A stretch of 64,000 nt of DNA. It comes from Escherichia coli (GTDB taxonomy: Bacteria; Pseudomonadota; Gammaproteobacteria; Enterobacterales; Enterobacteriaceae). The translations under genes and the position numbers were made by a program. The notes under the pieces were generated by a model, which saw nothing but the letters and a program-made list of their open reading frames with translations, ran no database searches and was not told the origin of the DNA. The stretch lies in assembly GCF_003334315.1 (NCBI RefSeq), contig NZ_QOWR01000012.1. The stretch is one strand, 5' to 3'. Of this stretch, positions 1-64,000 are shown piece after piece (positions within the stretch are counted from its first letter, which is position 1; each line of letters begins with the position of its first letter).

Positions 1-75
1 GGTCGTTAGCTCAGTTGGTAGAGCAGTTGACTTTTAATCAATTGGTCGCAGGTTCGAATCCTGCACGACCCACCA
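1..75 (+). tRNA. lysZ: tRNA-Lys (anticodon UUU), 5' end truncated by window edge (first G missing)
   Basis: Matches the full tRNA-Lys copy at 208..283 base for base, ends in CCA; anticodon loop cttttaa. Confidence 0.9.
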
Positions 76-156
76 ATTTAAAGGTGGTTACTGGTAGAGA
101 ACGTGAAGGATAACGTTGCGTTAGCAACGGCCCGAAGGGCGAGACGAAGTCCAGTC

Positions 157-174
157 ATCCTGCACGACCCACCA
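157..174 (+). repeat. 18-nt copy of the tRNA-Lys 3' end (atcctgcacgacccacca) inside the inter-tRNA spacer
   Basis: Exact identity to the 3' acceptor/T-arm end of both flanking tRNA-Lys genes. Confidence 0.7.
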
Positions 175-207
175 TCCTGAATGATTAAAGCAGCATAATC
201 CCGCAAG

Positions 208-283
208 GGGTCGTTAGCTCAGTTGGTAGAGCAGTTGACTTTTAATCAATTGGTCGCAGGTTCGAATCCTGCACGACCCACCA
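208..283 (+). tRNA. lysQ: tRNA-Lys (anticodon UUU), last gene of the lysT operon
   Basis: 76-nt cloverleaf sequence gggtcgttagctcagttggtagagcagttgacttttaatcaattggtcgcaggttcgaatcctgcacgacccacca with encoded CCA. Confidence 0.95.
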
Positions 284-287
284 ATGT

Positions 288-316
288 AAAAAAGCGCCCT
301 AAAGGCGCTTTTTTGC
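288..316 (+). terminator. Rho-independent terminator of the tRNA operon
   Basis: Stem agcgcc/ggcgct with loop ctaaa, followed by a T6 run. Confidence 0.8.
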
Positions 317-470
317 TATTCAGGCATCTCTCAATTTCAATTCTTGACCCTGATGACATACTCCGCGCTTGCTGCGTAAACAACTTTACGTCGGAGGAAT
401 AAGACGCAAAGTGTGGCATTCGGCATCTCATACGTAATTCGAGTGACTTTTCCCCACCATTCGACTATCT

Positions 471-490
471 TGTTTAGCATATAAAACAAA
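471..490 (+). promoter_or_regulatory. Candidate NadR operator (NAD box-like TGTTTA ... AAAACA) upstream of nadA
   Basis: tgtttagcatataaaacaaa about 70 bp upstream of the nadA start; spacing to consensus not verified. Confidence 0.3.
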
Positions 491-560
491 TTACACCGAT
501 AACAGCGAATATTACGCTAATGTCGGTTTTAACGTTAAGCCTGTAAAACGAGATGGTAAG

Positions 561-1604
561 ATGAGCGTAATGTTTGATCCAGACACGGCGATTTATCCTT
601 TCCCCCCGAAGCCGACGCCGTTAAGCATTGATGAAAAAGCGTATTACCGCGAGAAGATAAAACGTCTGCTAAAAGAACGTAATGCGGTGATGGTTGCCCA
701 CTACTATACCGATCCCGAAATTCAACAACTGGCAGAAGAAACCGGTGGCTGTATTTCTGATTCTCTGGAAATGGCGCGCTTCGGTGCAAAGCATCCCGCT
801 TCTACTTTGTTAGTCGCTGGGGTGAGATTTATGGGAGAAACCGCCAAAATTCTCAGTCCGGAAAAAACAATTCTGATGCCGACACTTCAGGCTGAATGTT
901 CACTGGATCTCGGCTGCCCTGTTGAAGAATTTAACGCATTTTGCGATGCCCATCCCGATCGTACTGTCGTCGTCTACGCCAACACTTCTGCTGCGGTAAA
1001 AGCGCGCGCAGATTGGGTGGTAACTTCAAGCATTGCCGTCGAACTTATTGATCATCTTGATAGTTTGGGTGAAAAAATCATCTGGGCACCCGACAAACAT
1101 CTGGGGCGTTACGTGCAAAAACAGACGGGTGGAGACATTCTATGCTGGCAGGGTGCCTGTATTGTGCATGATGAATTTAAGACTCAGGCGTTAACCCGCT
1201 TGCAAGAAGAATACCCGGATGCTGCCATACTGGTGCATCCAGAATCACCACAAGCTATTGTCGATATGGCGGATGCGGTCGGTTCCACCAGTCAACTGAT
1301 CGCTGCTGCGAAAACATTGCCACATCAGAGGCTTATTGTGGCAACCGATCGGGGTATTTTCTACAAAATGCAGCAGGCGGTGCCAGATAAAGAGTTACTG
1401 GAAGCACCAACCGCAGGTGAGGGTGCAACCTGCCGCAGCTGCGCGCATTGTCCGTGGATGGCCATGAATGGCCTTCAGGCCATCGCAGAGGCATTAGAAC
1501 AGGAAGGAAGCAATCACGAGGTTCATGTTGATGAAAGGCTGCGAGAGAGGGCGCTGGTGCCGCTCAATCGTATGCTGGATTTTGCGGCTACATTACGTGG
1601 ATAA
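561..1604 (+). CDS. nadA: Quinolinate synthase
   Basis: 347-aa ORF recognised as NadA, ending in a CxxC...CPWM cysteine cluster; adjacent to pnuC. Confidence 0.95.
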
Positions 1605-1641
1605 CGAATAATAAGGCGTAACGTTACGCTTTGGGGGAAAG

Positions 1642-2361
1642 ATGGATTTTTTTAGTGTGCAGAATATCCTGGTACATATACCAATAGGGGCAGGCGGTTA
1701 TGATCTCTCATGGATCGAAGCGGTAGGCACGATCGCCGGGTTGCTGTGTATTGGCCTTGCCAGTCTGGAGAAGATCAGCAACTACTTCTTTGGCCTGATC
1801 AACGTCACCTTGTTTGGCATTATTTTCTTTCAGATTCAGCTGTATGCCAGCCTGCTATTACAGGTGTTTTTCTTTGCCGCGAATATTTACGGTTGGTATG
1901 CGTGGTCGCGACAAACCAGTCAGAACGAGGCGGAGTTGAAAATTCGCTGGTTGCCATTGCCGAAGGCACTCAGCTGGTTGGCGGTTTGCGTTGTTTCGAT
2001 TGGTCTGATGACGGTATTTATCAATCCGGTGTTTGCATTTTTGACCCGCGTGGCAGTCATGATCATGCAAGCATTAGGATTACAGGTTGTGATGCCTGAA
2101 CTGCAACCGGACGCTTTCCCGTTCTGGGATTCATGCATGATGGTGTTATCTATCGTGGCAATGATTCTGATGACGCGTAAGTATGTGGAAAACTGGCTGT
2201 TGTGGGTGATTATTAACGTGATTAGCGTCGTTATTTTTGCACTTCAGGGCGTTTACGCCATGTCTCTGGAGTACATCATCCTGACCTTTATTGCGCTCAA
2301 CGGCAGCCGGATGTGGATCAACAGCGCACATGAAAGAGGCTCACGCGCGCTGTCCCATTAA
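1642..2361 (+). CDS. pnuC: Nicotinamide riboside transporter
   Basis: 239-aa polytopic membrane ORF immediately downstream of nadA. Confidence 0.93.
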
Positions 2362-3299
2362 TGGTGATGATGTGAATGGCCAGACACCCCTTCATTCAGG
2401 TGGCAGTCTGGCCCATGACAAGGTTGATATTCCATCTGAATGGTGGCGTGCTCAATCTGATAGTGATCCATCAGGTAGTGTTGGATCTGATCCAACAAGG
2501 CATCGTGATCGTGTGGCGGGATCACCTGCACATGCAACGTCATCACCGGCTTCTCGCCTACCATCCATACATGTACATGGTGCACATTGCGGACTTCCGG
2601 GATTTCCCGGCACATACGACGCTTCAGTTCAGCGATATCCAGCGATACCGGTGCACCTTCAAGTAATTCATTCACGCTATCTTTCAACAGTCGCCACGCG
2701 CTACGCAGAACCAGAAGCGACACCAGTATCGAGAGAATGGGGTCAGCAGGTGTCCAGCCAGTCCAGATAATAATCAACGCGGCAATAATAGCCCCAACCG
2801 AACCCAGCAGGTCCCCGAGCACATGCAGTGCCGCTGCTCGTACGTTGAGGTTTTTCTCTTCGCTGCCGTGATGAAGTAACCAGAAAGAAAGTATATTTGC
2901 CAGCAACCCAGCCACGGCAATTGCCATCATCATGCCGCCCTCGACCGGACGCGGCGTGCGGAAGCGTTCTATCGCCTCCCAGACAATCAAAATGGTAATT
3001 ACCACGAGGGCTATGGCATTCACAAACGCCGCGAGCGTGGTCAGTCTTAGCCAACCGAAAGTGTGGCGAATGGTGGGAGGACGACGTGAAAATTGCACGG
3101 CGAGTAGGGCGAAAAGCAGGGCGGCAGTATCGGTCAACATATGACCCGCATCGGCCAGCAATGCCAGAGAACCAGAAAGAAAACCACCAACGACTTCTAC
3201 CAGCATAAACCCGGCAGTCACGCCGAAAGCATACAACAAGCGACGAGCATTATTATCTTCTGGCAGGTGTGAGGACGTGTGTGAGTGTGAGTGCGCCAT
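2358..3299 (-). CDS. zitB: Zn(II) efflux transporter, cation diffusion facilitator family
   Basis: 313-aa ORF with His-rich N-terminus ([11 protein letters not shown]) and C-terminus (GHSHHHH) and CDF-like TM core. Confidence 0.92.
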
Positions 3300-3370
3300 G
3301 ACGAGTCATCCCTTAATTATTCTCACTTAACTTTATGACATCATACTGCTTTTAGAAGTGAAAAATTAAA

Positions 3371-3390
3371 AGGGAGAGACTCCGCTCTCC
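3371..3390 (-). terminator. Putative terminator downstream of ybgS
   Basis: Hairpin gggagag/ctctccc followed by a T-run on the minus strand. Confidence 0.5.
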
Positions 3391-3412
3391 CATTATCGGC
3401 TATTTTGCAGGG

Positions 3413-3793
3413 TTACTGCGTGGTACCGTCGGTTTTGGTATCGACATCATTATTGATGCCATCACCGGTTTGTACCTTTTTATTGATATCCGGACAGCGA
3501 CCATCTTTGCACATGGTGTTCTTGTGCTCTTCATCTTTGGTCATTCCGTCATTGTTCATTGAAGAACCATCCGAATGCAGCATTGTGCCGCCAGAACCGG
3601 TATTTACCCCGTTATTGTCGACGTTATTTGGCGCGACATTTTCACGGGCGTCAGGGGCTACCTGGCCCGCATCAGCTGCGGCGTTTGCCTGGCCGTTATT
3701 AGTTTGCGCTCCGCTATCGGCAGCCAGTGCGGCACCGCTGGCAAGGCTTAGAGTGGCAGTCAGAAATAATGTGGCCAGTTTTGTCATTTTCAT
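3413..3793 (-). CDS. ybgS: Secreted low-complexity protein YbgS
   Basis: 126-aa ORF with signal peptide ([24 protein letters not shown]) and Asn/Gly/Asp-rich mature part. Confidence 0.85.
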
Positions 3794-4020
3794 AGGATGC
3801 TCCTGTTATGGTCGTTATGTCGGATAACCTCTTCCAACAGTGCATTTGCAGGTGAATATAAGGCATTGGTTTAAGATTTCAGCCAGGTTATGAAACGCAG
3901 CAGAGAATCTTGAAATAATTAACAAACAAAGGAGTTACAGTTAGAAATTGTAGGAGAGATCTCGTTTTTCGCGACAATCTGGCGTTTTTCTTGCTAATTC
4001 CAGGATTAATCCGTTCATAG

Positions 4021-4038
4021 TGTAAAACCCCGTTTACA
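4021..4038 (+). promoter_or_regulatory. TyrR box (TGTAAA-N6-TTTACA) in the aroG promoter
   Basis: Perfect match tgtaaaaccccgtttaca about 70 bp upstream of the aroG start. Confidence 0.7.
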
Positions 4039-4108
4039 CATTCTGACGGAAGATATAGATTGGAAGTATTGCATTCACTAAGATAAGTATGGCAACACTG
4101 GAACAGAC

Positions 4109-5161
4109 ATGAATTATCAGAACGACGATTTACGCATCAAAGAAATCAAAGAGTTACTTCCTCCTGTCGCATTGCTGGAAAAATTCCCCGCTACTGAAAA
4201 TGCCGCGAATACGGTTGCCCATGCCCGAAAAGCGATCCATAAGATCCTGAAAGGTAATGATGATCGCCTGTTGGTTGTGATTGGCCCATGCTCAATTCAT
4301 GATCCTGTCGCGGCAAAAGAGTATGCCACTCGCTTGCTGGCGCTGCGTGAAGAGCTGAAAGATGAGCTGGAAATCGTAATGCGCGTCTATTTTGAAAAGC
4401 CGCGTACCACGGTGGGCTGGAAAGGGCTGATTAACGATCCGCATATGGATAATAGCTTCCAGATCAACGACGGTCTGCGTATAGCCCGTAAATTGCTGCT
4501 TGATATTAACGACAGCGGTCTGCCAGCGGCAGGTGAGTTTCTCGATATGATCACCCCACAATATCTCGCTGACCTGATGAGCTGGGGCGCAATTGGCGCA
4601 CGTACCACCGAATCGCAGGTGCACCGCGAACTGGCATCAGGGCTTTCTTGTCCGGTCGGCTTCAAAAATGGCACCGACGGTACGATTAAAGTGGCTATCG
4701 ATGCCATTAATGCCGCCGGTGCGCCGCACTGCTTCCTGTCCGTAACGAAATGGGGGCATTCGGCGATTGTGAATACCAGCGGTAACGGCGATTGCCATAT
4801 CATTCTGCGCGGCGGTAAAGAGCCTAACTACAGCGCGAAGCACGTTGCTGAAGTGAAAGAAGGGCTGAACAAAGCAGGCCTGCCAGCACAGGTGATGATC
4901 GATTTCAGCCATGCTAACTCGTCCAAACAATTCAAAAAGCAGATGGATGTTTGTGCTGACGTTTGCCAGCAGATTGCCGGTGGCGAAAAGGCCATTATTG
5001 GCGTGATGGTGGAAAGCCATCTGGTGGAAGGCAATCAGAGCCTCGAGAGCGGGGAGCCGCTGGCCTACGGTAAGAGCATCACCGATGCCTGCATCGGCTG
5101 GGAAGATACCGATGCTCTGTTACGTCAACTGGCGAATGCAGTAAAAGCGCGTCGCGGGTAA
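4109..5161 (+). CDS. aroG: DAHP synthase, Phe-sensitive
   Basis: 350-aa ORF recognised as AroG (MNYQNDDLRIKEIKELLPP...). Confidence 0.95.
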   Translation: MNYQNDDLRIKEIKELLPPVALLEKFPATENAANTVAHARKAIHKILKGNDDRLLVVIGPCSIHDPVAAKEYATRLLALREELKDELEIVMRVYFEKPRTTVGWKGLINDPHMDNSFQINDGLRIARKLLLDINDSGLPAAGEFLDMITPQYLADLMSWGAIGARTTESQVHRELASGLSCPVGFKNGTDGTIKVAIDAINAAGAPHCFLSVTKWGHSAIVNTSGNGDCHIILRGGKEPNYSAKHVAEVKEGLNKAGLPAQVMIDFSHANSSKQFKKQMDVCADVCQQIAGGEKAIIGVMVESHLVEGNQSLESGEPLAYGKSITDACIGWEDTDALLRQLANAVKARRG

Positions 5162-5170
5162 GGTTTAATT

Positions 5171-5244
5171 GTCGGATGCGCCGTCAGAGTGGCGTATCCG
5201 ATGAATCACCACAGGCCTGATAAGTCGCGCAGCGTCGCATCAGG
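5171..5244. repeat. REP elements (BIME) downstream of aroG
   Basis: Palindromic units cggatgcgcc...ggcgtatccg and gcctgataag...cgcatcaggc. Confidence 0.7.
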
Positions 5245-5267
5245 CAATGTGCTCCATTGTTAGCAAC

Positions 5268-5305
5268 AAAAAAGCCGACTCACTTGCAGTCGGCTTTCTC
5301 ATTTT
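5268..5305. terminator. Bidirectional terminator between convergent aroG and gpmA
   Basis: Stem aaagccgact/agtcggcttt flanked by A-run and T-run. Confidence 0.75.
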
Positions 5306-5318
5306 AAACGAATGACGT

Positions 5319-6071
5319 TTACTTCGCTTTACCCTGGTTTGCAACCGCCGCTGCTTTCGCTGCGATCTCGTCAGCATTACCCAGATAATAGCGTTTCAGC
5401 GGTTTGAAATTCTCGTCGAACTCATACACCAGCGGCACGCCAGTCGGGATATTAAGCTCAAGAATCTCTTCTTCGCTCATGTTATCAAGATATTTCACCA
5501 GCGCACGTAAAGAGTTACCGTGTGCAGCGATGATCACGCGCTCACCGCTCTTCATACGCGGCAGAATAGTTTCATTCCAGTAAGGGATCACGCGGTCAAT
5601 GGTCAGCGCCAGGCTTTCCGTCAGCGGCAGTTCTTTCTCGCTCAGTTTCGCGTAACGCGGATCGTGACCCGGATAACGCTCATCATCTTTAGTCAGTTCC
5701 GGCGGAGTCACTGCAAAACCACGACGCCACTGTTTCACCTGCTCGTCGCCATACTTTTCAGCAGTTTCCGCTTTGTTCAGACCCTGCAACGCACCGTAGT
5801 GACGTTCGTTCAGTTTCCAGGATTTCTCAACGGGCAGCCATGCCTGATCCAGTTCGTCCAGCACATTCCACAGGGTATGGATAGCGCGTTTCAGCACAGA
5901 AGTGTAAGCAAAGTCAAAGCTGTAACCTTCCTCTTTCAGCAGCTTACCTGCTGCTTTTGCTTCGCTTACGCCTTTCTCAGACAGATCCACGTCGTACCAA
6001 CCGGTGAAACGGTTTTCTTTGTTCCACTGACTTTCGCCATGACGAACCAGAACCAGCTTAGTTACAGCCAT
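5319..6071 (-). CDS. gpmA: 2,3-bisphosphoglycerate-dependent phosphoglycerate mutase
   Basis: ORF trimmed to [17 protein letters not shown] (250 aa) with the RHGE phosphohistidine motif. Confidence 0.93.
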
Positions 6072-6272
6072 ATACTTACTCCTCAAATCATCTTTTAATG
6101 ATAATAATTCTCATTATATTGCCGCGACGAAGCAACAGCAATGCTTACGCATAACCATAGCGAAAATAGTGGCGCAGTGTAAGGTTGTTGTGAATATTGA
6201 GTTGCAAATATGTCGGTGTTTGCTGGTGATTTGAACAATATGAGATAAAGCCCTCATGACGAGGGCGTAACA

Positions 6273-7313
6273 TTACTCAGCAATAAACTGATATTCCGTC
6301 AGGCTGGAATACTCTTCGCCAGGACGCAGGAAGCAGTCCGGTTGCGGCCATTCAGGGTGGTTCGGGCTGTCCGGTAGAAACTCGCTTTCCAGAGCCAGCC
6401 CTTGCCAGTCGGCGTAAGGTTCGGTTCCCCGCGACGGTGTGCCGCCGAGGAAGTTGCCGGAGTAGAATTGCAGAGCCGGAGCGGTGGTGTAGACCTTCAG
6501 CTGCAATTTTTCATCTGCTGACCAGACATGCGCCGCCACTTTCTTGCCATCGCCTTTGGCCTGTAACAAGAATGCGTGATCGTAACCTTTCACTTTGCGC
6601 TGATCGTCGTCGGCAAGAAACTCACTGGCGATGATTTTGGCGCTGCGGAAATCAAAAGACGTTCCGGCGACAGATTTCAGGCCGTCGTGCGGAATGCCGC
6701 CTTCATCAACCGGCAGATATTCGTCCGCCAGAATCTGCAACTTGTGATTGCGCACGTCAGACTGCTCGCCGTCAAGATTGAAATAGACGTGATTAGTCAT
6801 ATTCACCGGGCAAGGTTTATCAACTGTGGCGCGATAAGTAATGGAGATACGGTTATCGTCGGTCAGACGATATTGCACCGTCGCGCCGAGATTACCCGGG
6901 AAGCCCTGATCACCATCATCTGAACTCAGGGCAAACAGCACCTGACGATCGTTCTGGTTCACAATCTGCCAGCGACGTTTGTCGAACCCTTCCGGCCCGC
7001 CGTGCAGCTGGTTAACGCCCTGACTTGGCGAAAGCGTCACGGTTTCACCGTCAAAGGTATAACGGCTATTGGCGATACGGTTGGCATAACGACCAATAGA
7101 GGCCCCCAGAAACGCGGCCTGATCCTGATAGCATTCCGGGCTGGCACAGCCGAGCAGCGCCTCGCGGACGCTGCCATCGGAAAGCGGAATACGGGCGGAA
7201 AGTAAAGTCGCACCCCAGTCCATCAGCGTGACTACCATCCCTGCGTTGTTACGCAAAGTTAACAGTCGGTACGGCTGACCATCGGGTGCCAGTGCGGGAG
7301 TTTCGTTCAGCAC
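6273..7313 (-). CDS. galM: Aldose 1-epimerase (galactose mutarotase)
   Basis: 346-aa ORF; last gene of the gal operon; start overlaps the galK stop. Confidence 0.93.
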
Positions 7314-8455
7314 TGTCCTGCTCCTTGTGATGGTTTACAAACGTAAAAAGTCTCTTTAATACCTGTTTTTGCTTCATATTGTTCAGCGACAGCTTGCTGT
7401 ACGGCAGGCACCAGCTCTTCCGGGATCAGCGCGACGATACAGCCGCCAAATCCGCCGCCGGTCATGCGTACGCCACCTTTGTCGCCAATCACAGCTTTGA
7501 CGATTTCTACCAGAGTGTCAATTTGCGGCACGGTGATTTCGAAATCATCGCGCATAGAGGCATGAGACTCCGCCATCAACTCGCCCATACGTTTCAGGTC
7601 GCCTTGCTCCAGCGCGCTGGCAGCTTCAACGGTGCGGGCGTTTTCAGTCAGTATATGACGCACGCGTTTTGCCACGATCGGGTCCAGTTCATGCGCAACA
7701 GCGTTGAACTCTTCAATGGTGACATCACGCAGGGCTGGCTGCTGGAAGAAACGCGCACCGGTTTCGCACTGTTCACGACGGGTGTTGTATTCGCTGCCAA
7801 CCAGGGTACGTTTGAAGTTACTGTTGATGATGACGACAGCCACACCTTTGGGCATGGAAACTGCTTTGGTCCCCAGTGAGCGGCAATCGATCAGCAAGGC
7901 ATGATCTTTCTTGCCGAGCGCGGAAATTAGCTGATCCATGATCCCGCAGTTACAGCCTACAAACTGGTTTTCTGCTTCCTGACCGTTAAGCGCGATTTGT
8001 GCGCCGTCCAGCGGCAGATGATAAAGCTGCTGCAATACGGTTCCGACCGCGACTTCCAGTGAAGCGGAAGAACTTAACCCGGCACCCTGCGGCACATTGC
8101 CGCTGATCACCATGTCCACGCCGCCGAAGCTGTTGTTACGCAGTTGCAGATGTTTCACCACGCCACGAACGTAGTTAGCCCATTGATAGTTTTCATGTGC
8201 GACAATGGGCGCATCGAGGGAAAACTCGTCGAGCTGATTTTCATAATCGGCTGCCATCACGCGAACTTTACGGTCATCGCGTGGTGCACAACTGATCACG
8301 GTTTGATAATCAATCGCGCAGGGCAGAACGAAACCGTCGTTGTAGTCGGTGTGTTCACCAATCAAATTCACGCGGCCAGGCGCCTGAATGGTGTGAGTGG
8401 CAGGGTAGCCAAATGCGTTGGCAAACAGAGATTGTGTTTTTTCTTTCAGACTCAT
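7307..8455 (-). CDS. galK: Galactokinase
   Basis: 382-aa ORF with GHMP kinase motif ([11 protein letters not shown]). Confidence 0.95.
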
Positions 8456-8458
8456 TTC

Positions 8459-9505
8459 TTACACTCCGGATTCGCGAAAATGGATATCGCTGACTGCGCG
8501 CAAACGCTCTGCTGCCTGTTCTGCGGTCAGGTCTCGCTGGGTCTCTGCCAGCATTTCATAACCAACCATAAATTTACGTACGGTGGCGGAGCGCAGCAGA
8601 GGCGGATAAAAGTGCGCGTGCAGCTGCCAGTGTTGATTCTCTTCGCCATTAAATGGCGCGCCGTGCCAGCCCATAGAGTAGGGGAAGGAGCACTGGAAGA
8701 GGTTGTCATAACGACTGGTCAGCTTTTTCAACGCCAGCGCCAGATCGCTGCGCTGGGCGTCGGTCAAATCGGTGATCCGTAAAACGTGGGCTTTGGGCAG
8801 CAGTAGCGTTTCGAACGGCCAGGCAGCCCAGTAAGGCACGACGGCTAACCAGTGTTCGGTTTCGACAACGGTACGGCTACCGTCTGCCAGCTCGCGCTGA
8901 ACATAATCCACCAGCATTGGTGATTTCTGTTCGGCAAAATATTCTTTTTGCAGGCGGTCTTCGCGCTCAGCTTCGTTAGGCAGGAAGCTATTTGCCCAAA
9001 TCTGACCGTGCGGATGCGGGTTAGAGCAGCCCATCGCCGCGCCTTTGTTTTCAAAAACCTGCACCCATGGGTACGTTTTCCCCAGTTCTGCGGTTTGCTC
9101 CTGCCAGGTTTTGACGATTTCCGTCAATGCTGCAACGCTGAGCTCTGGCAGCGTTTTACTGTGATCCGGTGAAAAGCAGATCACCCGGCTGGTGCCGCGC
9201 GCGCTCTGGCAACGCATCAGCGGATCGTGACTTTCTGGCGCATCTGGCGTGTCAGACATCAAAGCCGCAAAGTCATTAGTGAAAACGTAAGTCCCGGTGT
9301 AATCGGGGTTTTTATCGCCTGTCACCCGCACATTACCTGCGCAGAGGAAGCAATCTGGATCGTGCGCAGGTAACACCTGTTTGGCTGGCGTTTCCTGCGC
9401 CCCCTGCCAGGGGCGCTTAGCGCGGTGCGGTGAAACCAGAATCCATTGCCCGGTGAGCGGGTTGTAGCGGCGATGTGGATGATCAACGGGATTAAATTGC
9501 GTCAT
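8459..9505 (-). CDS. galT: Galactose-1-phosphate uridylyltransferase
   Basis: 348-aa ORF with HPH active-site motif (CSNPHPHGQ). Confidence 0.95.
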
Positions 9506-9514
9506 GGTCGTTCC

Positions 9515-10531
9515 TTAATCGGGATATCCCTGTGGATGGCGTGACTGCCAGTGCCAGGTGTCCTGCGCCATTTCATCGAGTGTGCGCGTTACGCGCCAGT
9601 TCAGTTCACGGTCGGCTTTGCTGGCGTCCGCCCAGTAGGCCGGAAGGTCGCCCTCGCGACGCGGTGCAAAATGATAATTAACCGGTTTGCCGCAGGCTTT
9701 GCTGAAGGCATTAACCACGTCCAGCACGCTGTTGCCTACGCCAGCGCCGAGGTTGTAGATGTGTACGCCTGGCTTGTTCGCCAGTTTTTCCATCGCCACG
9801 ACGTGACCGTCCGCCAGATCCATTACGTGGATGTAATCGCGTACGCCAGTACCATCTTCGGTCGGATAATCGTTACCAAAAATCGCCAGCGAGTCGCGAC
9901 GGCCTACAGCAACCTGGGCGATGTATGGCATCAGGTTATTCGGAATGCCTTGCGGATCTTCGCCCATATCGCCCGACGGATGCGCGCCAACCGGGTTGAA
10001 GTAGCGCAGCAGGGCAATGCTCCAGTCCGGCTGGGCTTTTTGCAGATCGGTGAGGATCTGTTCCACCATCAGCTTGCTTTTGCCGTAAGGGCTTTGCGGT
10101 GTGCCGGTCGGGAAGCTTTCAACGTATGGAATTTTGGGCTGATCGCCATAAACGGTGGCGGAGGAGCTAAAAATAAAGTTTTTGACGTTAGTGGCGCGCA
10201 TGGCGCTAATCAGGCGCAGAGTGCCGTTGACATTGTTGTCGTAATATTCCAGCGGTTTTTGTACCGATTCGCCCACGGCTTTCAGCCCGGCGAAGTGGAT
10301 CACGGTGTCGATAGCGTGATCGTGCAGGATCTCGGTCATCAACGCTTCGTTACGAATATCGCCTTCAACAAACGTTGGATGTTTGCCGCCTAAACGCTCG
10401 ATAACAGGCAGTACGCTGCGCTTACTGTTACAGAGGTTATCAAGAATGATGACATCATGACCGTTTTGCAGTAATTGCACACAGGTATGACTTCCAATGT
10501 AACCGCTACCACCGGTAACCAGAACTCTCAT
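9515..10531 (-). CDS. galE: UDP-glucose 4-epimerase
   Basis: ORF trimmed to MRVLVTGGSGYIGSH (338 aa), Rossmann GxxGxxG. Confidence 0.95.
   Translation of the reverse strand: MRVLVTGGSGYIGSHTCVQLLQNGHDVIILDNLCNSKRSVLPVIERLGGKHPTFVEGDIRNEALMTEILHDHAIDTVIHFAGLKAVGESVQKPLEYYDNNVNGTLRLISAMRATNVKNFIFSSSATVYGDQPKIPYVESFPTGTPQSPYGKSKLMVEQILTDLQKAQPDWSIALLRYFNPVGAHPSGDMGEDPQGIPNNLMPYIAQVAVGRRDSLAIFGNDYPTEDGTGVRDYIHVMDLADGHVVAMEKLANKPGVHIYNLGAGVGNSVLDVVNAFSKACGKPVNYHFAPRREGDLPAYWADASKADRELNWRVTRTLDEMAQDTWHWQSRHPQGYPD
10497..10512 (-). promoter_or_regulatory. gal internal operator OI (GalR/GalS site) inside the 5' end of galE
   Basis: Reverse complement of atgtaaccgctaccac is gtggtagcggttacat, the known OI sequence. 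Confidence 0.7.
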
Positions 10532-10587
10532 AATTCGCTCCATTAGGCTTATGGTATGAAATAACCATAGCATAACAAAGATGCGAA

Positions 10588-10609
10588 AAGTGTGACATGG
10601 AATAAATTA
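10588..10609 (-). promoter_or_regulatory. Candidate CRP site of the gal promoters
   Basis: tgtga half-site within aagtgtgacatggaataaatta, between OE and the promoter. Confidence 0.45.
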
Positions 10610-10625
10610 GTGGAATCGTTTACAC
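10610..10625 (-). promoter_or_regulatory. gal external operator OE (GalR/GalS site)
   Basis: gtggaatcgtttacac is the reverse complement of the known OE sequence gtgtaaacgattccac. Confidence 0.7.
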
Positions 10626-10791
10626 AAGAATTTAGCCGTTTTTTATGCGCGATTAAGTGATTATAAAACAGAGGGTTTATGAATGATTGCGCTTTTTATC
10701 TGAAAAAAGACGCGGTTTCATGCCTGCATGCGTCGAACCGTTGGCCGGAGAGGGCGCTAAGGCCGCCTCCGGCAAGGTCAGCACTACCGAC

Positions 10792-12264
10792 TCAATATAT
10801 TTTTGTCAGCACATAGCGATAGAGTCCACCGTCCGGCACGAACTCAAGACGATGGGTAATACAGGCAGGCGCATCTTCAGCGTGGTGCGAAACAAACAAC
10901 AATTGCGTTTCACCTTCGCTAATCAGCACATCAACAAAACGGCGGATAAGCTGGCGATTCAGCGGATCAAGCCCCTGTAGTGGTTCATCGAGAATAAGCA
11001 ACGTCGGATGTTTCACCAGTGCGCGGACAATCAGCGCCAGACGCTGCTGTCCCCAGGAAAGACTATGGAACGGAGCGTCAGCCGTGCGTTTATCAATGCC
11101 GAGAATATCCAGCCACTGCTGCACCAGTTTTTGCTGGCGATCCGAAACGGCCTGATAAATGCCAATCGAATCAAAATAGCCAGAAAGAATCACATTACGC
11201 ACGGTAGTGCTGACCCGGTAATCCAGATGCAAACTACTGCTGACGTAACCGATATGCTTTTTGATATCCCAGATGGTTTCGCCGCTGCCGCGACGTCGTC
11301 CGAAAAGCGTCAAATCGTTGCTGTAACCTTGCGGATGATCGCCAGTAACCAGGCTTAATAACGTCGATTTTCCTGCACCATTTGGCCCGACAATTTGCCA
11401 GTGTTCGCCTGGATTCACCTGCCAGCTAAGGTTATTAAGAATGGGGCGATCGTTATAAGAAACCACGCCATTGTTCAGCACAATGCGCGGTTCGTTGGCG
11501 GGTAAGGCGTGACGTGCTGAAGGTTCATCCGGCTCCGGCAGTTGCACACCTTCAAGCTGTTCACTATGCGCCAGTTGCGCGACGAGTGCTTGTTGGAGCA
11601 GTTCCTCTTTAGCGCCAGTTTCCGCTAACGTGCAATCCGCCAGCACGCCAGCAAACTGGACAAACTCCGGGATCTCATCGAAGCGATTGAGCACCAGTAC
11701 CAGAGTAATACCGGACTGATGTAACGAGGCGAGTCGCTCAGCCAGCTGCTGACGTGAGGCAACATCCAGGCCATCGAACGGCTCATCAAGAATCAACAAG
11801 TCAGGCTCCGACATCAGCGCCTGACACAGCAGGGTTTTTCGCGTCTCGCCAGTGGAAAGGTATTTAAAGCGTCGGTCGAGGAGGGCGGTAATACCGAACT
11901 GCTGCGCCAGTTGCATGCAACGCGGTGCATCCTTTACTTCATCCTGAATGATCTCAGCCGTAGTGCGTCCGGTGTCATCTTCGCCAGGGCCGAGCATATC
12001 GGTGTTATTCCGCTGCCATTCGTCGCTGACGAGTTTTTGCAATTGCTCGAAGGAGAGACGAGTGATGTGGGAAAACTGGCTTTGCCGTTCACCTTTCAAA
12101 AGCGGAAGTTCCCCCGCCAGCGCGCGGGCCAGGGCCGATTTCCCGCTTCCATTCGAACCGACAAACGCCCAACTATCACCCGCGTTTAACGTTAGCTGAG
12201 GCAATTGCAGCGTTTTTGTGTCGCTAAGACGAAACGTGCCTTGCAAAATTTGCAACGATGACAT
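10792..12264 (-). CDS. modF: ABC-type ATPase with two nucleotide-binding domains, no cognate permease
   Basis: ORF trimmed to MSSLQI (490 aa); two Walker A motifs (GSNGSGKS, GPNGAGKS). Confidence 0.9.
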   Translation of the reverse strand: MSSLQILQGTFRLSDTKTLQLPQLTLNAGDSWAFVGSNGSGKSALARALAGELPLLKGERQSQFSHITRLSFEQLQKLVSDEWQRNNTDMLGPGEDDTGRTTAEIIQDEVKDAPRCMQLAQQFGITALLDRRFKYLSTGETRKTLLCQALMSEPDLLILDEPFDGLDVASRQQLAERLASLHQSGITLVLVLNRFDEIPEFVQFAGVLADCTLAETGAKEELLQQALVAQLAHSEQLEGVQLPEPDEPSARHALPANEPRIVLNNGVVSYNDRPILNNLSWQVNPGEHWQIVGPNGAGKSTLLSLVTGDHPQGYSNDLTLFGRRRGSGETIWDIKKHIGYVSSSLHLDYRVSTTVRNVILSGYFDSIGIYQAVSDRQQKLVQQWLDILGIDKRTADAPFHSLSWGQQRLALIVRALVKHPTLLILDEPLQGLDPLNRQLIRRFVDVLISEGETQLLFVSHHAEDAPACITHRLEFVPDGGLYRYVLTKIY

Positions 12265-12331
12265 TTTATATCCCACTTTGTGCAGCGATTACTGACAGGG
12301 ATACGTGTTTCATAACAAATTGTCAACACGC

Positions 12332-13120
12332 TTAGCACAGCGTGGCGATAATCACGCTGTCGGCATTAAAGTAGGCCGTGACATTCTGTCCTTGCTGAAG
12401 AGAAGTCGCTTCATTTACCGGCACTGTGGCGCACAGTGTTTGCCCGTCGGGTAGCGCCATTAATACTTCGCACTGCTCTGCGCCGCGCTCAATATGACTA
12501 ATAATACCCGGTAATTGGTTGTCAGCGTTTTGCGCGACCGCCTCGTCCTGAGTAATACCTACCCACGGCGCTTTTAGCAATATCAACACTTCTTTGCCTT
12601 CATCCAGCCCCAGACGCGCGCCGCTTTGTGCGGTAATTGCGACTTTCAGGCGTGTTTTTCCGTCAGCCAGTAAGACATCAACATGCTGTTGAACGTCATC
12701 ATGATCGCGGGCGGTGATGGTACCGAACCACTGGTTACGGGCGCTGGTTTGCAGTGAAAAACGTGAGATCGCGGCCAGCAGGCTGTTCAGCGGCAGGGCG
12801 TCATCGTCACTTAACACATCAAAGGCTTTTTGCTGGATTTGCGCCAGTAAGTCATAGAGCTGAATCAGTCGCTGACCATAGCGGGTCAGTACTGCGCCGC
12901 CGCCACCTTTACCGCCTGTTGCGCGCTCGACCAGAATATGCTCACTTAACTGATTCATCTCGTTAATGGCATCCCAGGCGCTTTTATAGCTAATACCGGC
13001 ATCTTTCGCTCCCTGGCTAATGGAACCGGAAAGCGCAATGTGTTTTAGTAGCGAAATGCGGCGCGGGTCGGCGAATAATTTTTGTTGGAGCTTAAGGGTG
13101 AGAAGGATTTCGGCCTGCAT
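12332..13120 (-). CDS. modE: Molybdate-responsive transcriptional regulator
   Basis: 262-aa ORF with N-terminal HTH and C-terminal Mop domains. Confidence 0.92.
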   Translation of the reverse strand: MQAEILLTLKLQQKLFADPRRISLLKHIALSGSISQGAKDAGISYKSAWDAINEMNQLSEHILVERATGGKGGGGAVLTRYGQRLIQLYDLLAQIQQKAFDVLSDDDALPLNSLLAAISRFSLQTSARNQWFGTITARDHDDVQQHVDVLLADGKTRLKVAITAQSGARLGLDEGKEVLILLKAPWVGITQDEAVAQNADNQLPGIISHIERGAEQCEVLMALPDGQTLCATVPVNEATSLQQGQNVTAYFNADSVIIATLC

Positions 13121-13230
13121 AACAATGTCCTGGCAAAAGTCTTATTGTGACGGAAAACGAACGCCACGCAAAGCTGACCGCACAAAAGGGGAGTGCTTTT
13201 CTGTGCTTAGCGGTTAGAATAGTCTCATGA

Positions 13231-13398
<168 letters not shown>

Positions 13399-13521
13399 TT
13401 CCCTGAATGCCCGCTTAGTCGGGCATTTTCTTTTTCTCAACTTCCTGCTTTTCCTGCCGATATTTTTTCTTATCTACCTCACAAAGGTTAGCAATAACTG
13501 CTGGGAAAATTCCGAGTTAGT

Positions 13522-13551
13522 CGTTATATTGTCGCCTACATAACGTTACAT
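13522..13551 (+). promoter_or_regulatory. ModE operator at the modA promoter
   Basis: cgttatattgtcgcctacataacgttacat with TATAT/TACAT repeats just upstream of modA. Confidence 0.6.
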
Positions 13552-13564
13552 TAAGGGGTTACCA

Positions 13565-14338
13565 ATGGCTCGTAAATGGTTGAATTTGTTTGCCGGGGCG
13601 GCACTCTCTTTCGCTGTTGCTGGCAATGCACTGGCAGATGAAGGGAAAATCACGGTGTTCGCCGCCGCATCACTGACTAACGCAATGCAGGACATTGCTA
13701 CGCAGTTTAAAAAAGAGAAAGGCGTGGATGTGGTTTCTTCTTTCGCTTCGTCATCTACTCTCGCCCGTCAGATTGAAGCGGGTGCGCCTGCGGATCTGTT
13801 TATTTCTGCCGATCAGAAATGGATGGATTATGCGGTTGATAAAAAAGCGATCGATACAGCTACGCGTCAGACACTGCTCGGCAATAGCCTGGTCGTTGTA
13901 GCACCGAAAGCCAGCGTGCAGAAAGATTTCACCATCGACAGCAAAACCAACTGGACTTCACTGCTGAATGGCGGTCGCCTGGCGGTTGGCGATCCGGAAC
14001 ATGTTCCCGCTGGCATTTATGCAAAAGAAGCACTGCAAAAACTGGGCGCATGGGATACGCTCTCTCCGAAACTGGCCCCAGCGGAAGATGTTCGTGGGGC
14101 GCTGGCGCTGGTCGAACGTAACGAAGCGCCTCTGGGCATTGTCTACGGTTCTGACGCAGTTGCCAGCAAAGGGGTAAAAGTGGTTGCCACCTTCCCGGAA
14201 GATTCACATAAAAAAGTGGAATATCCGGTTGCTGTTGTGGAAGGGCATAACAATGCGACAGTGAAAGCATTTTATGATTATCTGAAGGGACCGCAGGCAG
14301 CGGAAATCTTTAAACGTTACGGATTTACAATCAAGTAA
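13565..14338 (+). CDS. modA: Molybdate ABC transporter, periplasmic binding protein
   Basis: 257-aa ORF with signal peptide; first gene of modABC. Confidence 0.95.
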   Translation: MARKWLNLFAGAALSFAVAGNALADEGKITVFAAASLTNAMQDIATQFKKEKGVDVVSSFASSSTLARQIEAGAPADLFISADQKWMDYAVDKKAIDTATRQTLLGNSLVVVAPKASVQKDFTIDSKTNWTSLLNGGRLAVGDPEHVPAGIYAKEALQKLGAWDTLSPKLAPAEDVRGALALVERNEAPLGIVYGSDAVASKGVKVVATFPEDSHKKVEYPVAVVEGHNNATVKAFYDYLKGPQAAEIFKRYGFTIK

Positions 14339-15027
14339 TGATACTGACCGATCCAGAATGGCAGGCAGTTTTATTAAGCCTGAAAGTTTCTTCCCTGGCT
14401 GTGCTGTTTAGCCTGCCGTTTGGGATCTTTTTTGCCTGGTTACTGGTGCGTTGCACGTTTCCGGGCAAAGCTCTGCTCGACAGCGTACTGCATCTACCGC
14501 TGGTGTTACCGCCCGTGGTCGTCGGTTACTTATTATTAGTTTCGATGGGACGGCGCGGATTTATCGGTGAACGTCTGTATGACTGGTTTGGTATTACCTT
14601 CGCCTTTAGCTGGCGCGGCGCGGTTCTCGCTGCCGCCGTCATGTCGTTTCCGCTGATGGTGCGGGCAATTCGTCTGGCGCTGGAAGGGGTTGATGTCAAA
14701 CTGGAACAGGCCGCAAGAACACTGGGGGCCGGGCGCTGGCGCGTTTTCTTTACTATCACGTTACCGCTGACCTTACCGGGAATTATTGTTGGTACGGTAC
14801 TGGCTTTTGCTCGTTCTCTCGGTGAGTTTGGTGCAACCATCACCTTTGTGTCGAACATTCCTGGTGAAACGCGAACCATTCCTTCTGCCATGTATACCCT
14901 GATCCAGACCCCCGGCGGGGAAAGTGGAGCGGCGAGACTGTGCATTATTTCTATTGCGCTGGCGATGATCTCCCTGTTGATTTCAGAATGGCTGGCCAGA
15001 ATCAGCCGTGAACGGGCGGGGCGCTAA
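14338..15027 (+). CDS. modB: Molybdate ABC transporter permease
   Basis: 229-aa ORF; start overlaps the modA stop by 1 nt. Confidence 0.95.
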
Positions 15028-15029
15028 TC

Positions 15030-16088
15030 ATGCTGGAACTGAATTTTTCCCAGACGTTGGGCAACCATTGCCTGACTATTAATGAAACGCTGCCCGCCAA
15101 TGGCATCACTGCTATCTTTGGCGTCTCCGGTGCCGGAAAAACTTCGCTGATTAACGCCATCAGTGGACTGACGCGCCCGCAAAAAGGGCGGATTGTCCTC
15201 AATGGGCGGGTACTAAATGATGCCGAAAAAGGTATCTGCCTGACGCCGGAAAAGCGTCGCGTTGGCTATGTTTTTCAGGATGCGCGGCTGTTCCCGCATT
15301 ACAAAGTGCGTGGCAATCTGCGCTACGGCATGTCGAAAAGTATGGTCGATCAGTTCGATAAGCTGGTGGCGCTTTTAGGCATTGAACCGTTGCTTGACCG
15401 TTTACCAGGCAGCCTGTCCGGAGGCGAAAAACAGCGCGTGGCGATTGGTCGGGCTTTGCTGACAGCACCGGAATTGCTGTTGCTGGATGAACCGCTGGCG
15501 TCACTGGATATTCCGCGTAAACGCGAACTGTTGCCTTATCTGCAACGTCTGACGCGGGAAATCAACATCCCGATGTTGTATGTCAGCCATTCGCTGGATG
15601 AGATCCTCCATCTGGCAGACAGAGTGATGGTACTGGAAAACGGTCAGGTGAAAGCCTTTGGCGCGCTGGAAGAAGTCTGGGGGAGTAGCGTGATGAATCC
15701 GTGGCTGCCGAAAGAGCAACAAAGTAGCATTCTGAAAGTGACGGTACTTGAGCATCATCCGCATTACGCGATGACTGCGCTGGCGCTGGGCGATCAGCAT
15801 TTGTGGGTCAATAAGCTGGACGAACCGCTGCAAGCTGCGCTACGTATCCGCATTCAGGCTTCCGATGTTTCTCTGGTTTTACAACCGCCGCAGCAAACCA
15901 GCATTCGTAACGTATTGCGGGCAAAAGTTGTTAATAGTTATGACGACAACGGCCAGGTGGAAGTGGAGCTGGAAGTCGGCGGTAAAACGCTGTGGGCGCG
16001 TATCAGCCCGTGGGCCAGGGATGAACTGGCGATCAAACCTGGCCTGTGGCTGTACGCGCAAATTAAAAGTGTGTCGATAACCGCCTGA
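15030..16088 (+). CDS. modC: Molybdate ABC transporter ATPase
   Basis: 352-aa ORF with Walker A (GVSGAGKT), LSGGEKQR signature and C-terminal Mop domain. Confidence 0.95.
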
Positions 16089-16907
16089 TTAAATCAGGTG
16101 GCTATAAATGAACTGGGCAATGCTGTCGGTGGTGTTATCACCAATCACAATGTTGGCGCGCGCTTTTACCGCGTCATCGGCGTTGCCCATCGCCACGCCT
16201 GTACCAGCGGCTTCCAGCATACTGATATCATTAAAGTTATCGCCGAATGCCACGACGTTTTCCATCGACCAACCTTGCGCCTCAACCCATTTCGTCAAAC
16301 GTTTACCTTTGCTGTTGCCGCCGCGTGCAATATCAACCTGATCGTGCCAGGACCATTCACACTCCAGTCCCAGTTCATGTTCGACATGCTTACCAAAATG
16401 CTGCAATTGCGGCAGGTCATCGTGCGTCAGGGCGAACTTCCATACGGCGTTAACTTGTTGCGCCGTTTCAGCCAGAGAAGCGACTTGTGTGAAAGTCGGA
16501 CGCTGTTCCGGCGGCAGGGTTTGCGCCCAGTTAGATGTGCGAATGACATGCCCGGTCGGGTGCTCATAGACCATTGCATCATCGACATACATCAGACCGT
16601 GAATGTGGTGTTCATTCAGCATCTCAATGAGTTGCAGGGCTTTAATAACGGGCATTGGGTCCGCTTCCAGCACGGTTTTTGCATGATAATCATACAAATA
16701 GGTGCCATTACAGCAAATAGCAGGTGTATCCAGCGCCAGCGCCTGATAAAAAGGATGAATAGCGACGTGATGGCGACCTGTGACGATGATTAATTGATAG
16801 CCTGCTTCGCGAGCGCGGGCCAGGGCTTCTATCGATGAAGGAAGCAGGGTCTTTTTCGGGGTCAATAAGGTGCCGTCTAAGTCGAGAGCAATCACGCGTG
16901 TGGTCAT
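16089..16907 (-). CDS. ybhA: HAD-family sugar phosphatase (Cof subfamily)
   Basis: ORF trimmed to MTTRVIALDLDGTLL (272 aa), DxDGT HAD motif. Confidence 0.9.
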   Translation of the reverse strand: MTTRVIALDLDGTLLTPKKTLLPSSIEALARAREAGYQLIIVTGRHHVAIHPFYQALALDTPAICCNGTYLYDYHAKTVLEADPMPVIKALQLIEMLNEHHIHGLMYVDDAMVYEHPTGHVIRTSNWAQTLPPEQRPTFTQVASLAETAQQVNAVWKFALTHDDLPQLQHFGKHVEHELGLECEWSWHDQVDIARGGNSKGKRLTKWVEAQGWSMENVVAFGDNFNDISMLEAAGTGVAMGNADDAVKARANIVIGDNTTDSIAQFIYSHLI

Positions 16908-17025
16908 GGCGTATTCCAGATTAAGGTTAAGAATTTTCGTCTGCGCGAATGGTACACCGATACCACTATCGGACAAAATTCTGCGTTTTAATTCAGCATT
17001 CACCGCCAAAAGCGACTAATTTTAG

Positions 17026-18057
<1,032 letters not shown>

Positions 18058-18069
18058 CCGCTGATTTAC

Positions 18070-18093
18070 CCGGCGCAGTCTCTCCTGCGCCGG
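18070..18093. terminator. Bidirectional terminator between convergent pgl and ybhD
   Basis: Stem ccggcgcag/ctgcgccgg. Confidence 0.6.
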
Positions 18094-18097
18094 TGTA

Positions 18098-19051
18098 TTA
18101 ACCTATCTCCTGTAACGCGTGTCTCTGGCGTTCGACGATATTGGTCCACAAATTGTCTTTATCGTCAGTCCATAAATTAATCAGCAAGGCAAAAAAGCGT
18201 TCTGCTGCTGGAGAAAGTACGGCATCTTTACGGCGAATTATTCCCAATGTTCGACGTATAACGGGTTCCACCAATGGGATACCAATAATCGAAGAATAGG
18301 GCGCATGAGGCATTGCCAGGCCAGGAAGCGCCGAAATCCCCAGTCCCGCCTCCACCAGTCCTAATGACGTCGAAAGATGACGCACTTCGTAAAACCAGTC
18401 CAGCTTCCAGGGCTTGTCGGCTAGCTGTTGTTCTATCAACAGTCGGTTGCCGCTGGAGGAGCGTACGCCAATCATTTTGTAACCCACTAACTCCTGCCAT
18501 TCTACAAGCTGCTTTTTGGCCAATGGATGGTCACGCCGACAGGCCAGCACGAACGGCTCGTTGACCAGTGGGGTAAAATCAATGGATGAATTTGTGACGT
18601 TGTTCATGTTTATGCCAAAGTCTGATTCGTTACACAGCACCGATTCCATGCAATTATTCGTGCCTTGTTCCAGAATCCGCACTTTAATATTGGGATACAG
18701 CTCATTAAATTTACCGATTGCCAGCGGTAAAAAATAAAATACTGCGGTCGGAATACACGCTAACGTCACCATACCACGATGATAAGCATTCATATCACGA
18801 ATATTAAAAAGCGTTTCATCGAATTTCTTTATTAATTCCCGCGCCTCCGGGAGCAACCTTTTTCCTGCTTTTGTTAACGTAACCTTGCGAGTTGTACGCT
18901 CAAATAGTTGAATATGTAAATCTTCCTCCATCTTTTTTATTCTTCGCGTTAATGCAGGTTGCGTAATATTGAGTAATTTAGCGGCATTGTTAAACGAACT
19001 GGACTCTACCAGTATGACAAATGCCTTCATACTTGATAATTCATGCTTCAT
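18098..19051 (-). CDS. ybhD: LysR-type transcriptional regulator
   Basis: ORF trimmed to MKHELSSMKAFVILVESSSFNNAAK (317 aa), N-terminal HTH; divergent from ybhH. Confidence 0.88.
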   Translation of the reverse strand: MKHELSSMKAFVILVESSSFNNAAKLLNITQPALTRRIKKMEEDLHIQLFERTTRKVTLTKAGKRLLPEARELIKKFDETLFNIRDMNAYHRGMVTLACIPTAVFYFLPLAIGKFNELYPNIKVRILEQGTNNCMESVLCNESDFGINMNNVTNSSIDFTPLVNEPFVLACRRDHPLAKKQLVEWQELVGYKMIGVRSSSGNRLLIEQQLADKPWKLDWFYEVRHLSTSLGLVEAGLGISALPGLAMPHAPYSSIIGIPLVEPVIRRTLGIIRRKDAVLSPAAERFFALLINLWTDDKDNLWTNIVERQRHALQEIG

Positions 19052-19095
19052 TATTACTCCGGAAAATGGAAGCGACGATTTTGGGTGGCTGGCCG

Positions 19096-19108
19096 TTAAA
19101 AATTTTAA
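19096..19108. promoter_or_regulatory. Candidate LysR-type box (T-N11-A palindrome ttaaaaattttaa) in the ybhD/ybhH intergenic region
   Basis: Perfect dyad between divergent ybhD and ybhH. Confidence 0.35.
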
Positions 19109-19234
19109 CTGCATTTAGCCAACTTAAATTAATGAAAAAATGTTATTAATCGTTGAGCTAAAGTCATTAGAGATGCTTTGCCCTTAATGTAACCATATCG
19201 CAATAAGTTATGTTTTTAAATTGAGGGCATTATT

Positions 19235-20287
19235 ATGAAAAAAATACCCTGCGTGATGATGCGAGGTGGAACCTCGAGGGGCGCGTTCCTGTTAGCGGAA
19301 CATTTACCCGAAGATCAAACGCAGCGCGATAAAATATTGATGGCAATTATGGGTTCCGGTAACGATCTGGAAATTGACGGTATTGGCGGCGGTAATCCAC
19401 TGACCAGTAAAGTCGCCATTATTAGCCGTTCCAGCGATCCGCGTGCTGATGTCGATTATCTGTTTGCGCAGGTAATCGTTCATGAGCAACGTGTCGATAC
19501 CACGCCTAACTGCGGCAATATGCTGTCTGGTGTTGGGGCATTCGCCATTGAAAATGGTTTGATTGCAGCGACTTCGCCAGTTACTCGCGTACGTATCCGC
19601 AACGTCAATACGGGTACGTTCATCGAAGCTGATGTGCAAACGCCAAATGGTGTTGTCGAGTACGAGGGTAGCGCCAGAATTGACGGCGTACCGGGTACTG
19701 CCGCACCGGTTGCGCTCACTTTCCTGAATGCCGCCGGAACCAAAACCGGAAAAGTTTTCCCGACTGATAATCAGATTGATTATTTTGACGATGTCCCGGT
19801 GACCTGTATCGATATGGCGATGCCAGTCGTCATTATTCCGGCTGAATATCTGGGAAAAACAGGTTATGAATTACCGGCGGAACTGGATGCCGACAAAGCA
19901 TTATTAGCCCGCATTGAATCTATCCGTCTACAAGCGGGTAAAGCAATGGGCTTAGGTGATGTCAGTAATATGGTTATCCCTAAACCTGTGCTTATTTCTC
20001 CAGCGCAGAAAGGCGGGGCAATTAATGTGCGTTATTTTATGCCGCATTCTTGCCATCGCGCGCTGGCGATAACCGGTGCTATTGCTATTTCCAGTAGTTG
20101 TGCATTGGAAGGCACCGTCACCCGACAAATCGTCCCTTCTGTAGGATACGGCAATATCAATATTGAACACCCCAGTGGTGCGCTCGACGTTCATTTAAGT
20201 AATGAAGGTCAGGATGCCACGACGTTACGCGCATCTGTTATTCGGACGACCAGAAAAATATTTTCCGGTGAAGTTTATCTTCCCTGA
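19235..20287 (+). CDS. ybhH: PrpF/AcnD-accessory family isomerase
   Basis: 350-aa ORF recognised as YbhH; family assignment from established knowledge. Confidence 0.88.
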   Translation: MKKIPCVMMRGGTSRGAFLLAEHLPEDQTQRDKILMAIMGSGNDLEIDGIGGGNPLTSKVAIISRSSDPRADVDYLFAQVIVHEQRVDTTPNCGNMLSGVGAFAIENGLIAATSPVTRVRIRNVNTGTFIEADVQTPNGVVEYEGSARIDGVPGTAAPVALTFLNAAGTKTGKVFPTDNQIDYFDDVPVTCIDMAMPVVIIPAEYLGKTGYELPAELDADKALLARIESIRLQAGKAMGLGDVSNMVIPKPVLISPAQKGGAINVRYFMPHSCHRALAITGAIAISSSCALEGTVTRQIVPSVGYGNINIEHPSGALDVHLSNEGQDATTLRASVIRTTRKIFSGEVYLP

Positions 20288-20362
20288 AAAAATTCGTTGT
20301 CAGGATAAGGACAATCAATAAAGGACTTCTGTATGAGTCATACAGAAAGAACAGGATTTTAA

Positions 20363-21796
20363 ATGAATAAGAAATCGTTATGGAAGCTAATTCTGATATT
20401 AGCGATCCCATGTATTATTGGTTTTATGCCAGCTCCGGCAGGATTAAGCGAACTGGCGTGGGTGCTTTTTGGTATTTACCTGGCGGCCATTGTGGGGCTG
20501 GTTATCAAGCCTTTCCCGGAACCTGTCGTACTGTTAATTGCCGTTGCTGCCTCAATGGTGGTGGTCGGTAACTTATCCGACGGTGCGTTTAAAACCACCG
20601 CCGTATTAAGCGGTTACTCTTCAGGTACCACCTGGCTGGTGTTCTCGGCGTTTACCTTAAGCGCCGCATTTGTGACCACCGGTTTAGGTAAACGTATTGC
20701 CTATCTGCTGATTGGTAAAATCGGTAACACCACGTTGGGTCTGGGTTACGTTACGGTATTCCTCGATCTGGTACTGGCTCCGGCAACACCGTCTAACACC
20801 GCGCGTGCGGGCGGCATTGTGTTACCGATCATCAACAGCGTGGCGGTGGCTTTGGGGTCCGAACCGGAAAAAAGTCCGCGTCGTGTCGGACATTACCTGA
20901 TGATGTCCATTTACATGGTCACCAAAACCACCAGCTATATGTTCTTTACCGCAATGGCGGGGAACATTCTGGCGCTGAAAATGATCAACGACATTCTGCA
21001 CCTGCAAATTAGCTGGGGTGGATGGGCGCTGGCAGCCGGATTGCCGGGCATCATTATGCTGCTGGTCACCCCGCTGGTGATTTACACCATGTATCCACCA
21101 GAAATTAAGAAGGTGGATAACAAAACCATCGCTAAAGCGGGCCTTGCCGAACTAGGACCGATGAAAATCCGCGAAAAAATGCTGCTCGGTGTCTTTGTGC
21201 TGGCGCTGCTGGGCTGGATTTTCAGTAAGTCTCTGGGGGTTGATGAATCCACCGTGGCAATCGTTGTTATGGCAACCATGCTGCTGCTGGGTATCGTTAC
21301 CTGGGAAGACGTGGTTAAAAATAAAGGCGGCTGGAATACCTTAATCTGGTACGGCGGTATTATCGGCTTAAGCTCCTTATTATCGAAAGTTAAATTCTTC
21401 GAATGGTTAGCTGAAGTCTTTAAAAATAACCTGGCATTTGATGGTCACGGTAACGTTGCTTTCTTCGTTATTATTTTCCTCAGCATTATCGTGCGTTATT
21501 TCTTCGCTTCCGGTAGTGCCTATATCGTTGCTATGTTACCGGTATTTGCCATGCTGGCGAACGTCTCCGGCGCACCGTTAATGTTAACCGCGCTGGCACT
21601 GTTGTTCTCCAACTCCTATGGCGGCATGGTTACTCACTATGGCGGCGCGGCAGGTCCGGTCATCTTTGGCGTGGGTTATAACGATATTAAATCCTGGTGG
21701 TTGGTCGGTGCGGTACTGACGATATTAACCTTCCTGGTGCATATCACCCTCGGCGTGTGGTGGTGGAATATGCTGATCGGCTGGAACATGCTGTAA
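20363..21796 (+). CDS. ybhI: Divalent anion:Na+ symporter (DASS) family carboxylate transporter
   Basis: 477-aa highly hydrophobic ORF recognised as YbhI. Confidence 0.88.
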   Translation: MNKKSLWKLILILAIPCIIGFMPAPAGLSELAWVLFGIYLAAIVGLVIKPFPEPVVLLIAVAASMVVVGNLSDGAFKTTAVLSGYSSGTTWLVFSAFTLSAAFVTTGLGKRIAYLLIGKIGNTTLGLGYVTVFLDLVLAPATPSNTARAGGIVLPIINSVAVALGSEPEKSPRRVGHYLMMSIYMVTKTTSYMFFTAMAGNILALKMINDILHLQISWGGWALAAGLPGIIMLLVTPLVIYTMYPPEIKKVDNKTIAKAGLAELGPMKIREKMLLGVFVLALLGWIFSKSLGVDESTVAIVVMATMLLLGIVTWEDVVKNKGGWNTLIWYGGIIGLSSLLSKVKFFEWLAEVFKNNLAFDGHGNVAFFVIIFLSIIVRYFFASGSAYIVAMLPVFAMLANVSGAPLMLTALALLFSNSYGGMVTHYGGAAGPVIFGVGYNDIKSWWLVGAVLTILTFLVHITLGVWWWNMLIGWNML

Positions 21797-21798
21797 AT

Positions 21799-21925
21799 AT
21801 ACTCGTCATACTTCAAGTTGCATGTGCTGCGTTTGCGTTCGCTCACCCCAGTCACTTACTTATGTAAGCTCCTGGGGATTCACTCACTTGTCGCCTTCCT
21901 GCAACTCGAATTATTTAGAGTATAT
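21799..21925. repeat. ERIC (IRU) element, 127 bp
   Basis: Contains cgctcaccccagtcacttactt and atgtaagctcctggggattcac (the two classic ERIC core sequences); terminal inverted repeats caagttgca/tgcaactcg. Confidence 0.85.
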
Positions 21926-21978
21926 CCATTTATTATCTTTCTGCGCACTTCACGGTGCGCAGATATCTGGAGCATTTG

Positions 21979-36530: not shown

Positions 36531-37043
36531 ATGAGTCAGGTAAGCACTGAATTTATCCCGACCCGTATTGCTATTCTTACGGTTTCTAATCGTCGCGGTG
36601 AAGAAGACGATACCTCCGGTCACTATCTGCGCGATTCGGCGCAAGAAGCGGGCCATCACGTTGTCGATAAAGCCATTGTGAAAGAAAACCGCTACGCTAT
36701 TCGCGCTCAGGTATCTGCGTGGATCGCCAGCGACGATGTACAAGTGGTATTGATTACGGGTGGTACTGGCCTGACGGAAGGTGATCAGGCTCCCGAAGCA
36801 TTGCTGCCGTTGTTCGACCGTGAAGTTGAAGGTTTTGGTGAAGTGTTCCGGATGTTGTCGTTTGAAGAGATTGGCACTTCCACGTTGCAATCTCGTGCGG
36901 TAGCGGGCGTCGCCAACAAAACGCTGATTTTCGCCATGCCGGGTTCGACCAAAGCGTGCCGTACCGCATGGGAAAATATCATCGCGCCGCAGCTGGATGC
37001 CCGTACGCGTCCGTGTAATTTCCATCCACATTTGAAGAAATAA
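36531..37043 (+). CDS. moaB: Molybdopterin adenylyltransferase-like protein
   Basis: 170-aa ORF in the moa operon. Confidence 0.93.
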
Positions 37044-37045
37044 GT

Positions 37046-37531
37046 ATGTCGCAACTGACCCATATCAACGCCGCTGGCGAAGCGCACATGGTGGATGTCT
37101 CCGCCAAAGCGGAAACCGTGCGTGAAGCGCGGGCGGAAGCCTTTGTCACCATGCGCAGCGAGACGCTGGCGATGATTATTGATGGTCGCCACCACAAAGG
37201 CGACGTATTTGCCACTGCGCGTATTGCCGGTATTCAGGCGGCAAAACGCACCTGGGATCTGATCCCGCTCTGTCATCCGCTGATGCTCAGCAAAGTTGAA
37301 GTCAATTTACAGGCCGAGCCGGAGCACAATCGGGTGCGTATAGAAACCTTATGCCGCCTGACCGGGAAAACCGGTGTCGAAATGGAAGCATTAACCGCGG
37401 CCTCCGTGGCGGCGCTGACCATTTATGACATGTGCAAAGCGGTGCAAAAAGATATGGTGATTGGTCCGGTACGTTTGCTGGCGAAGAGCGGCGGCAAGTC
37501 GGGTGACTTTAAGGTGGAAGCGGATGATTAA
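37046..37531 (+). CDS. moaC: Cyclic pyranopterin monophosphate synthase
   Basis: 161-aa ORF in the moa operon. Confidence 0.95.
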
Positions 37532-37769
37532 AGTTCTTTTTTTCGCCCAGGTGCGCGAGTTGGTGGGAACAGATGCAACCGAAGTGGCTGCGGATTTCCC
37601 AACTGTTGAAGCGTTACGCCAGCACATGGCTGCGCAGAGCGATCGCTGGGCGCTGGCGCTGGAAGATGGCAAATTACTGGCTGCCGTCAACCAGACGCTG
37701 GTGAGTTTTGACCATCCGCTGACTGACGGCGACGAAGTAGCTTTCTTCCCGCCGGTAACCGGAGGTTAA
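37524..37769 (+). CDS. moaD: Molybdopterin synthase sulfur-carrier subunit
   Basis: ORF trimmed to [15 protein letters not shown] (81 aa) ending in the GG motif; overlaps the moaC stop. Confidence 0.93.
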
Positions 37770-37770
37770 G

Positions 37771-38223
37771 ATGGCAGAAACCAAAATTGTTGTTGGTCCG
37801 CAGCCGTTCAGCGTAGGAGAAGAGTACCCGTGGCTGGCGGAGCGTGACGAAGACGGTGCGGTAGTCACCTTTACTGGTAAGGTGCGCAACCATAACCTGG
37901 GCGACAGCGTCAACGCATTAACCCTCGAACACTATCCGGGGATGACTGAAAAAGCACTGGCAGAAATTGTTGATGAAGCGCGTAACCGCTGGCCGCTGGG
38001 GCGCGTCACGGTGATTCACCGCATCGGGGAATTATGGCCGGGCGATGAAATCGTTTTTGTCGGTGTCACCAGTGCGCATCGCAGCAGTGCGTTTGAAGCC
38101 GGGCAGTTTATTATGGATTATCTCAAAACCCGCGCACCGTTCTGGAAGCGCGAAGCCACGCCGGAAGGCGACCGCTGGGTTGAAGCCCGGGAGAGCGATC
38201 AGCAGGCGGCAAAACGCTGGTAG
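37771..38223 (+). CDS. moaE: Molybdopterin synthase catalytic subunit
   Basis: 150-aa ORF in the moa operon. Confidence 0.95.
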   Translation: MAETKIVVGPQPFSVGEEYPWLAERDEDGAVVTFTGKVRNHNLGDSVNALTLEHYPGMTEKALAEIVDEARNRWPLGRVTVIHRIGELWPGDEIVFVGVTSAHRSSAFEAGQFIMDYLKTRAPFWKREATPEGDRWVEARESDQQAAKRW

Positions 38224-38232
38224 TTTTTGTTA

Positions 38233-38259
38233 GCCGGATAAGGCACCGCTGCGTCCGGC
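38233..38259. repeat. REP-like palindrome downstream of moaE
   Basis: gccggataaggcaccgctgcgtccggc. Confidence 0.55.
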
Positions 38260-38358
38260 AATTTCACCGCTCAGTACATGCGTTTACGCTGCGTCGATGC
38301 ACAGCCTCATCATTTTGCAGTATCCTTAAGATATTCCTTATATCTTCAGGAGATCGTC

Positions 38359-39063
38359 ATGGACAGATTCCCACGTTCTGATTCAATCGTACAACCCCGG
38401 GCTGGCTTGCAAACTTATATGGCGCAAGTCTATGGCTGGATGACCGTTGGCTTGTTGCTGACCGCATTTGTTGCCTGGTATGCGGCTAATTCCGCGGCCG
38501 TGATGGAGCTGTTGTTCACTAACCGTGTCTTTTTAATCGGTCTGATCATCGCGCAATTAGCATTGGTTATTGTGTTATCAGCGATGATTCAAAAGCTGAG
38601 CGCAGGTGTAACGACGATGCTCTTTATGCTTTATTCGGCGCTGACGGGTCTTACGCTTTCCAGTATATTCATTGTCTATACCGCTGCTTCTATCGCCAGT
38701 ACTTTCGTCGTTACTGCCGGGATGTTCGGCGCAATGAGCCTGTACGGTTACACCACGAAGCGCGATTTAAGTGGCTTTGGCAATATGCTGTTTATGGCGT
38801 TAATCGGCATTGTGCTGGCATCGCTGGTCAACTTCTGGTTGAAAAGCGAAGCATTGATGTGGGCAGTTACCTACATCGGCGTGATTGTCTTTGTCGGATT
38901 GACGGCGTATGACACGCAGAAACTGAAAAATATGGGTGAGCAGATTGATACCCGCGACACGTCGAACCTGCGCAAATATTCCATTCTTGGCGCGTTAACC
39001 TTGTATCTGGACTTCATCAACCTGTTCCTGATGTTGCTGCGAATTTTTGGCAACCGCCGTTAA
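38359..39063 (+). CDS. ybhL: Bax inhibitor-1/YccA-family inner membrane protein
   Basis: ORF trimmed to MDRFPRSDSIVQPR (234 aa); multi-TM. Confidence 0.88.
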   Translation: MDRFPRSDSIVQPRAGLQTYMAQVYGWMTVGLLLTAFVAWYAANSAAVMELLFTNRVFLIGLIIAQLALVIVLSAMIQKLSAGVTTMLFMLYSALTGLTLSSIFIVYTAASIASTFVVTAGMFGAMSLYGYTTKRDLSGFGNMLFMALIGIVLASLVNFWLKSEALMWAVTYIGVIVFVGLTAYDTQKLKNMGEQIDTRDTSNLRKYSILGALTLYLDFINLFLMLLRIFGNRR

Positions 39064-39081
39064 TTCTTTTTCACCATCAAT

Positions 39082-39110
39082 ATCCCGGCCATGTGTCGGG
39101 ATTTTTTTTC
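39082..39110 (+). terminator. Rho-independent terminator of ybhL
   Basis: Stem atcccg/cgggat followed by a T8 run. Confidence 0.8.
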
Positions 39111-39267
39111 TTACTAAAAACGACACTTAACAAGTACCAGGTATAAAATACGCCTTATGGCGAGCGGAAGCGTTTTCCGTATCCATAAATACAAAAGTAT
39201 TTTGTATGCGTGGTTTTAAATTTATTGATGGTGAATATTAATATTTTTTCTAAGGACAACTAAAAGA

Positions 39268-39981
39268 ATGGAATCATACTCGCAAAACAGCAATAAATTA
39301 GATTTTCAGCACGAGGCCAGGATATTAAACGGTATATGGCTCATTACCGCTTTAGGTTTGGTGGCAACCGCAGGACTGGCCTGGGGAGCTAAGTATCTCG
39401 AAATTACGGCAACCAAATATGATTCACCACCAATGTATGTCGCCATAGGGTTATTATTACTTTGTATGTATGGCTTAAGTAAGGATATCAACAAGATAAA
39501 TGCCGCCATCGCAGGCGTAATATATCTGTTTTTACTCTCTTTGGTGGCGATTGTCGTTGCAAGTTTAGTTCCTGTATATGCCATTATCATCGTGTTCAGC
39601 ACTGCGGGCGCGATGTTTTTAATCAGTATGCTGGCCGGTTTATTATTTAATGTTGATCCTGGTTCTCACCGTTTTATCATTATGATGACGTTGACAGGGT
39701 TGGCCCTGGTAATCATCGTGAATGCGGCATTAATGAGTGAACGGCCCATTTGGGTAATAAGTTGCTTAATGATTGTGTTATGGTCAGGCATTATCTCGCA
39801 TGGACGAAATAAGCTCCTTGAATTGGCGGGGAAATGCCATAGTGAAGAGTTGTGGAGTCCGGTTCGTTGCGCTTTTACAGGTGCATTAACACTCTATTAC
39901 TATTTTATCGGCTTCTTTGGGATACTTGCCGCGATAGCTATAACGCTTGTCTGGCAAAGGCATACGCGTTTTTTTCATTAG
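39268..39981 (+). CDS. ybhM: Bax inhibitor-1-family inner membrane protein (paralog of ybhL)
   Basis: 237-aa multi-TM ORF recognised as YbhM. Confidence 0.85.
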   Translation: MESYSQNSNKLDFQHEARILNGIWLITALGLVATAGLAWGAKYLEITATKYDSPPMYVAIGLLLLCMYGLSKDINKINAAIAGVIYLFLLSLVAIVVASLVPVYAIIIVFSTAGAMFLISMLAGLLFNVDPGSHRFIIMMTLTGLALVIIVNAALMSERPIWVISCLMIVLWSGIISHGRNKLLELAGKCHSEELWSPVRCAFTGALTLYYYFIGFFGILAAIAITLVWQRHTRFFH

Positions 39982-40016
39982 CCGTAAATGCACATACTAA
40001 AGAACTTAACTAAACT

Positions 40017-40973
40017 TCACATCGCCGCTTCATTTTTCGCCCGTAGCTTCTTCGCCTGGCTTTCCAGCAACAGGTAACAGATCAGCGCCAGCAGCAGTGG
40101 GATAAAGTAATACAGCACACGGTAAGCGAGTAGGGCGGCGATAATTGTACCTTTGGAGGTATGCTCCCCAGCCAGTAGTGCGATAAACACCGCTTCCAGC
40201 ACACCGATCCCCGCCGGAATATGCACGATGACGCCAGCAATACTACTAACCAGTAACACGCCCAGTACAAAGAAATAGTTCACGCTTTGACCAAGTAACA
40301 GCCAGATAATCGCCCCCATTACCATCCAGTTAACGCTGGAAATCAGCATCTGAGCGAGGGCGAATTTCCATGAAGGCAGCACCAGCTTTTGCCCTTTGAT
40401 GGTCATATGGCGGTGCTTCGCGAAAGCGCAAAACCACAAATAAACCGCGATAATCATCAGTAAGCCAATGCCGAGAATACGCAGCGTAGTTTGATCGACA
40501 TACCAGTGATCCGGCAACTCCACCACGCCTGCGGTAAAGATAATCCCTGCCAGTAAAATGTAGCCCAGCCAGTTGGTGGTAATACTGAGCGAGAAAATCC
40601 GCGTAATAGTGCTACCGGGCAACCCCAGACGAGAGTACAAACGATAGCGCATACCAATGCCGCCGACCCAGGTACTGAGCGTCAGGTTGAAGGCGTAGCA
40701 GATAAACGACACCAGCATCACCTGGCGCTTCGCCAGTTTGTGACCGCAGTAAAAGCGGGCGAGCAGGTCATAGCAGCCGTAAATCAGATAGCTGACGACC
40801 ACCAGCCCGACCGCACTAAGCAGCGCAACGCGATTGTAGTCGCGGATGACCTTCCAGACCTCTTCCCAGTCCACTTTTTTGGCGTAGACCACCAGCAACA
40901 CAATCACCGCGATAAAAAACAGCCAGGTGAGGATCTTCTTTGCTAAGCGCCAGCGCGGGTGTGATTTACTCAT
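40017..40973 (-). CDS. ybhN: Inner membrane protein, lysylphosphatidylglycerol-synthase TM-domain-like family
   Basis: 318-aa multi-TM ORF; start overlaps the clsB stop. Confidence 0.85.
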   Translation of the reverse strand: MSKSHPRWRLAKKILTWLFFIAVIVLLVVYAKKVDWEEVWKVIRDYNRVALLSAVGLVVVSYLIYGCYDLLARFYCGHKLAKRQVMLVSFICYAFNLTLSTWVGGIGMRYRLYSRLGLPGSTITRIFSLSITTNWLGYILLAGIIFTAGVVELPDHWYVDQTTLRILGIGLLMIIAVYLWFCAFAKHRHMTIKGQKLVLPSWKFALAQMLISSVNWMVMGAIIWLLLGQSVNYFFVLGVLLVSSIAGVIVHIPAGIGVLEAVFIALLAGEHTSKGTIIAALLAYRVLYYFIPLLLALICYLLLESQAKKLRAKNEAAM

Positions 40974-42214
40974 CAGGGTTTTACCCCCGTGTTTTCAGTT
41001 TCTACCCGATCCTGCGTTTCCATTGTCGGTTGTGCGGGCGGATCAACCTGCGCCAGACGTGGCGTGTGTGCCGGAAGCCAGCCAACCAGCGCCGGGAAGT
41101 GGCGTAAAAAGTGGAACGCCAGCACGCTTTTGGTCAGGTTCCACCAGGTGCGTTTGGGCAGCATGGTTTCATCCACCTGCTGACAATCTGCGGCGATAAT
41201 GCCGTTCAGATTATCGCGCAGCGTCTGGTTAAAATTACGATCGTGGATGATGACATTTGCTTCGAGATTCAGTGACAAACTGAGCGGATCGAGATTACTG
41301 GACCCTACTGTCGCCCAGTGATCGTCCATCAATGCTACTTTGCCGTGGAGCGGGCGGCGGCGGTACTCAAACACCTGAACGCCGCCTTTAACCAGATAGT
41401 TATACAGCAAGCGCGCGCCGACTCTGACAATCGGCATATCCGGTTCGCCCTGAATGATCAGTTTGATCCGCACCCCGCGGCGTGCCGCTTTACGCAAGGC
41501 GTGTAAAAATCGATAGCCGGGGAAGAAGTAGGCGTTGGCGATAATGACTTCCCGCCGCGCCTGAGTGAGCATTTTCAGATAGTGGCGTTCTATATCATCG
41601 CGGTGTTCTTCGTTATCGCGCCAGACCAGCAATACCTGCGCTTCTCCCGGCTGGCGATTTTCTTCCGCTTTGTGATGACGTCGCCACCAGCGTCGTGCCG
41701 CGCTCTGTCCAGGCAGGTTTTCCAGCTCAAACTGGAGAATATCTTCGACAATCGGCCCTTCAAGGCGTACCGCGTAATCCTGTTTAGCCTCTGGACCGTA
41801 GCTGGACATATGCTCGGCGGAGTAATTCAGCCCGCCAATAAAGGCGATACGCGCGTCGATCACCACAATTTTGCGATGCATCCGGCGAAACACATTGGTG
41901 CGCATACCAAAAAGGCGAGGGCGGGGATCGTAGTAGCGAAATACCACGCCAGCTGCCGTCAGTTCATTGACAAACTCATCGCTGAGATCCGGCGAACCGT
42001 AGCCATCCAGCAAGACTTCCGCTTTAACCCCGCGTTGCGCTGCTGCCAGTAGTGCCGCATGCAGCTGTTTGCCGACGTCATCCTCAAACCAGATAAACGT
42101 TTCAAGAATGATGCGTTCTTGTGCCTCGCCAATCGCCTTAAACACCGCGGGATAATATTGCTCGCCGTTTTCCAGCAACTCGATCTTATTGCCTTCACGC
42201 CAGCTACATTTCAT
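40973..42214 (-). CDS. clsB: Cardiolipin synthase B (phospholipase D family)
   Basis: 413-aa ORF with two HKD motifs ([16 protein letters not shown]). Confidence 0.92.
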
Positions 42215-42972
42215 AAATGAATCTCCGCACTTAAAGGGGCATGATCAGAAAGGTGTCGCCATGTCTGCAGCGGCAACGCGGTTGGCGCGCTGGCGCTGGC
42301 ATTTTTGACGTAGATCCTGTCCAGACGTAGTAGAGGAAATTGCACCGGAAACGTGCGCGCCGGGCGTCCGTGGGCGCGGGTAAATATCTCATCCAGTCCG
42401 GCCTGCACTTTTAACGGATGATTAGCTTTTTGCCGCCAGTCATTGAAATCACCCGCCACCAATACCGGTTCGCCGTCCGGTAGCTCATTCACCCATTCGG
42501 CGAGCATCGCAAGCTGCGCCTGACGGTGCGCCTCACGCAGGCCCAGATGTACGCACATCACATGAATCGCTTTTCCGGTCATCGGCGGCACAATGCGGCA
42601 GTAGAGCACGCCGCGCTTTTCCGCACCATCGACCGAAACATCGCGATTCTCATAATGTTCAATGGGATAACGCGACAGTACGGCGTTGCCGTGATGCCCT
42701 TCCGGGTATACGGCATTGCGACCGTAGGCAAAATCGCTCCACATGGTGTCGGCGAGAAACTCGTAGTGCGAGGTATCGGGCCAGTTTTCCACATGCAGCG
42801 GATGAACTTCGTGCGCGCCCATCACTTCCTGCAGGCAAACAATATCGGCGCTGACGGTACGCACGGCATCGCGAAGTTCCGGCAAAATGAAGCGTCGGTT
42901 AAACGCGGTAAAGCCTTTGTGAATGTTGATGGTGAGCACCTTGAACGAAAATTGTTGTGTTTGATCGGGCAT
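42211..42972 (-). CDS. ybhP: Endonuclease/exonuclease/phosphatase-family protein
   Basis: 253-aa ORF; stop overlaps the clsB start by 4 nt. Confidence 0.85.
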
Positions 42973-43104
42973 AATTTTCCTGTCTTTGCCTCTTATCTCA
43001 TTGAAATAGTGTAGTCGGCGTCACAAAAAGGTGCGGTCTTACGGAATTTTCCGTAAAGTTCGGTACTCTGAGTAAGTAGAGATAAATTCTTCAGGAGAGA
43101 AGCC

Positions 43105-43515
43105 ATGAAGTGGCAACAACGTGTTCGTGTCGCAACGGGTCTAAGTTGCTGGCAGATTATGTTGCATTTACTGGTAGTGGCGCTGCTGGTGGTGGGCTGG
43201 ATGAGTAAGACTCTGGTTCACGTCGGCGTGGGATTATGCGCACTGTATTGTGTCACGGTAGTGATGATGCTGGTGTTTCAGCGCCACCCCGAGCAACGCT
43301 GGCGTGAGGTGGCAGACGTGCTGGAAGAGCTGACCACGACCTGGTATTTTGGCGCAGCGCTGATTGTGCTGTGGCTGTTGTCCCGCGTTCTGGAAAACAA
43401 CTTTTTGCTGGCAATTGCAGGGCTGGCAATCCTTGCCGGCCCGGCGGTAGTGTCTTTGCTGGCGAAAGATAAGAAGTTACATCACCTTACGTCTAAACAT
43501 CGCGTACGCCGCTGA
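43105..43515 (+). CDS. ybhQ: Inner membrane protein YbhQ
   Basis: 136-aa hydrophobic ORF; 3' end overlaps the convergent ybhR. Confidence 0.82.
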
Positions 43516-44583
43516 CCCTGTCGTGGCCGTTATCACCAGTAGCGGCCACAAACTATTCCACACAATATCCAGACTCGCATCCTTCAAATAAATCTGCTTG
43601 GTAATGTCCGTAAAGTGGCGAATAGGGTTAATCCACGTCAGGTTTTGCAGCCAAACTGGCATGTTTTCCACCGGCGAAACGTAACCGGAAAGGAGAATGG
43701 CGGGCATCATAAAGACAAACACGCCGATAAACGCCTGCTGTTGTGTCGAGCAGAGTGATGAAATCAACAGACCGAATCCCACCAGCGATAAACCGTAAAT
43801 CACCATCGTAAAGTAGAACAGCGCCAGCGATCCGGCGAAGGGGATTTGATACGCCCAGATACCAATCGCCAGCACAATGGTGGCCTGGAAGGTGGCGACA
43901 ATTAACGCCGGTACGGCTTTGCCGATGAAGATCTGCCAGGTGGTGAGCGGCGAAACCAGTAGCTGATCGAGCGTACCTTGTTCACGTTCGCGGGCGACGG
44001 AAAGTGAAGTGACGATCATTACGCCGATAGTGGTGATCATGGCGATCAGCGACGGCACCACAAACCATTTGTAGTCGAGATTCGGGTTATACCAGTTGCG
44101 TACTACCAGCTCGCTGTTGTTAGGTTTCGGTTTTCCTTCCAGCAGCTCCTGCTGATAATTTTTGACGATCTGTTGCAGGTAGTTGGCGGCAATCTGCGCA
44201 CTGTTGGAGTTACGCCCGTCGAGGATCAACTGCAAAGGCGCGGTCTGGAAGGTATCCAGTTTGCGCGAGAAGTCAGCCGGGAAACGCACCAGTAGTAACG
44301 CCTTTTGTGTGTCGATGGTTGGGCGGATCTCCTGTGGGCTTTTCAGCAGCAGCACATGAGTAAAGGCGCTGGCGCGGGCAAAACGTTGGGTCAGCTCCAC
44401 CGAATGCTCGCCGTTATCTTCATCGTAGATGGCGATGGTGGCGTTAGTCACTTCCAGCGTGGCGGCGAACGGGAACAGGATCACCTGAATTAGCACGGGT
44501 AAAATCAGAATCGCGCGGGTTTGTGGTTCGCGCAGCAACGACTGCAACTCTTTGCGGATTAACGTCCATAAGCGATGAAACAT
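43477..44583 (-). CDS. ybhR: ABC-2 type exporter permease
   Basis: 368-aa membrane ORF; last gene of cecR-ybhG-ybhF-ybhS-ybhR. Confidence 0.9.
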
Positions 44584-44593
44584 GCTCTTCTCC

Positions 44594-45719
44594 CTAATCC
44601 AGCCGACGTTTGGTTTTCAGCCACGTCAGGCCGATAAACATCACCGCCGAAGCGATCAAAAACAGCACGTTTACCACCAGCACCACTGGAATATTCCCGG
44701 CGAGGAACAGGCTTTGCAGGGTGCTGACGAAATAACGAGCGGGAATAATGTACGTCACCGCGCGGATCACCGCGGGCATACTGTCGATCTGAAAAATAAA
44801 GCCGGAAAGCATAATCGACGGCAGAAAAGCCGCGTTCAGAGCGACCTGAGCGGCATTGAACTGGTTGCGGGTTATCGTGGAAATCAGCAGCCCCATCCCC
44901 AGGGTACTGAGTAAAAACAGGCTGGAGATAAAAAACAGAATCAGCAGCGACCCGCGATACGGCACGCCGAGAATAAACACTGACACCAGCATACACAGCA
45001 ACATCGCCAGCATCCCGAGAAAGTAATAAGGGATCAGCTTACACAGCAGCAGTTCCGTGCGGGTAATCTCCGTAGAGAGCAGAGCCTCCATGGTGCCGCG
45101 TTCCCATTCTCGCGCCACCACCAGCGAGGTGAGAATCGCGCCGATGACCGTCATGATGATGGTCACCGCACCCGGGATAATAAAGTGCTGGCTTATCGCC
45201 GCCGGGTTAAACCAGTAGCGGGTTTGTACATCAATAAGCGGTTCAAAAGTCTGCCCGTTGTCCTCCGCTCGCTGCATTTGCCAGATCTGCCAGATCCCTT
45301 CGACATACCCCTGCACAAAGTTAGCGGTATTCGGCTCACTGCCGTCGGTGATCACCTGAATCGGTGCGGTGGCGTTGGCGCGCTCCATCTGTTCCGCAAA
45401 ATCCACCGGAATAACCACCAGACCGCGAATTTTCCCCGCCTGCATTTTGGCGATCAGTTCCTGACGGTTATCGCTGATGGTGGCGTCGATGTAGGGCGAA
45501 CCGGTCATGGTGTGGGTGAAATCCAGCGCCGCTTCGCTACGCTGTTCCAGTAAAATCCCGACCCGCAGCTTGCTGGAGTCGAGGTTAATGCCGTAACCAA
45601 AAATAAACAGCAGTAGCAGCGGGATCACTACCGCAATCAGCCAGCTACTCGGATCGCGAACGATCTGCCGCGTCTCTTTAACGCACAGCGCCCGTACGCG
45701 ACGCCAGGACAGGATCGGG

Positions 45720-45727
<8 letters not shown>
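44594..45727 (-). CDS. ybhS: ABC-2 type exporter permease
   Basis: 377-aa membrane ORF. Confidence 0.9.
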
Positions 45728-49118
<3,391 letters not shown>

Positions 49119-49131
49119 CGCACAGTCCATT

Positions 49132-49153
49132 CTTAATCAAATGATTGATTAAG
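49132..49153. promoter_or_regulatory. Candidate CecR operator: 9-4-9 perfect palindrome (cttaatcaa atga ttgattaag)
   Basis: Perfect dyad 14 bp upstream of the cecR start in the cecR/rhlE divergent region. Confidence 0.45.
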
Positions 49154-49346
49154 ATTATGACTCCATAGGGGAGTTGTCCAGTATGGCTAAGAATTTTAGC
49201 AACGCCAGTCACAGGGATAATTTATGCGCTGCGTCACAAAAACTGCTACACTCCGCTCCCTCATGACATTGTGGTTTTTGTCATTTTCCTTTTCAGTATC
49301 TCCCTGAAAACTACACCGGTAACGGTCGGGGCGGTTCGGAGTAGTT

Positions 49347-50711
49347 ATGTCTTTCGATTCTTTGGGTTTAAGCCCTGATATCCTGCGCGCCGTTGCCGAG
49401 CAGGGTTACCGTGAACCCACCCCTATTCAGCAGCAGGCGATCCCTGCGGTGCTGGAAGGCCGCGACCTGATGGCTAGCGCCCAGACCGGCACCGGCAAAA
49501 CAGCGGGCTTTACGCTGCCGCTGTTGCAACACCTGATCACTCGCCAGCCGCACGCCAAAGGGCGTCGTCCGGTACGTGCGCTCATTCTTACCCCGACCCG
49601 TGAACTGGCGGCGCAGATTGGCGAAAACGTCCGTGATTACAGCAAATACCTGAACATTCGTTCGCTGGTGGTGTTTGGTGGTGTGAGTATTAACCCGCAG
49701 ATGATGAAACTGCGTGGCGGCGTTGATGTGCTGGTGGCAACCCCGGGACGTTTGCTGGACCTGGAACATCAGAATGCAGTGAAGCTGGATCAGGTTGAAA
49801 TCCTCGTCCTCGATGAAGCTGACCGCATGCTCGACATGGGCTTTATCCACGATATCCGTCGCGTGTTAACAAAACTACCTGCGAAGCGCCAGAACCTGTT
49901 ATTCTCCGCGACCTTCTCTGACGATATTAAAGCCCTGGCGGAAAAACTGTTGCACAACCCGCTGGAAATCGAAGTGGCACGCCGCAATACCGCGTCTGAT
50001 CAGGTGACCCAGCACGTTCACTTTGTCGATAAGAAACGCAAACGCGAATTGCTGTCGCACATGATTGGGAAAGGGAACTGGCAGCAGGTGCTGGTGTTTA
50101 CCCGTACCAAACACGGCGCTAACCATCTGGCTGAACAGCTCAATAAAGATGGCATCCGTAGTGCGGCGATCCACGGCAATAAATCGCAAGGTGCGCGTAC
50201 TCGTGCGCTGGCTGATTTTAAATCGGGCGATATTCGTGTACTGGTGGCAACTGACATCGCTGCGCGCGGCCTGGATATTGAAGAGCTGCCGCACGTCGTC
50301 AACTATGAACTGCCAAACGTACCGGAAGATTATGTCCACCGTATCGGGCGTACCGGTCGCGCGGCTGCTACCGGTGAAGCGTTGTCGCTGGTGTGTGTTG
50401 ATGAACACAAACTGCTGCGTGATATCGAAAAACTGCTGAAAAAAGAGATCCCGCGCATTGCGATTCCGGGCTATGAGCCGGACCCGTCAATCAAAGCCGA
50501 ACCGATCCAGAACGGTCGCCAGCAACGTGGCGGCGGCGGTCGTGGGCAAGGTGGTGGTCGCGGTCAACAGCAACCACGCCGTGGGGAAGGTGGCGCAAAA
50601 TCTGCAAGCGCGAAACCTGCAGAAAAACCGTCTCGCCGCCTCGGCGATGCCAAACCGGCAGGCGAACAACAACGTCGCCGCCGTCCGCGTAAACCTGCCG
50701 CTGCGCAGTAA
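49347..50711 (+). CDS. rhlE: ATP-dependent DEAD-box RNA helicase
   Basis: 454-aa ORF with Walker A (AQTGTGKT), DEAD box, SAT and HRIGRTGR motifs; Arg/Gly-rich C-terminal tail. Confidence 0.95.
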
Positions 50712-50762
50712 TCTTTTATGCCGGGCTATGCCCGGCATCAGGCTGATGAACAAACGCAAAAC

Positions 50763-50861
<99 letters not shown>

Positions 50862-50942
50862 ATTTCACAACAAGCACTTGTCAGCAATTTGAGAACACGG
50901 GAAAAAATTTATCTGTTTTACCGCCCATAAGCCACCGAGACG

Positions 50943-51425
50943 TTACTTCTCTATAGCCAATTGTTCGCGCAACTCCATTAAAAGGTAGCCCAGTCGATTC
51001 TTGCCCTTACCATTACCACCGTCTCCCCAGTAAGCATCGTTTTCCGTATGCTCAACCAGTTTTGCGGGCGCGGTTGCCTGCAAGAGCGCACGCAGTTCTG
51101 CATGCTGTTCGAATTTAGCGCGAAGTGCTTTTCGCATCACCTGTTCTTTGACCGACTCCCAGTTTTTACGCAGAGGCTTAGAACGATCGCGCCCCATGCG
51201 TGCGGCGACCATAGGGGAAGAAACCCGACGGATCTCTTCGCGGTATTTTTCATCAAGGAATTTTTGTGCCTGAAAATAGTGTTCTGAGGTGGGCCAGGTT
51301 TTCCCGTCAACCTTGATGGGCCAGGCGGCAAAGTTAGAAAAATCACCGTAGTCATCGCTGGTGCTGTAGAAATTTATGATGGTGTCTTGCATGACGTGTT
51401 GGATCCTTTGTGCTCGAACGGGCAT
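50943..51425 (-). CDS. ybiA: N-glycosidase YbiA (DUF1768 family)
   Basis: 160-aa ORF recognised as YbiA; divergent from dinG. Confidence 0.88.
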   Translation of the reverse strand: MPVRAQRIQHVMQDTIINFYSTSDDYGDFSNFAAWPIKVDGKTWPTSEHYFQAQKFLDEKYREEIRRVSSPMVAARMGRDRSKPLRKNWESVKEQVMRKALRAKFEQHAELRALLQATAPAKLVEHTENDAYWGDGGNGKGKNRLGYLLMELREQLAIEK

Positions 51426-51510
51426 TAAACCGCATTATGTTGGTGGTTATTGCGAGCCGCTTTCCAGAAACAGAAAAACCATTACCCCTGAAAACCGAAA
51501 AATGCCACAA

Positions 51511-51530
51511 TATTGGCTGTTTATACAGTA
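51511..51530 (+). promoter_or_regulatory. LexA (SOS) box of dinG, non-canonical
   Basis: tattggctgtttatacagta about 15 bp upstream of the dinG start; matches the described dinG operator. Confidence 0.7.
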
Positions 51531-51544
51531 TTTCAGGTTTTCTC

Positions 51545-53695
51545 ATGGCATTAACCGCCGCGCTTAAAGCGCAAATTGCCGCCTGGTATAAGGCGCTTCA
51601 GGAACAGATCCCCGACTTTATTCCCCGTGCGCCGCAGCGGCAGATGATTGCGGACGTCGCCAAAACGCTGGCCGGAGAAGAAGGGCGGCATCTGGCGATT
51701 GAAGCCCCCACCGGCGTTGGGAAAACGCTCTCCTATTTGATCCCCGGCATCGCCATTGCCCGCGAAGAGCAAAAAACGCTGGTGGTGAGTACCGCCAACG
51801 TGGCGTTGCAGGATCAGATTTACAGCAAAGATTTACCGCTGCTGAAAAAGATCATTCCCGATCTTAAATTCACTGCCGCTTTTGGGCGTGGGCGCTACGT
51901 TTGCCCGCGTAATCTGACGGCGCTCGCCAGCACTGAGCCCACGCAACAGGATCTGCTGGCGTTTCTTGACGACGAACTGACGCCAAATAATCAGGAAGAG
52001 CAAAAACGTTGTGCGAAGCTGAAGGGCGATCTCGACACTTATAAATGGGATGGTCTGCGCGATCATACTGATATCGCTATAGATGACGATCTCTGGCGTC
52101 GTTTAAGTACCGACAAAGCCAGCTGCCTCAACCGCAACTGTTACTACTATCGTGAATGCCCGTTTTTTGTTGCTCGTCGGGAGATTCAGGAAGCGGAAGT
52201 GGTGGTGGCAAACCATGCGCTGGTGATGGCGGCGATGGAAAGCGAAGCGGTATTGCCTGACCCGAAAAATTTACTGCTGGTGCTGGACGAAGGCCATCAC
52301 CTGCCGGATGTGGCGCGGGATGCGCTTGAGATGAGCGCCGAAATCACCGCGCCGTGGTATCGGCTACAGCTGGACTTGTTCACGAAACTGGTCGCTACCT
52401 GCATGGAGCAGTTTCGCCCGAAGACCATCCCACCGCTGGCGATCCCTGAACGTTTGAATGCGCATTGTGAAGAGTTGTATGAGCTTATCGCCTCGTTAAA
52501 CAACATTCTCAATCTCTACATGCCTGCCGGGCAGGAGGCAGAGCACCGTTTTGCGATGGGCGAACTGCCAGATGAAGTGCTGGAGATCTGCCAGCGGCTG
52601 GCAAAACTCACCGAGATGCTGCGTGGCCTGGCGGAGTTATTTCTTAACGATTTAAGTGAGAAAACCGGCAGCCATGACATTGTACGTCTGCATCGGTTGA
52701 TTTTGCAGATGAACCGCGCGTTGGGGATGTTCGAGGCGCAAAGCAAACTCTGGCGGCTGGCTTCGCTGGCGCAATCTTCCGGTGCACCGGTGACCAAATG
52801 GGCGACGCGGGAAGAGCGCGAAGGGCAGCTACACCTCTGGTTTCACTGCGTGGGAATACGTGTCAGCGATCAGCTGGAAAGGCTGCTGTGGCGCAGTATT
52901 CCGCACATTATTGTCACCTCCGCAACCTTGCGTTCGCTGAACAGTTTTTCGCGTTTGCAGGAGATGAGTGGTCTGAAAGAGAAAGCGGGCGACCGTTTTG
53001 TGGCGCTGGATTCCCCCTTTAACCACTGCGAACAGGGCAAAATTGTTATTCCCCGGATGCGCGTTGAGCCTTCCATCGACAACGAAGAGCAGCATATTGC
53101 CGAAATGGCGGCCTTTTTCCGTAAGCAGGTGGAGAGCAAAAAACATCTCGGTATGTTGGTACTGTTTGCCAGCGGACGGGCGATGCAGCGCTTTCTCGAC
53201 TATGTGACGGATTTACGTCTGATGTTGCTGGTTCAGGGCGATCAGCCGCGTTACCGTTTAGTTGAACTGCACCGCAAACGCGTCGCCAACGGTGAGCGCA
53301 GCGTGCTGGTGGGCTTACAGTCATTTGCCGAAGGGCTTGATTTGAAAGGTGATCTGCTCAGCCAGGTGCATATCCACAAAATCGCTTTTCCGCCCATCGA
53401 CAGCCCGGTGGTGATCACCGAAGGGGAATGGCTGAAAAGCCTCAACCGCTATCCGTTTGAGGTGCAAAGCCTGCCGAGCGCCTCGTTTAACCTGATTCAG
53501 CAGGTTGGGCGACTGATTCGAAGCCACGGTTGCTGGGGCGAAGTGGTTATCTACGACAAACGCTTGCTGACCAAAAATTATGGCAAGCGACTACTGGATG
53601 CATTACCGGTATTTCCGATAGAGCAACCGGAAGTCCCTGAAGGTATAGTTAAAAAGAAAGAAAAAACGAAATCCCCACGCCGTCGGCGGCGTTAA
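51545..53695 (+). CDS. dinG: ATP-dependent 5'-3' DNA helicase (Fe-S, XPD-like)
   Basis: ORF trimmed to MALTAALKAQIAAWYK (716 aa); Walker A (APTGVGKT), DEGH box, Fe-S Cys cluster. Confidence 0.95.
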   Translation: MALTAALKAQIAAWYKALQEQIPDFIPRAPQRQMIADVAKTLAGEEGRHLAIEAPTGVGKTLSYLIPGIAIAREEQKTLVVSTANVALQDQIYSKDLPLLKKIIPDLKFTAAFGRGRYVCPRNLTALASTEPTQQDLLAFLDDELTPNNQEEQKRCAKLKGDLDTYKWDGLRDHTDIAIDDDLWRRLSTDKASCLNRNCYYYRECPFFVARREIQEAEVVVANHALVMAAMESEAVLPDPKNLLLVLDEGHHLPDVARDALEMSAEITAPWYRLQLDLFTKLVATCMEQFRPKTIPPLAIPERLNAHCEELYELIASLNNILNLYMPAGQEAEHRFAMGELPDEVLEICQRLAKLTEMLRGLAELFLNDLSEKTGSHDIVRLHRLILQMNRALGMFEAQSKLWRLASLAQSSGAPVTKWATREEREGQLHLWFHCVGIRVSDQLERLLWRSIPHIIVTSATLRSLNSFSRLQEMSGLKEKAGDRFVALDSPFNHCEQGKIVIPRMRVEPSIDNEEQHIAEMAAFFRKQVESKKHLGMLVLFASGRAMQRFLDYVTDLRLMLLVQGDQPRYRLVELHRKRVANGERSVLVGLQSFAEGLDLKGDLLSQVHIHKIAFPPIDSPVVITEGEWLKSLNRYPFEVQSLPSASFNLIQQVGRLIRSHGCWGEVVIYDKRLLTKNYGKRLLDALPVFPIEQPEVPEGIVKKKEKTKSPRRRRR

Positions 53696-53722
53696 TGATG
53701 TGAGTCAGGTAAGGAGTCGTAA

Positions 53723-54685
<963 letters not shown>

Positions 54686-54691
54686 TTCTTT

Positions 54692-54768
<77 letters not shown>

Positions 54769-54813
54769 ACGCCCGGCGTGCAGCATAAAAATACAACAAA
54801 CACATAACATAAA

Positions 54814-55911
<1,098 letters not shown>

Positions 55912-55916
55912 AAAAA

Positions 55917-55938
55917 GCCCGTCCAGTGGCGGACGGGC
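55917..55938. terminator. Hairpin terminator between ybiC and ybiJ
   Basis: Stem gcccgtcc/ggacgggc with an A-run on the plus strand (T-run on the minus strand). Confidence 0.55.
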
Positions 55939-56019
55939 AAACAAGGGTAACATAGGATCAATGAGGGTTAGAGCATATGCGTCTGTCGGCAAACAGACAG
56001 GGAAATACTTGTGCTGGAC

Positions 56020-56135
56020 GTAGCGTAAACGCCTGATCCGTCCAACGGTTCGGATTTTGTAGGCCTGATAAGACGCGGTAGCGTCGCATCAGGCATCTGT
56101 TGCCGGATGCGGCGTAAACGCCTTATCCGTCCTAC
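56020..56135. repeat. BIME with at least two REP elements
   Basis: gtaggcctgataagacgcggtagcgtcgcatcaggca and tgccggatgcggcgtaaacgccttatccgtcctac. Confidence 0.75.
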
Positions 56136-56138
56136 GAA

Positions 56139-56399
56139 TTACTTATAAATTACCGCAGTACCGCTTAATTTATTGTTGTTGGTGGCGGAAGTGATGCTGT
56201 ATCCACTGGCACCGGCTGCCGCGGCTTTCTCAGCCAGTTTCGCTTCCAGGGCATCGAGGGTGGATGCGCCATCGGCAGAAACCACGCCGATTTTATTCAT
56301 GTTCTGTGCCTGGGATGCCGTTACCGGTTCCGCCGCGAACACGCCAAATGACAGAGTTGAAAGAGCCATAGCAGCAACAACAGTATTGATAGTTTTCAT
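56139..56399 (-). CDS. ybiJ: Small periplasmic DUF1471 (YhcN-family) protein
   Basis: 86-aa ORF with signal peptide; paralog of mcbA. Confidence 0.88.
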   Translation of the reverse strand: MKTINTVVAAMALSTLSFGVFAAEPVTASQAQNMNKIGVVSADGASTLDALEAKLAEKAAAAGASGYSITSATNNNKLSGTAVIYK

Positions 56400-56663
56400 A
56401 ATTAATCTCTCGCAGGTGATTTTTGTATAAGTGACGTTGTTTCGTCGATGTGATGAGTATCACGTTTTTTTACGAGAGATAAAATCGAAGAGAATTGACC
56501 GCCTTGTTCAAATAAATTGATTGATATCTAACCTACTGATAAACCATTTATTTGTTGTACTTATGAACTTGTTTTATACCGCGTGGCAGTCACAGCAGCG
56601 TTAAAGGCACGGAATGACACGCAAAATACAAATTATACTCGCTATGCATCTCGCCAGTTGTAG

Positions 56664-56930
56664 TTAACGTAACTGGCTGTCTTTCGAACCTCTGCGATTA
56701 TATCCTGTATAAGCTGGTTTTTGTAAATCTTTCTCCTGCTGACAATGAATACATAAGCGCACGCCAGGAATGGCTTCCCGACGGGCCTGCGGGATGGGGG
56801 CACCGCACTCTTCACATTCATCCAAGCTTTCGCCGCGCGGAATTTCACCCCGAGCGCGGGCAATCGCATCTTCAATTGTACTGTTGATCTGTTCGTTGAC
56901 GGCGTCATCGTTAGCCCAACCGGATGCCAT
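56664..56930 (-). CDS. ybiI: DksA/TraR-family C4 zinc-finger protein
   Basis: 88-aa ORF with CxxC-N17-CxxC (CEECGAPIPQARREAIPGVRLCIHCQ). Confidence 0.88.
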   Translation of the reverse strand: MASGWANDDAVNEQINSTIEDAIARARGEIPRGESLDECEECGAPIPQARREAIPGVRLCIHCQQEKDLQKPAYTGYNRRGSKDSQLR

Positions 56931-57003
56931 ATCGACCTCCCCATATCAATACTTGTACAGTTAAGTGTAGCTAATCCAGGGACGAACTCGGGCAGTTCAA
57001 GCA

Positions 57004-57681
57004 TCAGATCTCCGACCATTCCCGCAGCAGATTATGATAAAGATTAAGCAGCGACAGGATCTCTTCACTTTCGCCGTAGCGGCTTTTCAGCGACTGAATA
57101 TTGTTGTCCAGTTCAAACAGCATGGCGCGCTTTTTATCATCGCGGATCATCGACTGGATCCACATAAATGATGCCACTCGTACGCCGCGGGTTACGGGTG
57201 TCACGCAATGCAGGCTGCTGGAGGGATACAACACGAGATCGCCTGCCGGGAGTTTTACCCGATGTTGTCCGAAGGTGTCATTAACGACCAGTTCGCCGCC
57301 GTCGTAGCTTTGTGGATCGCTTAAAAACAGCGTGGCAGAAAGGTCAGTACGCATCCAGCCGTTTTGTGGATGGCTGCGTACTGCGCCATCCACATGGAAA
57401 CCATAGGTTTCATTGTTCTGATAGCGATTAAACAGCGGCGTGGAAAGGGTACGCGGCAAGGCCGCGGCAAAGAATAAAGCATGTTGGTTAACCGCGTTCA
57501 GCACCTCATTTTGCAGGGCGGCGTATAACGTGCTGCGGGTGTCGACCTGTTGATTGTTCTTAACTTGCGCACCTTGTGCGCCGGTGGTGACGCGTCCATC
57601 CACCCATTCGGCTTGTTCCAGTTGTTCGCGAAAACGAGCGACGTCCTGTGGCGATAACACGCCGGGAATGTGGTACATCAT
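57004..57681 (-). CDS. ybiX: PKHD-type Fe(II)/2-oxoglutarate-dependent hydroxylase
   Basis: ORF trimmed to [17 protein letters not shown] (225 aa); directly downstream of fiu. Confidence 0.88.
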
Positions 57682-57722
57682 ACAATTTCTCCAAAAAGTG
57701 GGGCCTGCGCCCCACATCTGAA

Positions 57723-60005
57723 TCAGAAATGCATATTGGCTGTGAGCAAGAAGGTTCTTGGCTCGCCCGGGTGATAACGGTAGCCGCTCTTGTTGATTGA
57801 GGCGACGTAATCGGTATCAAACAGGTTGTAAACGTTTAGCTGGAAGTCGAGATTGCGATTAACTCGATACCCCAGTTTGGCATCGGCGACCCAGTAACCT
57901 TCGGTAAACGCTGGCGTTCCCACCGCGCCGTCTGAACCTTTATGCATACTGCCGATATAGCGTGCGCCCGCGCCAACAGAGATATCGTCGGTTGCCTGAT
58001 ATTGGCTCCATAAGGTGAAGGCGTGCTCCGGGGTATACGGCAGCGATGAGGAACCATCCTGGGCAACATCTTTGCCGTTTTTGATGGTTGCTTTTTGCTG
58101 GGTATAGCCGCCAATCACCTGCCACGCGGGAGTGATATTCCCGGCCACGGATATCTCATAGCCTTCGACGCGTTTCTTACCGTATTGCGAGTAAGTTCCG
58201 TCATCATTTTGCTCAACTTCATTTTCGATATCAGTGCGGAACAGCGCGGCGGTGAGCAACAGACGTTTATCCAGAACCTGCCATTTGGTGCCAATCTCGC
58301 TGGTGTTGGCTTTTTGCGGTTTAAAATCGGTGCGGTTGGCACTGTTACCGCTGCCAGACTGCGCAAGGGCGAAGTTGTTGCCGCCCGGAGGCTGCTGGGA
58401 AACGGCATAGTTAATATAGACATTGCCGTTTTCCGTCAGGTGATACAGCGCCCCGGCTTTCCAGTTCATCAGATTGCCCGACTTGGCGGTGTCGACGGTG
58501 GTGACCGGAGAACCTTTTGCCACACCAGTTGGGCAGGTGATGGCACCGCGTCCGCTGCCGCCGCAGGCGGTGGCACTGTCATATTCAGTATGATAATTAT
58601 CCAGACGGATCCCGCCGTTCAGCTCAAAATCACGGGTGATTTGCAGCGTATCAAAGGCGTAAATTGCGAAGGTATCCGTCTGACCATTGGCGTTTGCGCC
58701 GTTGCGCGTCAGGCCGCCGGGATGAATGCTGCTGTCAGGATGATAAATATTTACCGCGGGTAACGTCACCGGATTAACGCCGTAGTTAGTCTGCGTTTCA
58801 CGGGTAAATTCCACGCCGGTACTGACATCATGACCGATAGAACCGGTATAGAACGTCGAGGTCAGGTTGGTCTGGTTGGTGAGAATTTTATTACTCACAT
58901 CTTTGGTATTCGCCGTGCGTGACCAGGTCCAGCTATTCACATCGCTGGTGGGCTGAGTAATATTCGACGCCCCGCCCATAATCGCCGTCATCAGGTAATC
59001 CTGCTTTACGCGCGACCAACGGGTAGTATTGCGAATGGTGGTGTTATCGTTGATGTCGTGCTCAAAACGCATGGTGGCGGTGTCGGTGGTCGAATCGTCG
59101 TAATCGGAATCCGTGCCGTAAAAGTTATGAGTATCAACTTTTCCGGAATGATTCAGGGCCGCCGTTCCCGCAGATGGGGCAGAATAGCCCGGCAAACCGA
59201 TGGTCGGAATGCCGCCGTCTGGCGTGTTGTGCTGGGTGACATGCAGATAATTAAGATACAAACGATTCGCTGTACCAAGGCCAAAAGCGACAGAAGGGGC
59301 GACGCCGTAACGCTCATTTTTGACTTTGTCGCGTCAGGCATCGTGCGTTTTTTCGCCCATTACATTCAGGCGCACCGCGGTGGTATCACCAATGACCTGA
59401 TTGACGTCCAGCGTGCCGCGGCGGAACCAGGCGCTGCCAATACTGGCGGAGGCGTCAATGCCGGAATCATTGCGCGGCTGCTTGCTGATCATATTGATCG
59501 AGCCTGTCGGTGCGCTGCGCCCGTAGTCGGTGCCGGACGGCCCTTTAATCACTTCGACCTGCTCGGTATTGAAGGTGTCGCGCGAGACGCTGCCGATATC
59601 GCGAATGCCATCAATATAAATACTGTTAGAGGTATCGGCACCACGCATATAAATGGCGTCGCCAGTGGTGGAGTTACCGTTCTCACCCGCAAAAAACGCA
59701 CCCACGCCGGGGACGTTTTTGAGCGCGTCGGTAAGGTTGGTTGCGCCCTGATCTTTAATCACTTGTTCAGAAATTACCGTCATCGTGCGGGTAGTATCCG
59801 CTACCGGACGCGAGAATTTCGGATCGGCAGATTGTTGTGGCGCATAAAGCGAAGGCGTTGATGCTTCGACAACCAGCGTGTCATCCGCGTTAGTTTGCTC
59901 TTCGGCGGCGAGTGCCTGAGCCACAGGCGTGATGCCAATACAAAGACCGGCAAAGAACGTGAGCGAATGAAATTGTCTGGCAGGGAAATTGCGATTGTTT
60001 TCCAT
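57723..60005 (-). pseudogene. fiu: TonB-dependent catecholate siderophore receptor Fiu, interrupted by an in-frame TGA at 59334..59336
   Basis: ORFs 59334..60005 (223 aa, signal peptide and plug) and 57723..59261 (512 aa, barrel ending in the C-terminal Phe) are in the same frame; hand translation reads ...EKTHDA-stop-RDKVKNERYGVAPSVAFGLGTANRLYLNY... across the break. Confidence 0.85.
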
Positions 60006-60109
60006 TTTGCAGGTGACTTTTTCTTATATGTTGAAATTTTCACTGCCACGAGAAAGCCTCTCTGCGGATGCGATGCCACTGTTAATCCCGTGATAGTGCT
60101 CGTGAAAGT

Positions 60110-60136
60110 GATAATAATTTTGATAAGCATTATCAC
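60110..60136. promoter_or_regulatory. Fur box upstream of fiu
   Basis: gataataattttgataagcattatcac resembles the GATAATGATAATCATTATC consensus. Confidence 0.6.
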
Positions 60137-60269
60137 TTGGAGCGATTTTCTATCACCCATTGCGCGAAAAAGAAATACATTTATTTACATTGAGTTCATA
60201 TTTGATGTTTTTTGATTACAAAACAGACGAAAACTGCATCCAGAGGCGAATGCAGTTACGTTGGTGGGG

Positions 60270-60530
60270 TTATTTGTAGATGGTTGCAGTACCGAACATC
60301 TGGTCATTTCCGCCTGCGGAATTAATGACATAACCTTTCGCGCCTTGTTCGCGCGCTTTTTCTGCCAGTTTATCCTCCAGATCGCTTAGGTTTGATGCGC
60401 CAGTTGCCGAAACGGTACCGGCGGGCCGTAGCTGACCGCTGTCCAGGTTACTCATCGGTTGCGCGGCATAAGCCGTGAGAGAGATTCCGCTCAGGACGGT
60501 GGCAATCAGTAGTGTGAGGCACTTTTTCAT
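60270..60530 (-). CDS. mcbA: Small periplasmic DUF1471 (YhcN-family) protein
   Basis: ORF trimmed to MKKCLTLLIATVLSGISLTAYA (86 aa); ends GTATIYK like ybiJ (GTAVIYK). Confidence 0.85.
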   Translation of the reverse strand: MKKCLTLLIATVLSGISLTAYAAQPMSNLDSGQLRPAGTVSATGASNLSDLEDKLAEKAREQGAKGYVINSAGGNDQMFGTATIYK

Positions 60531-60805
60531 AATGACATCCTCATAAATACAACGGGTAGTGCCTGATAAGTGTAGGTCGCCTGCGCGATGCAAATGACGC
60601 AAAAAATTGACAGAGATGTGCTTATTTTTTGAACGATATATTTTTACAAAATAAGACAAATCAATGACATGCATAATGCTGATTTTTATGATGAATTGCC
60701 ATAAACCATAGCCATGTTAAGGTTTTGGGGAATGATAAACGCAGCCAGATATTTACCCTGTCGCGTTATGCGGGTATCTTACGCCGCTGCTTAAAGGAGA
60801 ATGCT

Positions 60806-61732
60806 ATGTCCGCCCAGAAACCGGGGTTGCATCCGCGCAACCGTCATCACAGCCGCTACGATCTCGCCACGCTTTGTCAGGTCAATCCTGAACTCAGGCA
60901 ATTCCTCACGCTTACACCCGCCGGGGAGCAAAGCGTAGACTTTGCCAATCCGCTGGCGGTGAAGGCGCTCAATAAGGCGTTGCTGGCCCATTTTTACGCC
61001 GTAGCGAACTGGGATATCCCCGACGGTTTTCTCTGCCCACCAGTACCGGGCCGGGCGGATTATATTCATCACCTTGCCGATTTACTGGCAGAAGCAAGCG
61101 GAACAATTCCAGCGAATGCCAGCATTCTGGATATCGGCGTTGGTGCGAACTGTATTTATCCGCTGATTGGCGTACATGAATATGGCTGGCGTTTTACCGG
61201 TAGTGAAACCAGCAGCCAGGCGTTAAGCAGTGCGCAGGCGATTATCAGTTCTAATCCGGGGCTTAACCGCGCCATTCGTCTGCGTCGGCAAAAAGAGAGT
61301 GGGGCGATTTTTAACGGCATCATCCATAAAAACGAGCAATACGACGCGACCTTGTGTAACCCGCCATTCCACGATTCCGCCGCTGCGGCACGGGCAGGTA
61401 GTGAGCGTAAACGCCGTAACCTGGGGCTGAACAAAGACGATGCACTGAACTTTGGCGGCCAGCAACAGGAGTTGTGGTGTGAAGGCGGTGAAGTCACCTT
61501 TATCAAAAAGATGATTGAAGAGAGCAAAGGCTTCGCGAAGCAGGTGATGTGGTTTACATCACTGGTATCTCGTGGTGAAAACTTACCGCCGTTGTATCGT
61601 GCCCTGACGGACGTGGGCGCGGTGAAGGTGGTTAAAAAAGAGATGGCCCAGGGGCAAAAGCAGAGTCGCTTTATTGCCTGGACCTTTATGAACGACGAGC
61701 AGCGCCGCCGTTTTGTCAATCGCCAGCGTTAA
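60806..61732 (+). CDS. rlmF: 23S rRNA m6A1618 methyltransferase
   Basis: ORF trimmed to [19 protein letters not shown] (308 aa) with NPPF methyltransferase motif. Confidence 0.9.
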
Positions 61733-63954
61733 AGCGTTGGTTCCCCCGGCGGTAACGGTTCAGCCGGGGTCGCGCCCGGAGCAGGCAGCACCTGATAAGT
61801 CTGCACTGGCGCGCGAACGCCCGCCAGGTCGAAATGTTTTTTCACCTGGCTGTCGAGGGCAAAGCGTACCGTCCACTGTTTGAGTGGCAGCGTGGTGAAC
61901 GAAACACGCAGTGTAAACGCGGTATTGCTTAAGCCGACAATCCCGGCAAAATTCGGTTCACCAATAATCAGCCCGCGAATTTCTTCGTTTTCCATTAATT
62001 CCGCTACCGCATCTTTCAGTGCCTGATTGGCTTTATCAGCATCTTCATGGCGATCAACATCATAATTTGCCACCACCGAACCAATGCCGCGGACAAAGTT
62101 AGCAAAGGTGGTTATCGAAGACCACGGAATGATGTGATACGCCCCGGTATCCTGTCGTACGCCCACGGAGCGAATCGACATCCGTTCCACTGTGCCGGTC
62201 AACGGCCCGATAGTCACCAAATCTCCAGTGTTCATGCCGTTTTCAAACTGAATAAATACCCCGGTGATAATATCTTTCACCAGCGTTTGCGAACCAAACG
62301 AGATAGCCAGACCTAATGCCCCGGCACCTGCCAGCAATGGCGCGATATTGACGCCGATTTCCGACAACACAATCATGATGGTGATGGTACTGATAATCAC
62401 CGCCAGCGCGTTACGAAACAGCGTAAGCAGGGTACGCGTGCGGGCGCTGGGTAGCGGGCGGCCATGAATATCCGAAGCCAGCCGGTTTTCGATCAAACTG
62501 GCGAGCACCGTCCAGCCAACCGCCGAGAAGAAAAGAATGAGTGCGATACGGATCAGGATATCTACGGTTTTCTGCCCCGCGCCGTTTTGCAGCCAGTTCC
62601 AGAAATCGAACAATCCCCATGCGCTCAACAGCAACATTACCGCCACGCAGACTGTCAGAATACGCGCCGTTTTCAGCGCCGCCGACAGCCAGCCATTCAA
62701 CCGTTTTTGCAGCTCCGGATAGTTACGCTGAGTATGTGGCGAGAGAGTGATGGTTTTCGCCAGCCAGCGGGAAAACATACCGGAAACAAACGCTGCGATA
62801 CCAATAATCGCCAGGCTGCGCACCGTTGCACCCATCATAAATTTCAGGCTGTTGCCCGGATCGAACAACGAAAAGAAAAACAGCACGATAAAATAGGCGC
62901 TTGCCAGCCAGTGCCACACCAGCGCAAAGGCGCGGATAAACAGGCTGAAAAAGGCCAGCGAATGCTCCGCGAAGTTGAGCAAATGCTGGGTAATCTCTTT
63001 TTTATTACGAAAGATCAGGTACAACGCCCAGACGGTCATGCACAGCATAATGATGACGTTCGCCAGCGCACCTATCTGTACATTCACCTGATTAGAGATA
63101 ATCGGCACGGCCACAATCAGGCCATAACCTATCAAACTGCTTAACCAGCTCAGGCGACGACTCCAGTAACGGGCGCTCTCGTCCTGAATCGTGAACGGGC
63201 GCAGCTCCGCCACGTTTGGGCAAAAAATCAGGCGTAGTACGGCTTTGAAAAATTCAATGAGGGCAAAGGCGTTGAGAAACAAACTTTGTTGGAAAGCGAT
63301 GGTGCGACTGCCTGCATTCAGGTTGTCGCTTAATACCTGGCCGACAAATAATGTCAGGGCCAGTAACAGCAGGTCGATAATAAACGCCCCGATAATCATC
63401 GCCGGAAGCTGCAACCAGTTGCTGCGCTCACGATTTTTTTGCCGCGCCCACTGACCCATTTTGCGATACAGCGGCAGTGCGCACAGGCGAATCAGCCAGT
63501 AAAAACCAAACACTAATACCGCTAACATTGAAAAATGGGTCAGCGCATTGCTGAAGGTTTGTGGATTAAACGGCTTATGCGGGGAGCCGGTGATATTGCG
63601 ATAAAGTTGCCCGAAGCGGGCGGAAAGGGCTTCACCATAATGGCGGCTGACTTCGGTGACCTTTTGCAGCACGGTTTGCTCTTCGACCAGCGTCGGCGGC
63701 ACTATTTTTGGTACCGGTTCAGCAGGGGGCGTAGCGGCAACGGTGCGCAACTGGTCGATCAACTCTTTACGCGAGGTGTCATTATCCAGCACATCCGCCA
63801 GTGCGCCATAGGCCGCTTTTTTTTGTTCGATATCCGGTTCCGGGGCCGGTTCAGTCGTTGAGTCCGTTGTCGTTGTGGTTGTAACGCCGGGTATGGATAC
63901 CGCGTGGGCAGGTGCGCCCAGCAGGCAGAAGAGGATGAACAGGATCCACCGCAT
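61729..63954 (-). CDS. ybiO: MscS-family mechanosensitive channel
   Basis: ORF trimmed to [18 protein letters not shown] (741 aa); signal peptide, multiple TM segments, MscS-like C-terminal domain. Confidence 0.9.
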
Positions 63955-64000
63955 GACTCCTCCAGTGAGAAAATAGAGCAAAAAGATAAGTATAGATGCT

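Follow-up and report, generated by a model that had tools for sequence, protein, structure and literature searches.

Abutting modC and ybhA stop codons in Escherichia coli: an old convergent gene boundary with zero spacing and a coding-only hairpin that is a poor intrinsic terminator

Analysis of a 64,000-nt stretch of Escherichia coli DNA (the window) confirms that the stop codons of the convergent genes modC and ybhA lie directly against each other and that their junction is a real, old and ordinary gene boundary. The overall results make it probable that this is a compact convergent boundary of long standing with no dedicated intergenic terminator, at which transcripts read through into the neighbouring gene, the hairpin at the junction is largely a by-product, and the zero gap is neutral.

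The modC coding sequence, the terminal gene of modABC, encodes the molybdate ABC transporter ATPase and occupies positions 15030-16088 on the + strand, as given by the list of open reading frames and by RefSeq for E. coli records whose sequence is identical or nearly so; its TGA stop codon is at 16086-16088. On the - strand ybhA (16089-16907, 819 nt), which is in the same list and is annotated in RefSeq as a coding sequence abutting modC, encodes a pyridoxal phosphate / fructose-1,6-bisphosphate phosphatase of 272 residues that starts with MTTRV at 16907 and ends with a TAA, the complement of tta at 16089-16091. The RefSeq annotation of K-12 also has the zero gap, i.e. the end bases of the two genes are adjacent, and the same holds for the annotations of strain CP53 and of a divergent E. 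coli lineage that is 92.6% identical over the query. Both the open reading frame coordinates and RefSeq hence bear out the zero spacing between the modC TGA and the ybhA TAA that an earlier note on this DNA had proposed. The encoded proteins end in I-T-A-stop (ModC) and S-H-L-I-stop (YbhA), and the codons for these residues are partly complementary. The window itself is an E. coli chromosomal stretch that runs from nadA/pnuC, through gal, modE, acrZ, modABC, ybhA, pgl, bio and moa, to ybiO.

The age of the boundary is apparent from its distribution. A scan for YbhA with one genome per species yielded 80 Enterobacteriaceae loci, and the stop-to-stop gap between modC and ybhA is 0 in 78 of them, spanning Escherichia, Citrobacter, Salmonella, Trabulsiella, Yokenella, Enterobacter, Lelliottia, Kluyvera, Klebsiella, Kosakonia and other genera. 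The two exceptions are a metagenome-assembled genome (L034) with a 1-nt gap and Kosakonia pseudosacchari (L068), in which a 108-nt insert carries its own G+C-rich hairpin. Two neighbouring spacers served as controls: the divergent ybhA-pgl spacer varies widely in length across 74 of these loci, from 117 to 228 nt, and the convergent pgl-ybhD spacer is 40-65 nt long (11 loci). The varied lengths of the former imply that indels are frequent per ~150 nt, and the two insertion events at the single junction position would be close to the per-site neutral rate. Selection would thus not be needed for the zero gap to persist, because only one position is open to insertion and any deletion would cost a stop codon or residues at a C-terminus. 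Selection for zero spacing was set aside, the two junction insertions matching the per-site indel activity of the ybhA-pgl spacer. We envisage that deletion bias would shrink a spacer until further loss damages a protein, after which only an insertion at the exact position could reopen it. Within E. coli, 5205 of 5426 complete genomes share one and the same 35-nt junction sequence, a near-invariance that is as expected for coding sequence.

The bases at the junction, cctgattaaatcagg (16084-16098), have a symmetry that the earlier note described as the short dyad cctgat-taa-atcagg, with a 6-bp stem held to be weak as a terminator. The dyad with its 3-nt loop is exact, being really a perfect 7-1-7 palindrome, CCTGATT-A-AATCAGG, with a fold of -5.1 kcal/mol when the 15 nt are taken alone. 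By itself the 6-bp core is unremarkable, because 26 perfect 6-bp stems with a 3-nt loop are present in the window, as against ~16 expected for random sequence. It is, however, only the core of a larger imperfect inverted repeat at 16077-16105, revealed by an inverted-repeat search and by RNA folds and studied with a synonymous-codon null. The arms of this repeat, at 16077-16090 and 16092-16105, are 14 nt long and 86% complementary; the repeat comprises the last three sense codons and the stop of modC, and the stop, the last four codons and two further nucleotides of ybhA. The hairpin thereby straddles both stops and can be formed by the mRNA of either gene.

The 29-nt dyad folds with -13.4 kcal/mol as + RNA (modC-sense) and with -13.8 kcal/mol as - RNA (ybhA-sense), corresponding to z scores of -4.9 and -5.9, respectively, relative to shuffled sequences. 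On each strand the fold contains one mismatch and one G-U pair, with a stem of ~12-13 bp. Such folds are within about the best 0.5% of the 29-nt windows on either strand of the 64 kb; folds that are equally good on both strands are present at 39 other sites in the window.

With respect to termination, the junction resembles a canonical intrinsic terminator in that it has a stable, G+C-containing stem-loop of ~-14 kcal/mol, but differs from one in that the stem lacks a directly following U-tract on both strands, and the thresholded Term-seq tables of PMC7815308 have no 3' end there. In the + RNA the sequence immediately after the stem is AAAUGAAC, and the tail considered in the U-tract test, AAAUGAACUG, has no U-tract. 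In the - RNA the stem is followed by a spacer, CGACACAC, and then by UUUU, i.e. by UUUUAAUUU. The sequence and the fold of 16050-16112 place the U-run of the ybhA-sense RNA (CUUUUAAUUU, 16060-16069, - strand) so that it starts 8 nt past the hairpin, which is too far for a canonical intrinsic terminator; read as + RNA, these positions are rich in A and precede the hairpin. A consensus terminator scan gave no match at the modC/ybhA junction, and no Rfam family matched at E ≤1 in 15500-17200. Given the negative scan and the tails devoid of a U-tract, a canonical terminator at the junction was rejected; the dyad is a poor intrinsic terminator because a U-tract is missing directly after the stem on both strands. 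The earlier view that the dyad is weak as a terminator thus holds, albeit for a different reason: the stem is of ~12-13 bp and ~-14 kcal/mol, rather than of 6 bp and -5.1 kcal/mol, and the weakness lies in the missing U-tract.

A perfect 7-1-7 palindrome (CCTGATTAAATCAGG) that adjoins the molybdate operon might instead be a DNA site for a dimeric regulator, e.g. of the FNR/CRP type or ModE, but we regard this as highly improbable. The FNR site is TTGAT-N4-ATCAA, and the half-sites at the junction, CTGAT-N3-ATCAG, do not have the FNR spacing. The ModE operator in the window, cgttatattgtcgcctacataacg at 13521-13544, has its half-sites in the order GTTAT..ATAAC, whereas the order at the junction is ATAAC..GCTAT. 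Moreover, the window has no second copy of the palindrome with up to 2 mismatches allowed, only Escherichia has the inner bases that complete its symmetry, and an operator at the 3' ends of both genes would have no obvious use. Both an FNR and a ModE operator were rejected, since half-site spacing and order do not fit. A REP/BIME-type repeat, which would belong to a dispersed family, was also rejected, the junction sequence being present in a single copy in the window with ≤2 mismatches. Elsewhere in the window, four longer convergent spacers share repeats of 35-38 nt.

The stability of the extended hairpin raises the possibility that its structure is under selection. In a synonymous-codon null, the last five codons of each gene were recoded with the peptides kept, giving a 36-nt junction. 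The E. coli junction folds with -14.1 kcal/mol (+ RNA) and -14.3 kcal/mol (- RNA), compared with null means of -3.8 and -3.5 kcal/mol (p ~0.001 and <0.0005, respectively), p-values that must be discounted because the site was picked by eye among several junctions. Over 76 species loci the median folds are -8.1 and -8.6 kcal/mol, against -5.6 kcal/mol for the null, with a median p of 0.22; 32% of these loci have p <0.05, and 88% of those in other species have a fold more stable than their own null median. As a genus, Escherichia alone has the strong stem, folds elsewhere being ~-8 kcal/mol. Three states are specific to Escherichia and all of them add base pairs, namely Ile in place of Leu in YbhA (CTG to ATT), an AGC-encoded Ser in YbhA, and the rare Ile codon ATA in ModC; by position the YbhA residues are Ile-272 and Ser-269, at which Leu and varied residues, respectively, prevail in other genera. 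In two natural variants (L004 and L082) the YbhA AGC is replaced by AAC, which would make the stem perfect. The core that is shared among genera, CCACCUG / CAGGCGG, stems from the conserved His-Leu of YbhA and Thr-Ala-stop of ModC.

Covariation among 67 distinct sequences does not support the hairpin: paired positions amount to 69.5%, compared with 68.9% in column shuffles, i.e. there is no excess, and the covariation score of 0.094, compared with 0.086, was reached by 18 of 500 shuffles, a result within the range of related sequences that have no structure at all. These observations hint at a lineage-specific strengthening of the hairpin in Escherichia, and solid evidence of selection for structure is absent. 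Some selection for the structure is nonetheless conceivable, because the E. coli fold is better than its null, the Escherichia-specific states add pairs, and 88% of the other loci exceed their null median. A stronger proposal would be that Ile and Ser in YbhA and the rare ATA in ModC were selected in Escherichia, making the coding-only hairpin a bidirectional pause or collision terminator, or a protector of the 3' ends of both mRNAs; we consider this quite unlikely, though if it is true, selection on RNA structure has shaped two protein termini at once. On the reading that we favour, the hairpin would be largely a by-product of two coding sequences that was strengthened in Escherichia, and would act at most as a pause site or as a structure protecting 3' ends.

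Without a spacer, any 3' UTR of modC or ybhA falls inside the opposite gene. It follows from this geometry, as supported by published RNA-seq, that the two transcripts overlap whenever both genes are transcribed, because their 3' tails enter the neighbouring gene. In the ExcludonFinder study (NAR 2025, PMC12288877) modC-ybhA is among 165 convergent excludons, Table 1 giving its detection in ≥50% of the 58 RNA-seq samples from MG1655, and convergent excludons are reported typically to have a short or absent intergenic distance. Geometry and this listing thus agree with the earlier proposal that the convergent transcripts read into each other.

Mapped RNA ends give some indication of where transcription stops. 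The Term-seq tables of Adams 2021 (PMC7815308), the lists of which are thresholded, have no entry for a 3' end at the modC/ybhA boundary, and none of the four supplementary files contains 'modC'. The TERMITe supplements, lists that are also thresholded, have no mention of modC or ybhA. In Supplementary file 1 of PMC7815308, the single entry with 'ybhA' is a 3' end on the + strand (MG1655 coordinate 798381), classed as antisense to ybhA. Going by the offset from this coordinate, the modC/ybhA junction would fall at about 797,612/797,613 in U00096.3. We located the corresponding 61-nt sequence at 16807-16867 in the window, which places the 3' end at 16857 (+), ~770 nt beyond the modC stop, in antisense orientation and nearly at the start of ybhA; it is the only listed end nearby. 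A terminator-like hairpin (16817-16852, +) followed by UUUUU (16852-16856) ends at this Term-seq 3' end, as seen from the located PMC7815308 sequence and its fold. The + strand RNA that ends at 16857 may be an internal antisense RNA rather than read-through from modABC; a sigma-54 ChIP site is located at 16667-16683 (+) (PMC4591121), and conservation between E. coli and Salmonella has been reported for an antisense start site inside ybhA (PMC3419515). The hairpin and U-run at 16817-16857 fold with -13.9 kcal/mol, at a z score of only -0.57, and 60 of the 80 species loci retain a T-run of at least 5 there, a consequence of its lying antisense to conserved K/Q-K-T codons. That no end is mapped at the junction itself may only reflect low expression of modABC, because the operon is repressed in molybdate-replete or rich media, by ModE regulation.

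Untranslated antisense RNA that is C-rich and G-poor is the usual substrate of Rho, which reportedly suppresses untranslated and antisense transcription in E. coli (Peters et al. 2012). A composition scan found RNA of this type past both stops, i.e. at 16129-16448 (+), downstream of modC, with 29-38% C, 14-25% G and C/G ratios of 1.15-2.45, and at 15869-16048 (-), downstream of ybhA, with up to 42% C and C/G ratios of 1.5-2.25. Such a composition downstream of both stops would suit Rho loading. The putative likeness to Rho-dependent antisense suppression is one of composition, with untranslated, C-rich and G-poor antisense RNA after each stop; unlike established cases, the modC/ybhA locus is not among the Rho regions of PMC7815308, whose bicyclomycin data set includes no Rho region naming modC or ybhA. 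Processing of 3' ends in connection with Rho has been described (PMC6061677). We picture a simple sequence of events, in which RNA polymerase would continue on untranslated, C-rich and G-poor antisense RNA after the ribosome has left at the stop codon, and would be stopped some distance inside the neighbouring gene, at scattered positions, by Rho and/or by fortuitous intrinsic-like sites, such as that at 16857 (+).

The extended dyad could alternatively function as a bidirectional, collision-type terminator, in which the hairpin pauses polymerases arriving from both sides and head-on or trailing collisions release them, giving short, defined and overlapping 3' ends with no need for a U-tract or Rho. 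This is possible but doubtful. Termination by collision requires ample transcription of both genes, and modABC is normally repressed. A hairpin is present on both strands exactly at the convergent boundary, the codon choice of E. coli favours the stem (p ~0.001), and the junction is nearly invariant in that species; against this, the strong stem is confined to Escherichia whereas the zero gap is family-wide, and covariation is unsupportive. The anatomy of the dyad resembles that of the class described in bioRxiv 10.1101/2022.10.23.513370, which is unlike intrinsic terminators, is Rho-independent and employs the hairpin as a pause signal. As in bidirectional terminators such as ynaJ-uspE (Ju et al. 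2019; bioRxiv 10.1101/2022.10.23.513370), a two-strand hairpin lies at a convergent boundary with no canonical U-tract; in contrast with them, the modC/ybhA arms are all coding, with zero intergenic DNA and a strong stem in one genus, and since sharp overlapping 3' ends define such terminators, the likeness is one of anatomy only. No junction 3' end is present in the Term-seq (PMC7815308) or TERMITe tables, and the sole + strand end is 770 nt further on.

The listing of modC-ybhA as an excludon also has to be weighed. The window contains 11 convergent gene pairs, counted from the K-12 annotation beyond ~25818, where the window diverges from CP53. That divergence arises from an attachment site that is empty in the window, CP53 having a lambdoid prophage. 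The gap is ≤0 in 4 of the 11 pairs, namely 0 for modC/ybhA and -39, -4 and -4 among pnuC/zitB, ybhR/ybhQ and ybiO/rlmF; the table in PMC12288877 contains all four of them, and the seven pairs with positive gaps are all absent from it. Because the listing coincides exactly with the pairs of gap ≤0 (4/4 vs 0/7), the excludon call adds little: it mostly restates the geometry, is close to a geometric necessity, and is little independent evidence of regulation.

Like the convergent excludons of PMC12288877, where it is itself named, modC-ybhA consists of convergent neighbours with overlapping transcripts. Overlap of convergent transcripts, evident here from Table 1 of that study and from the zero gap, is the first criterion in the definition of a convergent excludon, and it is the only one in which modC-ybhA matches. 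The pair differs in being known by overlap alone, mutual exclusion and RNase III processing being what lends the concept its regulatory sense, and in that its overlap is forced by the zero gap, not by a terminator lying beyond the end of the neighbour. Validation with p19 dsRNA was not feasible for convergent excludons in the PMC12288877 study.

If the pair nevertheless were a regulatory excludon, molybdate scarcity would derepress modABC and produce a 3' extension antisense to ybhA that lowers YbhA, perhaps also vice versa, via transcriptional interference or RNase III cleavage of the duplex. We consider such regulation improbable. It would accord with the inclusion of the pair in the PMC12288877 list, with the generally higher synteny of excludon pairs (PMC12288877), with the gene order and zero gap being kept across the family, and with the + strand RNA end near the 5' end of ybhA. 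Inclusion in the list, however, appears near-automatic for the pairs with gap ≤0 in this window, and a neutral explanation is available for the conservation of the gap. In the literature looked at, no anticorrelation of modC and ybhA expression was found. The proteins concerned act in molybdate uptake and as a PLP / sugar-phosphate phosphatase, and we know of no functional link between them, which also counts against this form of regulation.

The modC/ybhA arrangement is already known, being present in every annotation, and the transcript overlap has been published by name. The junction leaves current views of termination unchallenged, and its importance beyond housekeeping is small. The locus is a possible natural test bed for whether a coding-only hairpin can pause or stop RNA polymerase, and for whether derepression of modABC lowers ybhA. 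It also illustrates how gene packing can, by geometry alone, give rise to an 'excludon' call. Overall, modC/ybhA is a textbook convergent pair without a spacer, at which E. coli tolerates mRNAs entering the neighbouring gene.

Among the 80 loci of the one-genome-per-species scan, only two have a non-zero gap between modC and ybhA, i.e. those of Kosakonia pseudosacchari (L068), in which a 108-nt insert including a G+C-rich hairpin (ACGCCCCTGACGCAGGGGCG) occupies the gap (L068:3320-3427), and of a MAG (L034), in which a 1-nt spacer is present (TGA-A-TCA; L034:3317-3320) and modC is additionally split by a foreign segment of about 2 kb. Two E. coli lineages (L004 and L082) carry a natural Ser to Asn substitution in YbhA (AGC to AAC) in the junction region, which converts an outer-stem mismatch or G-U pair to A-U; the amino-acid change therefore improves RNA pairing. 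In L004 it strengthens the hairpin on the modC-sense RNA, which reaches -18.4 kcal/mol when the 36-nt junction is folded.

Three other convergent pairs in the window overlap at their 3' ends, i.e. pnuC/zitB (2358-2361, 4 nt, a shared TTAA), ybhR/ybhQ (43477-43515, 39 nt) and ybiO/rlmF (61729-61732, 4 nt), all three of which are also included in the ExcludonFinder table of MG1655 convergent excludons (PMC12288877). These spacer-less pairs contrast with the convergent pairs that have longer spacers, ybhC/ybhJ (24423-24459), yvcK/uvrB (34038-34178), ybiA/rhlE (50825-50862) and ybiJ/ybiE (56101-56135), which have in common repeats of 35-38 nt, with the longest shared stretch reaching 144 nt (86% identity), that look like REP-type elements.

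With respect to the wider region, the window is near-identical to E. coli strain CP53 (11 mismatches) as far as about 25818, where CP53 carries a lambdoid prophage, located between ybhC and the bio side, whereas the window has an empty site followed by K-12-like sequence into ybhB, bioA and bioB. Both the mod genes and a molybdenum cofactor riboswitch, annotated by RefSeq upstream of moaA (35388-35532, minus strand), lie within the window.

Beyond the modC stop codon, the plus strand has an ORF of 231 residues with a GTG start (16098-16793), which begins 10 nt past the stop and covers most of ybhA in antisense orientation. It is likely to be a shadow ORF, and may correspond to the gene formerly called 'modD' in the 'modABCD operon', an operon name that occurs in the title of a cited paper. 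ChIP-seq located a sigma-54 site, IA09 (CCAGCACGGTTTTTGCA; 16667-16683, plus strand), within ybhA, in antisense orientation and directed toward pgl (Bonocora et al. 2015, PMC4591121). In a separate study, ybhA belongs to a set of just 17 genes for which E. coli and Salmonella share a conserved antisense start site (Raghavan et al. 2012, PMC3419515).

Further along the same strand, a hairpin followed by UUUUU (16817-16857), antisense to about codons 17-31 of ybhA, finishes exactly where published Term-seq data place an RNA 3' end (MG1655 798381, plus strand; PMC7815308). Its T-run (at least 5 T), which is antisense to conserved K/Q-K-T codons, is retained in 60 of the 80 species loci. The end at this element may be the true terminus of modABC read-through, or that of an internal antisense RNA.

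Follow-up and report, generated by a model that had tools for sequence, protein, structure and literature searches.

A canonical full-length ERIC between ybhI and ybhJ of Escherichia coli and its possible role as a transcribed hairpin

ERICs are non-autonomous miniature inverted-repeat mobile elements (MITEs) of Enterobacterales, reportedly described as ERIC, IRU or RU-1 elements by Sharples & Lloyd in 1990 and by Hulton, Higgins & Sharp in 1991. De Gregorio et al. are said to have found in 2005 that the ERICs of Yersinia influence mRNA stability in a manner that depends on their orientation, and that an RNase E site lies in the right-hand terminal inverted repeat (TIR). Elements of the REP/BIME type, such as the one in malE-malF, are intercistronic stabilisers of mRNA. 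Reviews list TIRs, the duplication of a TA target and TA at the termini as properties of ERICs, and they describe the Yersinia copies as co-transcribed elements that destabilise upstream transcripts through the ribosome-dependent exposure of an RNase E site, an effect for which orientation is crucial. Here, the repeat that separates ybhI from ybhJ is considered, as found in a 64-kb stretch of E. coli DNA (referred to below as the window) with the gene order pgl-ybhD-ybhH-ybhI-ybhJ-ybhC-ybhB-bioA. This copy is a canonical full-length ERIC (IRU, RU-1), an ordinary representative of an already known kind. The best overall explanation of the locus, to which a probability of roughly 0.6 can be assigned, is that this canonical ERIC is a transcribed hairpin that alters the stability of ybhHI mRNA relative to that of ybhJ.

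The element between ybhI and ybhJ is an ERIC, an identity that is virtually certain. The 22-mers ERIC1R (ATGTAAGCTCCTGGGGATTCAC) and ERIC2 (AAGTAAGTGACTGGGGTGAGCG), which we take to be the standard ERIC-PCR primer pair, both match the spacer exactly (22/22 each), and their sites abut, back to back. Each 22-mer has this single site in the window even when up to three mismatches are allowed, with 0 expected from shuffled sequences. The two occur together in 233 papers retrieved by a text search, with typing studies among the matches listed, which is consistent with their being that primer pair. A nhmmer profile of independent ERIC copies has one match in the window, at the same site (E = 3.4e-44), and the family consensus, made from 10 independent copies, aligns here without gaps over 127/127 positions at 93.7% identity. 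An earlier note on this DNA had read the spacer as holding a complete 127-bp ERIC in which both core sequences lie back to back between TIRs. This reading stands: the consensus alignment, both primer sites and the K-12 gene annotation agree with a complete element between ybhI and ybhJ, the two cores join at 21861/21862, and the ends form a pair of 26-nt repeats that are 81% complementary. The coordinates given in that note (21799-21925) identify the right element with both ends shifted by one base, as the consensus aligns to 21798-21924, a difference that is immaterial. The locus thus combines a core inverted repeat, a length of about 127 bp, TIRs that form a hairpin, TA termini and a sequence with dispersed copies elsewhere. 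The strand on which the element reads CGCTCACCCCAGTCAC...GGGGATTCAC is the plus strand of the window, which is the sense strand of both ybhI and ybhJ (Table 1).

Table 1. Coordinates of the ERIC, its parts and the adjoining features in the window
Feature	Position	Strand	Basis or detail
Full-length ERIC/IRU, 127 nt	21798..21924	+	Consensus alignment, nhmmer
123-bp core TACTCG...GAGTA, left over assuming TA target-site duplication	21800..21922		Filled vs empty alleles
Left TA, putative target-site duplication copy	21798..21799		
Right TA, putative target-site duplication copy	21923..21924		
Left TIR	21797..21822		26 nt, 81% complementary
Right TIR, AU-rich run GAAUUAUUUAGAG in sense RNA	21900..21925		26 nt, 81% complementary
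ERIC2 primer site, left half of conserved core	21840..21861	-	Exact match
ERIC1R primer site, right half of conserved core	21862..21883	+	Exact match
Central core hairpin, 14-nt arms, 4-nt loop	21846..21877		Arms 21846-21859 and 21864-21877
ybhI, anion permease/putative tricarboxylate transporter	20363..21796	+	K-12 RefSeq annotation
ybhJ, aconitase-family hydratase, ATG 21979, Shine-Dalgarno (SD) GGAG 21969-21972	21979..24240	+	K-12 RefSeq annotation
Stem-loop 5' of ybhJ SD, outside ERIC	21940..21963	+	9-bp perfect inverted repeat

The copies behind the consensus were taken from plasmid records and a few viral contigs, all independent of the ybhI-ybhJ locus. They represent E. coli, Citrobacter braakii, Klebsiella oxytoca, Salmonella, Pantoea, Lelliottia and Rahnella, the E. 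coli copies being those of plasmid-borne pepD-yafP, btsT-hpa and yecR regions. Plasmid copies were used for the family alignment since independent viral ERICs are few: a core 16-mer has 22 matches in viral contigs, only 3-4 of which are independent ERICs, the rest being mostly the same chromosomal locus or else unrelated sequence that does not align as an ERIC. The sampled ERIC copies align along the whole length of the element, and the consensus hairpin of the family is made up of 35 pairs, with compensatory changes at 16. A variant of the left internal arm (CATGTGCTGCGTYTGCG) has its only counterpart among the sampled copies in that of pepD-yafP. Copies of the element were found in 339 plasmid records, whose hosts include Salmonella, Escherichia, Klebsiella, Citrobacter, Rahnella and Pantoea, and the number of matching places in an E. 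coli genome has a median of 13 (range 2-21, 5426 genomes). The same ybhI-ybhJ copy is present in the K-12 reference genome, where the RefSeq records bear no feature annotation for it. Five IMG/VR contigs that are filed as viral (L053, L062, L064, L067 and L068) contain the chromosomal ybhI-ybhJ ERIC locus, and these may be prophage-adjacent host DNA or misclassified contigs.

Comparison of the window with Rfam yields nothing at the ERIC at gathering thresholds, and at permissive thresholds only a sub-threshold match to V_AS5 and a partial match to isrH are found there. V_AS5 (RF02818, a 129-nt model) aligns to the minus strand of window 21802-21925 with 46.4 bits, which is less than its gathering score of 96, so that the ERIC is not a member of this family by the Rfam criterion. 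The alignment spans the full length of the model, indicating that the V_AS5 family itself appears to be an ERIC-type repeat. Similarly, the partial match to isrH (21796-21934) suggests that isrH includes ERIC-like sequence. The REP-type models naRNA4 and ES036 have no match at the ERIC, and their matches lie elsewhere in the window, at 56062-56132 (naRNA4) and at 34082 and 50785 (ES036). Another REP-type sequence (naRNA4, 60.7 bits) is found at 24335-24405, in the ybhJ-ybhC spacer, and appears to be polymorphic, as gaps cover all or most of it in E. coli GF4-3, in the Escherichia lineage L003 and in E. whittamii (L018). Other features of the window include a Moco riboswitch (103.6 bits, 35388-35532) and, within positions 1-280, two tRNA genes and an RtT-type repeat.

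The history of the site can be read from a YbhI-relative scan of one genome per species (50 loci). A comparison of presence and absence at this position, which the earlier note had put forward as a check, separates filled from empty sites. The ERIC is present in E. coli (K-12 and E69), E. albertii and E. whittamii, and it is missing from the Escherichia lineages L003 and L004, from the eight intact Citrobacter loci compared, from Edwardsiella hoshinae and from E. coli GF4-3. The spacing between ybhI and ybhJ is 182 nt in the window and 26-91 nt at the ERIC-less loci of L003, L004, Citrobacter and Edwardsiella hoshinae, with empty-site alleles having a spacer of only 57 nt. Intestinirhabdus alba also lacks the ERIC and has a 197-nt spacer of unrelated sequence. 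The order ybhH-ybhI-ybhJ is conserved, also in species without the ERIC. In L003 and GF4-3, the empty site reads TAA-ATAT-CC, and the filled site reads TAA-A-TA-(123 bp)-TA-T-CC, for a net gain of 125 bp. The exact junction is ambiguous by 4 nt within ATAT, and a difference of 125 bp between filled and empty alleles together with a 123-bp core fits the duplication of a TA target site. The TAA stop of ybhI (21794-21796) is unchanged between filled and empty alleles, and the GGAG and ATG of ybhJ are invariant across species; the insertion left the ybhI stop, the ribosome-binding site of ybhJ and an older stem-loop upstream of it intact. It appears that the ERIC inserted at the TA inside ATAT in an ancestor of Escherichia species and is now essentially fixed in E. 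coli.

Among complete E. coli genomes, at least 5331 of the 5347 that have the locus are filled. The first number counts genomes that cover at least 80% of a 321-bp query, 40% of which is ERIC, and the second counts those that have the flanks, leaving at most 16 locus-bearing genomes without an intact filled site. One of these is GF4-3 (L052, NZ_CP053258.1, 3100-3170), the only complete E. coli genome identified with a clean empty site, which leaves at most 15 other locus-bearing genomes that have no intact filled site. Across the cluster GF4-3 is E. coli-like, with 98-99% identity, and its YbhH has the same accession as that of K-12. About 450 bp around the site bear the empty-haplotype SNPs of a different Escherichia lineage, and four or five flanking SNPs, including those at 21679, 21757, 21928 and 21931, are common to GF4-3 and L003. 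These common SNPs rule out a fresh precise excision in GF4-3 and indicate that its empty allele is old, or that it lies on a short imported tract.

Several other arrangements were seen at or near this position. In L004 (Escherichia sp. MOD1-EC7003, 5432-5501), the stop codon of ybhI is followed by 10 extra nt (TTATTTAAAA) that resemble the right end of the ERIC (AATTATTTAGAG). Citrobacter has TAATTAAAT... at this position, and the extra nucleotides of L004 may be the remnant of an ERIC deletion or may be ancestral. In E. coli 23AR0998 (H1, NZ_CM132249.1), copies of IS1A interrupt the ybhI/ybhJ region, where the match falls into three pieces and a transposase is annotated twice. Members of the Klebsiella oxytoca group (L011, L012 and L014, at about 5432-6950) have about 1.5 kb, presumably an extra gene, between ybhI and ybhJ. 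Relatives of ybhJ, ybhH and ybhI are also contiguous in Veillonella spp. (L032-L040, L050), in the order J-H-I (amino acid identities: YbhI and YbhJ 53-58%, YbhH about 38%), indicating that ybhH, ybhI and ybhJ are linked across phyla.

The stem-loop between the ERIC and ybhJ consists of a perfect 9-bp stem (TCTGCGCAC / GTGCGCAGA) with a 6-nt loop, 5-6 nt on the 5' side of the ybhJ SD. A stem-loop of different sequence is found at the same position in most of the Citrobacter compared, in C. koseri, in Edwardsiella hoshinae and in Intestinirhabdus, and 5 of the 8 consensus pairs have compensatory changes across genera. Its occurrence at the same place in species that never had the ERIC indicates that this stem-loop pre-dates the insertion, and it may have been the element that first stood between the cistrons of the operon.

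Between species, the ERIC is strongly conserved. The E. albertii copy is identical to that of E. coli E69 (0/129 differences) and differs from that of the window at 2/129 positions, whereas 23% of the third codon positions of ybhI and ybhJ differ between the window and E. albertii, as do 12/74 positions of the ybhH-ybhI spacer and 21/233 of the ybhJ-ybhC spacer. The 0-2/129 differences in the ERIC are thus to be set against 9-16% in the other spacers of the cluster, an excess of conservation that speaks for constraint but could also mean recent transfer. The immediate flanks (150 nt and 53 nt) are about 95% similar between E. coli and E. albertii, compared to 87-90% for the rest, a difference suggestive of a short recombination tract. 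Lineages placed by identity between E. albertii and E. coli still have empty alleles. Conservation of the element within E. coli is unremarkable: between the window and K-12, 3/129 positions of the ERIC and 1/1434 of ybhI differ, and the allele of the window is a minority allele. Two of its substitutions are private (21833 C>T and 21886 G>A). The idea that they form a compensatory pair was rejected, as the sense-strand fold is slightly weakened. Either change alone shifts the antisense fold by no more than 0.6 kcal/mol. In the ERIC of E. whittamii (L018:5435-5563), CTC in the right half of the core (window 21872-21874) is changed to TGA, so that the central inverted repeat becomes perfectly palindromic over 14 nt. 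This looks like a hairpin-templated conversion and not like three independent substitutions.

Folding of the interval, also put forward in the earlier note, predicts a stable structure. The sense RNA forms a long hairpin of -37.6 kcal/mol (z -4.3), compared to -51.2 kcal/mol (z -7.8) for the antisense RNA. In all 10 family copies tested, the strand that is sense here gives the less stable fold, by 6-21 kcal/mol, and A-C mismatches of one ERIC strand are G-U pairs on the other. The left end of the element lies 2 nt past the ybhI stop and its right end 54 nt before the ybhJ ATG, so that the ERIC is intergenic and adjoins an upstream stop codon, as expected of regulatory ERICs of the De Gregorio type, which would lie next to such a codon or overlap it. 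When the footprint of a ribosome at the ybhI stop is masked, the probability of being unpaired rises from 0.23 to 0.65 in the left arm and from 0.23 to 0.39 in the right arm, meaning that the mask disrupts the outer stem and makes the AU-rich right arm modestly more accessible. The right TIR includes an RNase E-type motif (RN↓WUU) at 21908, which is weak and common by chance, and this motif was set aside as evidence for RNase E as too degenerate.

It is plausible, as proposed in the earlier note, that the ERIC is inside a ybhHIJ transcript, a view that agrees with the conserved gene order and with the short spacer of alleles that lack the element. The single paper found on the operon identifies ybhH (and ybhI) as targets of YbhD and treats ybhHI as a cluster, with ybhJ named separately; neither the paper nor its supplement gives expression values for ybhJ. 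A scan of 21797-21978 predicted no sigma-70-like promoter, and, on either strand, no intrinsic terminator with a GC-rich stem followed by a T-run. Co-transcription of the ERIC with ybhI is probable. The mechanism proposed here would begin with transcription of the element within a ybhH-ybhI-ybhJ mRNA, or by read-through from ybhI into ybhJ, after which it would fold into a long imperfect hairpin. The left arm starts so near the ybhI stop codon that a ribosome terminating there would prevent the outer stem from closing and release the AU-rich right arm. The ERIC could then shift the balance of stability between the upstream (ybhHI) and downstream (ybhJ) segments of the mRNA, possibly through RNase E. 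This role in stability is proposed by analogy with the Yersinia ERICs, which makes an effect on mRNA stability, or one that involves RNase E, plausible for the ybhI-ybhJ copy as well. The suggestion of the earlier note, that the hairpin could set ybhJ expression apart from that of ybhH-ybhI or be a target of RNase E, agrees with what the reviews say of Yersinia. The chances that the element measurably changes the ybhI:ybhJ mRNA ratio at the post-transcriptional level appear about even, and it is doubtful that the element is maintained by selection for such an effect. Speaking against a functional effect, the sense orientation folds more weakly than the other (-38 vs -52 kcal/mol), the element shows no special conservation within E. 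coli, its conservation between species could come from a filled allele that spread laterally at a late stage, and the empty allele is viable in nature, as found in GF4-3.

The alternative that deserves most attention is that the ERIC is a neutral passenger, a relic of a selfish element that has become fixed and does not meaningfully affect the expression of ybhHIJ. Its conservation would then stem from a recent spread by homologous recombination, or from a low local mutation rate, and not from function. This is possible, if not favoured. It would fit the coexistence of empty and filled alleles in Escherichia, with even one E. coli genome being empty, and an insertion that spared the ybhI stop, the SD and the older hairpin; the raised similarity of the flanks in the comparison of E. 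coli with E. albertii would agree with a short recombination tract, and the element is variable among E. coli. On the other hand, a hairpin of 127 nt and about -38 kcal/mol that starts 2 nt past a stop codon is unlikely to be entirely silent in mRNA, the low number of interspecies differences relative to the other spacers of the cluster is harder to accommodate, and according to reviews, Yersinia ERICs measurably affect flanking transcripts. At the other extreme, purifying selection may preserve the ERIC for its ability to uncouple, at the level of the RNA, the ybhHI part of the operon from ybhJ. This notion derives from the identity of the E69 and E. albertii copies despite the 23% difference at surrounding synonymous-type sites, and it is rather unlikely. 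If it were true, the empty alleles of GF4-3 and of the two Escherichia lineages would be either ancestral or precise losses, and nature would have provided at this locus a ready experiment on how ERICs function and move in E. coli.

Uncoupling might instead occur during transcription, with the hairpin and the U-rich CCAUUUAUUAUCUUUCU acting as a partial terminator or pause site, such that ybhHI would be the main unit and ybhJ would be expressed by read-through. A long hairpin followed by a U-rich tract is indeed present, and the literature names a ybhHI cluster and mentions ybhJ separately. Nevertheless, the terminator scan of the spacer was empty, the stem, unlike that of an intrinsic terminator, has an imperfect, AU-rich base and is followed by an interrupted U-rich tract, and ERIC-less species keep the gene order with short spacers, all of which makes this mode of action very unlikely. 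It is hardly credible that ybhJ is transcribed from a promoter that the ERIC provides, or that the ERIC encodes an RNA of its own, antisense or small, similar to Vibrio V_AS5. The minus strand does fold much better than the sense strand (-51 kcal/mol, z -7.8), and V_AS5 (RF02818) aligns with it over its full length (1-129, E = 5e-9), but the match, at 46 bits, falls far short of the gathering score (96) and is most simply explained by shared ERIC ancestry. Neither strand has a promoter-like site in or beside the element, and the only near-consensus -10 (TATTAT, 21931-21936) was found, by manual reading, to be without a -35. The terminator and promoter readings are both ranked low owing to the empty scan. 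The preferred reading, that of a transcribed canonical ERIC whose hairpin affects the relative stability of the ybhHI and ybhJ mRNAs, is a reasonable functional suggestion by analogy and would be in line with published work on the ERIC family.

With ERICs known from as early as 1990-91 and this copy present in the K-12 reference, the locus matters little on its own. Its practical value lies in having clean filled and empty alleles in very similar backgrounds (GF4-3 vs other E. coli). It adds to this a geometry in which the element adjoins a stop codon, and an operon that can be derepressed by deletion of ybhD. Together, these properties indicate that the locus could be used to test in E. coli the model of orientation, ribosome and RNase E that comes from Yersinia. 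It could also help to show whether the strong conservation of the ERIC between species reflects function.

The known systems to which the ybhI-ybhJ element can be compared differ in how closely they resemble it. REP/BIME elements, such as that of malE-malF, are likewise repeated palindromes between the cistrons of an operon, whose hairpin can cause discoordinate expression, but they form a separate family, with a REP of about 35 nt that is GC-rich. The Vibrio antisense RNA AS5 (V_AS5) evidently belongs to the same repeat superfamily, as it aligns at full length, with a score below gathering. The Yersinia ERICs of De Gregorio et al. 2005 are of the same repeat family, and the ybhI-ybhJ copy also has an AU-rich right arm in the sense RNA; it occurs in another host and at another locus. 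A regulatory ERIC of that type would lie in a specific ('B') orientation relative to the upstream gene, and the ybhI-ybhJ copy has the weaker-folding strand, with the AU-rich right arm, as its sense strand. From the ERIC/IRU family at large it differs in nothing of substance, the variant of the left internal arm being locus-specific, and it has the same length, core, TIRs and TA termini, the same intergenic position at the end of a gene and the same dispersed copies.

What the first reader, a model, noticed from the sequence alone, without database searches (positions are those of the whole stretch)
38359..39981. Adjacent Bax inhibitor-1 family paralogs ybhL and ybhM
Two polytopic membrane proteins of the same family lie in tandem on the same strand, separated by a strong terminator and a 204-bp spacer, so they are probably independently regulated duplicates.
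Basis: partly seen in the sequence, partly recalled or inferred. Interest (0 to 1): 0.25.

Follow-up and report, generated by a model that had tools for sequence, protein, structure and literature searches.

The report
Known diverged membrane-protein gene pair ybhL/ybhM
These are the already annotated E. coli genes ybhL and ybhM, two very distantly related Bax-inhibitor-1-type membrane proteins with separate promoters; ybhL is a conserved core gene, while ybhM is the one copy kept here of a fast-diverging, copy-number-variable gene set whose neighbours in other strains and species resemble toxin-immunity proteins.

Summary
ybhL (38359-39063, 234 aa) and ybhM (39268-39981, 237 aa) lie on the + strand, 204 bp apart. 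Both match Pfam Bax1-I (1.1e-62 and 1.1e-20). BLASTP gives 25% identity (E 1e-12), and profile-profile probability is 99.7%.

An intrinsic terminator (39082-39110) follows ybhL. A published RpoD genomic-SELEX promoter and an H-NS site lie in the spacer. "Independently regulated paralogs" is therefore supported, and the pair is already annotated this way in RefSeq, so the finding itself is ordinary.

Three things are new:
- **Conservation differs sharply.** YbhL is 84-94% conserved across genera and keeps the two aspartates aligned with those of the solved homologue YetJ. YbhM has Gly179 and Tyr212 there.
- **YbhM belongs to a tiny clade found only in Enterobacteriaceae**, whose members are 22-44% identical to each other.
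- **The slot between ybhL and ybhN varies.** It holds one to three YbhM-like genes plus small genes, some with weak matches to immunity families (Sip4, SUKH-4). About 14% of complete E. coli genomes carry an extra paralog.

An immunity-like role for YbhM is a hypothesis (probability about 0.2). No toxin gene was found beside any YbhM-like gene.

The parts
38233..38259 (+). REP-like G+C-rich hairpin just after the moaE stop codon; marks the left boundary of the ybhL unit
   Evidence: The fold shows a hairpin, GCCGGAU..AUCCGGC type. The 80-nt fold as a whole is not better than shuffles (z -0.02). Calling it a REP element rests on my own knowledge of the REP consensus, not on a test.
38298..38326 (+). 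ybhL sigma-70 promoter (TGCACA-17-TATCCT)
   Evidence: The motif listed for the moaE>ybhL spacer in the RpoD genomic-SELEX table (PMC3946193) is found at these bases in the sequence. It was not picked up by the simple consensus scan.
38359..39063 (+). ybhL coding sequence, 234 aa: the canonical BI-1/TMBIM-type membrane protein, keeping Asp185 and Asp218
   Evidence: ORF. Pfam PF01027 1.1e-62. Aligns to the solved B. subtilis YetJ (4pgr), E 1e-08, with the YD and LYLDFINLF motifs matching. 84-94% identical in Salmonella and Kluyvera. dN/dS 0.028.
39082..39110 (+). intrinsic terminator of ybhL (8-bp stem, 5-nt loop, T8)
   Evidence: -11.6 kcal/mol, z -2.35. The stem is kept with a different loop in E. 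coli L007. An analogous hairpin plus T run follows ybhL in Salmonella.
39109..39300 (+). haplotype-specific segment holding the ybhM promoter, the 5' UTR and the first 11 codons of ybhM. About 14% of E. coli genomes have a different segment here, 906 bp in L007, that carries an extra YbhM-like gene
   Evidence: blastn of the window against L007: homology stops at 39108 and resumes at 39301. The A-type gene is found in 754 of 5426 genomes, 749 of them with at least 80% cover.
39120..39147 (+). ybhM sigma-70 promoter (ACGACA-16-TATAAA) in an AT-rich spacer reported to bind H-NS
   Evidence: PMC3946193 lists this motif and an H-NS flag for the ybhL>ybhM spacer. The consensus scan found the same -35 with an alternative -10 (ACGACA-18-TAAAAT). 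GC is 0.36 here.
39268..39981 (+). ybhM coding sequence, 237 aa: a divergent BI-1-family paralog of the YbhM-like clade, with Gly179 and Tyr212 in place of the two aspartates
   Evidence: ORF. Pfam PF01027 1.1e-20. Alignments. AlphaFold2 model with 7 helices, pLDDT 84.3. GC 0.426 and GC3 0.454, against 0.485 and 0.609 for ybhL; dN/dS 0.104.
40017..40973 (-). ybhN (LPG_synthase_TM family), convergent with ybhM; right boundary of the variable slot
   Evidence: ORF. RefSeq annotation in K-12. Only 35 bp separate the two stop codons, and no terminator-like site was found there.

Best explanation
The window carries the E. coli genes ybhL and ybhM. Both encode seven-helix inner-membrane proteins of the Bax-inhibitor-1/TMBIM family. 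Each appears to be its own transcription unit.

ybhL is the conserved core gene. It has its own sigma-70 promoter and intrinsic terminator. It keeps the TM6/TM7 aspartate pair that forms the pH sensor of the solved homologue YetJ, so it most likely acts as a pH-gated cation (Ca2+/H+) leak or membrane-homeostasis protein. That function is inferred.

ybhM is an old, strongly diverged paralog. It sits in an AT-rich stretch reported to bind H-NS, right after the ybhL terminator. It most plausibly arose from a ybhL-type gene by tandem duplication inside the Enterobacteriaceae (inferred). It then diverged fast and lost both aspartates, so it cannot use the YetJ-type gating. Its role has probably shifted to binding or protecting another membrane component (inferred, function untested).

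The position between ybhL and the convergent ybhN is a variable slot. Different strains and genera carry one to three YbhM-like paralogs there plus small accessory genes. This window has the minimal one-copy form.
For: **Identity and homology**
-.

**Separate units**
- Terminator: with equivalents in L007 and Salmonella.
- SELEX promoters in both spacers, and H-NS in the second only: PMC3946193.

**Core versus accessory behaviour**
- YbhL is 84-94% identical across Escherichia, Salmonella and Kluyvera. YbhM-like proteins are 22-44% identical to each other, 18-27% to YbhL and 14-18% to YccA.
- dN/dS is 0.104 for ybhM, against 0.028 for ybhL, 0.031 for moaE and 0.038 for ybhN.
- GC3 is 0.454 for ybhM against 0.609 for ybhL, and the spacer GC is 0.36.

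**Aspartate pair**
- YbhL D185 and D218 align with the YD and LYLDF aspartates of YetJ.
- E. coli YbhM has G and Y at those columns. No YbhM-like protein has both aspartates.

**Narrow clade**
- Only 97 hits at E<=1e-3 among 1.84 billion representatives. The full-length relatives at 25-35% identity whose names were looked up are all from Enterobacteriaceae.
- The nearest proteins outside the clade are YbhL-type.
- A scan of one genome for each of 100,044 species found only Kluyvera, Superficieibacter and Pseudocitrobacter.

**Variable slot**
-.
- The extra A-type paralog is in 754 of 5426 E. coli genomes.
Against: - No transcript data were examined here. The promoter evidence is in vitro SELEX plus motif matches, and read-through of the terminator is not excluded.
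- Low GC, H-NS binding and patchy distribution would also fit horizontal acquisition of ybhM rather than duplication in place.
- Loss of the aspartate pair is not specific to YbhM. E. coli YccA has Glu and Ser at the same columns, so the loss alone does not say what YbhM does.
- ybhM is interrupted by IS elements or truncated in some strains, so it is dispensable at least in those.
Confidence: 0.85

Rival explanations
1. ybhM is not a local duplicate of ybhL. It is a horizontally acquired BI-1-family gene that landed in an insertion hot spot at the convergent ybhL/ybhN junction.
For: - ybhM and the spacer have low GC (0.36-0.44, against 0.53-0.58 in the flanks), and GC3 is 0.454.
- An H-NS site lies in the spacer (PMC3946193).
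- The slot's gene content differs between strains and genera.
- A YbhM-like gene also sits elsewhere: beside guaA in Salmonella and near a vgrG gene in Superficieibacter.
- The segment 39109-39300 is haplotype-specific.
Against: - The nearest relatives outside the clade are YbhL-type proteins.
- YbhM-like genes lie directly after ybhL in Escherichia, Salmonella, Kluyvera, Pseudocitrobacter and an unassigned metagenomic contig.
- No donor lineage outside the Enterobacteriaceae was found.
- None lies on a true plasmid or phage record.
- Low GC3 can also follow from low expression.
Confidence: 0.25
2. YbhM-like proteins are immunity-type membrane proteins. The ybhL-ybhN slot is an orphan immunity island, and YbhM protects the inner membrane against pore-forming or depolarising toxins delivered by competitors, for example by type VI secretion.
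For: - **Salmonella ybhL locus:** the YbhM-like gene is followed by two membrane proteins (202 and 186 aa) that match only NCBIfam NF053812 'immunity protein Sip4' (E 3.4e-05 and 8.2e-08, over about 135-150 of the 189 profile positions).
- **Second Salmonella site:** the same three-gene module recurs beside guaA, with Sip4 matches of 3.5e-08 and 3.1e-04. In one of the two loci shown (L011) a TsiV-family gene (PF11876) lies a few genes upstream.
- **Controls:** eight reversed or shuffled versions of these proteins gave no Sip4 hit.
- **Sip4 itself** is the integral-membrane immunity protein for the pore-forming effector Ssp4 (PMC12669606).
- **E. coli GF4-3:** the slot ends with a protein matching the Pfam SUKH-4 immunity family (E 3.7e-05).
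- **Other slot genes** are small acidic cytosolic proteins or single-pass membrane proteins.
- **Superficieibacter:** the YbhM-like gene lies two genes from a vgrG gene.
- Fast divergence, copy-number variation and loss of the channel aspartates fit recruitment to a binding role.
Against: - No toxin or effector gene is adjacent to a YbhM-like gene in any context examined.
- All immunity-family matches belong to neighbours, not to YbhM. They are weak: 21-34 bits against a curated cut-off of 240.
- Within E. coli, ybhM is near-universal and under purifying selection, unlike typical strain-variable immunity genes.
- PADLOC and NCBIfam give nothing for YbhM.
- No paper in the searched library links Bax-inhibitor proteins to immunity.
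Confidence: 0.2
3. YbhM works like YccA, as a modulator or substrate-decoy of the membrane protease FtsH/HflKC rather than as an ion-leak protein.
For: - YccA, annotated 'FtsH protease modulator', also lacks the aspartate pair. It has Glu and Ser at the two columns, the same pair of residues as several YbhM-like proteins.
- One source names some related BI-1-family proteins 'FtsH-binding integral membrane protein'.
- YbhM has a hydrophilic N-terminal tail of about 20 residues that differs between haplotypes.
Against: - YbhM is only 16% identical to YccA.
- The YccA equivalog model NF007765 does not hit YbhM at all, and hits YbhL at 23 bits against a cut-off of 353.
- E. coli YbhM has Gly and Tyr, not Glu and Ser.
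- No interaction data exist.
Confidence: 0.15
4. ybhM is a decaying gene with no remaining function, a relic of the duplication.
For: - IS1 or IS5 insertions and an internal deletion occur in several strains.
- Many truncated protein clusters exist, including Shigella dysenteriae partials.
- dN/dS is about 3.7 times that of ybhL.
- H-NS binding suggests low expression.
Against: - dN/dS of 0.10 is far below 1.
- The ORF is full length in the window and in the divergent strain L002.
- At least 80% of the region is present in 5376 of 5426 genomes.
- The AlphaFold2 model is confident.
Confidence: 0.05

Closest known systems
Bacillus subtilis YetJ (PDB 4PGR and related entries), the solved prokaryotic Bax-inhibitor-1 homologue
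   Same: YbhL aligns with YetJ over residues 34-231 (E 1e-08). The YD motif of TM6 and the LYLDFINLF motif of TM7 match. Both window proteins belong to the same Pfam family, PF01027.
   Different: - YbhM gives no sequence hit to any PDB chain, either alone or as a clade profile.
- YbhM has Gly179 and Tyr212 where YetJ and YbhL have the two aspartates.
- The YbhM model did not retrieve YetJ in structure searches.
- The pH-sensor role of the aspartate pair in YetJ is from my own knowledge (Chang et al., Science 2014), not from a tool.
E. coli YccA, the FtsH protease modulator (third BI-1-family paralog of E. coli)
   Same: Same Pfam family. It also lacks the aspartate pair (Glu and Ser), as most YbhM-like proteins do.
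   Different: YccA is 23% identical to YbhL and 16% to YbhM. The NCBIfam YccA equivalog model fails for both window proteins. yccA lies about 210 kb from ybhL in the K-12 record and is not part of this locus.
Eukaryotic TMBIM proteins (BI-1/TMBIM6, TMBIM5)
   Same: Same Pfam family. [quoted passage not shown] That parallels the FtsH link of YccA.
   Different: The eukaryotic proteins work in the ER, Golgi or mitochondria. No direct comparison with them was run here.
Sip4, inner-membrane immunity protein to the pore-forming T6SS effector Ssp4 of Serratia marcescens
   Same: Membrane proteins directly downstream of the YbhM-like gene in Salmonella match the Sip4 model, and only that model. Sip4 is a small integral inner-membrane protein that neutralises a depolarising toxin (PMC12669606).
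   Different: The match is to neighbours of YbhM-like genes in Salmonella. It does not involve YbhM, and no such gene is in the window. Scores are 21-34 bits against a cut-off of 240. No Ssp4-like effector gene is nearby.
Orphan immunity gene arrays of polymorphic toxin systems (for example SUKH-family arrays)
   Same: The slot is a compact, same-strand run of small, fast-diverging genes with variable content and no toxin gene. It includes a SUKH-4 match and Sip4-like genes, and it has low GC.
   Different: Most slot genes have no family assignment. YbhM itself is nearly fixed in E. coli. No link to a toxin has been shown.

Membership tests
Bax inhibitor-1 / TMBIM family (Pfam PF01027) | Significant full-length match to the family profile | tested here: met
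   YbhL 1.1e-62, model positions 1-207 of 207. YbhM 1.1e-20, model positions 3-205 of 207. HHalign probability between the two profiles 99.7%.
Bax inhibitor-1 / TMBIM family (Pfam PF01027) | Seven membrane-spanning helices | tested here: met
   The AlphaFold2 model of YbhM has 7 long helices (pLDDT 84.3, pTM 0.79). YbhL aligns end to end with the solved YetJ. A crude hydropathy scan shows multiple hydrophobic segments in both.
Bax inhibitor-1 / TMBIM family (Pfam PF01027) | TM6/TM7 aspartate pair (the pH sensor of YetJ) | tested here: not met
   Met for YbhL (D185 and D218 align with the YetJ aspartates). Not met for YbhM (G179 and Y212), nor as a pair for any YbhM-like protein. YccA, an accepted family member, also lacks the pair. 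The feature therefore defines the channel-type subgroup, not the family.
Bax inhibitor-1 / TMBIM family (Pfam PF01027) | Three-dimensional similarity to the solved YetJ fold | tested here: inconclusive
   [not shown]
Bax inhibitor-1 / TMBIM family (Pfam PF01027) | pH-dependent Ca2+ leak activity | not testable with these tools
   Needs a flux assay with purified protein in liposomes.
YccA-type FtsH modulators (NCBIfam NF007765) | Score above the curated equivalog cut-off (353 bits) | tested here: not met
   YbhL scores 23.3 bits. YbhM has no hit.
Tandem paralogs forming separate transcription units | Homologous, adjacent and on the same strand, with a terminator and a promoter between them | tested here: met
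   Homology. Layout. Terminator. Promoter motif from the published SELEX study found in the sequence. Transcripts in vivo were not examined.
Immunity proteins of T6SS or polymorphic toxin systems | Encoded next to a cognate toxin or effector gene | tested here: not met
   No recognisable toxin gene lies next to a YbhM-like gene in the contexts examined. The nearest T6SS gene is a vgrG two genes away in Superficieibacter.
Immunity proteins of T6SS or polymorphic toxin systems | Sequence membership in a described immunity family | tested here: not met
   YbhM matches no family in NCBIfam or PADLOC, and only Bax1-I in Pfam. Only its neighbours in other genomes match Sip4, SUKH-4 or TsiV.
Immunity proteins of T6SS or polymorphic toxin systems | Neutralises a specific toxin | not testable with these tools
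   Needs competition or co-expression experiments.

The most novel reading that the evidence does not exclude
YbhM-like proteins are a previously unrecognised offshoot of the Bax-inhibitor-1 family, found only in Enterobacteriaceae. On this reading they lost the channel aspartates and were recruited as membrane-embedded immunity-type proteins. The slot between ybhL and ybhN would then be an orphan immunity island protecting the inner membrane against pore-forming toxins of competitors, with E. coli K-12 keeping the minimal one-gene version.
Probability: 0.2. Interest if true: 0.65.

Novelty: already known. Interest (0 to 1): 0.28.

Why it matters
As stated, the finding adds nothing new. RefSeq already names both genes as Bax-inhibitor-1/YccA family proteins, and their separate promoters have been published.

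The wider comparison is of modest interest. E. coli has three BI-1-family genes, and only YbhL keeps the aspartate pair that explains ion leak in the solved homologue. Experiments on "bacterial BI-1" should therefore not treat the three as interchangeable.

The ybhL-ybhN junction also turns out to be a variable slot holding fast-diverging YbhM-like genes and immunity-like neighbours. That gives a concrete, testable lead for the function of a gene (ybhM) for which the papers retrieved here report no function.

Tried and rejected
- **Rfam, region 37500-40800 at E<=1:** only a chance-level PsrR1 match over the terminator (21 bits against a gathering score of 42). There is no known RNA in the spacer.
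- **Small ORFs in the spacer:** nothing above 34 aa and nothing convincing.
- **Fold of the putative ybhM 5' UTR:** not better than shuffles (z -1.66).
- **Fold of the moaE-ybhL spacer:** z -0.02.
- **PDB sequence search:** nothing for YbhM alone or for the clade profile.
- **The search for related loci with the full clade alignment:** A four-sequence alignment found only three loci among 100,044 species genomes.
- **Second homologue search with the clade profile:** swamped by E. coli sequences, with little new.
- **tblastn against plasmids:** only chromosome-sized or chromosome-derived records. **Against phages:** no match.
- **PADLOC:** nothing apart from a chance-level DrmC hit (E 0.017) on the Superficieibacter 864-aa protein.
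- **The 864-aa Superficieibacter neighbour:** no match in the PDB, no NCBIfam hit, and no precomputed Pfam hit.
- **Literature:** no paper links Bax-inhibitor proteins with T6SS immunity, and none mentions DUF3969. The 2013 Ssp4 paper is not held. The third gene of the Serratia ssp4 insertion could not be identified from the text.
- **Rejected readings:** recent redundant duplicates (22-25% identity), an operon, and a pseudogene. Reasons are given under the rival explanations.
Full report
**What is in the window**

The region is the E. coli moaABCDE-ybhL-ybhM stretch, followed by the convergent ybhN-clsB-ybhP genes.
- ybhL is 38359-39063 (234 aa) and ybhM is 39268-39981 (237 aa), both on the + strand. 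The spacer is exactly 204 bp.
- A megablast of 38200-40020 found the region in 5425 of 5426 complete E. coli genomes. In 5376 of them at least 80% of the query is covered.
- RefSeq annotates the K-12 genes as ybhL and ybhM, both 'Bax inhibitor-1/YccA family protein'.

The finding's coordinates and description are therefore correct, and the pair is already annotated as such.

**Are they the same family?**

Yes.
- Pfam PF01027 (Bax1-I) matches YbhL at 1.1e-62 and YbhM at 1.1e-20, each over essentially the whole model.
- BLASTP of one against the other gives 25% identity over 151 residues, E 1e-12.
- A profile of YbhM-like proteins against a profile of YbhL-type proteins gives HHalign probability 99.7%, E 3.6e-25, over 206 columns.
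- The AlphaFold2 model of YbhM has seven long helices (pLDDT 84.3).

**Are they separately transcribed?**

The evidence points that way, though it is indirect.
- Nineteen bases after the ybhL stop there is an 8-bp hairpin (five G-C pairs, 5-nt loop) followed by eight T (39082-39110). Its energy is -11.6 kcal/mol, z -2.35 against shuffles.
- The stem is kept with a different loop in an E. coli strain of another haplotype. An analogous hairpin plus T run follows ybhL in Salmonella.
- A published genomic-SELEX study with RpoD holoenzyme lists a constitutive promoter in the moaE>ybhL spacer (TGCACA-17-TATCCT) and another in the ybhL>ybhM spacer (ACGACA-16-TATAAA). It flags an H-NS site in the second spacer only (PMC3946193).
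- Both motifs are in the window, at 38298-38326 and 39120-39147. The simple scan found the same -35 element.
- The spacer is AT-rich (GC 0.36).
- I saw no transcript data, so read-through is not excluded.

**How alike are they really?**

Not very, and they behave differently in evolution.
- YbhL is 84-94% identical between Escherichia, Salmonella and Kluyvera.
- The gene at the ybhM position in those genera is only 27-30% identical to E. coli YbhM.
- Between the window and a divergent E. coli strain, dN/dS is 0.028 for ybhL, 0.031 for moaE, 0.038 for ybhN and 0.104 for ybhM. GC3 is 0.609 for ybhL against 0.454 for ybhM.
- ybhM is thus under purifying selection but less tightly. It is broken by IS1 or IS5, or shortened, in some strains.

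**The aspartate pair**

- YbhL aligns with the solved B. subtilis homologue YetJ (E 1e-08). The alignment shares the TM6 'YD' and TM7 'LYLDFINLF' motifs. The two aspartates in these motifs form the pH sensor of YetJ (my own knowledge, Chang et al. 2014).
- In YbhL they are D185 and D218. In E. coli YbhM the aligned residues are G179 and Y212.
- No member of the YbhM-like clade has both aspartates. Most have Glu, Lys or Gly at the first column and Ser, Gly, Cys or Tyr at the second.
- E. coli YccA, annotated as an FtsH modulator, also lacks the pair (Glu and Ser).

So of the three E. coli paralogs only YbhL looks like a YetJ-type leak protein. This is an inference from sequence.

**A very small clade**

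- A full HMMER scan of 1.84 billion representatives with YbhM gave only 97 hits at E<=1e-3. After E. coli-type sequences, the next full-length relatives are at 25-35% identity.
- Those whose names were looked up come from Escherichia, Salmonella, Kluyvera georgiana, Pseudocitrobacter and Superficieibacter.
- A fold search adds Kosakonia and Phytobacter.
- The nearest proteins outside the clade are YbhL-type, not YccA-type.
- A pattern scan of one genome for each of 100,044 species found only three loci.
- No copy is on a genuine plasmid or phage record.

**A variable slot**

Genomic contexts show that the position between the ybhL terminator and ybhN changes between strains and genera. The layouts seen were:
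- **K-12 and the window:** ybhL-ybhM.
- **About 14% of complete E. coli genomes** (754 of 5426, 749 at >=80% cover): ybhL-A-ybhM, where A is another YbhM-like gene 24% identical to YbhM.
- **Some Escherichia:** ybhL-A-ybhM-C-DUF3969-73 aa.
- **E. coli GF4-3:** adds two more genes.
- **E. coli F8111-1SC3:** no ybhM is annotated, but the DUF3969 pair is present.
- **Salmonella:** ybhL, a YbhM-like gene, then 202-aa and 186-aa genes.
- **Kluyvera:** ybhL followed by a YbhM-like gene, with no ybhN operon.
- **Pseudocitrobacter and a metagenomic contig:** up to eight genes, including two YbhM-like copies.

In the window, bases 39109-39300 (promoter, 5' UTR and the first 11 codons of ybhM) have no counterpart in the A-carrying haplotype. 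That haplotype has 906 bp instead.

E. coli YbhM is closest to the C type (34%). Salmonella's gene is closer to the A type (32%) than to YbhM (27%). The genes called 'ybhM' in the two genera are therefore probably different members of an old array.

**What the neighbours look like**

- The two Salmonella membrane proteins downstream of the YbhM-like gene match one NCBIfam model only, NF053812 'immunity protein Sip4' (E 3.4e-05 and 8.2e-08).
- The same three-gene module recurs beside guaA in Salmonella, with Sip4 matches of 3.5e-08 and 3.1e-04. In one of the two loci shown, a TsiV-family gene lies a few genes upstream.
- Eight reversed or locally shuffled versions gave no Sip4 hit. The best spurious E-value was 0.0017, to an unrelated family.
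- Sip4 is the four-helix inner-membrane immunity protein against the pore-forming type VI effector Ssp4 of Serratia (PMC12669606).
- The last gene of the E. coli GF4-3 slot matches Pfam SUKH-4 immunity protein (E 3.7e-05).
- Other slot genes are small acidic cytosolic proteins or single-pass membrane proteins without family assignment.
- In Superficieibacter a YbhM-like gene lies two genes upstream of a vgrG gene.

**How far this goes**

These observations suggest that the slot collects immunity-type genes and that YbhM-like proteins might be such proteins themselves. The case is weak in four ways.
- No toxin gene is next to any YbhM-like gene.
- The immunity matches are weak (21-34 bits against a cut-off of 240), and they belong to neighbours in other genomes.
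- ybhM is almost fixed in E. coli.
- No paper in the searched library makes this link.

I rate the idea at about 0.2. A YccA-like role at FtsH is rated at about 0.15.

**An unexplained point**

**Verdict**

The finding as stated is already known and ordinary. The added value is the contrast between a conserved, canonical YbhL and a diverged YbhM that lacks both aspartates, and the discovery that ybhM is the resident member of a variable, possibly immunity-related gene slot.

Noticed in passing
window 39109-39300; L007 5902-6807: The ybhM promoter, 5' UTR and first 11 codons are haplotype-specific. In about 14% of complete E. coli genomes (O104:H4 among them) the corresponding segment, 906 bp in L007, carries an extra YbhM-like gene (A type). 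ybhM then starts 69 bp after it, with a different N-terminus.
   Followed up: yes
L005 4732-5908; L010 6735-7900: Salmonella has a three-gene module, a YbhM-like gene plus two membrane proteins weakly matching the T6SS immunity protein Sip4. It occurs at two chromosomal sites: after ybhL and beside guaA. At the guaA site, one of the two loci shown (L011) also has a TsiV-family gene and an IS element nearby.
   Followed up: partly
L017 5719-7263 (E. coli GF4-3): The slot is extended by a DUF3969 gene, a 152-aa gene and a 186-aa gene. The 186-aa protein matches Pfam SUKH-4 immunity protein (E 3.7e-05).
   Followed up: partly
window 39063-39082 and 39223-39242: A 20-nt inverted repeat (85% complementary, 140 nt apart, with an exact 11-nt core) brackets the ybhL terminator and the ybhM promoter. 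By a rough estimate it is borderline against chance in this AT-rich stretch.
   Followed up: no
window 39982-40016: Only 35 bp separate the stop codons of the convergent ybhM and ybhN, and the scan found no terminator-like hairpin there. Transcripts of the two genes may therefore overlap.
   Followed up: partly
window 35388-35532: Molybdenum cofactor riboswitch upstream of moaA (Rfam RF01055, 103.6 bits), as annotated in K-12.
   Followed up: yes
window 38233-38259: REP-like G+C-rich hairpin immediately after moaE, upstream of the ybhL promoter.
   Followed up: partly
window 1-280; 24335-24405; 34082-34123; 50785-50827; 56062-56132: Other Rfam hits in the window: two tRNAs with an RtT element at the left end, two naRNA4 matches and two ES036 matches.
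   Followed up: no
H1 and H4; L003 2570-2959; L004: ybhM is disrupted in some strains. IS1 insertions occur in strains EM18-18-42 and JS316, and IS5 in RR1/HB101 (PMC5379014). One strain has a 390-bp truncated ORF. In strain EC14 an IS91-linked deletion removed ybhM, ybhN and part of clsB.
   Followed up: partly
L013 5001-10275 (Superficieibacter electus): A YbhM-like gene away from ybhL, followed by an 864-aa protein with no Pfam, NCBIfam or PDB match, and then a vgrG (Phage_GPD) gene at the contig end.
   Followed up: partly
[not shown]
   Followed up: partly

Follow-up and report, generated by a model that had tools for sequence, protein, structure and literature searches.

Inner-membrane transfer of newly made or modified phospholipids in bacteria is poorly understood. 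The DedA/VTT-domain family (TMEM41B, VMP1 and bacterial DedA) includes lipid scramblases and flippases, and among the cardiolipin synthases, ClsB and ClsC, unlike ClsA, lack N-terminal transmembrane helices. For MprF, the YRxxY motif has been defined and a flippase function ascribed to subdomain 1 (PMC8131360), and PaMprF scrambles lipids promiscuously and without energy input (PMC11980842). ClsB produces cardiolipin (CL), phosphatidylglycerol (PG) and the trehalose phospholipids PT and diPT (PMC6446866, PMC9241728). The formation of PT and diPT requires ClsB plus "unknown additional requirements", and plasmid-borne clsB alone restores both lipids in part (PMC6446866), which indicates that ClsB chemistry is not strictly dependent on co-expressed partners. 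A plasmid carrying the whole "clsB operon" restored CL and overproduced it (PMC9241728). The ybhP-clsB-ybhN operon, the two-hybrid contact between YbhN and ClsB and the fitness defect caused by loss of ybhN are already known from published work, as is the link to the MprF flippase, so the module is not the open find as which the initial annotation of this DNA had treated it. The present analysis adds comparative evidence, namely synteny, EEP-PLD fusions and DedA/VTT substitution.

The window analyzed here is a 64,000-nt stretch of Escherichia coli DNA. Its ybhP-clsB-ybhN cluster comprises three genes that meet at two stop/start junctions:

42211..42972, minus strand: ybhP, 253 aa, predicted cytoplasmic Mg2+-dependent EEP-fold phosphoesterase
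40973..42214, minus strand: clsB, 413 aa, PLD-superfamily transphosphatidylase, cardiolipin synthase B
40017..40973, minus strand: ybhN (pplT), 318 aa, polytopic inner-membrane protein
42211..42214, minus strand: ATGA junction, where the clsB ATG overlaps the ybhP TGA by 4 nt
40971..40975, minus strand: TGATG junction, where base 40973 (A) is common to the clsB TGA and the ybhN ATG, a 1-nt overlap

The ORF listing and the sequence confirm three minus-strand genes with the 4-nt and 1-nt overlaps first described, and in RefSeq an identical E. coli genome is annotated with the same starts and stops for ybhP, clsB and ybhN. The 3.2-kb stretch matches many E. coli chromosomes at 100% identity, and 5424 of 5426 complete E. 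coli genomes contain it, which places it in the core genome.

Short overlaps are in themselves ordinary, since 8-nt overlaps occur in the same window at moaC/moaD, ybhF/ybhS and ybhG/ybhF. It is conceivable, if somewhat unlikely, that the overlaps in this cluster reflect ordinary compact packing without coupling, and that each gene has its own ribosome-binding site, with possible internal promoters for clsB and ybhN. This explanation fits with the 1-, 4- or 8-nt overlaps that are common in neighbouring operons of the window, and with a well-spaced GGAG that can be read inside ybhP, 8 nt 5' of the clsB ATG. In contrast, the ybhN start is preceded only by a weak, distant G-run, and such a poor purine run would favour termination-reinitiation. 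In other genera, the start codon overlaps the upstream stop at 53 of the 67 ybhP-clsB junctions and at 49 of the 56 resolvable clsB-ybhN junctions, while about one third would be expected by chance from frame alone; conservation so far above the frame expectation argues against mere packing. As judged from these junctions, it is the conservation of the overlap and not the overlap itself that exceeds chance. Codon overlap permits translational coupling and sets no protein ratio. Under the coupling that we prefer, ribosomes would pass from gene to gene at the overlaps, and all three proteins would be made together, not necessarily in equal amounts.

Two elements lie upstream of ybhP:

43008..43014, minus strand: CTACACT, candidate sigma-S-type -10, 35 nt upstream of the ybhP ATG
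43039..43056, no strand assigned: 18-bp perfect palindrome TTACGGAAAATTCCGTAA between ybhP and ybhQ, candidate operator

The CTACACT motif is a candidate sigma-S -10 by its likeness to the consensus, and a block TTGTGAC-N4-ACTACA upstream of ybhP is kept from Escherichia to Pantoea. The palindrome is unique in the window, where 0.07 chance matches are expected, and is conserved in Escherichia, Citrobacter, Enterobacter, Pseudescherichia and Superficieibacter. Its GGA-N4-TCC core resembles an RcsB box. The putative RcsB assignment follows from the consensus together with the induction of ybhP alongside Rcs regulon genes (PMC5105897), and the operon may thus be under Rcs control. In Salmonella, the 5' promoter primer of a complementation plasmid starts at the CTACACT motif (PMC9241728). 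The cluster would therefore form a single transcription unit expressed from a sigma-S-type promoter 5' of ybhP that probably responds to envelope stress as well.

The published expression data bear both on this promoter and on the packing explanation. RpoS dependence was 251-fold for ybhP vs 7-fold for ybhO (PMC2907692), induction in the stationary phase was about 9-fold (PMC12846801), and a LolCDE inhibitor raised the transcripts 17.6-, 12.3- and 4.4-fold along the operon (PMC5105897). Such differences between the genes (251 vs 7; 17.6, 12.3 and 4.4) suggest that expression is uneven or in part independent, as would be expected if each gene were served on its own. They also leave the "stoichiometric co-expression" proposed in the initial annotation unsupported, since an overlap fixes no ratio and the transcript fold-changes drop along the operon. 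In addition, a weak in-vitro sigma-28 SELEX signal is listed between ybhO and ybhP (PMC5493296), which would favour an internal promoter. The near sigma-28 -10 GCCGATAT within ybhP has no matching -35, and the signal was not accepted as an internal promoter for this reason. Against independent expression, the promoter scan of the minus strand showed no sigma-70-like consensus within the cluster, which is a weak negative; the counts of the sigma-70 promoter and terminator scan were not above those of shuffles, with 9 terminator-like matches vs 4.8 expected (sd 2.3). For a sigma-E promoter matching a Salmonella ChIP peak, inspection by eye gave only a GAACTT -35-like hexamer (43056-43061), and since no convincing -10 lies beside it, no sigma-E promoter was called.

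ClsB matched the NCBIfam ClsB equivalog NF008427 with 750.7 bits (cutoff 281) over residues 1-408. Both of the HKD motifs that had been ascribed to it were found, at H113 and H290:

41825..41878, minus strand: HKD motif 1 of ClsB, residues 113-130, H113-x-K-x4-D-x6-GG-x-N, regular-expression match
41294..41347, minus strand: HKD motif 2 of ClsB, residues 290-307, H290-x-K-x4-D-x6-GS-x-N, regular-expression match

The codon position of motif 1 was checked against the DNA sequence, and mutation of H290 has been used to inactivate ClsB of Salmonella (clsB H290A plasmid, PMC9241728). No 19-residue window of ClsB reached a Kyte-Doolittle value of 1.6, and the absence of membrane helices agrees with a previous report (PMC12846801). 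A PDB sequence search with ClsB as the query returned nothing at E<=0.001.

YbhN matched Pfam PF03706 LPG_synthase_TM (E=4.6e-15) and aligned to residues 40-342 of PaMprF in 9goe (E=3.4e-22), as well as to 7f47 and 6lvf/7duw. These alignments uphold its description as a polytopic relative of the MprF transmembrane domain and narrow the match to subdomain 1. The protein has about 8 hydrophobic segments, and the chain ends at residue 318, past the eighth helix; subdomain 2 (TM9-14) and the C-terminal aminoacyl-PG synthase domain of MprF are absent. Against the NCBIfam MprF model NF033480, YbhN scored 164 bits (cutoff 600) over model positions 3-301 of 841. By homology, then, YbhN corresponds only to MprF transmembrane subdomain 1 (TM1-8). 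In the alignment, the E295-R319 pair of PaMprF falls on YbhN E260 and R285, and the YRxxY motif of YbhN is Y284-R285-V-L-Y288. Across 62 orthologues, the conservation of E260, R285 and Y288 is 95% or higher.

Previous work found that YbhN contacts ClsB, PgpA, PgpB and PgpC in two-hybrid assays, that deletion of ybhN reduces fitness, and that the TLC lipid pattern of the ybhN mutant is unchanged (bioRxiv 10.1101/2022.03.11.483950). Its authors propose a general homeostatic role. In keeping with the contacts with PgpA, PgpB and PgpC, YbhN could be a general housekeeping scramblase for bulk PE, PG and CL, adjacent to clsB only through shared stress regulation. The unspecific scrambling of many lipids by PaMprF (PMC11980842) and the wide occurrence of PF03706-domain proteins without ClsB are in keeping with such a role. 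However, the operon is induced by stress and in the stationary phase, whereas constitutive expression would be expected of a bulk scramblase. The clsB-ybhN order with its overlapping junctions is also kept across two proteobacterial classes, and a PF03706 gene lies directly 3' of an EEP-PLD fusion. We regard a housekeeping role as unlikely, and we infer from the combined analysis that YbhN may flip ClsB products.

The gene order was compared at 80 beta- and gammaproteobacterial loci. In 67 of them (Enterobacterales, Pseudomonas, Burkholderiales, Xanthomonadales, Cellvibrio and Alcanivorax), ybhP is followed by clsB, and at 60 of these 67 a ybhN-like gene lies directly 3' on the same strand; in 6 of the remaining 7, the contig ends before that position. 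About 13 of the 80 loci, mostly second copies in Pseudomonas, have a YbhP paralogue without an adjoining clsB or ybhN. At least five distinct natural EEP-PLD (YbhP-ClsB) fusion proteins were found, one of which directly precedes a PF03706 (ybhN-like) gene. Some distant EEP-PLD pairs, among them the fusions P0271, P0274 and P0284, have no recognisable flippase gene beside them. In distant lineages, represented by the metagenomic contigs L002 and L003 only, a DedA/VTT-domain gene adjoins the EEP and PLD genes, which suggests that the VTT gene in the place of ybhN has the same role. Three further contexts gave no such arrangement: no lipid genes are near P0136, and the triad is unsupported at P0262, where the upstream ORF is not PLD-like, and at P0212, where the only neighbour is a DUF2238 gene. 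On genomic grounds, the fusions and the synteny tie YbhP firmly to ClsB-type enzymes.

YbhP matched Pfam PF03372 Exo_endo_phos (E=6e-23, residues 14-244) and contains all EEP metal-binding and catalytic residues (N, E, H/N, D-x-N, D, S-D-H), and its annotation as an EEP-fold phosphoesterase therefore stands. In 74 sequences, N16, E49, H94, N96, D175, N177, D218, D243 and H244 are each either invariant or conserved to 90% or more. An AlphaFold model was built with the 74-sequence alignment, the single-sequence model being unusable (pLDDT 52.5), and it has the four-layer alpha/beta sandwich that the EEP superfamily requires. The nearest structural neighbours of this model include TDP2, nocturnin, ExoIII and CNOT6L, as well as sphingomyelinases. 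Since nucleic-acid enzymes are among them, a lipid substrate cannot be read from the fold, and no substrate was called for YbhP because the fold searches did not part lipid from nucleic-acid EEPs. YbhP might instead be a nucleic-acid enzyme (a DNase, an RNase or a repair phosphodiesterase) with no lipid role that is merely co-transcribed with clsB. TDP2, nocturnin and CNOT6L among the top neighbours would fit with this, as would the only PDB sequence match of YbhP, exonuclease III at E=0.0065, the label "predicted DNase" (PMC2907692) and the lone paralogues without clsB. We judge a nucleic-acid function very unlikely and favour a role of YbhP in lipid metabolism.

That ybhP-clsB-ybhN is a lipid module, as initially annotated, is borne out by the published operon, the YbhN-ClsB two-hybrid result (bioRxiv 10.1101/2022.03.11.483950), the "clsB operon" complementation (PMC9241728), the synteny and the fusions. 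The same annotation held that the combined function is not obvious from sequence, and this is still so, for the role of YbhP above all. Starting from what is established, that is, the gene structure, the families, the conservation, the fusions, the published ClsB chemistry, the two-hybrid contact and the RpoS dependence, we lean toward the proposal that the operon encodes a stress-induced unit that is a split, non-covalent counterpart of MprF, with YbhP acting on the same lipid pool. ClsB, soluble or peripheral, would swap phospholipid headgroups on the cytoplasmic side of the inner membrane, making cardiolipin from two PG, PG from PE and glycerol, and PT and diPT by moving phosphatidyl groups onto trehalose. 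It would dock onto YbhN, the putative 8-helix equivalent of the MprF scramblase subdomain, which would move bulky or anionic ClsB products to the periplasmic leaflet. YbhP, as a Mg2+-dependent EEP phosphoesterase of the cytoplasm, would work on the ClsB lipid pool. Any reaction assigned to YbhP is inferred; most likely it would resemble that of phospholipase C or sphingomyelinase, or be that of a headgroup phosphatase, and would trim or recycle a substrate or product of ClsB. Speaking against this model are the unchanged TLC pattern of the ybhN mutant, the partial restoration of PT and diPT by clsB alone, the nucleic-acid enzymes among the structural neighbours of YbhP, the lone YbhP paralogues, the EEP-PLD pairs that have no flippase neighbour and the uneven transcript changes along the operon.

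A more far-reaching possibility, which we consider quite unlikely as it stands, is that the triad is a conserved three-enzyme pathway of beta- and gammaproteobacteria that makes a non-canonical surface lipid under stress, for instance PT or diPT. In it, ClsB would build the headgroup, YbhP, as a dedicated headgroup phosphoesterase, would edit or recycle it and YbhN would export it across the inner membrane; in other phyla, the pathway would take the form of EEP-PLD fusion enzymes, and DedA/VTT proteins would replace YbhN as the flippase. The trehalose phospholipids made by ClsB are immunologically active Mincle ligands. If YbhN and YbhP are the additional requirements for PT and diPT formation, the operon would offer easy genetic access both to lipid scrambling and to this host-recognised glycolipid.

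The locus can be compared with four known systems. The neutral sphingomyelinases and sphingomyelinase C are EEP-fold enzymes of the phospholipase-C type that share about 20% sequence identity with YbhP, a likeness in which nucleic-acid EEPs score equally well; YbhP differs from them in having no signal peptide, membrane anchor or hydrophobic hairpin. The DedA/VTT proteins have no homology to YbhN and the operon in the window has no VTT gene, although in L002 and L003 a VTT gene stands beside YbhP-like and ClsB-like genes. Full activity of E. coli ClsC reportedly depends on YmdB, its upstream neighbour, a finding ascribed to Tan et al. in 2012. The ymdB-clsC pair resembles ybhP-clsB in that a stationary-phase PLD-type cardiolipin synthase lacking membrane helices is encoded directly 3' of a soluble hydrolase-fold gene; YmdB, however, is a macrodomain protein whereas YbhP is an EEP protein, and ymdB-clsC has no flippase-like gene. 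The fourth comparison is with MprF (bifunctional aminoacyl-phosphatidylglycerol synthase/flippase; 7DUW, 9GOE), to whose subdomain 1 (TM1-8) YbhN is homologous, with the Glu-Arg salt bridge (TM7-TM8) and the YRxxY motif kept. In both systems, a cytoplasmic headgroup-modifying enzyme is paired with a membrane module, and ClsB and YbhN interact (BACTH). In contrast to MprF, YbhN is without subdomain 2 (TM9-14), ClsB is a separate polypeptide of unrelated fold that uses PLD-type transphosphatidylation instead of tRNA-dependent aminoacylation, and the operon adds a third protein, the EEP enzyme YbhP.

Three consecutive minus-strand open reading frames, ybhP, clsB and ybhN, occupy 40017-42972 in the window, as read from the ORF listing and the sequence:

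42972-42211, minus strand, ybhP, 253 aa
42214-40973, minus strand, clsB, 413 aa
40973-40017, minus strand, ybhN, 318 aa

The ATGA at 42211-42214 contains both the ybhP stop codon and the clsB start codon (4-nt overlap), and in the TGATG at the next junction the clsB stop and the ybhN start have base 40973 in common. The boundaries and names match the RefSeq annotation of an identical genome exactly; the three genes with 4-nt and 1-nt overlaps described in the initial annotation were confirmed by the ORFs, the sequence and RefSeq. Of 5426 complete E. coli genomes, 5424 contain the 3.2-kb stretch, and many E. coli chromosomes match it at 100% identity; it therefore belongs to the E. coli core genome. 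It is flanked by moaABCDE-ybhL-ybhM on one side and by ybhQ and ybhRSFG-cecR on the other. The convergent ybhQ (43105-43515, plus strand) and ybhR (43477-44583, minus strand) share 39 nt at their 3' ends (43477-43515), so their transcripts would be mutually antisense at the ends. The mechanical call for ybhL (38278-39063) gives 261 aa from an upstream ATG; since the RefSeq product has 234 aa and starts 81 nt further downstream, the 261-aa start is probably not the real one.

The operon is already known, and its finding here is a re-discovery. A 2022 preprint named YbhN "PplT", placed its gene with ybhP and clsB in one operon in Enterobacteriaceae, and reported ClsB and PgpA/B/C as two-hybrid partners, a late-log growth and competition defect, and an unaltered TLC lipid pattern (bioRxiv 10.1101/2022.03.11.483950). 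In Salmonella, the "whole clsB operon" (ybhP-clsB-ybhN) was cloned and the plasmid restored and overproduced cardiolipin, with the clsB H290A variant as the catalytically dead control (PMC9241728). ClsB is promiscuous and is essential for 6-phosphatidyltrehalose and 6,6'-diphosphatidyltrehalose, not for bulk cardiolipin, and variation between strains was ascribed to "as-yet-unknown additional requirements" (PMC6446866). The MprF of P. aeruginosa is a promiscuous, energy-independent scramblase, and YbhN was cited in the same work as a free-standing transport domain (PMC11980842). A rival reading is that YbhN is a scramblase for bulk lipid in general. The two-hybrid tests and the MprF flippase comparison proposed in the initial annotation have thus largely been done by others.

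A YbhP alignment was scanned against one genome per species, which gave 80 loci in Enterobacterales, Pseudomonas, Comamonadaceae and other Burkholderiales, Xanthomonadales, Cellvibrio and Alcanivorax. In 67 of the 80 loci, the next gene 3' of ybhP on the same strand is a clsB homologue, and in 60 of these 67 a ybhN homologue comes immediately after it on that strand; in six of the other seven, the contig stops before that point. In the seventh, L077, ybhN lies upstream and on the other strand. The stop codon can be overlapped by a start codon of the next gene at 53/67 ybhP-clsB junctions and at 49/56 resolvable clsB-ybhN junctions, both upper estimates because start codons were picked heuristically. 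In the window, GGAG lies 8 nt 5' of the clsB ATG, and the ybhN ATG is preceded by a distant G-run only. Translational coupling of the three genes is plausible, and the rival explanation is that the overlaps have no coupling function. The clsB-ybhN pair is tandemly duplicated 3' of a single ybhP in a Cellvibrio MAG (L059, 6750-11299), and two ybhN-like genes occur in succession in a Ramlibacter MAG (L054, 8105-9984). The 2043-bp contig L004 (NZ_AADV02000322.1, 'Crocosphaera watsonii WH 8501' ctg24), which carries ybhP and the clsB start at 100% amino acid identity to the window, almost certainly reflects contamination of a cyanobacterial assembly by E. coli.

RpoS dependence is 251-fold for ybhP and 7-fold for ybhO (PMC2907692), clsB is up about 9-fold in late stationary phase (PMC12846801), and a LolCDE inhibitor induces all three genes (17.6-, 12.3- and 4.4-fold) alongside Rcs, Cpx and sigma-S genes (PMC5105897). 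These fold-changes fall along the operon, which speaks against equal levels. The module proposed in the initial annotation is supported, its "stoichiometric" co-expression is not. In a consensus scan, no coding-strand promoter of sigma-70 type showed up within the cluster, and terminator-like sites were not significantly in excess. Two sites lie upstream of ybhP:

43008-43014, CTACACT, 35 nt 5' of the ybhP ATG, candidate sigma-S -10
43039-43056, perfect 18-bp palindrome (8+2+8) TTACGGAAAATTCCGTAA, in the ybhP-ybhQ divergent spacer, upstream of CTACACT

CTACACT agrees with the sigma-S -10 consensus. A TTGTGAC-N4-ACTACA block upstream of ybhP is kept from Escherichia to Pantoea, and the Salmonella complementing fragment starts at this block (PMC9241728). 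The palindrome occurs once within the window and is conserved in several enterobacterial genera; with its RcsB box-like GGA-N4-TCC core, it may be an RcsB-type operator for one or both of the divergent ybhP and ybhQ. The Salmonella ybhP-ybhQ spacer has a sigma-E ChIP peak (PMC4577112).

At about 40% identity, the ybhP-clsB link survives in other arrangements. At least five proteins are covalent EEP-PLD fusions, which share only 25-42% identity with the query fusion P0216 and have the domains in the gene order (ybhP then clsB); in one of them the PLD half resembles ClsB (E=1e-34), and one is directly followed by a PF03706 (YbhN-like) gene. The metagenomic protein P0033 (389 aa, ENA), an enterobacterial-type YbhP (84% identity) called as a single protein with PLD domains, probably arose at the ATGA junction through a frameshift or an error of assembly, unlike the natural fusions P0216, P0271 and P0272. 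Two further contigs carry a DedA/VTT-domain gene beside the EEP and PLD genes, and in L002 the DedA/VTT-domain and EEP genes overlap by 4 nt; DedA relatives are known scramblases (PMC11980842), which points to a non-homologous protein having replaced the membrane partner. A metagenomic cluster (L084, 2947-5753, and L085) has on one strand an inositol-monophosphatase-family gene, a ClsB-like PLD gene (27% identity) and a YbhP-like EEP gene, the PLD-EEP order being the reverse of that in E. coli, without YbhN. As counter-evidence, a YbhP paralogue stands by itself, with neither clsB nor ybhN, at about 13 loci, mostly second Pseudomonas copies. Several of these directly follow a PIG-L-type deacetylase gene in Pseudomonas (L052, L058, L060, L063, L065, L069) and at L020, often near GT2 glycosyltransferase and SAM-methyltransferase-like genes, and may represent a further glycolipid or headgroup setting for the YbhP EEP family. 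Also on the contrary side, several distant contexts had no partner genes. We predict YbhP to be an active Mg2+-phosphoesterase of the cytoplasm, and the fusions and the synteny link it to ClsB-type enzymes; the rival reading is an unrelated nuclease.

The family calls for ClsB, YbhN and YbhP in the initial annotation all hold. ClsB scores 750.7 bits against the NCBIfam ClsB equivalog (cutoff 281), it carries two HKD motifs (H113 and H290), and its sequence is free of hydrophobic segments. The proposed kinship of YbhN with the MprF transmembrane domain is supported by Pfam LPG_synthase_TM (PF03706, E=4.6e-15) and by alignment to P. aeruginosa MprF residues 40-342 and to Rhizobium MprF structures (E=3e-22 to 2e-17). 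The aligned region, MprF "subdomain 1" (TM1-8), is the part required for flipping (PMC8131360). YbhN E260 and Y284-R285-x-x-Y288 align to the salt bridge of MprF (PaMprF E295-R319) and to its YRxxY motif; conservation of E260, R285 and Y288 is 95% or higher across 62 orthologues.

The best supported model, which we hold to be moderately likely, is that ClsB and YbhN form a split MprF analogue expressed in stationary phase and under envelope stress. ClsB, without membrane helices, would dock on YbhN and modify phospholipid headgroups from the cytoplasmic side, and YbhN would then scramble or flip the ClsB products (cardiolipin, phosphatidylglycerol or bulky trehalose phospholipids) into the outer leaflet. 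For YbhP, the most economical idea is that it acts on a substrate or product of ClsB, by a PLC/sphingomyelinase-like or a headgroup-phosphatase step; this is only a guess, any specific reaction being far less probable than the model as a whole. What remains of interest is the function of YbhP, together with the evidence from fusions and partner swaps; both make the question directly testable. Subdomain 2 and the synthase domain of MprF are both missing from YbhN, which scores 164 bits on the NCBIfam MprF model, far under the 600-bit cutoff; by these comparisons, YbhN is a relative of the MprF flippase module rather than an MprF.

Follow-up and report, generated by a model that had tools for sequence, protein, structure and literature searches.

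How do two genes that run towards each other bring both their proteins and their transcripts to an end when no DNA is left between them? The question is raised by ybhQ and ybhR in the 64,000-nucleotide stretch of Escherichia coli DNA analysed here (the window). ybhQ (43105..43515, plus strand) encodes an inner-membrane protein of the YbhQ family (Pfam PF11076), 136 aa in length and ending in ...KHRVRR before the stop codon, and ybhR (43477..44583, minus strand) encodes the ABC-2 type permease of the YbhFSR exporter, 368 aa in length and ending in ...FRRKVM before the stop codon; the ORF listing and RefSeq agree on both genes. A reading made from the sequence alone had proposed a convergent, tail-to-tail coding overlap of 39 bp at 43477..43515, and this is borne out by the ORF listing, the sequence itself and the RefSeq ends. 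Identical PGAP/RefSeq ends are found in strain BLR(DE3) (ybhQ 4106-4516, plus, and ybhR 4478-5584, minus, of locus L001). Within the overlap, ybhQ codons 125-137 lie opposite ybhR codons 357-369 in register, position 1 of the codons of ybhQ facing position 3 of those of ybhR. On the ybhQ strand the TAA that stops ybhR appears as a Leu codon (TTA), and the TGA that stops ybhQ is Ser357 (TCA) of ybhR.

An overlap of this kind could be an annotation artefact, the true ybhQ ending earlier or in another frame and sharing no coding sequence with ybhR. Gene callers are indeed split on the N-terminus of YbhQ, which is given as 136 or 161 aa, and ybhQ of the Escherichia albertii type strain carries a nonsense codon. 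Nevertheless, we regard an artefact as extremely unlikely. The check for an in-frame ybhQ stop before 43477 returned none, nor is there one before 43513, so the overlap stands. The frame is backed by full-length homology in 80 species, the position of the ybhQ stop is conserved and is defended by the synonymous-site constraint in ybhR described below, and the C-terminal end of YbhR is conserved up to the final residues in every species, also where the genes do not overlap. Both genes are thus genuine, with conserved homologs (YbhQ with PF11076, YbhR as ABC-2 permease) at the loci of 80 species. All YbhQ homologs found in the protein homolog search have PF11076, and among the matches listed they are close Enterobacteriaceae relatives only. 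In NCBIfam no model matched YbhQ, and the ABC-2 permease matches to YbhR extend to residue 365-366. As for the two YbhQ lengths, several metagenome gene calls (P0002, P0003 and others) give the 161-aa form, with an N-terminal extension of 25 residues relative to the 136-aa protein. The nonsense codon in E. albertii (NBRC 107761; L005:529-939) is an in-frame TAG at ybhQ codon 16 where E. coli has TGG (Trp16), and ybhQ is probably a pseudogene in this strain, in which ybhR is intact.

The mere existence of the overlap is ordinary, since E. coli has 75 convergent pairs among its 663 overlapping adjacent gene pairs (Huvet and Stumpf, 2014, PMC4161906). Its length is not surprising either. Stops (TTA, CTA and TCA on the ybhR strand) make up 3.8% of codons in the in-register antisense frame of ybhR, and the probability of 12 antisense codons without a stop is approximately 0.63; an open 12-codon extension of ybhQ is therefore unremarkable by chance. 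Conservation of the overlap is another matter. Of 5426 complete E. coli genomes, 5424 contain the 701-bp ybhQ-ybhR region, and in 5365 of them the 111-bp junction has an identity of at least 99%. When one genome per species was scanned, 80 loci were obtained, and among the 79 with a full-length ybhR (the window and L001 included) the overlap is exactly 39 bp in 64. These cover at least 15 genera, among them Escherichia, Citrobacter, Salmonella, Leclercia, Kluyvera, Enterobacter, Atlantibacter, Siccibacter, Mangrovibacter, Buttiauxella and Cedecea, and reach down to 63% YbhQ identity. In Kosakonia cowanii the overlap is 48 bp, because Ser357 of YbhR is Thr there. Judged from these sequence counts, the conservation of the overlap is far beyond chance.

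The overlap is not universal, however. At 13 of the 79 loci the two genes are separated by gaps of 2-206 bp, and YbhQ of these species has another, longer tail (...P.KSFGL...NP..HR followed by the stop). The separated loci are spread over at least five clades of the ybhR tree, and the overlap is therefore dispensable. The 39-bp form occurs in the deepest branches of the same tree (Buttiauxella/Cedecea and Atlantibacter), and the homology of the long YbhQ tails implies recombination or else loss on several occasions. We consider it probable that the junction is an ancient, compact, dual-coding arrangement in which the 3' end signals of each transcript lie in the coding sequence of the partner and antisense pairing of the two RNAs is a tolerated by-product.

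Some of the separated loci have features of their own. In Phytobacter (L030:2869-2948 and L033:2872-2951) ybhQ stops at a TAA 18 nt short of the ybhR stop, and the in-frame antisense reading of the ybhR tail (LHHLTPEHRIGR followed by a stop) together with the TCA/TGA codon persists beyond the ybhQ stop; from its sequence, this junction has the look of a transitional form between overlap and long tail. In Raoultella (L072:2935-3119 and L077:2938-3145) the spacers between ybhQ and ybhR are 183-206 bp in length and contain two copies of a GC-rich palindromic (REP-like) unit of approximately 75 nt, and the other non-overlapping species have single intergenic hairpins without U-tracts.

Selection on the shared sequence was followed by Fitch parsimony counts on a neighbor-joining tree of 60 distinct overlap-type ybhR sequences, which is not a full codon model; in comparisons of overlapping with non-overlapping loci, the latter comprise 13-14 loci in approximately five clades. 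The 192 four-fold sites of ybhR have a median of 12 changes and a 5th percentile of 2.5. In the distal half of the overlap (43495..43515), where K131-H-R-V-R-R136 and the stop of YbhQ lie opposite Ser357-Phe363 of ybhR, wobble changes number zero at Ser357 and Ala358, two each at Ala359 and Ala361, and four at the two-fold Phe363. Codons 357-363 form the lowest-ranked window for synonymous change in the whole gene, with windows of both five and seven codons. Ser357 (TCA) is the sole zero-change codon among the 16 TCN Ser codons of ybhR, and Ala353, Ala358, Ala359 and Ala361 are the four least-changing of its 32 Ala codons (0, 0, 2 and 2 synonymous changes). In the proximal half, on the other hand, the wobble sites of ybhR codons 364-368 vary normally, and the constraint over the six proximal codons is for YbhR only. 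The same division is seen in YbhQ: residues 125-130 rank with the most variable positions of the protein (4-12 changes on the tree), and residues 131-136 have 1-6 changes, mainly V/I or R/H.

The identity of the changes agrees with selection on YbhQ. Tyr360 of ybhR varies freely between TAC and TAT, giving Val or Ile in YbhQ, while Ala wobble changes by which an Arg of YbhQ would become Cys, Gly or Ser are nearly absent and Lys to Glu in the YbhQ tail is rare. Phe363 is TTT (Lys in YbhQ) in 59 of 63 overlap-type loci, whereas it is TTC in 10 of 14 non-overlapping ones. Ser357 is TCA in all 62 overlap-type loci that have Ser, as against nine TCA and four TCG among the non-overlapping loci. In Siccibacter colletis Ser357 of YbhR is replaced by Leu (CTA), and the ybhQ stop is retained at the same site as TAG. 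Wobble sites of ybhR are thus nearly frozen opposite the last six codons and the stop of ybhQ, which indicates selection on a basic YbhQ C-terminus of the form K-H-x-V/I-R-R/H-stop. By the parsimony counts, both reading frames are under selection in the distal seven codons of the overlap, and the YbhQ tail reads as a free linker followed by this conserved basic end. According to the positive-inside rule, the tail would be located in the cytoplasm.

Could such a pattern arise if the YbhQ tail were not under selection? The junction might be a neutral frozen accident, the wobble and hairpin patterns stemming from ybhR codon preference, from features of the ybhR mRNA or from a mutational cold spot, and the RNA 3' end described below being incidental. 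In its favor, GCG, CCG and GCC are codons in common use, the YbhQ tail is free to evolve over its proximal half, and, as noted above, the open antisense run of 12 codons is expected by chance. Codon preference is already accounted for in our comparison, however, as the constrained sites are still extremes among the 192 four-fold sites and the 32 Ala codons, and the changes that are tolerated match selection at the protein level of YbhQ. A neutral origin therefore appears distinctly unlikely, also in the light of the hairpin considered below. In having two real genes on opposite strands that share their 3' coding ends, with an overlap set by the position of the stop and conserved among orthologous pairs, ybhQ-ybhR resembles the bacterial convergent overlapping pairs in general (PMC4161906). 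It differs from them in being held at exactly 39 bp in at least 15 genera and in the constraint that the last six codons and the stop of ybhQ place on synonymous sites of ybhR.

As there is no intergenic DNA, the signals for the 3' ends have to lie inside the coding sequence of the partner. The sequence-only reading had likewise held that neither gene could have a conventional terminator outside the coding sequence of the other, and had proposed mapping of the transcript ends; published data sets supply such a map and agree. In Term-seq of MG1655, the dominant steady-state 3' end of the ybhQ mRNA is at 825080 on the plus strand, reported in two of three growth-condition tabs and classified as 'primary ybhQ, antisense ybhR' (Adams et al., 2021, PMC7815308). 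MG1655 coordinates were carried over to the window with an offset of 781525, set from the printed flanking sequences, from U00096.2 coordinates and from a genome-version shift of 777 bp, which places this end at 43555, within ybhR and 40 nt past the ybhQ stop. Bicyclomycin DirectRNA-seq in the same study, of low resolution (800-nt windows), puts Rho termination regions of both transcripts inside the opposing gene: the region for ybhQ is centred at approximately 43657 (MG1655 825182, plus strand; Rho score 3.9, p 5e-7) and that for ybhR, i.e., the ybhGFSR transcript, at approximately 43404 (MG1655 824929, minus strand; Rho score 3.85, p 2e-7) (PMC7815308).

The DNA on the ybhR side of the junction has a composition that would suit Rho. 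Between 43516 and 43595 the plus strand has 34% C and 14% G (C/G 2.45), and a C-rich, G-poor tract 3' of a stem-loop, at 43550..43602 on the plus strand, is a candidate rut site. Codons -42 to -30 of ybhR (43564-43602) are the second stretch of the gene with few synonymous changes and lie directly 3' of the ybhQ mRNA end; they may represent a Rho-loading site within the coding sequence. The tail that follows the conserved hairpin, AAACTATTCC, contains no U-tract. A consensus scan found no hairpin-plus-U-tract terminator after the stop of either ybhQ or ybhR, and the promoter and terminator scan gave nothing usable past either stop codon. In the sequence, the conserved hairpin is flanked by a T-run on neither side. 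The plus strand has another hairpin at 43433-43447, within ybhQ and before the overlap begins. An intrinsic terminator, uni- or bidirectional, was considered and ruled out, there being no U-tract on the terminated strand. The single hairpin at a convergent junction does recall the bidirectional intrinsic terminators; unlike those, it is flanked by neither an A- nor a U-tract, and termination is Rho-dependent on both strands. On the minus strand it is located upstream of the ybhR stop and therefore cannot terminate ybhR.

This hairpin is a GC-rich stem-loop in the 3' UTR of ybhQ (43523..43549, plus strand) that falls inside ybhR codons 345-354. It starts seven bases beyond the ybhQ stop, and the 3' end at 43555 is 6 nt past its last base. 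The helix has 10-11 bp, with 11 bp and a 5-nt loop in E. coli. The E. coli plus-strand RNA folds at -21.7 kcal/mol (z -3.6, none of 200 shuffles equally good; range for the hairpin -18.5 to -21.7 kcal/mol), while the minus-strand RNA at the same place does not stand out (z -0.25). In an RNAalifold prediction over 62 species and 121 nt this helix is the only one. Its wobble sites in the stem (Leu345, Pro347, Ala/Thr352 and Ala353) have 0-3 changes, against 11-16 at the loop sites (Leu348, Val350 and Ile351), and compensatory changes were found at two stem pairs (six A-U and three U-A cells). Each of the 63 overlap-type loci keeps the helix, with folding energies from -12.2 to -22.2 kcal/mol. 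In K. cowanii, with its 48-bp overlap, it is lost. A search of 42900-43900 against Rfam at a permissive E-value returned no known RNA family.

The covariation in the hairpin is split between the two strands. The core 6 bp favor the plus strand (16 G-U cells and one broken, vs. 16 broken on the minus strand), and the innermost stem pair favors the minus strand (18 G-U cells). Taken overall, pairing reaches 92.6% on the plus strand vs. 93.9% on the minus strand, and the plus strand has the stronger fold in 36 of 63 loci. It is assigned to the plus strand on the basis of the fold asymmetry in E. coli and the Term-seq end. A matching embedded stem-loop for ybhR was also sought and dropped: the minus-strand RNA past the ybhR stop folds no better than shuffles (z -0.34), and ybhQ codons 100-124 show no synonymous constraint.

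For the neutral explanation raised above, it counts that the hairpin is almost as stable on the minus strand in many species and that Raoultella, with its separated genes, has kept it. Against it stand the freely varying wobble sites of the loop between the two arms, the measured RNA end just past the stem, and the fact that in 4 of 13 non-overlapping loci the hairpin is weaker than in any of the 63 overlapping ones. The architecture at the ybhQ 3' end has a known counterpart. Rho-dependent transcripts have been described that carry a stable stem-loop without a U-tract at their steady-state end, with C in excess over G downstream, and that are terminated further on and trimmed back by exonucleases (Dar and Sorek, 2018, PMC6061677). 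ybhQ resembles this class in its stem-loop just upstream of a precise 3' end, in the lack of a U-tract, in the excess of C over G and in the bicyclomycin-sensitive region further on. It differs in that the stem-loop and the presumed rut site are wholly within the coding sequence of a convergent gene, so that the same DNA has to specify YbhR residues 345-354 as well.

Do the two transcripts affect each other? The sequence-only reading had stated that the two mRNAs are necessarily antisense at their 3' ends. For full-length mRNAs this follows from the shared coding sequence, and in vivo it is backed by the published 3' end at 43555, by the two Rho regions, by antisense reads over ybhR and by the listing of ybhQ-ybhR among the 165 convergent excludons of ExcludonFinder, present in at least 50% of RNA-seq samples (PMC12288877). 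In total RNA of the wild type, sense and antisense values are 111 and 5.0 RPM over ybhQ and 14.2 and 24.0 RPM over ybhR (PMC7373196). If the 24 RPM of antisense over ybhR fall within approximately 79 nt, their density equals that of ybhQ sense RNA (111 RPM over 411 nt), and this fits the end at 43555. The wild-type antisense signal over ybhQ (5 RPM) is close to the density of ybhR sense RNA spread over the whole gene.

The same reading had suggested transcriptional interference or RNase III-dependent regulation, and here the data divide. RNase III-type dsRNA captured with p19 at both ybhQ and ybhR exceeds the level at ybhS approximately 10-fold (Huang et al., 2020, PMC7373196), the RPM in four samples being 293/205/281/342 for ybhQ, 322/230/304/354 for ybhR and 27/30/16/20 for ybhS. 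The near-equal values for ybhQ and ybhR suggest that the reads come from the junction, presumably from the overlap itself. Sense RNA of neither gene is raised in RNase III mutants, as judged from single-sample RPM values (PMC7373196): sense and antisense are 99 and 3.5 (ybhQ) and 11.6 and 23.9 (ybhR) in rnc-14, and 64.6 and 6.3 (ybhQ) and 6.2 and 13.8 (ybhR) in rnc-38. dsRNA fragments thus map to both genes, as the suggestion would have it, but the mRNAs do not rise when RNase III is defective, and taken together the data point only faintly to a regulatory effect of the overlap.

A stronger regulatory role would make the pair a functional excludon, in which the transcript of ybhQ, once induced by sigma-E, enters the 3' end of ybhR and lowers expression of the YbhFSR efflux pump by collision of polymerases and/or cutting of the duplex by RNase III, the reverse happens when ybhGFSR is derepressed from CecR, and the overlap is conserved for that purpose. 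A sigma-E-type promoter motif (GGAATTT-N17-TCTGA) is located upstream of ybhQ at 43043..43071 on the plus strand, the sole match in the 64 kb where 0.08 are expected; ybhQ is induced 5-fold by sigma-E (PMC2731931), and in Salmonella a sigma-E ChIP site has been found between ybhP and ybhQ (PMC4577112). The excludon listing, the p19 signal with its near-equal values over the two genes, as expected at a junction, and the persistence of the arrangement across many genera are further points in favor, and a stress-dependent effect of sigma-E-driven ybhQ on ybhR is conceivable. ybhQ-ybhR shares with the convergent excludons (PMC12288877) the running of both transcripts into the neighbor and the captured dsRNA fragments. 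The hallmark of excludons, however, is mutually exclusive expression by interference or RNase III, and for ybhQ-ybhR there is no derepression in the data from the two rnc mutants. In addition, the exact length is explained more simply, as an indel would frameshift two proteins and the YbhQ tail is under selection; in five or more clades the genes have come apart and both are kept; and across the genome p19 captures far less dsRNA from convergent 3' overlaps than from divergent ones (PMC7373196). We thus find a functional excludon rather unlikely, and we infer that the overlap exerts no strong regulation.

If the compact dual-coding junction is accepted instead, events at the locus could be pictured as follows. 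ybhQ has its last 12 codons and its stop on the strand opposite the same number of final codons and the stop of ybhR, each codon facing one of the partner. In the proximal half the C-terminus of YbhR dominates and YbhQ residues follow wobble changes in ybhR, while in the distal half fixed ybhR wobble positions let YbhQ retain its basic, probably cytoplasmic end and the TGA stop. The ybhQ transcript enters ybhR and is released by Rho approximately 100-150 nt downstream, and 3'-5' exonucleases would presumably trim the mRNA back to the stem-loop, leaving it with a stable end 6 nt beyond the stem. The ybhGFSR transcript, which is weakly expressed, is in turn released by Rho within sequence antisense to ybhQ. 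The two RNAs are then complementary over at least 39 nt, and probably over approximately 150 nt or more, and some of the duplex would appear as RNase III-type dsRNA fragments. Pairing of the RNAs is most likely a tolerated consequence of compaction that changes expression modestly at most, and not a dedicated switch. A more elaborate version holds that the whole junction (basic tail, TGA, stem-loop and C-rich tract, all of them written into the 3' coding part of ybhR) is a selected regulatory module by which the sigma-E envelope-stress response, acting via ybhQ transcription, tunes the stability or completion of the ybhGFSR mRNA 3' end. If true, it would explain the exact 39 bp across Enterobacteriaceae, but we consider it quite improbable.

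Much about the locus is already known: E. coli annotations all show the overlap, the excludon catalogue lists the pair, and published genome-wide tables give the 3' ends and the Rho dependence. The significance beyond ybhQ-ybhR is small. What is added here is a worked example of a single stretch of DNA in which three layers of information are combined (the C-termini of two proteins, a stop codon and a stem-loop at the 3' end of an mRNA), and in which the synonymous sites of one gene are visibly constrained by its neighbor. In practical terms, 'synonymous' recoding of the 3' end of ybhR, or deletion of either gene to its annotated ends, would alter the tail or the mRNA 3' end of the partner.

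Two further observations concern the surroundings of the junction. ybhQ is a lone plus-strand gene between the minus-strand operons cecR-ybhGFSR (upstream) and ybhP-clsB-ybhN (downstream), and 40973-47471 (minus strand) thus has the layout of a noncontiguous operon. The three noncontiguous operons reported with ExcludonFinder do not include ybhGFSR ... ybhP-clsB-ybhN (PMC12288877), and the Rho region in the sequence antisense to ybhQ weighs against a noncontiguous operon across this gene. Near its 5' end, ybhQ has an ORF-internal Term-seq 3' end at MG1655 824690, corresponding to 43165 in the window (ybhQ codon 21), with an intrinsic-terminator score of 4.9 and no Rho dependence (PMC7815308). 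The first approximately 23 codons of ybhQ show very few synonymous changes, and the 3' end at 43165 may belong to a 5' attenuator or to a small stable RNA.

Follow-up and report, generated by a model that had tools for sequence, protein, structure and literature searches.

An inverted repeat on the predicted cecR promoter of Escherichia coli is almost certainly the operator of the TetR-family regulator CecR

In Escherichia coli, a short AT-rich inverted repeat lies in the spacer between cecR, which encodes a TetR-family regulator, and the divergently transcribed rhlE gene. The question raised by this locus is whether the repeat is the site at which CecR controls its own operon, as had been proposed from the sequence, or whether it serves another protein, another gene or the messenger RNA. 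The stretch of DNA that we analysed (64,000 nucleotides, referred to below as the window) is chromosomal DNA of E. coli. Many E. coli chromosomes match the 1 kb around the dyad at 100% identity, 5424 of 5426 complete genomes contain a match at 95-100%, and positions 49100-49360 (261 nt) show 100% identity with K-12 BW25113. The features discussed here are collected in Table 1. The genes ybhG-ybhF-ybhS-ybhR (43477-48444, minus strand) encode a membrane-fusion protein and an ABC exporter, ybhGFSR is co-transcribed with cecR (PMC12998191), and the divergent spacer between cecR and rhlE measures 228 nt. Assignment of the regulator as CecR rests on the NCBIfam equivalog NF008587, which it matches with 416.7 bits against a cut-off of 365. 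The TetR_N helix-turn-helix (PF00440) is present in this adjacent regulator together with the CecR_C domain (PF09209), as it is in all close homologues. The protein also matches PDB entries 9i1x, the crystal structure of CecR, and 1t33, Salmonella YbiH; none of the PDB structures matched is a CecR-DNA complex.

Table 1. Positions of the genes, promoter elements and repeat discussed in the text (window coordinates; a dot marks features given without a strand)
Feature	Positions	Strand	Remarks
cecR (ybiH)	48447-49118	-	TetR-family regulator, first gene of the operon; RefSeq
ybhG	47449-48444	-	RefSeq
ybhF	45720-47456	-	RefSeq
ybhS	44594-45727	-	RefSeq
ybhR	43477-44583	-	RefSeq
rhlE	49347-50711	+	divergent DEAD-box helicase gene; RefSeq
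E. coli inverted repeat	49131-49154	.	10-bp arms TCTTAATCAA/TTGATTAAGA, 4-bp centre ATGA; from sequence and repeat finder
conserved operator core, 20 bp	49133-49152	.	TTAATCAA-N4-TTGATTAA; perfect palindrome TTAATCAATCGATTGATTAA in most other genera
inferred cecR -10 hexamer	49152-49157	-	TAATCT; the operator core begins with its last T
inferred cecR -35 hexamer	49175-49180	-	TGGACA; 17 nt from the -10 hexamer
predicted cecR transcription start	49145	-	A; 7 nt after the -10 hexamer; inferred from promoter geometry

The repeat finder placed the arms at 49131-49140 (TCTTAATCAA) and 49145-49154 (TTGATTAAGA), where they are 100% complementary with 4 nt between them, and the resulting 24-mer ends 12 nt upstream of the annotated cecR ATG. 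The 9-bp arms described earlier, cttaatcaa-atga-ttgattaag at 49132-49153, are exact, and one further pair extends them to 10 bp. The original prediction had also called this element a perfect 22-bp palindrome. The inverted repeat itself stands, but since the central ATGA is not self-complementary the element is a perfect inverted repeat whose arms are 4 bp apart, and "perfect palindrome" was loose wording. A chance palindrome was rejected as unlikely: when the 228-nt spacer was shuffled 20,000 times with its dinucleotides preserved, only 0.14% of the shuffles (P about 0.0014) contained a perfect dyad whose arms measured 10 bp or more and were separated by no more than 8 nt. A terminator was also considered and rejected, the dyad being AT-rich, devoid of a T-run and positioned upstream of a gene. 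Across the window, five loci carry a perfect dyad of that quality against 0.9 expected, the others being mostly GC-rich stem-loops that appear terminator-like by eye. The 20-bp core of the repeat is unique in the window at up to two mismatches, and the sole other match at up to three mismatches, at 61499-61518, has three.

Further dyads were seen elsewhere in the window. The ybhH-ybhI spacer contains a perfect AT-rich dyad at 20327-20347 (TTCTGTATGAGTCATACAGAA; 10-bp arms, 1-nt centre), which looks like another operator-type site, and a perfect dyad with 9-bp arms (TGTTGGATCTGATCCAACA) lies within the zitB coding sequence at 2479-2497. The bioD/uvrB spacer carries two inverted DnaA-box-like 9-mers at 31582-31606 (GTTATCCAC-N7-GTGGATAAC), which are probably the DnaA boxes known from the control region of uvrB.

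We then examined conservation of the dyad by scanning one genome per species, which yielded 80 Enterobacteriaceae cecR loci (Escherichia, Citrobacter, Salmonella, Kluyvera, Enterobacter, Klebsiella, Raoultella, Kosakonia and others) with 73-99% protein identity. A core of the form T(T)AATCAATC-NN-TTGATTAA was found directly upstream of cecR in all 80 loci, two of them with a single mismatch, and no other palindromic element upstream of cecR is fully conserved in these species. The 8-bp arms TTAATCAA/TTGATTAA are unvaried in 78 of the 80, and the flanking DNA drifts. Across 79 distinct sequences, the information content reached 1.99 bits per position in the arms and 1.75 bits in the centre, against 0.71 bits in the promoter spacer and 0.41 bits between the dyad and the ATG. 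Arm pairs 9 and 10 of the E. coli repeat (TC/GA) are not conserved in other genera. The operator centre is TCGA in almost all genera, which makes the core a perfect 20-bp palindrome (TTAATCAATCGATTGATTAA); it is TCGT in some Kluyvera, and TCAT (ATGA on the plus strand; 49141-49144) in all Escherichia and in one other Enterobacteriaceae genome. This lineage-specific change breaks the 20-bp palindrome and might tune repressor affinity. Judged by cross-species conservation, the functional unit is the 20-bp core and not the E. coli-specific 22-24 bp. Such an inverted repeat, with perfect 10-bp arms in E. coli and a perfect 20-bp palindrome in most genera, suits a symmetric homodimer. Within the species, a comparison of four E. 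coli strains, among them the most divergent one from a sample spread over the ranking, placed all SNPs at 49160-49169 or 49186-49257, sparing the dyad, the TA of the -10 hexamer and the -35 hexamer. Arms that never vary cannot, by their conservation alone, tell which protein reads them.

On the cecR side, the motif TAnnnT keeps the same gap-free distance to the dyad in 80 of 80 loci, its T, A and T invariant, and TGGACA stands at a fixed offset in 71 of 80 (1.77 bits per position). From this arrangement we infer that TGGACA-N17-TAnnnT is the sigma-70 promoter of cecR, with a probable start near 49145. A generic promoter scan of the cecR/rhlE spacer called no sites, because TAATCT matches the -10 consensus at only 3 of 6 positions and falls below its thresholds. 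With a start near 49145, the operator core would extend from about -7 to +13. The distance from the centre of the dyad to the cecR ATG is 22-26 nt in 79 of the 80 loci. An alternative start codon was also seen here: an in-frame ATG at 49130 (49119-49130, minus strand; MDCA-MNNP...) adjoins the dyad and opens the longest ORF, of 227 aa. As the true start of cecR this codon was rejected; it is kept in E. albertii and is not conserved beyond Escherichia, so the annotated start of the 223-aa protein stands.

The position of the predicted promoter bears directly on the idea that the dyad acts not as a DNA operator but through an RNA hairpin, formed in the 5' leader of the cecR transcript, that affects stability or translation. 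If transcribed, the region would fold at -14.8 kcal/mol (z = -3.15), and the hairpin would sit just upstream of a weak Shine-Dalgarno sequence. The conserved hexamers, however, predict a start within the left arm, so that the hairpin would be absent from the RNA. Moreover, there was no compensatory change in the 80 species: the only two arm substitutions, each in a single locus, are one-sided and uncompensated, which is the signature of sequence-specific reading by a protein. Most genera lack pairing at the outer positions 9-10, and the region had no Rfam match. We consider an RNA hairpin extremely improbable.

A protein other than CecR that could read the dyad is IHF, as ATCAA-N4-TTGAT amounts to a symmetrised IHF consensus, and the element might primarily be an IHF site whose bending shapes the divergent promoters. 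The consensus WATCAANNNNTTR is matched by the dyad on both strands at 49135-49150, which accounts for two of its three matches in the 64-kb window, and distant homologue loci keep the consensus-bearing bases. IHF sites are asymmetric, however, whereas the constraint on the dyad is symmetric and includes both the N4 centre and the outer TT/AA. The invariance of these outer bases and of the central 4 bp (1.75 bits) exceeds IHF specificity, so the dyad differs from an IHF site in being conserved outside and between the consensus bases. It is also tied to one regulator family, tracking cecR-family genes at a fixed promoter offset. Purified CecR alone selects the cecR/rhlE spacer in gSELEX (PMC5934670), and among the papers accessible to a literature search none links IHF to the cecR locus. 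An element that is primarily an IHF site is very unlikely. Slightly less remote, though still improbable, is a dual use suggested by the consensus match, in which the operator would double as a symmetric IHF consensus site and IHF and CecR would compete or cooperate on the same 20 bp. Through IHF, the exporter operon and, indirectly, the divergent rhlE promoter would then respond to growth phase, and an interplay of IHF with CecR might account for the reported "activation" of rhlE.

The divergent arrangement raises the further question of which gene the site serves. The dyad had been described as lying at the start of cecR-ybhGFSR in a region shared with divergent rhlE. Its location at the start of that operon, inside the divergent spacer, held; a control function shared with rhlE is not supported, the distance to rhlE being unconserved. 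From the dyad to the rhlE ATG there are 179-311 nt, and 1110 nt in one further locus, and the dyad is 61-316 nt from a conserved block on the rhlE side. The 2.5-kb upstream flank contains no rhlE in four loci (K. pneumoniae, K. spallanzanii, K. grimontii and Pluralibacter), all of which retain the dyad; the upstream gene in K. pneumoniae is a co-directional LysR gene, and the spacer of 73 nt keeps TGGACA-N17-TAAAGT and the palindrome. Since the cecR offset is fixed and the rhlE distance variable, the site belongs to the cecR promoter module. By the same sequence comparison, any effect that the site may have on rhlE is exerted from a position that is not conserved.

These distances also weigh on the view that the main role of the dyad is that of an upstream activator site through which CecR acts on rhlE, autorepression being secondary. 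Reporter assays place rhlE under positive control (PMC12998191), and PDB entry 9i1x names the protein a "dual regulator". A site devoted to rhlE nevertheless fits poorly with such variable spacing and with the retention of the dyad where rhlE is not nearby, and the CecR i-modulon comprises five genes that behave as repressed (PMC6892915). We therefore regard a primary role in rhlE activation as highly doubtful, and favour a site for repression of the cecR operon.

The rhlE 5' leader itself (49225-49346, plus strand) is near-invariant across 16 genera. In its consensus fold, an upstream ACUCCG pairs with the Shine-Dalgarno sequence CGGAGU, and a further helix is formed by GUGGUUUUUG/AAAACUAC. 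Covariation is almost nil because the sequence hardly changes, and the leader matched no Rfam family. It could be an autoregulatory or temperature-sensitive leader of the DEAD-box helicase gene.

If CecR reads the dyad, the two may be expected together in more distant relatives as well. The best 120 of 474 CecR homologue matches are all close relatives, at least 76% identical, and distant homologues were for this reason taken from a search of 50%-identity cluster representatives, which returned full-length CecR_C-domain proteins at 37-59% identity. Their recognition-helix segment is almost invariant. The distant contigs carry the same type of operon, with genes for a TetR protein, a YbhG-like adaptor and an ABC ATPase (ybhG/ybhF-like); the downstream genes are partly visible in the short contig of the homologue at 59% identity, and only remnants are present in the two contigs at 50%. 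Upstream of the regulator gene, the homologue at 59% has a 30-bp perfect palindrome (TAAACTTAATCAATCGATTGATTAAGTTTA), and the corresponding elements are TTAATCATATGATTGATTAA at 50%, AATCAAACGATTGATC at 43% and TTAATCAATCGATTGAcc at 40%. The minimal core common to these four levels of identity is ATCAA-N4-TTGA(T). The same core is not seen at 46%, where the upstream region gave no clear match to it, or at 38%, where a different dyad (TTACACAATCG-N15-CGATTGTGTAA) was found. The dyad thus accompanies cecR-family genes to a protein identity as low as 40%. The dyad at 38% flanks a TTGACA-like hexamer and shares only the inner motif CAATCG/CGATTG with the enterobacterial operator.

We next compared the dyad with what has been published on CecR. 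The abstract of Yamanaka 2016 (Microbiology 162:1253) reportedly states that the footprint holds "a complete palindromic sequence of AATTAGTT". Read 5' to 3', AATTAGTT does not occur in the cecR/rhlE spacer; it is the complement of TTAATCAA, that is, TTGATTAA backwards, and so corresponds to the invariant 8-bp arm written 3' to 5'. Literature searches for the printed operator, using the dyad in both orientations and AATTAGTT with CecR, returned unrelated papers only. The CecR (YbiH) site in this spacer is curated in EcoCyc/RegulonDB. PMC12998191 credits Yamanaka et al. 2016 with finding the CecR recognition sequence in the cecR-ybhGFSR/rhlE spacer, and places cecR-ybhGFSR under negative and rhlE under positive control. 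Papers citing that study describe CecR binding by gSELEX, gel shift and footprint (PMC12998191, PMC5934670), and by genomic SELEX CecR is a single-target regulator with its target in the cecR/rhlE spacer (PMC5934670). ChIP-exo of YbiH agrees with SELEX and gave a palindromic, AT-rich motif, whose repeats "separated by 7 nt" are an inexact fit to a dyad of even length (PMC6237786). Knockout of cecR leads to over-expression of a 5-gene module, from which CecR was concluded to be a repressor (PMC6892915). The affinity of CecR differs among antibiotics, being highest for cefepime (PMC12998191), and the same paper attributes to Yamanaka 2016 the finding that CecR senses cephalosporins and chloramphenicol.

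Taken together, the identity of CecR, conservation across 80 species, overlap with the predicted promoter, linkage in homologues and the literature support the original prediction of a likely operator for the TetR-family regulator. Its second element, autoregulation by CecR, agrees with the reported repression of cecR-ybhGFSR (PMC12998191) and with the over-expression in the knockout (PMC6892915). The dyad is almost certainly the CecR operator on the cecR promoter, and the best explanation overall, to which we assign a probability of about 0.9, is that CecR binds the dyad and represses its own gene and ybhGFSR from its own promoter. A CecR homodimer, or a pair of dimers, would bind the symmetric core TTAATCAA-N4-TTGATTAA, which shares its first base with the end of the -10 hexamer and includes the predicted start. 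Because the core overlaps both, bound CecR would block transcription, probably at open-complex formation or promoter escape, and so repress cecR and ybhGFSR. Once a ligand occupies the C-terminal domain, CecR would leave the DNA and repression of the exporter would be lifted; the ligands described in the literature are cephalosporins and chloramphenicol. The exact transcription start, the occlusion mechanism and the stoichiometry are those we infer.

The operator is already known experimentally, from 2016. Genome, spacer and regulator are all the same for the dyad and for the CecR site of Yamanaka 2016, and as far as the citing papers describe that site there is no substantive difference between the two. 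To this the present analysis adds the ancestral 20-bp palindrome, its footprint across genera and the change of centre in Escherichia, as well as the overlap with the inferred -10 hexamer and transcription start. It also shows the site to be independent of rhlE and extends the motif to homologues of 40% identity. The result is of little consequence outside annotation. Cephalosporin and chloramphenicol sensitivity have been linked to the ABC-type exporter operon under the control of this site, and CecR is a core regulator of Escherichia and Salmonella. The motif is usable for predicting CecR-family regulons in other Proteobacteria, and the minimal operator TTAATCAA-N4-TTGATTAA provides a DNA design for a CecR-DNA co-crystal, of which there is none yet.

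The proposed arrangement resembles that of known operators of the family. QacR, a TetR-family protein of Staphylococcus, represses a drug exporter and is released by drug binding. As predicted for the CecR dyad, the QacR site IR1 of qacA is a long inverted repeat placed just past the -10 hexamer and over the start site. IR1 comprises 28 bp and binds two dimers, whereas the CecR core comprises 20 bp; in gene order, cecR heads the operon that it controls, and qacR is transcribed divergently from its target. The TetR/tetO and AcrR/acrAB systems share with the arrangement proposed for CecR homodimeric helix-turn-helix proteins, palindromic operators over efflux promoters and autoregulation. In contrast to the CecR core, tetO has 15 bp with a central base pair, and AcrR recognises a 24-bp inverted repeat located in a divergent spacer. 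The tetO and AcrR sequences are unrelated to TTAATCAA, and CecR is set apart by its CecR_C ligand domain (PF09209).

Follow-up and report, generated by a model that had tools for sequence, protein, structure and literature searches.

Residues 391-454 of the Escherichia coli RNA helicase RhlE are predicted to form an intrinsically disordered, cationic tail, and we put the probability that this tail acts as a nonspecific RNA tether and as a driver of condensation at about 0.7. With homologues and the literature as the guide, RNA tethering and condensate formation are the most likely activities of the E. coli tail. An earlier note on this DNA had proposed an RNA-binding or condensate-forming extension on a DEAD-box core, a proposal supported by the disorder predictions, by the net positive charge of 132 of 136 tails in the RhlE-like family and by data on the CTEs of Pseudomonas aeruginosa RhlE1 and RhlE2.

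The existence of a basic, disordered C-terminal tail on RhlE is already known. Reviews have described such extensions in the DEAD-box helicases of bacteria, RhlE among them, since 2006, and experiments from 2021 to 2024 have dissected them. The additions made here are small, and comprise a boundary at residues 390/391, a modular map of the tail, an estimate of selection, a slippage polymorphism and a clade-specific end motif.

The rhlE gene and its helicase core

The gene lies in the window, by which we mean the whole 64-kb stretch of DNA that was analysed. The coding sequence and the two domains of the core are as follows.

49347-50711, + strand: rhlE coding sequence of 454 codons, with a TAA stop at 50709-50711 (open reading frame list and translation)
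49419-49934, + strand: RecA-like domain 1, residues 25-196 (Pfam DEAD, PF00270, E = 5e-49)
50040-50363, + strand: RecA-like domain 2, residues 232-339 (Pfam Helicase_C, PF00271, E = 4e-30)

At the DNA level rhlE is 100% identical to the gene of E. coli HS30-1, and a match over at least 80% of its length, annotated as 'ATP-dependent RNA helicase RhlE', is found in 5424 of 5426 complete E. coli genomes. The gene order cecR(ybiH)-rhlE-ybiA-dinG is annotated in HS30-1, and the corresponding open reading frames are present in the window. Scanning for promoters and terminators gave counts equal to the shuffle expectation, with no canonical terminator found after rhlE. The NCBIfam RhlE equivalog model NF007882 is matched at 981.6 bits (cut-off 743), with residues 1-454 of the protein aligned to model positions 1-456. 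The RhlE1-type model NF053711 (cut-off 750) is reached only at 559.4 bits, in an alignment that extends only to residue 382, and the RhlE2-type model NF053710 (cut-off 925) at 622.9 bits. Judged by these comparisons, the E. coli core is homologous to that of P. aeruginosa RhlE1 and RhlE2, but the tail is of neither type.

RhlE belongs to the DEAD-box RNA helicases (SF2) by every criterion tested. Motifs Q, I (AQTGTGKT), II (DEAD), III (SAT) and VI (HRIGRTGR) are visible in the translation, and F3, Q28, T47, G48, G50, K51 and T52, as well as D156, E157, D159, S187, A188, T189, H331, R332, G334 and R335, are invariant across an alignment of 133 sequences. The best matches among solved structures are DEAD-box helicases, e.g. 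CshA, DDX46, Dbp2 and Vasa. These matches end at around residue 365-380, although a few extend into the low-complexity part, the phmmer alignment with yeast Dbp2 (8ark_A) running on to residue 418, into the RG block described below. Pfam reports no domain beyond residue 339.

Composition and predicted disorder of the C-terminal region

Beyond the core, the C-terminal region divides into two parts.

50457-50516, + strand: post-core extension, residues 371-390, conserved and probably ordered (AF2 pLDDT, identity, dN/dS)
50517-50708, + strand: predicted intrinsically disordered basic tail, residues 391-454 (AF2, charge-hydropathy, composition)

The last 80 or so residues had been described as dominated by R, G, Q, P and K, and the counts agree: these five account for 54 of the 80 residues (67.5%) from 375 to 454, compared with 30% of residues 1-370 (binomial P = 5e-12, given the core frequency). 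The two strings quoted in that description are located at residues 392-416 (nt 50520-50594) and 441-454 (nt 50667-50708). Elsewhere in the 51 open reading frames of 200 aa or more that the window contains, no 80-residue segment exceeds 47.5%, against a background of 14,209 such segments with a mean of 0.262 and a standard deviation of 0.057. Hydrophobic residues make up 5% of residues 375-454 and 32% of residues 1-370, and the C-terminal 80 residues have a pI of 11.7, with 19 K+R versus 7 D+E. Alanine, at 10 of the 80, equals glutamine and exceeds both proline and lysine. Residues 391-454 (64 aa) comprise 14 G, 13 R, 9 Q, 9 A, 6 P and 5 K, and with 4 acidic residues they carry a net charge of +14; one residue is aliphatic and none is aromatic.

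The structure of RhlE was modelled with AF2 from an alignment of 133 sequences, drawn from 150 representatives (47-70% identity) together with close orthologues, which gave a mean pLDDT of 88.2 and a pTM of 0.80. The core stands at about 95, and confidence remains high over residues 371-380 (97) and 381-390 (89) before falling abruptly to 50-58 for residues 391-454, a range that denotes low model confidence and is not a measurement of disorder. The latter residues are given no DSSP secondary structure and no confidently placed contacts, while residues 371-390 form a 20-residue coil, devoid of regular secondary structure, that appears to be packed on the core. A single-sequence AF2 model had a mean pLDDT of 39.5, with the helicase core also low, and so says nothing about disorder. 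Charge-hydropathy analysis (Uversky) places residues 394-454 on the disordered side (H = 0.300, below the boundary of 0.490) and the core on the folded side (H = 0.470, above the boundary of 0.421). Disorder prediction had been suggested in the earlier note as a check on its proposal, with a structured tail as one outcome that would count against it; the tail was not predicted to be structured, either by pLDDT or by charge-hydropathy. Searching solved structures with the tail alone gave no match at E <= 10, as a low-complexity sequence would in any case, and this is uninformative by itself.

Low complexity had been ascribed to all of the last 80 or so residues. This holds for residues 391-454 and not for the first 16 or so (375-390), which are conserved and confidently modelled. 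Across 115 Enterobacteriaceae orthologues, the segment from 371 to 393 has a mean identity of 0.88, with a dN/dS of about 0.06, and residues 371-390 are probably part of the folded unit. The boundary at 390/391 agrees with the solubility of truncated P. aeruginosa RhlE1, in which a construct of residues 1-379 was poorly soluble and one of residues 1-392 was stable (PMC11260450).

Architecture of the tail and its counterparts in the family

Within the tail, the following modules can be distinguished.

50526-50564, + strand: tri-RG block, residues 394-406 (regex census)
50529-50537, + strand: (GGC)3 repeat at G395-G397, polymorphic among E. coli strains
50550-50558, + strand: (GGT)3 repeat at G402-G404, polymorphic among E. 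coli strains
50595-50684, + strand: variable middle, residues 417-446, with two AKPA(E/G)...RR units (identity, unit census)
50670-50708, + strand: clade-specific C-terminal basic motif ending in RRRRPRKP, residues 442-454 (motif census)

Di- and tri-RGG motifs are reportedly defined by Thandapani et al. 2013 as RGG(X0-4)RGG with or without a third RGG, and tri-RG, by the same account, is said to be RG(X0-4)RG(X0-4)RG. The E. coli tail contains a tri-RG and a single RGG, at residue 394, with no di- or tri-RGG. A canonical RGG box is ruled out by these counts, and the tail is RG-rich instead. Conservation among close Enterobacteriaceae orthologues is uneven, with an identity of 0.78 in the RG/G block (394-413), 0.37 in the middle (414-441) and 0.73 in the terminal motif. 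A unit of the form KP[ASTG][GEA][DENGK] occurs in 0-4 copies per orthologue tail, with two AKPA(E/G)...RR-like units in E. coli and three or four copies in orthologues of 479 residues (e.g. P0085 and P0090). Orthologue tails range from 77 to 175 aa, a spread that fits a variable number of units combined with a variable RG/G block. Tandem Repeats Finder reported a weak 15-nt period of 1.9 copies at 50593-50621, i.e. a local duplication (10 residues); its only other match in the tail DNA was hairpin-derived, and no long tandem array was found there.

Tails of at least 50 aa are present in 125 of 137 RhlE-like representatives, with a median length of 156 aa, and the E. coli tail, at 64-84 aa, is among the shortest. 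The positively charged tails (132 of 136) are accompanied by a median hydrophobic fraction of 0.10, and a tri-RG is found in 7 of the 136 distant tails. Mean identity of family members to E. coli RhlE is 0.16 in the tail versus 0.57 in the core. The family conserves the physicochemical character of the tail and not its sequence.

Proposed RNA tethering and condensation

If the tail acts as we propose, it would be a sequence-nonspecific, ATP-independent electrostatic tether that keeps RNA close to the core, and such tethering would raise the affinity for RNA and aid loading of the core onto duplexes. At high protein concentration, the multivalent polycationic tail would drive RNA-dependent, salt-sensitive condensation, i.e. 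complex coacervation with RNA. Heterotypic coacervation with RNA is expected, rather than homotypic phase separation, because the tail is without aromatic residues; this expectation also fits the RNA requirement of the homologues and the foci formed by E. coli RhlE on overexpression.

The homologues in question are RhlE1 and RhlE2 of P. aeruginosa. Their CTEs account for the larger part of the affinity for RNA: without them it drops 7- to 65-fold, unwinding is abolished or strongly reduced and droplets are prevented (PMC11260450). On their own, the CTEs bind RNA, independently of ATP, and undergo phase separation with it, giving droplets that 1 M NaCl dissolves (PMC11260450). In E. coli itself, passages in citing papers attribute foci in vivo and LLPS in vitro to RhlE (PMC7414142, PMC13106914), the foci being described as forming 'when overexpressed'. 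E. coli RhlE has been found to co-localise with DeaD-marked condensates (PMC12758526), and its enrichment in large cross-linked particles has been reported in the literature. Its ability to unwind blunt-ended duplexes (PMC1616957) fits loading via an auxiliary RNA contact. The free protein stays out of native gels, has been purified on heparin and precipitates with the acidic RraA (PMC3814787), as would be expected of a polycation.

Some observations weigh against this account. Dependence on the tail is extrapolated from homologues that are 43-51% identical in the core and have unrelated tails (PMC8266600), and extension-dependent condensation has been demonstrated for P. aeruginosa RhlE1 and RhlE2 only (PMC11260450). 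The E. coli tail, besides being so short for its family, contains no aromatic residues, which in eukaryotic RGG domains favour homotypic phase separation, and condensation of E. coli RhlE may need overexpression. Finally, the conserved terminal motif hints at something more than a generic polycation.

Other possible roles for the tail

That motif is the starting point for an alternative which we consider unlikely, namely that the tail serves mainly in protein docking, its RRRRPRKP end and perhaps the AKPA..RR units recruiting a partner (RNase E, RraA, poly(A) polymerase or the ribosome), with RNA binding secondary. In favour of docking, the pattern R..RR.PR[KR] is found among the final 20 residues of 106 of 120 close Enterobacteriaceae orthologues, beside a middle with no more than 37% conservation; against it, none of the 136 distant representatives has the motif. 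Selection on the terminal 13 residues is no stronger than on the middle segment (dN/dS 0.28, E. coli versus Salmonella), and the motif is itself an arginine run, equally suited to contact with RNA. [quoted passage not shown] KKRRPTKP is the sole other match to [KR][KR]RRP.[KR]P among the distant representatives, and is located in the ArfB-like part of an RhlE-ArfB fusion.

A more specific version, which strikes us as quite improbable, holds that the terminal motif and the copy-variable AKPAG(D/E)xPRR units constitute a short linear motif that docks on a defined site, e.g. the rRNA or ribosomal channel or the helicase-binding region of RNase E; were it true, the tail would target RhlE to ribosomes. 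The basic C-terminal tail of ArfB binds the ribosomal mRNA channel. In the fusion just mentioned (P0124), a natural joining of an RhlE core to ArfB, KKRRPTKP stands before the basic C-terminal end, which provides a weak ribosome lead.

The tail might also be neutral low-complexity sequence that arose by replication slippage and is tolerated at the C-terminus. Slippage does occur: strains CU39ES-1 and R32_14_1F have (GGC)2 at the G395-G397 repeat, and an O157:H7 strain has (GGT)4 at the G402-G404 repeat, giving a 455-aa protein, so that the length of the glycine runs, and with it that of the E. coli tail, varies between strains through in-frame (GGC)n/(GGT)n triplet slippage. Among four E. coli alleles, 6 of 84 tail positions are variable compared with 1 of 370 core positions. 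The low conservation of the middle, with its 0 to 4 unit copies, and the lack of any known phenotype of rhlE deletion in E. coli (PMC8266600) point the same way. The substitution rates do not. By the Nei-Gojobori method, dN/dS is 0.019 in the core and 0.10 in the tail between E. coli and E. marmotae, and 0.013 and 0.20 between E. coli and Salmonella; dS is not depressed in the tail in either comparison (0.55 vs 0.44 and 1.15 vs 1.00, tail vs core). Evolution of the tail is about tenfold faster than that of the core, yet purifying selection on it is clear. Frame, positive charge and hydrophilicity are maintained in nearly all family members, and in P. aeruginosa the homologous tails are essential for function (PMC11260450), all of which makes neutrality very unlikely.

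Equally poor are the prospects of an autoregulatory tail, one that would bend back onto the core and alter its ATPase activity. In some DEAD-box proteins the activity of the core is controlled by a C-terminal extension (PMC8266600, in general statements), and residues 371-390 do seem to be packed on the core in the AF2 model. For the tail proper, however, AF2 gives no confident contacts, and the E. coli core, with a pI of 9.5, is also basic, so docking of a +14 tail upon it is improbable. Removing or swapping the CTE left the ATPase rates of RhlE1 and RhlE2 unchanged (18.2 vs 17.6 and 60.9 vs 78.5 per min; PMC11260450).

An annotation or frame artefact, or coding in another frame, has a next to negligible chance of being correct: shadow open reading frames of 103 aa (50458-50769, + strand) and 90 aa (50487-50759, - strand) overlap the tail and one alternative + frame is stop-free across it, but open alternative frames are expected of low-complexity DNA with 67% GC, every length change among E. 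coli strains keeps the rhlE frame through 3-nt indels, the frame likewise stays intact in other genera as far as the terminal motif that they share, and the NCBIfam RhlE model aligns over the full protein. Tail dS at or above core dS indicates that no second reading frame is constrained, and with the base composition it marks the shadow frames as compositional artefacts; an overlapping gene is ruled out by the undepressed dS together with the in-frame indels.

Relation to known disordered extensions

The reading that we prefer, a disordered tail that tethers RNA and drives condensation, can be set beside several known systems. P. aeruginosa RhlE1 and RhlE2 (Hausmann et al. 2021, 2024; PMC8266600, PMC11260450) share with E. 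coli RhlE the arrangement of a REC core, a short conserved post-core segment and a basic disordered CTE. Their CTEs have no sequence similarity to the E. coli tail: that of RhlE1 is Lys-rich and about 70 aa long and that of RhlE2 spans 255 aa with Gly/Glu/Gln-rich stretches, whereas the E. coli tail has 64 aa, is rich in Arg, Gly, Gln and Ala, and has the RRRRPRKP end. The condensate-forming DEAD-box ATPases of E. coli (Hondele et al. 2019, as cited in PMC7414142 and PMC13106914) come from the same organism and show foci and phase separation. On composition and predictions, RhlE has the low-complexity or disordered extension flanking the core that characterises proteins of the Hondele type. 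[quoted passage not shown]

The tail also resembles the eukaryotic RGG/RG domains in its Arg-Gly-rich disorder and its tri-RG at 394-406. These domains, found in Dbp2/DDX5, Ded1/DDX3, LAF-1, DDX4 and FUS, are disordered Arg-Gly segments that bind RNA in a degenerate manner and promote condensates, and they usually intersperse Tyr or Phe. In contrast, the E. coli tail has one RGG, an RG block of just 13 residues and no aromatics. Arginine methylation, a hallmark of the regulation of eukaryotic RGG domains, is to our knowledge not expected in E. coli. For FUS, RGG/RG data are given in PMC13106914.

The mitochondrial DEAD-box chaperones CYT-19 and Mss116 offer a further parallel in layout, with their order of an ordered segment followed by a disordered one matched in RhlE by residues 371-390 and 391-454. 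In CYT-19/Mss116, an unstructured Arg-rich tail following a structured C-terminal extension tethers the helicase nonspecifically to structured RNA, and the core acts on nearby helices. The lineage is unrelated, and the structured extension there is a helical domain, compared with a 20-residue coil in RhlE.

Neither a tail truncation of E. coli RhlE nor a description of it in RGG terms was found in the accessible literature, and the want of a published tail deletion is better seen as a gap in that literature than as a surprise. For such work the 390/391 boundary has a practical use, in that a truncation construct would be placed at about residue 390 and not at 370-375.

RhlE-like proteins with additional domains

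The DEAD-box RNA helicase RhlE ends in a disordered basic tail (residues 391–454). In P0124, one of 150 representatives of RhlE-like proteins from a large protein search, a complete ArfB domain takes the place of the disordered tail.

L007 1501–3108 and L008 395–2002 (loci in other assemblies, own coordinates; outside the window): RhlE–ArfB fusion P0124, 535 aa

ArfB is an alternative ribosome-rescue peptidyl-tRNA hydrolase. The RhlE core of P0124 spans residues 1–374, while residues 403–532 match the ArfB equivalog NF006718 (176 bits vs a cut-off of 100), with the GGQ motif lying within this match. The same open reading frame occurs in both of these independent assemblies, and the next gene after it encodes a DbpA-like helicase. 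P0124 is the only one of the 150 representatives to carry the ArfB fusion, and represents a natural fusion tying ribosome rescue to an RhlE-family helicase.

The best-scoring representative in the search of 1.8 billion proteins was P0121 (1780 aa, also outside the window), which contains three separate RhlE-like matched stretches and may be either a multi-helicase fusion or an artefact of gene calling or assembly.

Allelic variation and distribution of rhlE in E. coli

Two glycine runs in the RhlE tail (G395–G397 and G402–G404) are encoded by triplet repeats.

Window 50529–50537: (GGC)3 triplet repeat, coding for one glycine run
Window 50550–50558: (GGT)3 triplet repeat, coding for the other glycine run

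The copy number of both repeats varies among E. coli lineages, and hence RhlE alleles of 453, 454 and 455 aa exist, the longest having been found in an O157:H7 strain. When the complete E. coli genomes, 5,426 in all, were searched, two gave no rhlE match, and two of the matches obtained were plasmid-borne rather than chromosomal.

The rhlE 3′ end and neighbouring genes

An inverted repeat begins 7 nt past the rhlE stop codon.

Window 50718–50738, + strand: perfect 9 bp inverted repeat, ATGCCGGGC-TAT-GCCCGGCAT, loop of 3 nt

As no T-run follows the repeat, a canonical intrinsic terminator is ruled out; it could instead be a 3′-end stabiliser or a processing site. REP-like palindromic sequence also lies between rhlE and ybiA (window 50785–50827, − strand, and 50831–50866, + strand). 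Two Rfam models match in the same intergenic region: the sRNA ES036 (CssrF), with 43.3 bits against a gathering score of 37.6, and naRNA4 (CssrE), for which the match is partial and its 40.7 bits fall short of the gathering score of 59.5.

The gene downstream of rhlE is ybiA, a member of the NADAR family; the annotation of one strain lists it as an incomplete pseudogene that lacks the N-terminus. Another neighbour is dinG.

L002 (locus in another assembly, own coordinates) 1995–2162: ybiA pseudogene of E. coli O25:H1 CU39ES-1
Window 51545–53695, + strand: dinG, DNA helicase DinG

The mechanical ORF list starts dinG at a GTG at 51410, overlapping ybiA; the RefSeq annotation of the identical strain, E. 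coli HS30-1, places the start at the equivalent of window 51545. A short basic run is also present at the C-terminal end of DinG (...KKKEKTKSPRRRRR).

What the first reader, a model, noticed from the sequence alone, without database searches (positions are those of the whole stretch)
56139..60530. Two DUF1471 paralogs bracket the Fur-regulated fiu-ybiX locus
ybiJ and mcbA both encode 86-aa secreted proteins with the same C-terminal motif and lie on either side of ybiI-ybiX-fiu. This looks like a local duplication of a small periplasmic protein gene around an iron-uptake module.
Basis: seen in the sequence. Interest (0 to 1): 0.3.

Follow-up and report, generated by a model that had tools for sequence, protein, structure and literature searches.

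The report
Known DUF1471 paralog pair flanking fiu
Two small, already-annotated periplasmic stress proteins of E. coli (YbiJ and McbA) are true but very old paralogs that sit side by side in related bacteria, and the iron-uptake genes between them are a come-and-go insert, so the pattern is real but ordinary.

Summary
ybiJ (56139-56399, -) and mcbA/ybiM (60270-60530, -) each encode an 86-aa signal-peptide protein with one DUF1471/PF07338 domain. They are 47% identical overall and 50% over the mature domain, so the similarity is not confined to the signal peptides. They flank ybiI-ybiX-fiu, and fiu has a Fur operator.

The duplication is ancient: third codon positions are saturated, the flanks share no similarity, and each gene forms its own orthologous clade across Enterobacteriaceae. 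It did not form around the iron module. Where fiu-ybiX is absent, mcbA and ybiJ are directly adjacent (Pluralibacter, Scandinavium) or separated only by ybiI (Enterobacter, Lelliottia, Trabulsiella). All four combinations of fiu-ybiX and ybiI occur between them, and the Fur box travels with fiu-ybiX.

Sequence trees cannot show that YbiJ and McbA are each other's closest relatives, because the unlinked BhsA is equally close. The shared C-terminal motif is family-wide. The family, the paralogy and the tandem-duplication mode are already published.

Noticed in passing: fiu in this window carries a nonsense codon (G224*) found in none of 5,426 complete E. coli genomes.

The parts
56139..56399 (-). 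ybiJ CDS: 86-aa DUF1471 periplasmic protein with a Sec-type signal peptide (about residues 1-22)
   Evidence: ORF; annotated ybiJ; PF07338 at E 1.2e-17; NCBIfam YbiJ equivalog 173 bits
60270..60530 (-). mcbA (ybiM) CDS: 86-aa DUF1471 periplasmic protein. The mechanical ORF extends upstream to 60674, but the annotated and conserved start is 60530
   Evidence: NCBIfam McbA 174.5 bits; AF2 model with pLDDT above 90 for residues 36-86, whose best PDB matches are SrfN, YdgH, YahO and RcsF
57723..60005 (-). fiu, TonB-dependent catecholate receptor. Here it is interrupted by an in-frame TGA at 59334-59336 (G224*) and carries G36E (59899)
57004..57681 (-). ybiX, PKHD-type Fe(II)/2-oxoglutarate hydroxylase, always found next to fiu in the loci examined
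   Evidence: NCBIfam 519.8 bits; synteny
56664..56930 (-). ybiI, DksA/TraR-type C4 zinc-finger protein; present or absent between the pair independently of fiu-ybiX
   Evidence: NCBIfam 160.5 bits
60109..60135 (.). Two overlapping Fur 7-1-7 operators in the fiu promoter, about 105-130 nt upstream of the fiu ATG, overlapping a sigma-70-like site
   Evidence: absent from the spacers of genera that lack fiu-ybiX
60229..60255 (-). mcbA intrinsic terminator hairpin (CTGCAT...ATGCAG plus a T run), conserved in Enterobacter and Lelliottia; it separates mcbA from the fiu promoter
   Evidence: Read from the sequence; compared
56012..56139 (-). REP/BIME cluster starting at the ybiJ stop codon, in the ybiJ 3' UTR; it explains the median of 11 matching places per genome
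   Evidence: Rfam naRNA4 (REP-derived) at 56062-56132, 78.4 bits; sequence
55910..56006 (-). Region corresponding to the 3'-UTR sRNA ZbiJ annotated in K-12 (approximate mapping), ending in a strong terminator at 55917-55938
   Evidence: K-12 annotation; terminator
56400..56560 (-). ybiJ promoter and leader, 74% mean column identity across nine genera whatever gene lies upstream; ybiJ is therefore its own transcription unit

Best explanation
ybiJ and mcbA are two members of the Enterobacteriaceae-restricted DUF1471 (YhcN/BhsA/McbA, PF07338) family. They are small proteins with Sec-type signal peptides, reported as periplasmic, and have an RcsF-like alpha+beta domain implicated in envelope-stress and biofilm responses. 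They are an old, linked pair that most likely arose by tandem duplication in an ancestor of the Enterobacteriaceae, and each has since evolved as a separate orthologous lineage with its own promoter and terminator. The genes now between them in E. coli are later or dispensable cargo. One piece is a self-contained Fur-box-fiu-ybiX cassette and the other is ybiI, and the two are present or absent independently in different genera. The bracket is therefore a by-product of an insert sitting in the spacer of a tandem pair. It is not a duplication around the iron module, and there is no evidence that YbiJ or McbA act in iron uptake.

Shown here: homology, domain, fold, synteny states, Fur box location and saturation of synonymous sites. 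Inferred: tandem origin, and whether fiu-ybiX was gained or lost. Taken from the literature: periplasmic stress and biofilm roles, McbR repression of mcbA, and a proposed interaction of the family with outer-membrane proteins.
For: - Homology and domain.
- Fold: the McbA model matches SrfN, YdgH, YahO and RcsF.
- Age: third-codon identity is 29% and the flanks share nothing. The YbiJ, McbA, BhsA and YhcN clades are each monophyletic in 171-200 of 200 bootstraps.
- Synteny, mcbA-fiu-ybiX-ybiI-ybiJ: Escherichia, Citrobacter, Leclercia, Silvania and Raoultella.
- Synteny, mcbA-fiu-ybiX-ybiJ: Kluyvera.
- Synteny, mcbA-ybiI-ybiJ: Enterobacter, Lelliottia and Trabulsiella.
- Synteny, mcbA-ybiJ directly tandem: Pluralibacter and Scandinavium.
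- Synteny, ybiI-ybiJ only: Salmonella.
- The upstream gene in these loci is a McbA ortholog: 56-65% identity, 96-110 bits against 50-60 bits for BhsA.
- fiu-ybiX occurs alone in other contexts outside the family.
- The Fur operator occurs only with fiu.
- The Fur-1 iModulon lists fiu, ybiX and ybiI; ybiJ and mcbA are not mentioned in that paper.
- The family's genes cluster non-randomly in K-12, P = 0.0026. Eletsky et al. 2014 (PMC4092069) describe tandem DUF1471 genes as the mode of expansion.
Against: - Sequence phylogeny does not recover YbiJ+McbA as sisters: 38/200 bootstraps full length and 55/200 mature, against 102/200 and 78/200 for McbA+BhsA.
- Both proteins score higher on the NCBIfam BhsA model than on each other's model.
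- McbA-slot proteins of every genus score higher against BhsA than against YbiJ.
- Clade consensus identities are 43/86, 41/85 and 41/85, a trichotomy.
- With about 64 informative residues and a fast-evolving McbA branch, this neither supports nor excludes a tandem origin.
- The polarity of the fiu-ybiX indel (ancestral with repeated loss, or repeated gain at one site) was not resolved.
Confidence: 0.75

Rival explanations
1. McbA is not a tandem copy of ybiJ. It derives from the bhsA lineage (or bhsA derives from it), and the copy landed near ybiJ by a dispersed duplication or transfer. On this reading the linkage with ybiJ is secondary.
For: - NCBIfam: McbA scores 101.5 bits on the BhsA model and 74.3 on the YbiJ model. 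YbiJ scores 116.2 on BhsA and 80.6 on McbA.
- McbA orthologs of all genera score about 45-85 bits against E. coli BhsA and 33-61 against YbiJ.
- The full-length NJ tree joins McbA+BhsA in 102/200 bootstraps.
- Eletsky et al. note that the closest Salmonella sequence to YbiM is YcfR/BhsA.
Against: - Support falls to 78/200 on the mature domain, where YbiJ-McbA is the best pair: 60.1 against 52.4 bits.
- Clade consensus sequences are equidistant.
- McbA is always found beside ybiJ (alone or with ybiI/fiu-ybiX between) and never beside bhsA in the loci read.
- The McbA clade evolves 2-3 times faster, with within-clade distance 0.58-0.68 against 0.16-0.26, which distorts distance trees.
Confidence: 0.15
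2. One reading: the DUF1471 gene was duplicated locally around, or together with, the iron-uptake module, for example as flanking repeats created when the module was inserted.
For: Both genes are the same length and orientation and lie 4.1 kb apart on either side of fiu-ybiX-ybiI.
Against: - There is no nucleotide similarity in the flanks, and synonymous sites are saturated.
- The pair is present and adjacent in genera without the module.
- The module is present without the pair outside the Enterobacteriaceae.
- Each paralog forms its own clade across genera, so the duplication predates the variable presence of the module.
Confidence: 0.05
3. The linkage is functional. As RcsF-like periplasmic domains that may bind outer-membrane beta-barrels, McbA and/or YbiJ modulate Fiu (its assembly, gating or turnover), and selection keeps them next to it.
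For: - The McbA model matches RcsF.
- PMC12096828 hypothesises that interaction with outer-membrane proteins is common to DUF1471 proteins, and states that YjfN directs DegP-dependent OmpA degradation.
- The insert sits at the same spot in several genera.
Against: - The pair is kept in many genera without fiu.
- Klebsiella michiganensis and K. spallanzanii keep fiu-ybiX-ybiI-ybiJ without a detectable mcbA.
- There is no shared regulation: the Fur box is only at fiu, and the Fur-1 iModulon lacks ybiJ and mcbA.
- ybiJ has its own conserved promoter.
Confidence: 0.05

Closest known systems
DUF1471 / YhcN / BhsA-McbA family (Pfam PF07338), as described by Eletsky et al. 2014 (PMC4092069)
   Same: About 86-90 aa, N-terminal signal peptide, one alpha+beta domain ending in the conserved ...TA.(I/L)Y(K/R) strand, restricted to Enterobacteriaceae, with multiple paralogs per genome and some in tandem. 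Both window proteins meet all of these.
   Different: Nothing differs; they are the type members YbiJ and YbiM/McbA themselves. The paper cites yjfN-yjfO and yhcN-ycfR-like as adjacent pairs but does not discuss ybiJ/ybiM. It reports that Salmonella lacks YbiM, which fits the Salmonella locus read here.
BhsA (YcfR), multiple stress resistance protein, unlinked locus at 1.169 Mb in MG1655
   Same: It is as close to YbiJ and to McbA as they are to each other (73.6 and 69.7 bits against 72.0). It has the same length and the same C-terminal GTAVIYK. Like ybiJ, it has an annotated 3'-UTR sRNA: BhsB for bhsA and ZbiJ for ybiJ.
   Different: It lies elsewhere in the genome and evolves slowly (within-clade distance 0.16-0.17). 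It is reported as outer-membrane associated and as lowering copper permeability (PMC12096828).
yjfN-bsmA...yjfY cluster of E. coli
   Same: A second place in the same genome where DUF1471 paralogs are tandem (424 bp apart) and, with yjfY, bracket an unrelated operon (ulaR, ulaG, ulaABCDEF), about 8 kb apart.
   Different: These belong to different subfamilies and score only 24-37 bits against each other, where BLAST aligns them at all. The cargo is ascorbate catabolism, not iron uptake.
RcsF, outer-membrane lipoprotein sensor of the Rcs phosphorelay
   Same: The fold is the same: Foldseek match to 2y1b with rmsd 2.2 A over 69 columns. The similarity was noted by Eletsky 2014 and by PMC12282094 and PMC12096828. 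McbA over-expression gives colanic-acid mucoidy, which Eletsky et al. note is also a process associated with RcsF.
   Different: Only 13% identity. E. coli YbiJ and McbA have no lipobox, lack RcsF's redox-active cysteines and lack its lipidated N-terminal linker, so this is a resemblance in fold and not family membership.

Membership tests
DUF1471 / YdgH_BhsA-like (PF07338) | Significant match to the Pfam domain model over its full length | tested here: met
   YbiJ residues 34-86 match model positions 1-55/55, E 1.2e-17. McbA residues 34-86 match 1-55/55, E 3e-19.
DUF1471 / YdgH_BhsA-like (PF07338) | Small single-domain protein with an N-terminal Sec signal peptide (periplasmic) | tested here: inconclusive
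   Both are 86 aa. Each has an MK(T/K) n-region, a hydrophobic core and an A-x-A-like site (VFA|AEP, AYA|AQP), read from the sequence. The AF2 model is disordered for residues 1-29. No signal-peptide predictor was available. Export is stated in the literature: a Sec signal in YbiJ and 'periplasmic protein YbiM'.
DUF1471 / YdgH_BhsA-like (PF07338) | Mixed alpha+beta fold shared with SrfN, YahO, YdgH and RcsF | tested here: met
   The McbA model has strand-helix-strand-strand with pLDDT 84-97 for residues 31-86. Its top PDB matches are 2jna and 2ma8 (SrfN), 4evu (YdgH), 2y1b (RcsF), and 2noc and 2ma4 (YahO). YbiJ was not modelled here; phmmer matches 2noc and 2ma4.
DUF1471 / YdgH_BhsA-like (PF07338) | Taxonomic restriction to Enterobacteriaceae | tested here: met
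   Every organism named among the best 120 hits for YbiJ and for the McbA profile is an Enterobacteriaceae genus (apart from unclassified metagenome bins). No DUF1471 gene flanks fiu-ybiX in Pantoea, Rouxiella, Serratia or Tatumella. Only the best 120 hits of each search were seen.
YbiJ orthologous group (NCBIfam NF007611) | Score above the curated equivalog cut-off (110 bits) | tested here: met
   173.1 bits
McbA/YbiM orthologous group (NCBIfam NF040473) | Score above the curated cut-off (110 bits) | tested here: met
   174.5 bits
McbA/YbiM orthologous group (NCBIfam NF040473) | Repression by McbR/YncC and a colanic-acid/biofilm phenotype | not testable with these tools
   Known only from Zhang et al. 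2008, as cited in PMC4092069 and PMC12096828.
Recent local (segmental) duplicate pair | Residual nucleotide similarity including synonymous sites and flanks, with the two copies as each other's closest relatives | tested here: not met
   Third-codon identity is 29%, and the flanks share no match beyond 7-9 nt words. The sister relation is recovered in only 19-28% of bootstraps. BhsA is equally close.
Fur regulon | Fur operator in the promoter of the gene | tested here: not met
   This applies to ybiJ and mcbA. The only 7-1-7 boxes in the region, at 2 mismatches or fewer, are at 60109-60135 in the fiu promoter. ybiJ and mcbA are not named in the Fur pan-regulon paper. For fiu itself the feature is met.

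The most novel reading that the evidence does not exclude
The spacer between mcbA and ybiJ may be a conserved 'slot' in Enterobacteriaceae. Two independent cargos, a self-contained Fur-box-fiu-ybiX cassette and ybiI, have been gained or lost there repeatedly, and all four combinations occur. The slot might be kept because the flanking RcsF-like proteins act on outer-membrane beta-barrels such as Fiu. If so, YbiJ or McbA would influence catecholate-siderophore or siderophore-antibiotic entry.
Probability: 0.06. Interest if true: 0.45.

Novelty: already known. Interest (0 to 1): 0.1.

Why it matters
It matters little. Both genes, their family, their fold and their paralogy are annotated and published, and gene duplication is the accepted origin of the family.

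The only addition here is comparative. The pair is tandem in genera that lack fiu-ybiX, so the iron module is an insert between old paralogs. That removes any reason to expect an iron-related function for YbiJ or McbA on positional grounds.

The private fiu nonsense allele could matter for this particular strain's uptake of catecholate siderophores, catechol-conjugated cephalosporins and Fiu-dependent microcins and colicins. It is a strain-level detail.

Tried and rejected
- The 19-nt Fur consensus at 3 mismatches or fewer found only the gpmA site at 6100-6118 and missed fiu. The 7-1-7 form was needed.
- NJ bootstrap trees (full length and mature domain), clade-consensus comparison and a search for shared derived residues did not resolve the order of YbiJ, McbA and BhsA. 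No ML program was available.
- Comparison of the 5' and 3' flanks of ybiJ and mcbA for remnants of a duplicated segment found nothing.
- A search for mcbA remnants upstream of fiu in Klebsiella spallanzanii and K. michiganensis, Kluyvera sichuanensis, an unnamed Enterobacteriaceae genome and two Pseudocitrobacter genomes found nothing. A search for ybiI remnants in the Pluralibacter and Scandinavium spacers also found nothing.
- A literature search for 'ZbiJ' returned only unrelated papers.
- PADLOC defence models gave no hit for either protein.
- Gene conversion between the two copies was considered and rejected, because the paralogs cluster by gene and not by genome.
- The source strain could not be identified. 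The window is 99.68% identical to MG1655. It differs at 4 sites in 32 kb from strain HS30-1. No complete RefSeq genome carries the fiu stop.
Full report
WHAT IS THERE. The window is E. coli chromosome, 99.68% identical to MG1655 over its last 20.5 kb. Its last 32 kb differ at only 4 sites from strain HS30-1. On the - strand the region holds, in transcription order:
- mcbA (60270-60530)
- fiu (57723-60005)
- ybiX (57004-57681)
- ybiI (56664-56930)
- ybiJ (56139-56399)

The region lies between rlmF/ybiO and hcxB/ybiB. Both ybiJ and mcbA encode 86-aa proteins with one PF07338 (DUF1471) domain at residues 34-86. Each passes its own NCBIfam model's curated cut-off.

THE OBSERVATION. YbiJ and McbA align end to end without gaps, 40/86 identical, E 1e-22. 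After removal of the first 22 residues they are still 50% identical over 64 residues, E 6e-19. The shared C-terminal motif is real, but BhsA (GTAVIYK), YahO, RclB and YhcN carry it too. It marks the family, not this pair. Two overlapping Fur 7-1-7 operators lie at 60109-60135 in the fiu promoter; the window has 3 such hits against 0.16 expected, and the third is at gpmA. The literature places fiu in the core Fur regulon and puts fiu, ybiX and ybiI in the Fur-1 iModulon. ybiJ and mcbA are not mentioned in that paper.

HOW OLD, AND WHO IS CLOSEST. At the nucleotide level the two genes are 49% identical. Third codon positions are 29% identical, which I take to be near the random expectation, and the flanks share only chance 7-9-mers.

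Among the ten DUF1471 genes of MG1655, YbiJ, McbA and the unlinked BhsA are equidistant: 72.0, 73.6 and 69.7 bits, with YhcN next at 50-65. Both window proteins score higher on the NCBIfam BhsA model than on each other's model. McbA-position proteins from every genus score higher against BhsA than against YbiJ.

A neighbour-joining analysis of 54 non-redundant sequences recovers each of the four clades in 171-200 of 200 bootstraps but does not resolve their order. YbiJ+McbA appears in 38 and 55 of 200 replicates (full length and mature domain), McbA+BhsA in 102 and 78, and YbiJ+BhsA in 22 and 32. Clade consensus sequences are 43/86, 41/85 and 41/85 identical. McbA evolves two to three times faster than the others. 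Sequence alone therefore shows an old three-way radiation, not a YbiJ-McbA sister pair.

SYNTENY DECIDES THE QUESTION. Loci anchored on ybiX, analysed, and loci anchored on YbiJ orthologs, classified, show these states:
- mcbA-fiu-ybiX-ybiI-ybiJ in Escherichia, Citrobacter, Leclercia, Silvania and Raoultella, and in one Pseudocitrobacter.
- mcbA-fiu-ybiX-ybiJ in most Kluyvera genomes.
- mcbA-ybiI-ybiJ in Enterobacter, Lelliottia and Trabulsiella.
- mcbA-ybiJ directly adjacent, with a spacer of about 440 bp and no ybiI remnant, in Pluralibacter and Scandinavium.
- fiu-ybiX-ybiI-ybiJ with no detectable mcbA in two Klebsiella species.
- ybiI-ybiJ only in Salmonella, in agreement with Eletsky et al. 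that Salmonella lacks YbiM.
- fiu-ybiX alone, in other contexts and without any DUF1471 neighbour, in Pantoea sp. A4, Rouxiella, Serratia sp. M24T3 and most Tatumella loci (in one Tatumella locus only ybiX was detected).

The upstream DUF1471 genes in the loci without fiu are McbA orthologs: 56-65% identity and 96-110 bits, against 50-60 bits for BhsA.

All four combinations of the two cargos (fiu-ybiX, ybiI) therefore occur between a conserved pair. The Fur operator is present only when fiu-ybiX is present, while the mcbA terminator hairpin is conserved with or without it. The ybiJ promoter and leader are 74% conserved over 160 nt across nine genera whatever lies upstream.

The simplest reading is an old tandem pair with separate transcription units, and a variable insert in its spacer. 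Linkage of family members is not chance. In MG1655 two pairs lie within 4.2 kb, with simulation P = 0.0026, and yjfN-bsmA and yjfY bracket the ula operon in the same way.

WHAT THE PROTEINS DO. The AlphaFold model of McbA is confident over the mature domain. Its best PDB matches are the solved DUF1471 structures and RcsF.

The rest comes from the literature:
- The family is periplasmic, confined to Enterobacteriaceae, and linked to stress and biofilm phenotypes. mcbA is repressed by McbR, and McbA causes colanic-acid overproduction (PMC4092069).
- YbiJ is described there as likely periplasmic; a YbiJ-msfGFP fusion showed faint envelope enrichment in M9-glucose only. ybiJ is induced by acid. 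The paper explicitly calls it 'a paralog of McbA' (PMC12282094).
- A common mechanism through interaction with outer-membrane proteins has been proposed, with YjfN/DegP/OmpA and BhsA/copper permeability as examples (PMC12096828).

Nothing found here ties either protein to iron uptake.

COMPARISON WITH THE KNOWN, AND NOVELTY. These are the named family members themselves. The paralogy, the family size (ten in E. coli), the fold and the tandem-duplication scenario are all in print. The comparative point that the iron cassette is an insert between the pair is, as far as the searched papers show, not spelled out, but it is a small refinement. Verdict: observation confirmed, interpretation partly supported, already known, low interest.

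SIDE OBSERVATION. fiu in this window has an in-frame TGA at codon 224. On the + strand, position 59336 is A where other genomes have C, which changes GGA to TGA. It also carries G36E (59899). These are two of only four differences from HS30-1 in 32 kb. The stop is in none of 5,426 complete E. coli genomes, whereas G36E occurs in 8. The iron module that the pair brackets is therefore probably non-functional in this strain, unless the base is a sequencing error.

Noticed in passing
window 59334-59336 (fiu codon 224) and 59899 (fiu codon 36): fiu carries a premature TGA (G224*, a single base change) and a G36E substitution. These are 2 of only 4 differences from the closest genome (HS30-1) in 32 kb. 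The stop allele is absent from all 5,426 complete E. coli genomes searched, and G36E is in 8. It is either a private loss-of-function allele of the catecholate and siderophore-antibiotic receptor or a sequencing error.
   Followed up: partly
window 56012-56139 (- strand), with the Rfam naRNA4 hit at 56062-56132: A REP/BIME cluster begins right at the ybiJ stop codon, inside the long ybiJ 3' UTR that in K-12 yields the sRNA ZbiJ. It explains why the 6-kb query matched a median of 11 places per genome. bhsA also has an annotated 3'-UTR sRNA (BhsB).
   Followed up: partly
window 56400-56560 (- strand): The 160 nt upstream of ybiJ are unusually conserved across nine genera. There are long invariant blocks such as TTCGATTT and CGTGATACT..TCACATCGAC, plus an AT-rich block. 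This holds whether ybiI or mcbA lies upstream, which suggests a conserved promoter and regulator site. No Fur 7-1-7 match was found in the Pluralibacter and Scandinavium versions of this region (<=3 mismatches) or in the E. coli one (<=2 mismatches).
   Followed up: partly
L035:5170-5439 and L040:5152-5424 (Kluyvera genomosp. 3 and K. georgiana, mcbA position): The McbA-position proteins of these two Kluyvera have a lipobox-like signal peptide (…LLATTTAC / …LLVTSTTGC) in place of the A-x-A site. McbA may have become a lipoprotein there, as RcsF and BsmA are.
   Followed up: no
window 6099-6118: The best Fur-box match in the window lies just upstream of gpmA (mapped through K-12 coordinates); I recall gpmA as a Fur-regulated gene, which was not checked here.
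   Followed up: partly
L092:6523-7137, L093:6283-6897, L094:6514-7128: In Pluralibacter, Trabulsiella and Scandinavium a flavin-reductase gene (PF01613) lies between rlmF and mcbA. It is absent at that position in E. coli (275 bp between mcbA and rlmF). This is another variable gene at the locus.
   Followed up: no
L049:7722-8644, L051:4042-7049, L035:5674-7954, L040:5657-7954: In several other genomes (a Citrobacter, Leclercia adecarboxylata NCTC13032 and two Kluyvera) fiu and/or ybiX appear fragmented into several ORFs or partly deleted. This suggests the cassette decays repeatedly, or that these assemblies contain errors.
   Followed up: no
window 38404 and 51079: These are the two remaining single-base differences from strain HS30-1 in the last 32 kb of the window. 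Their effects were not examined.
   Followed up: no
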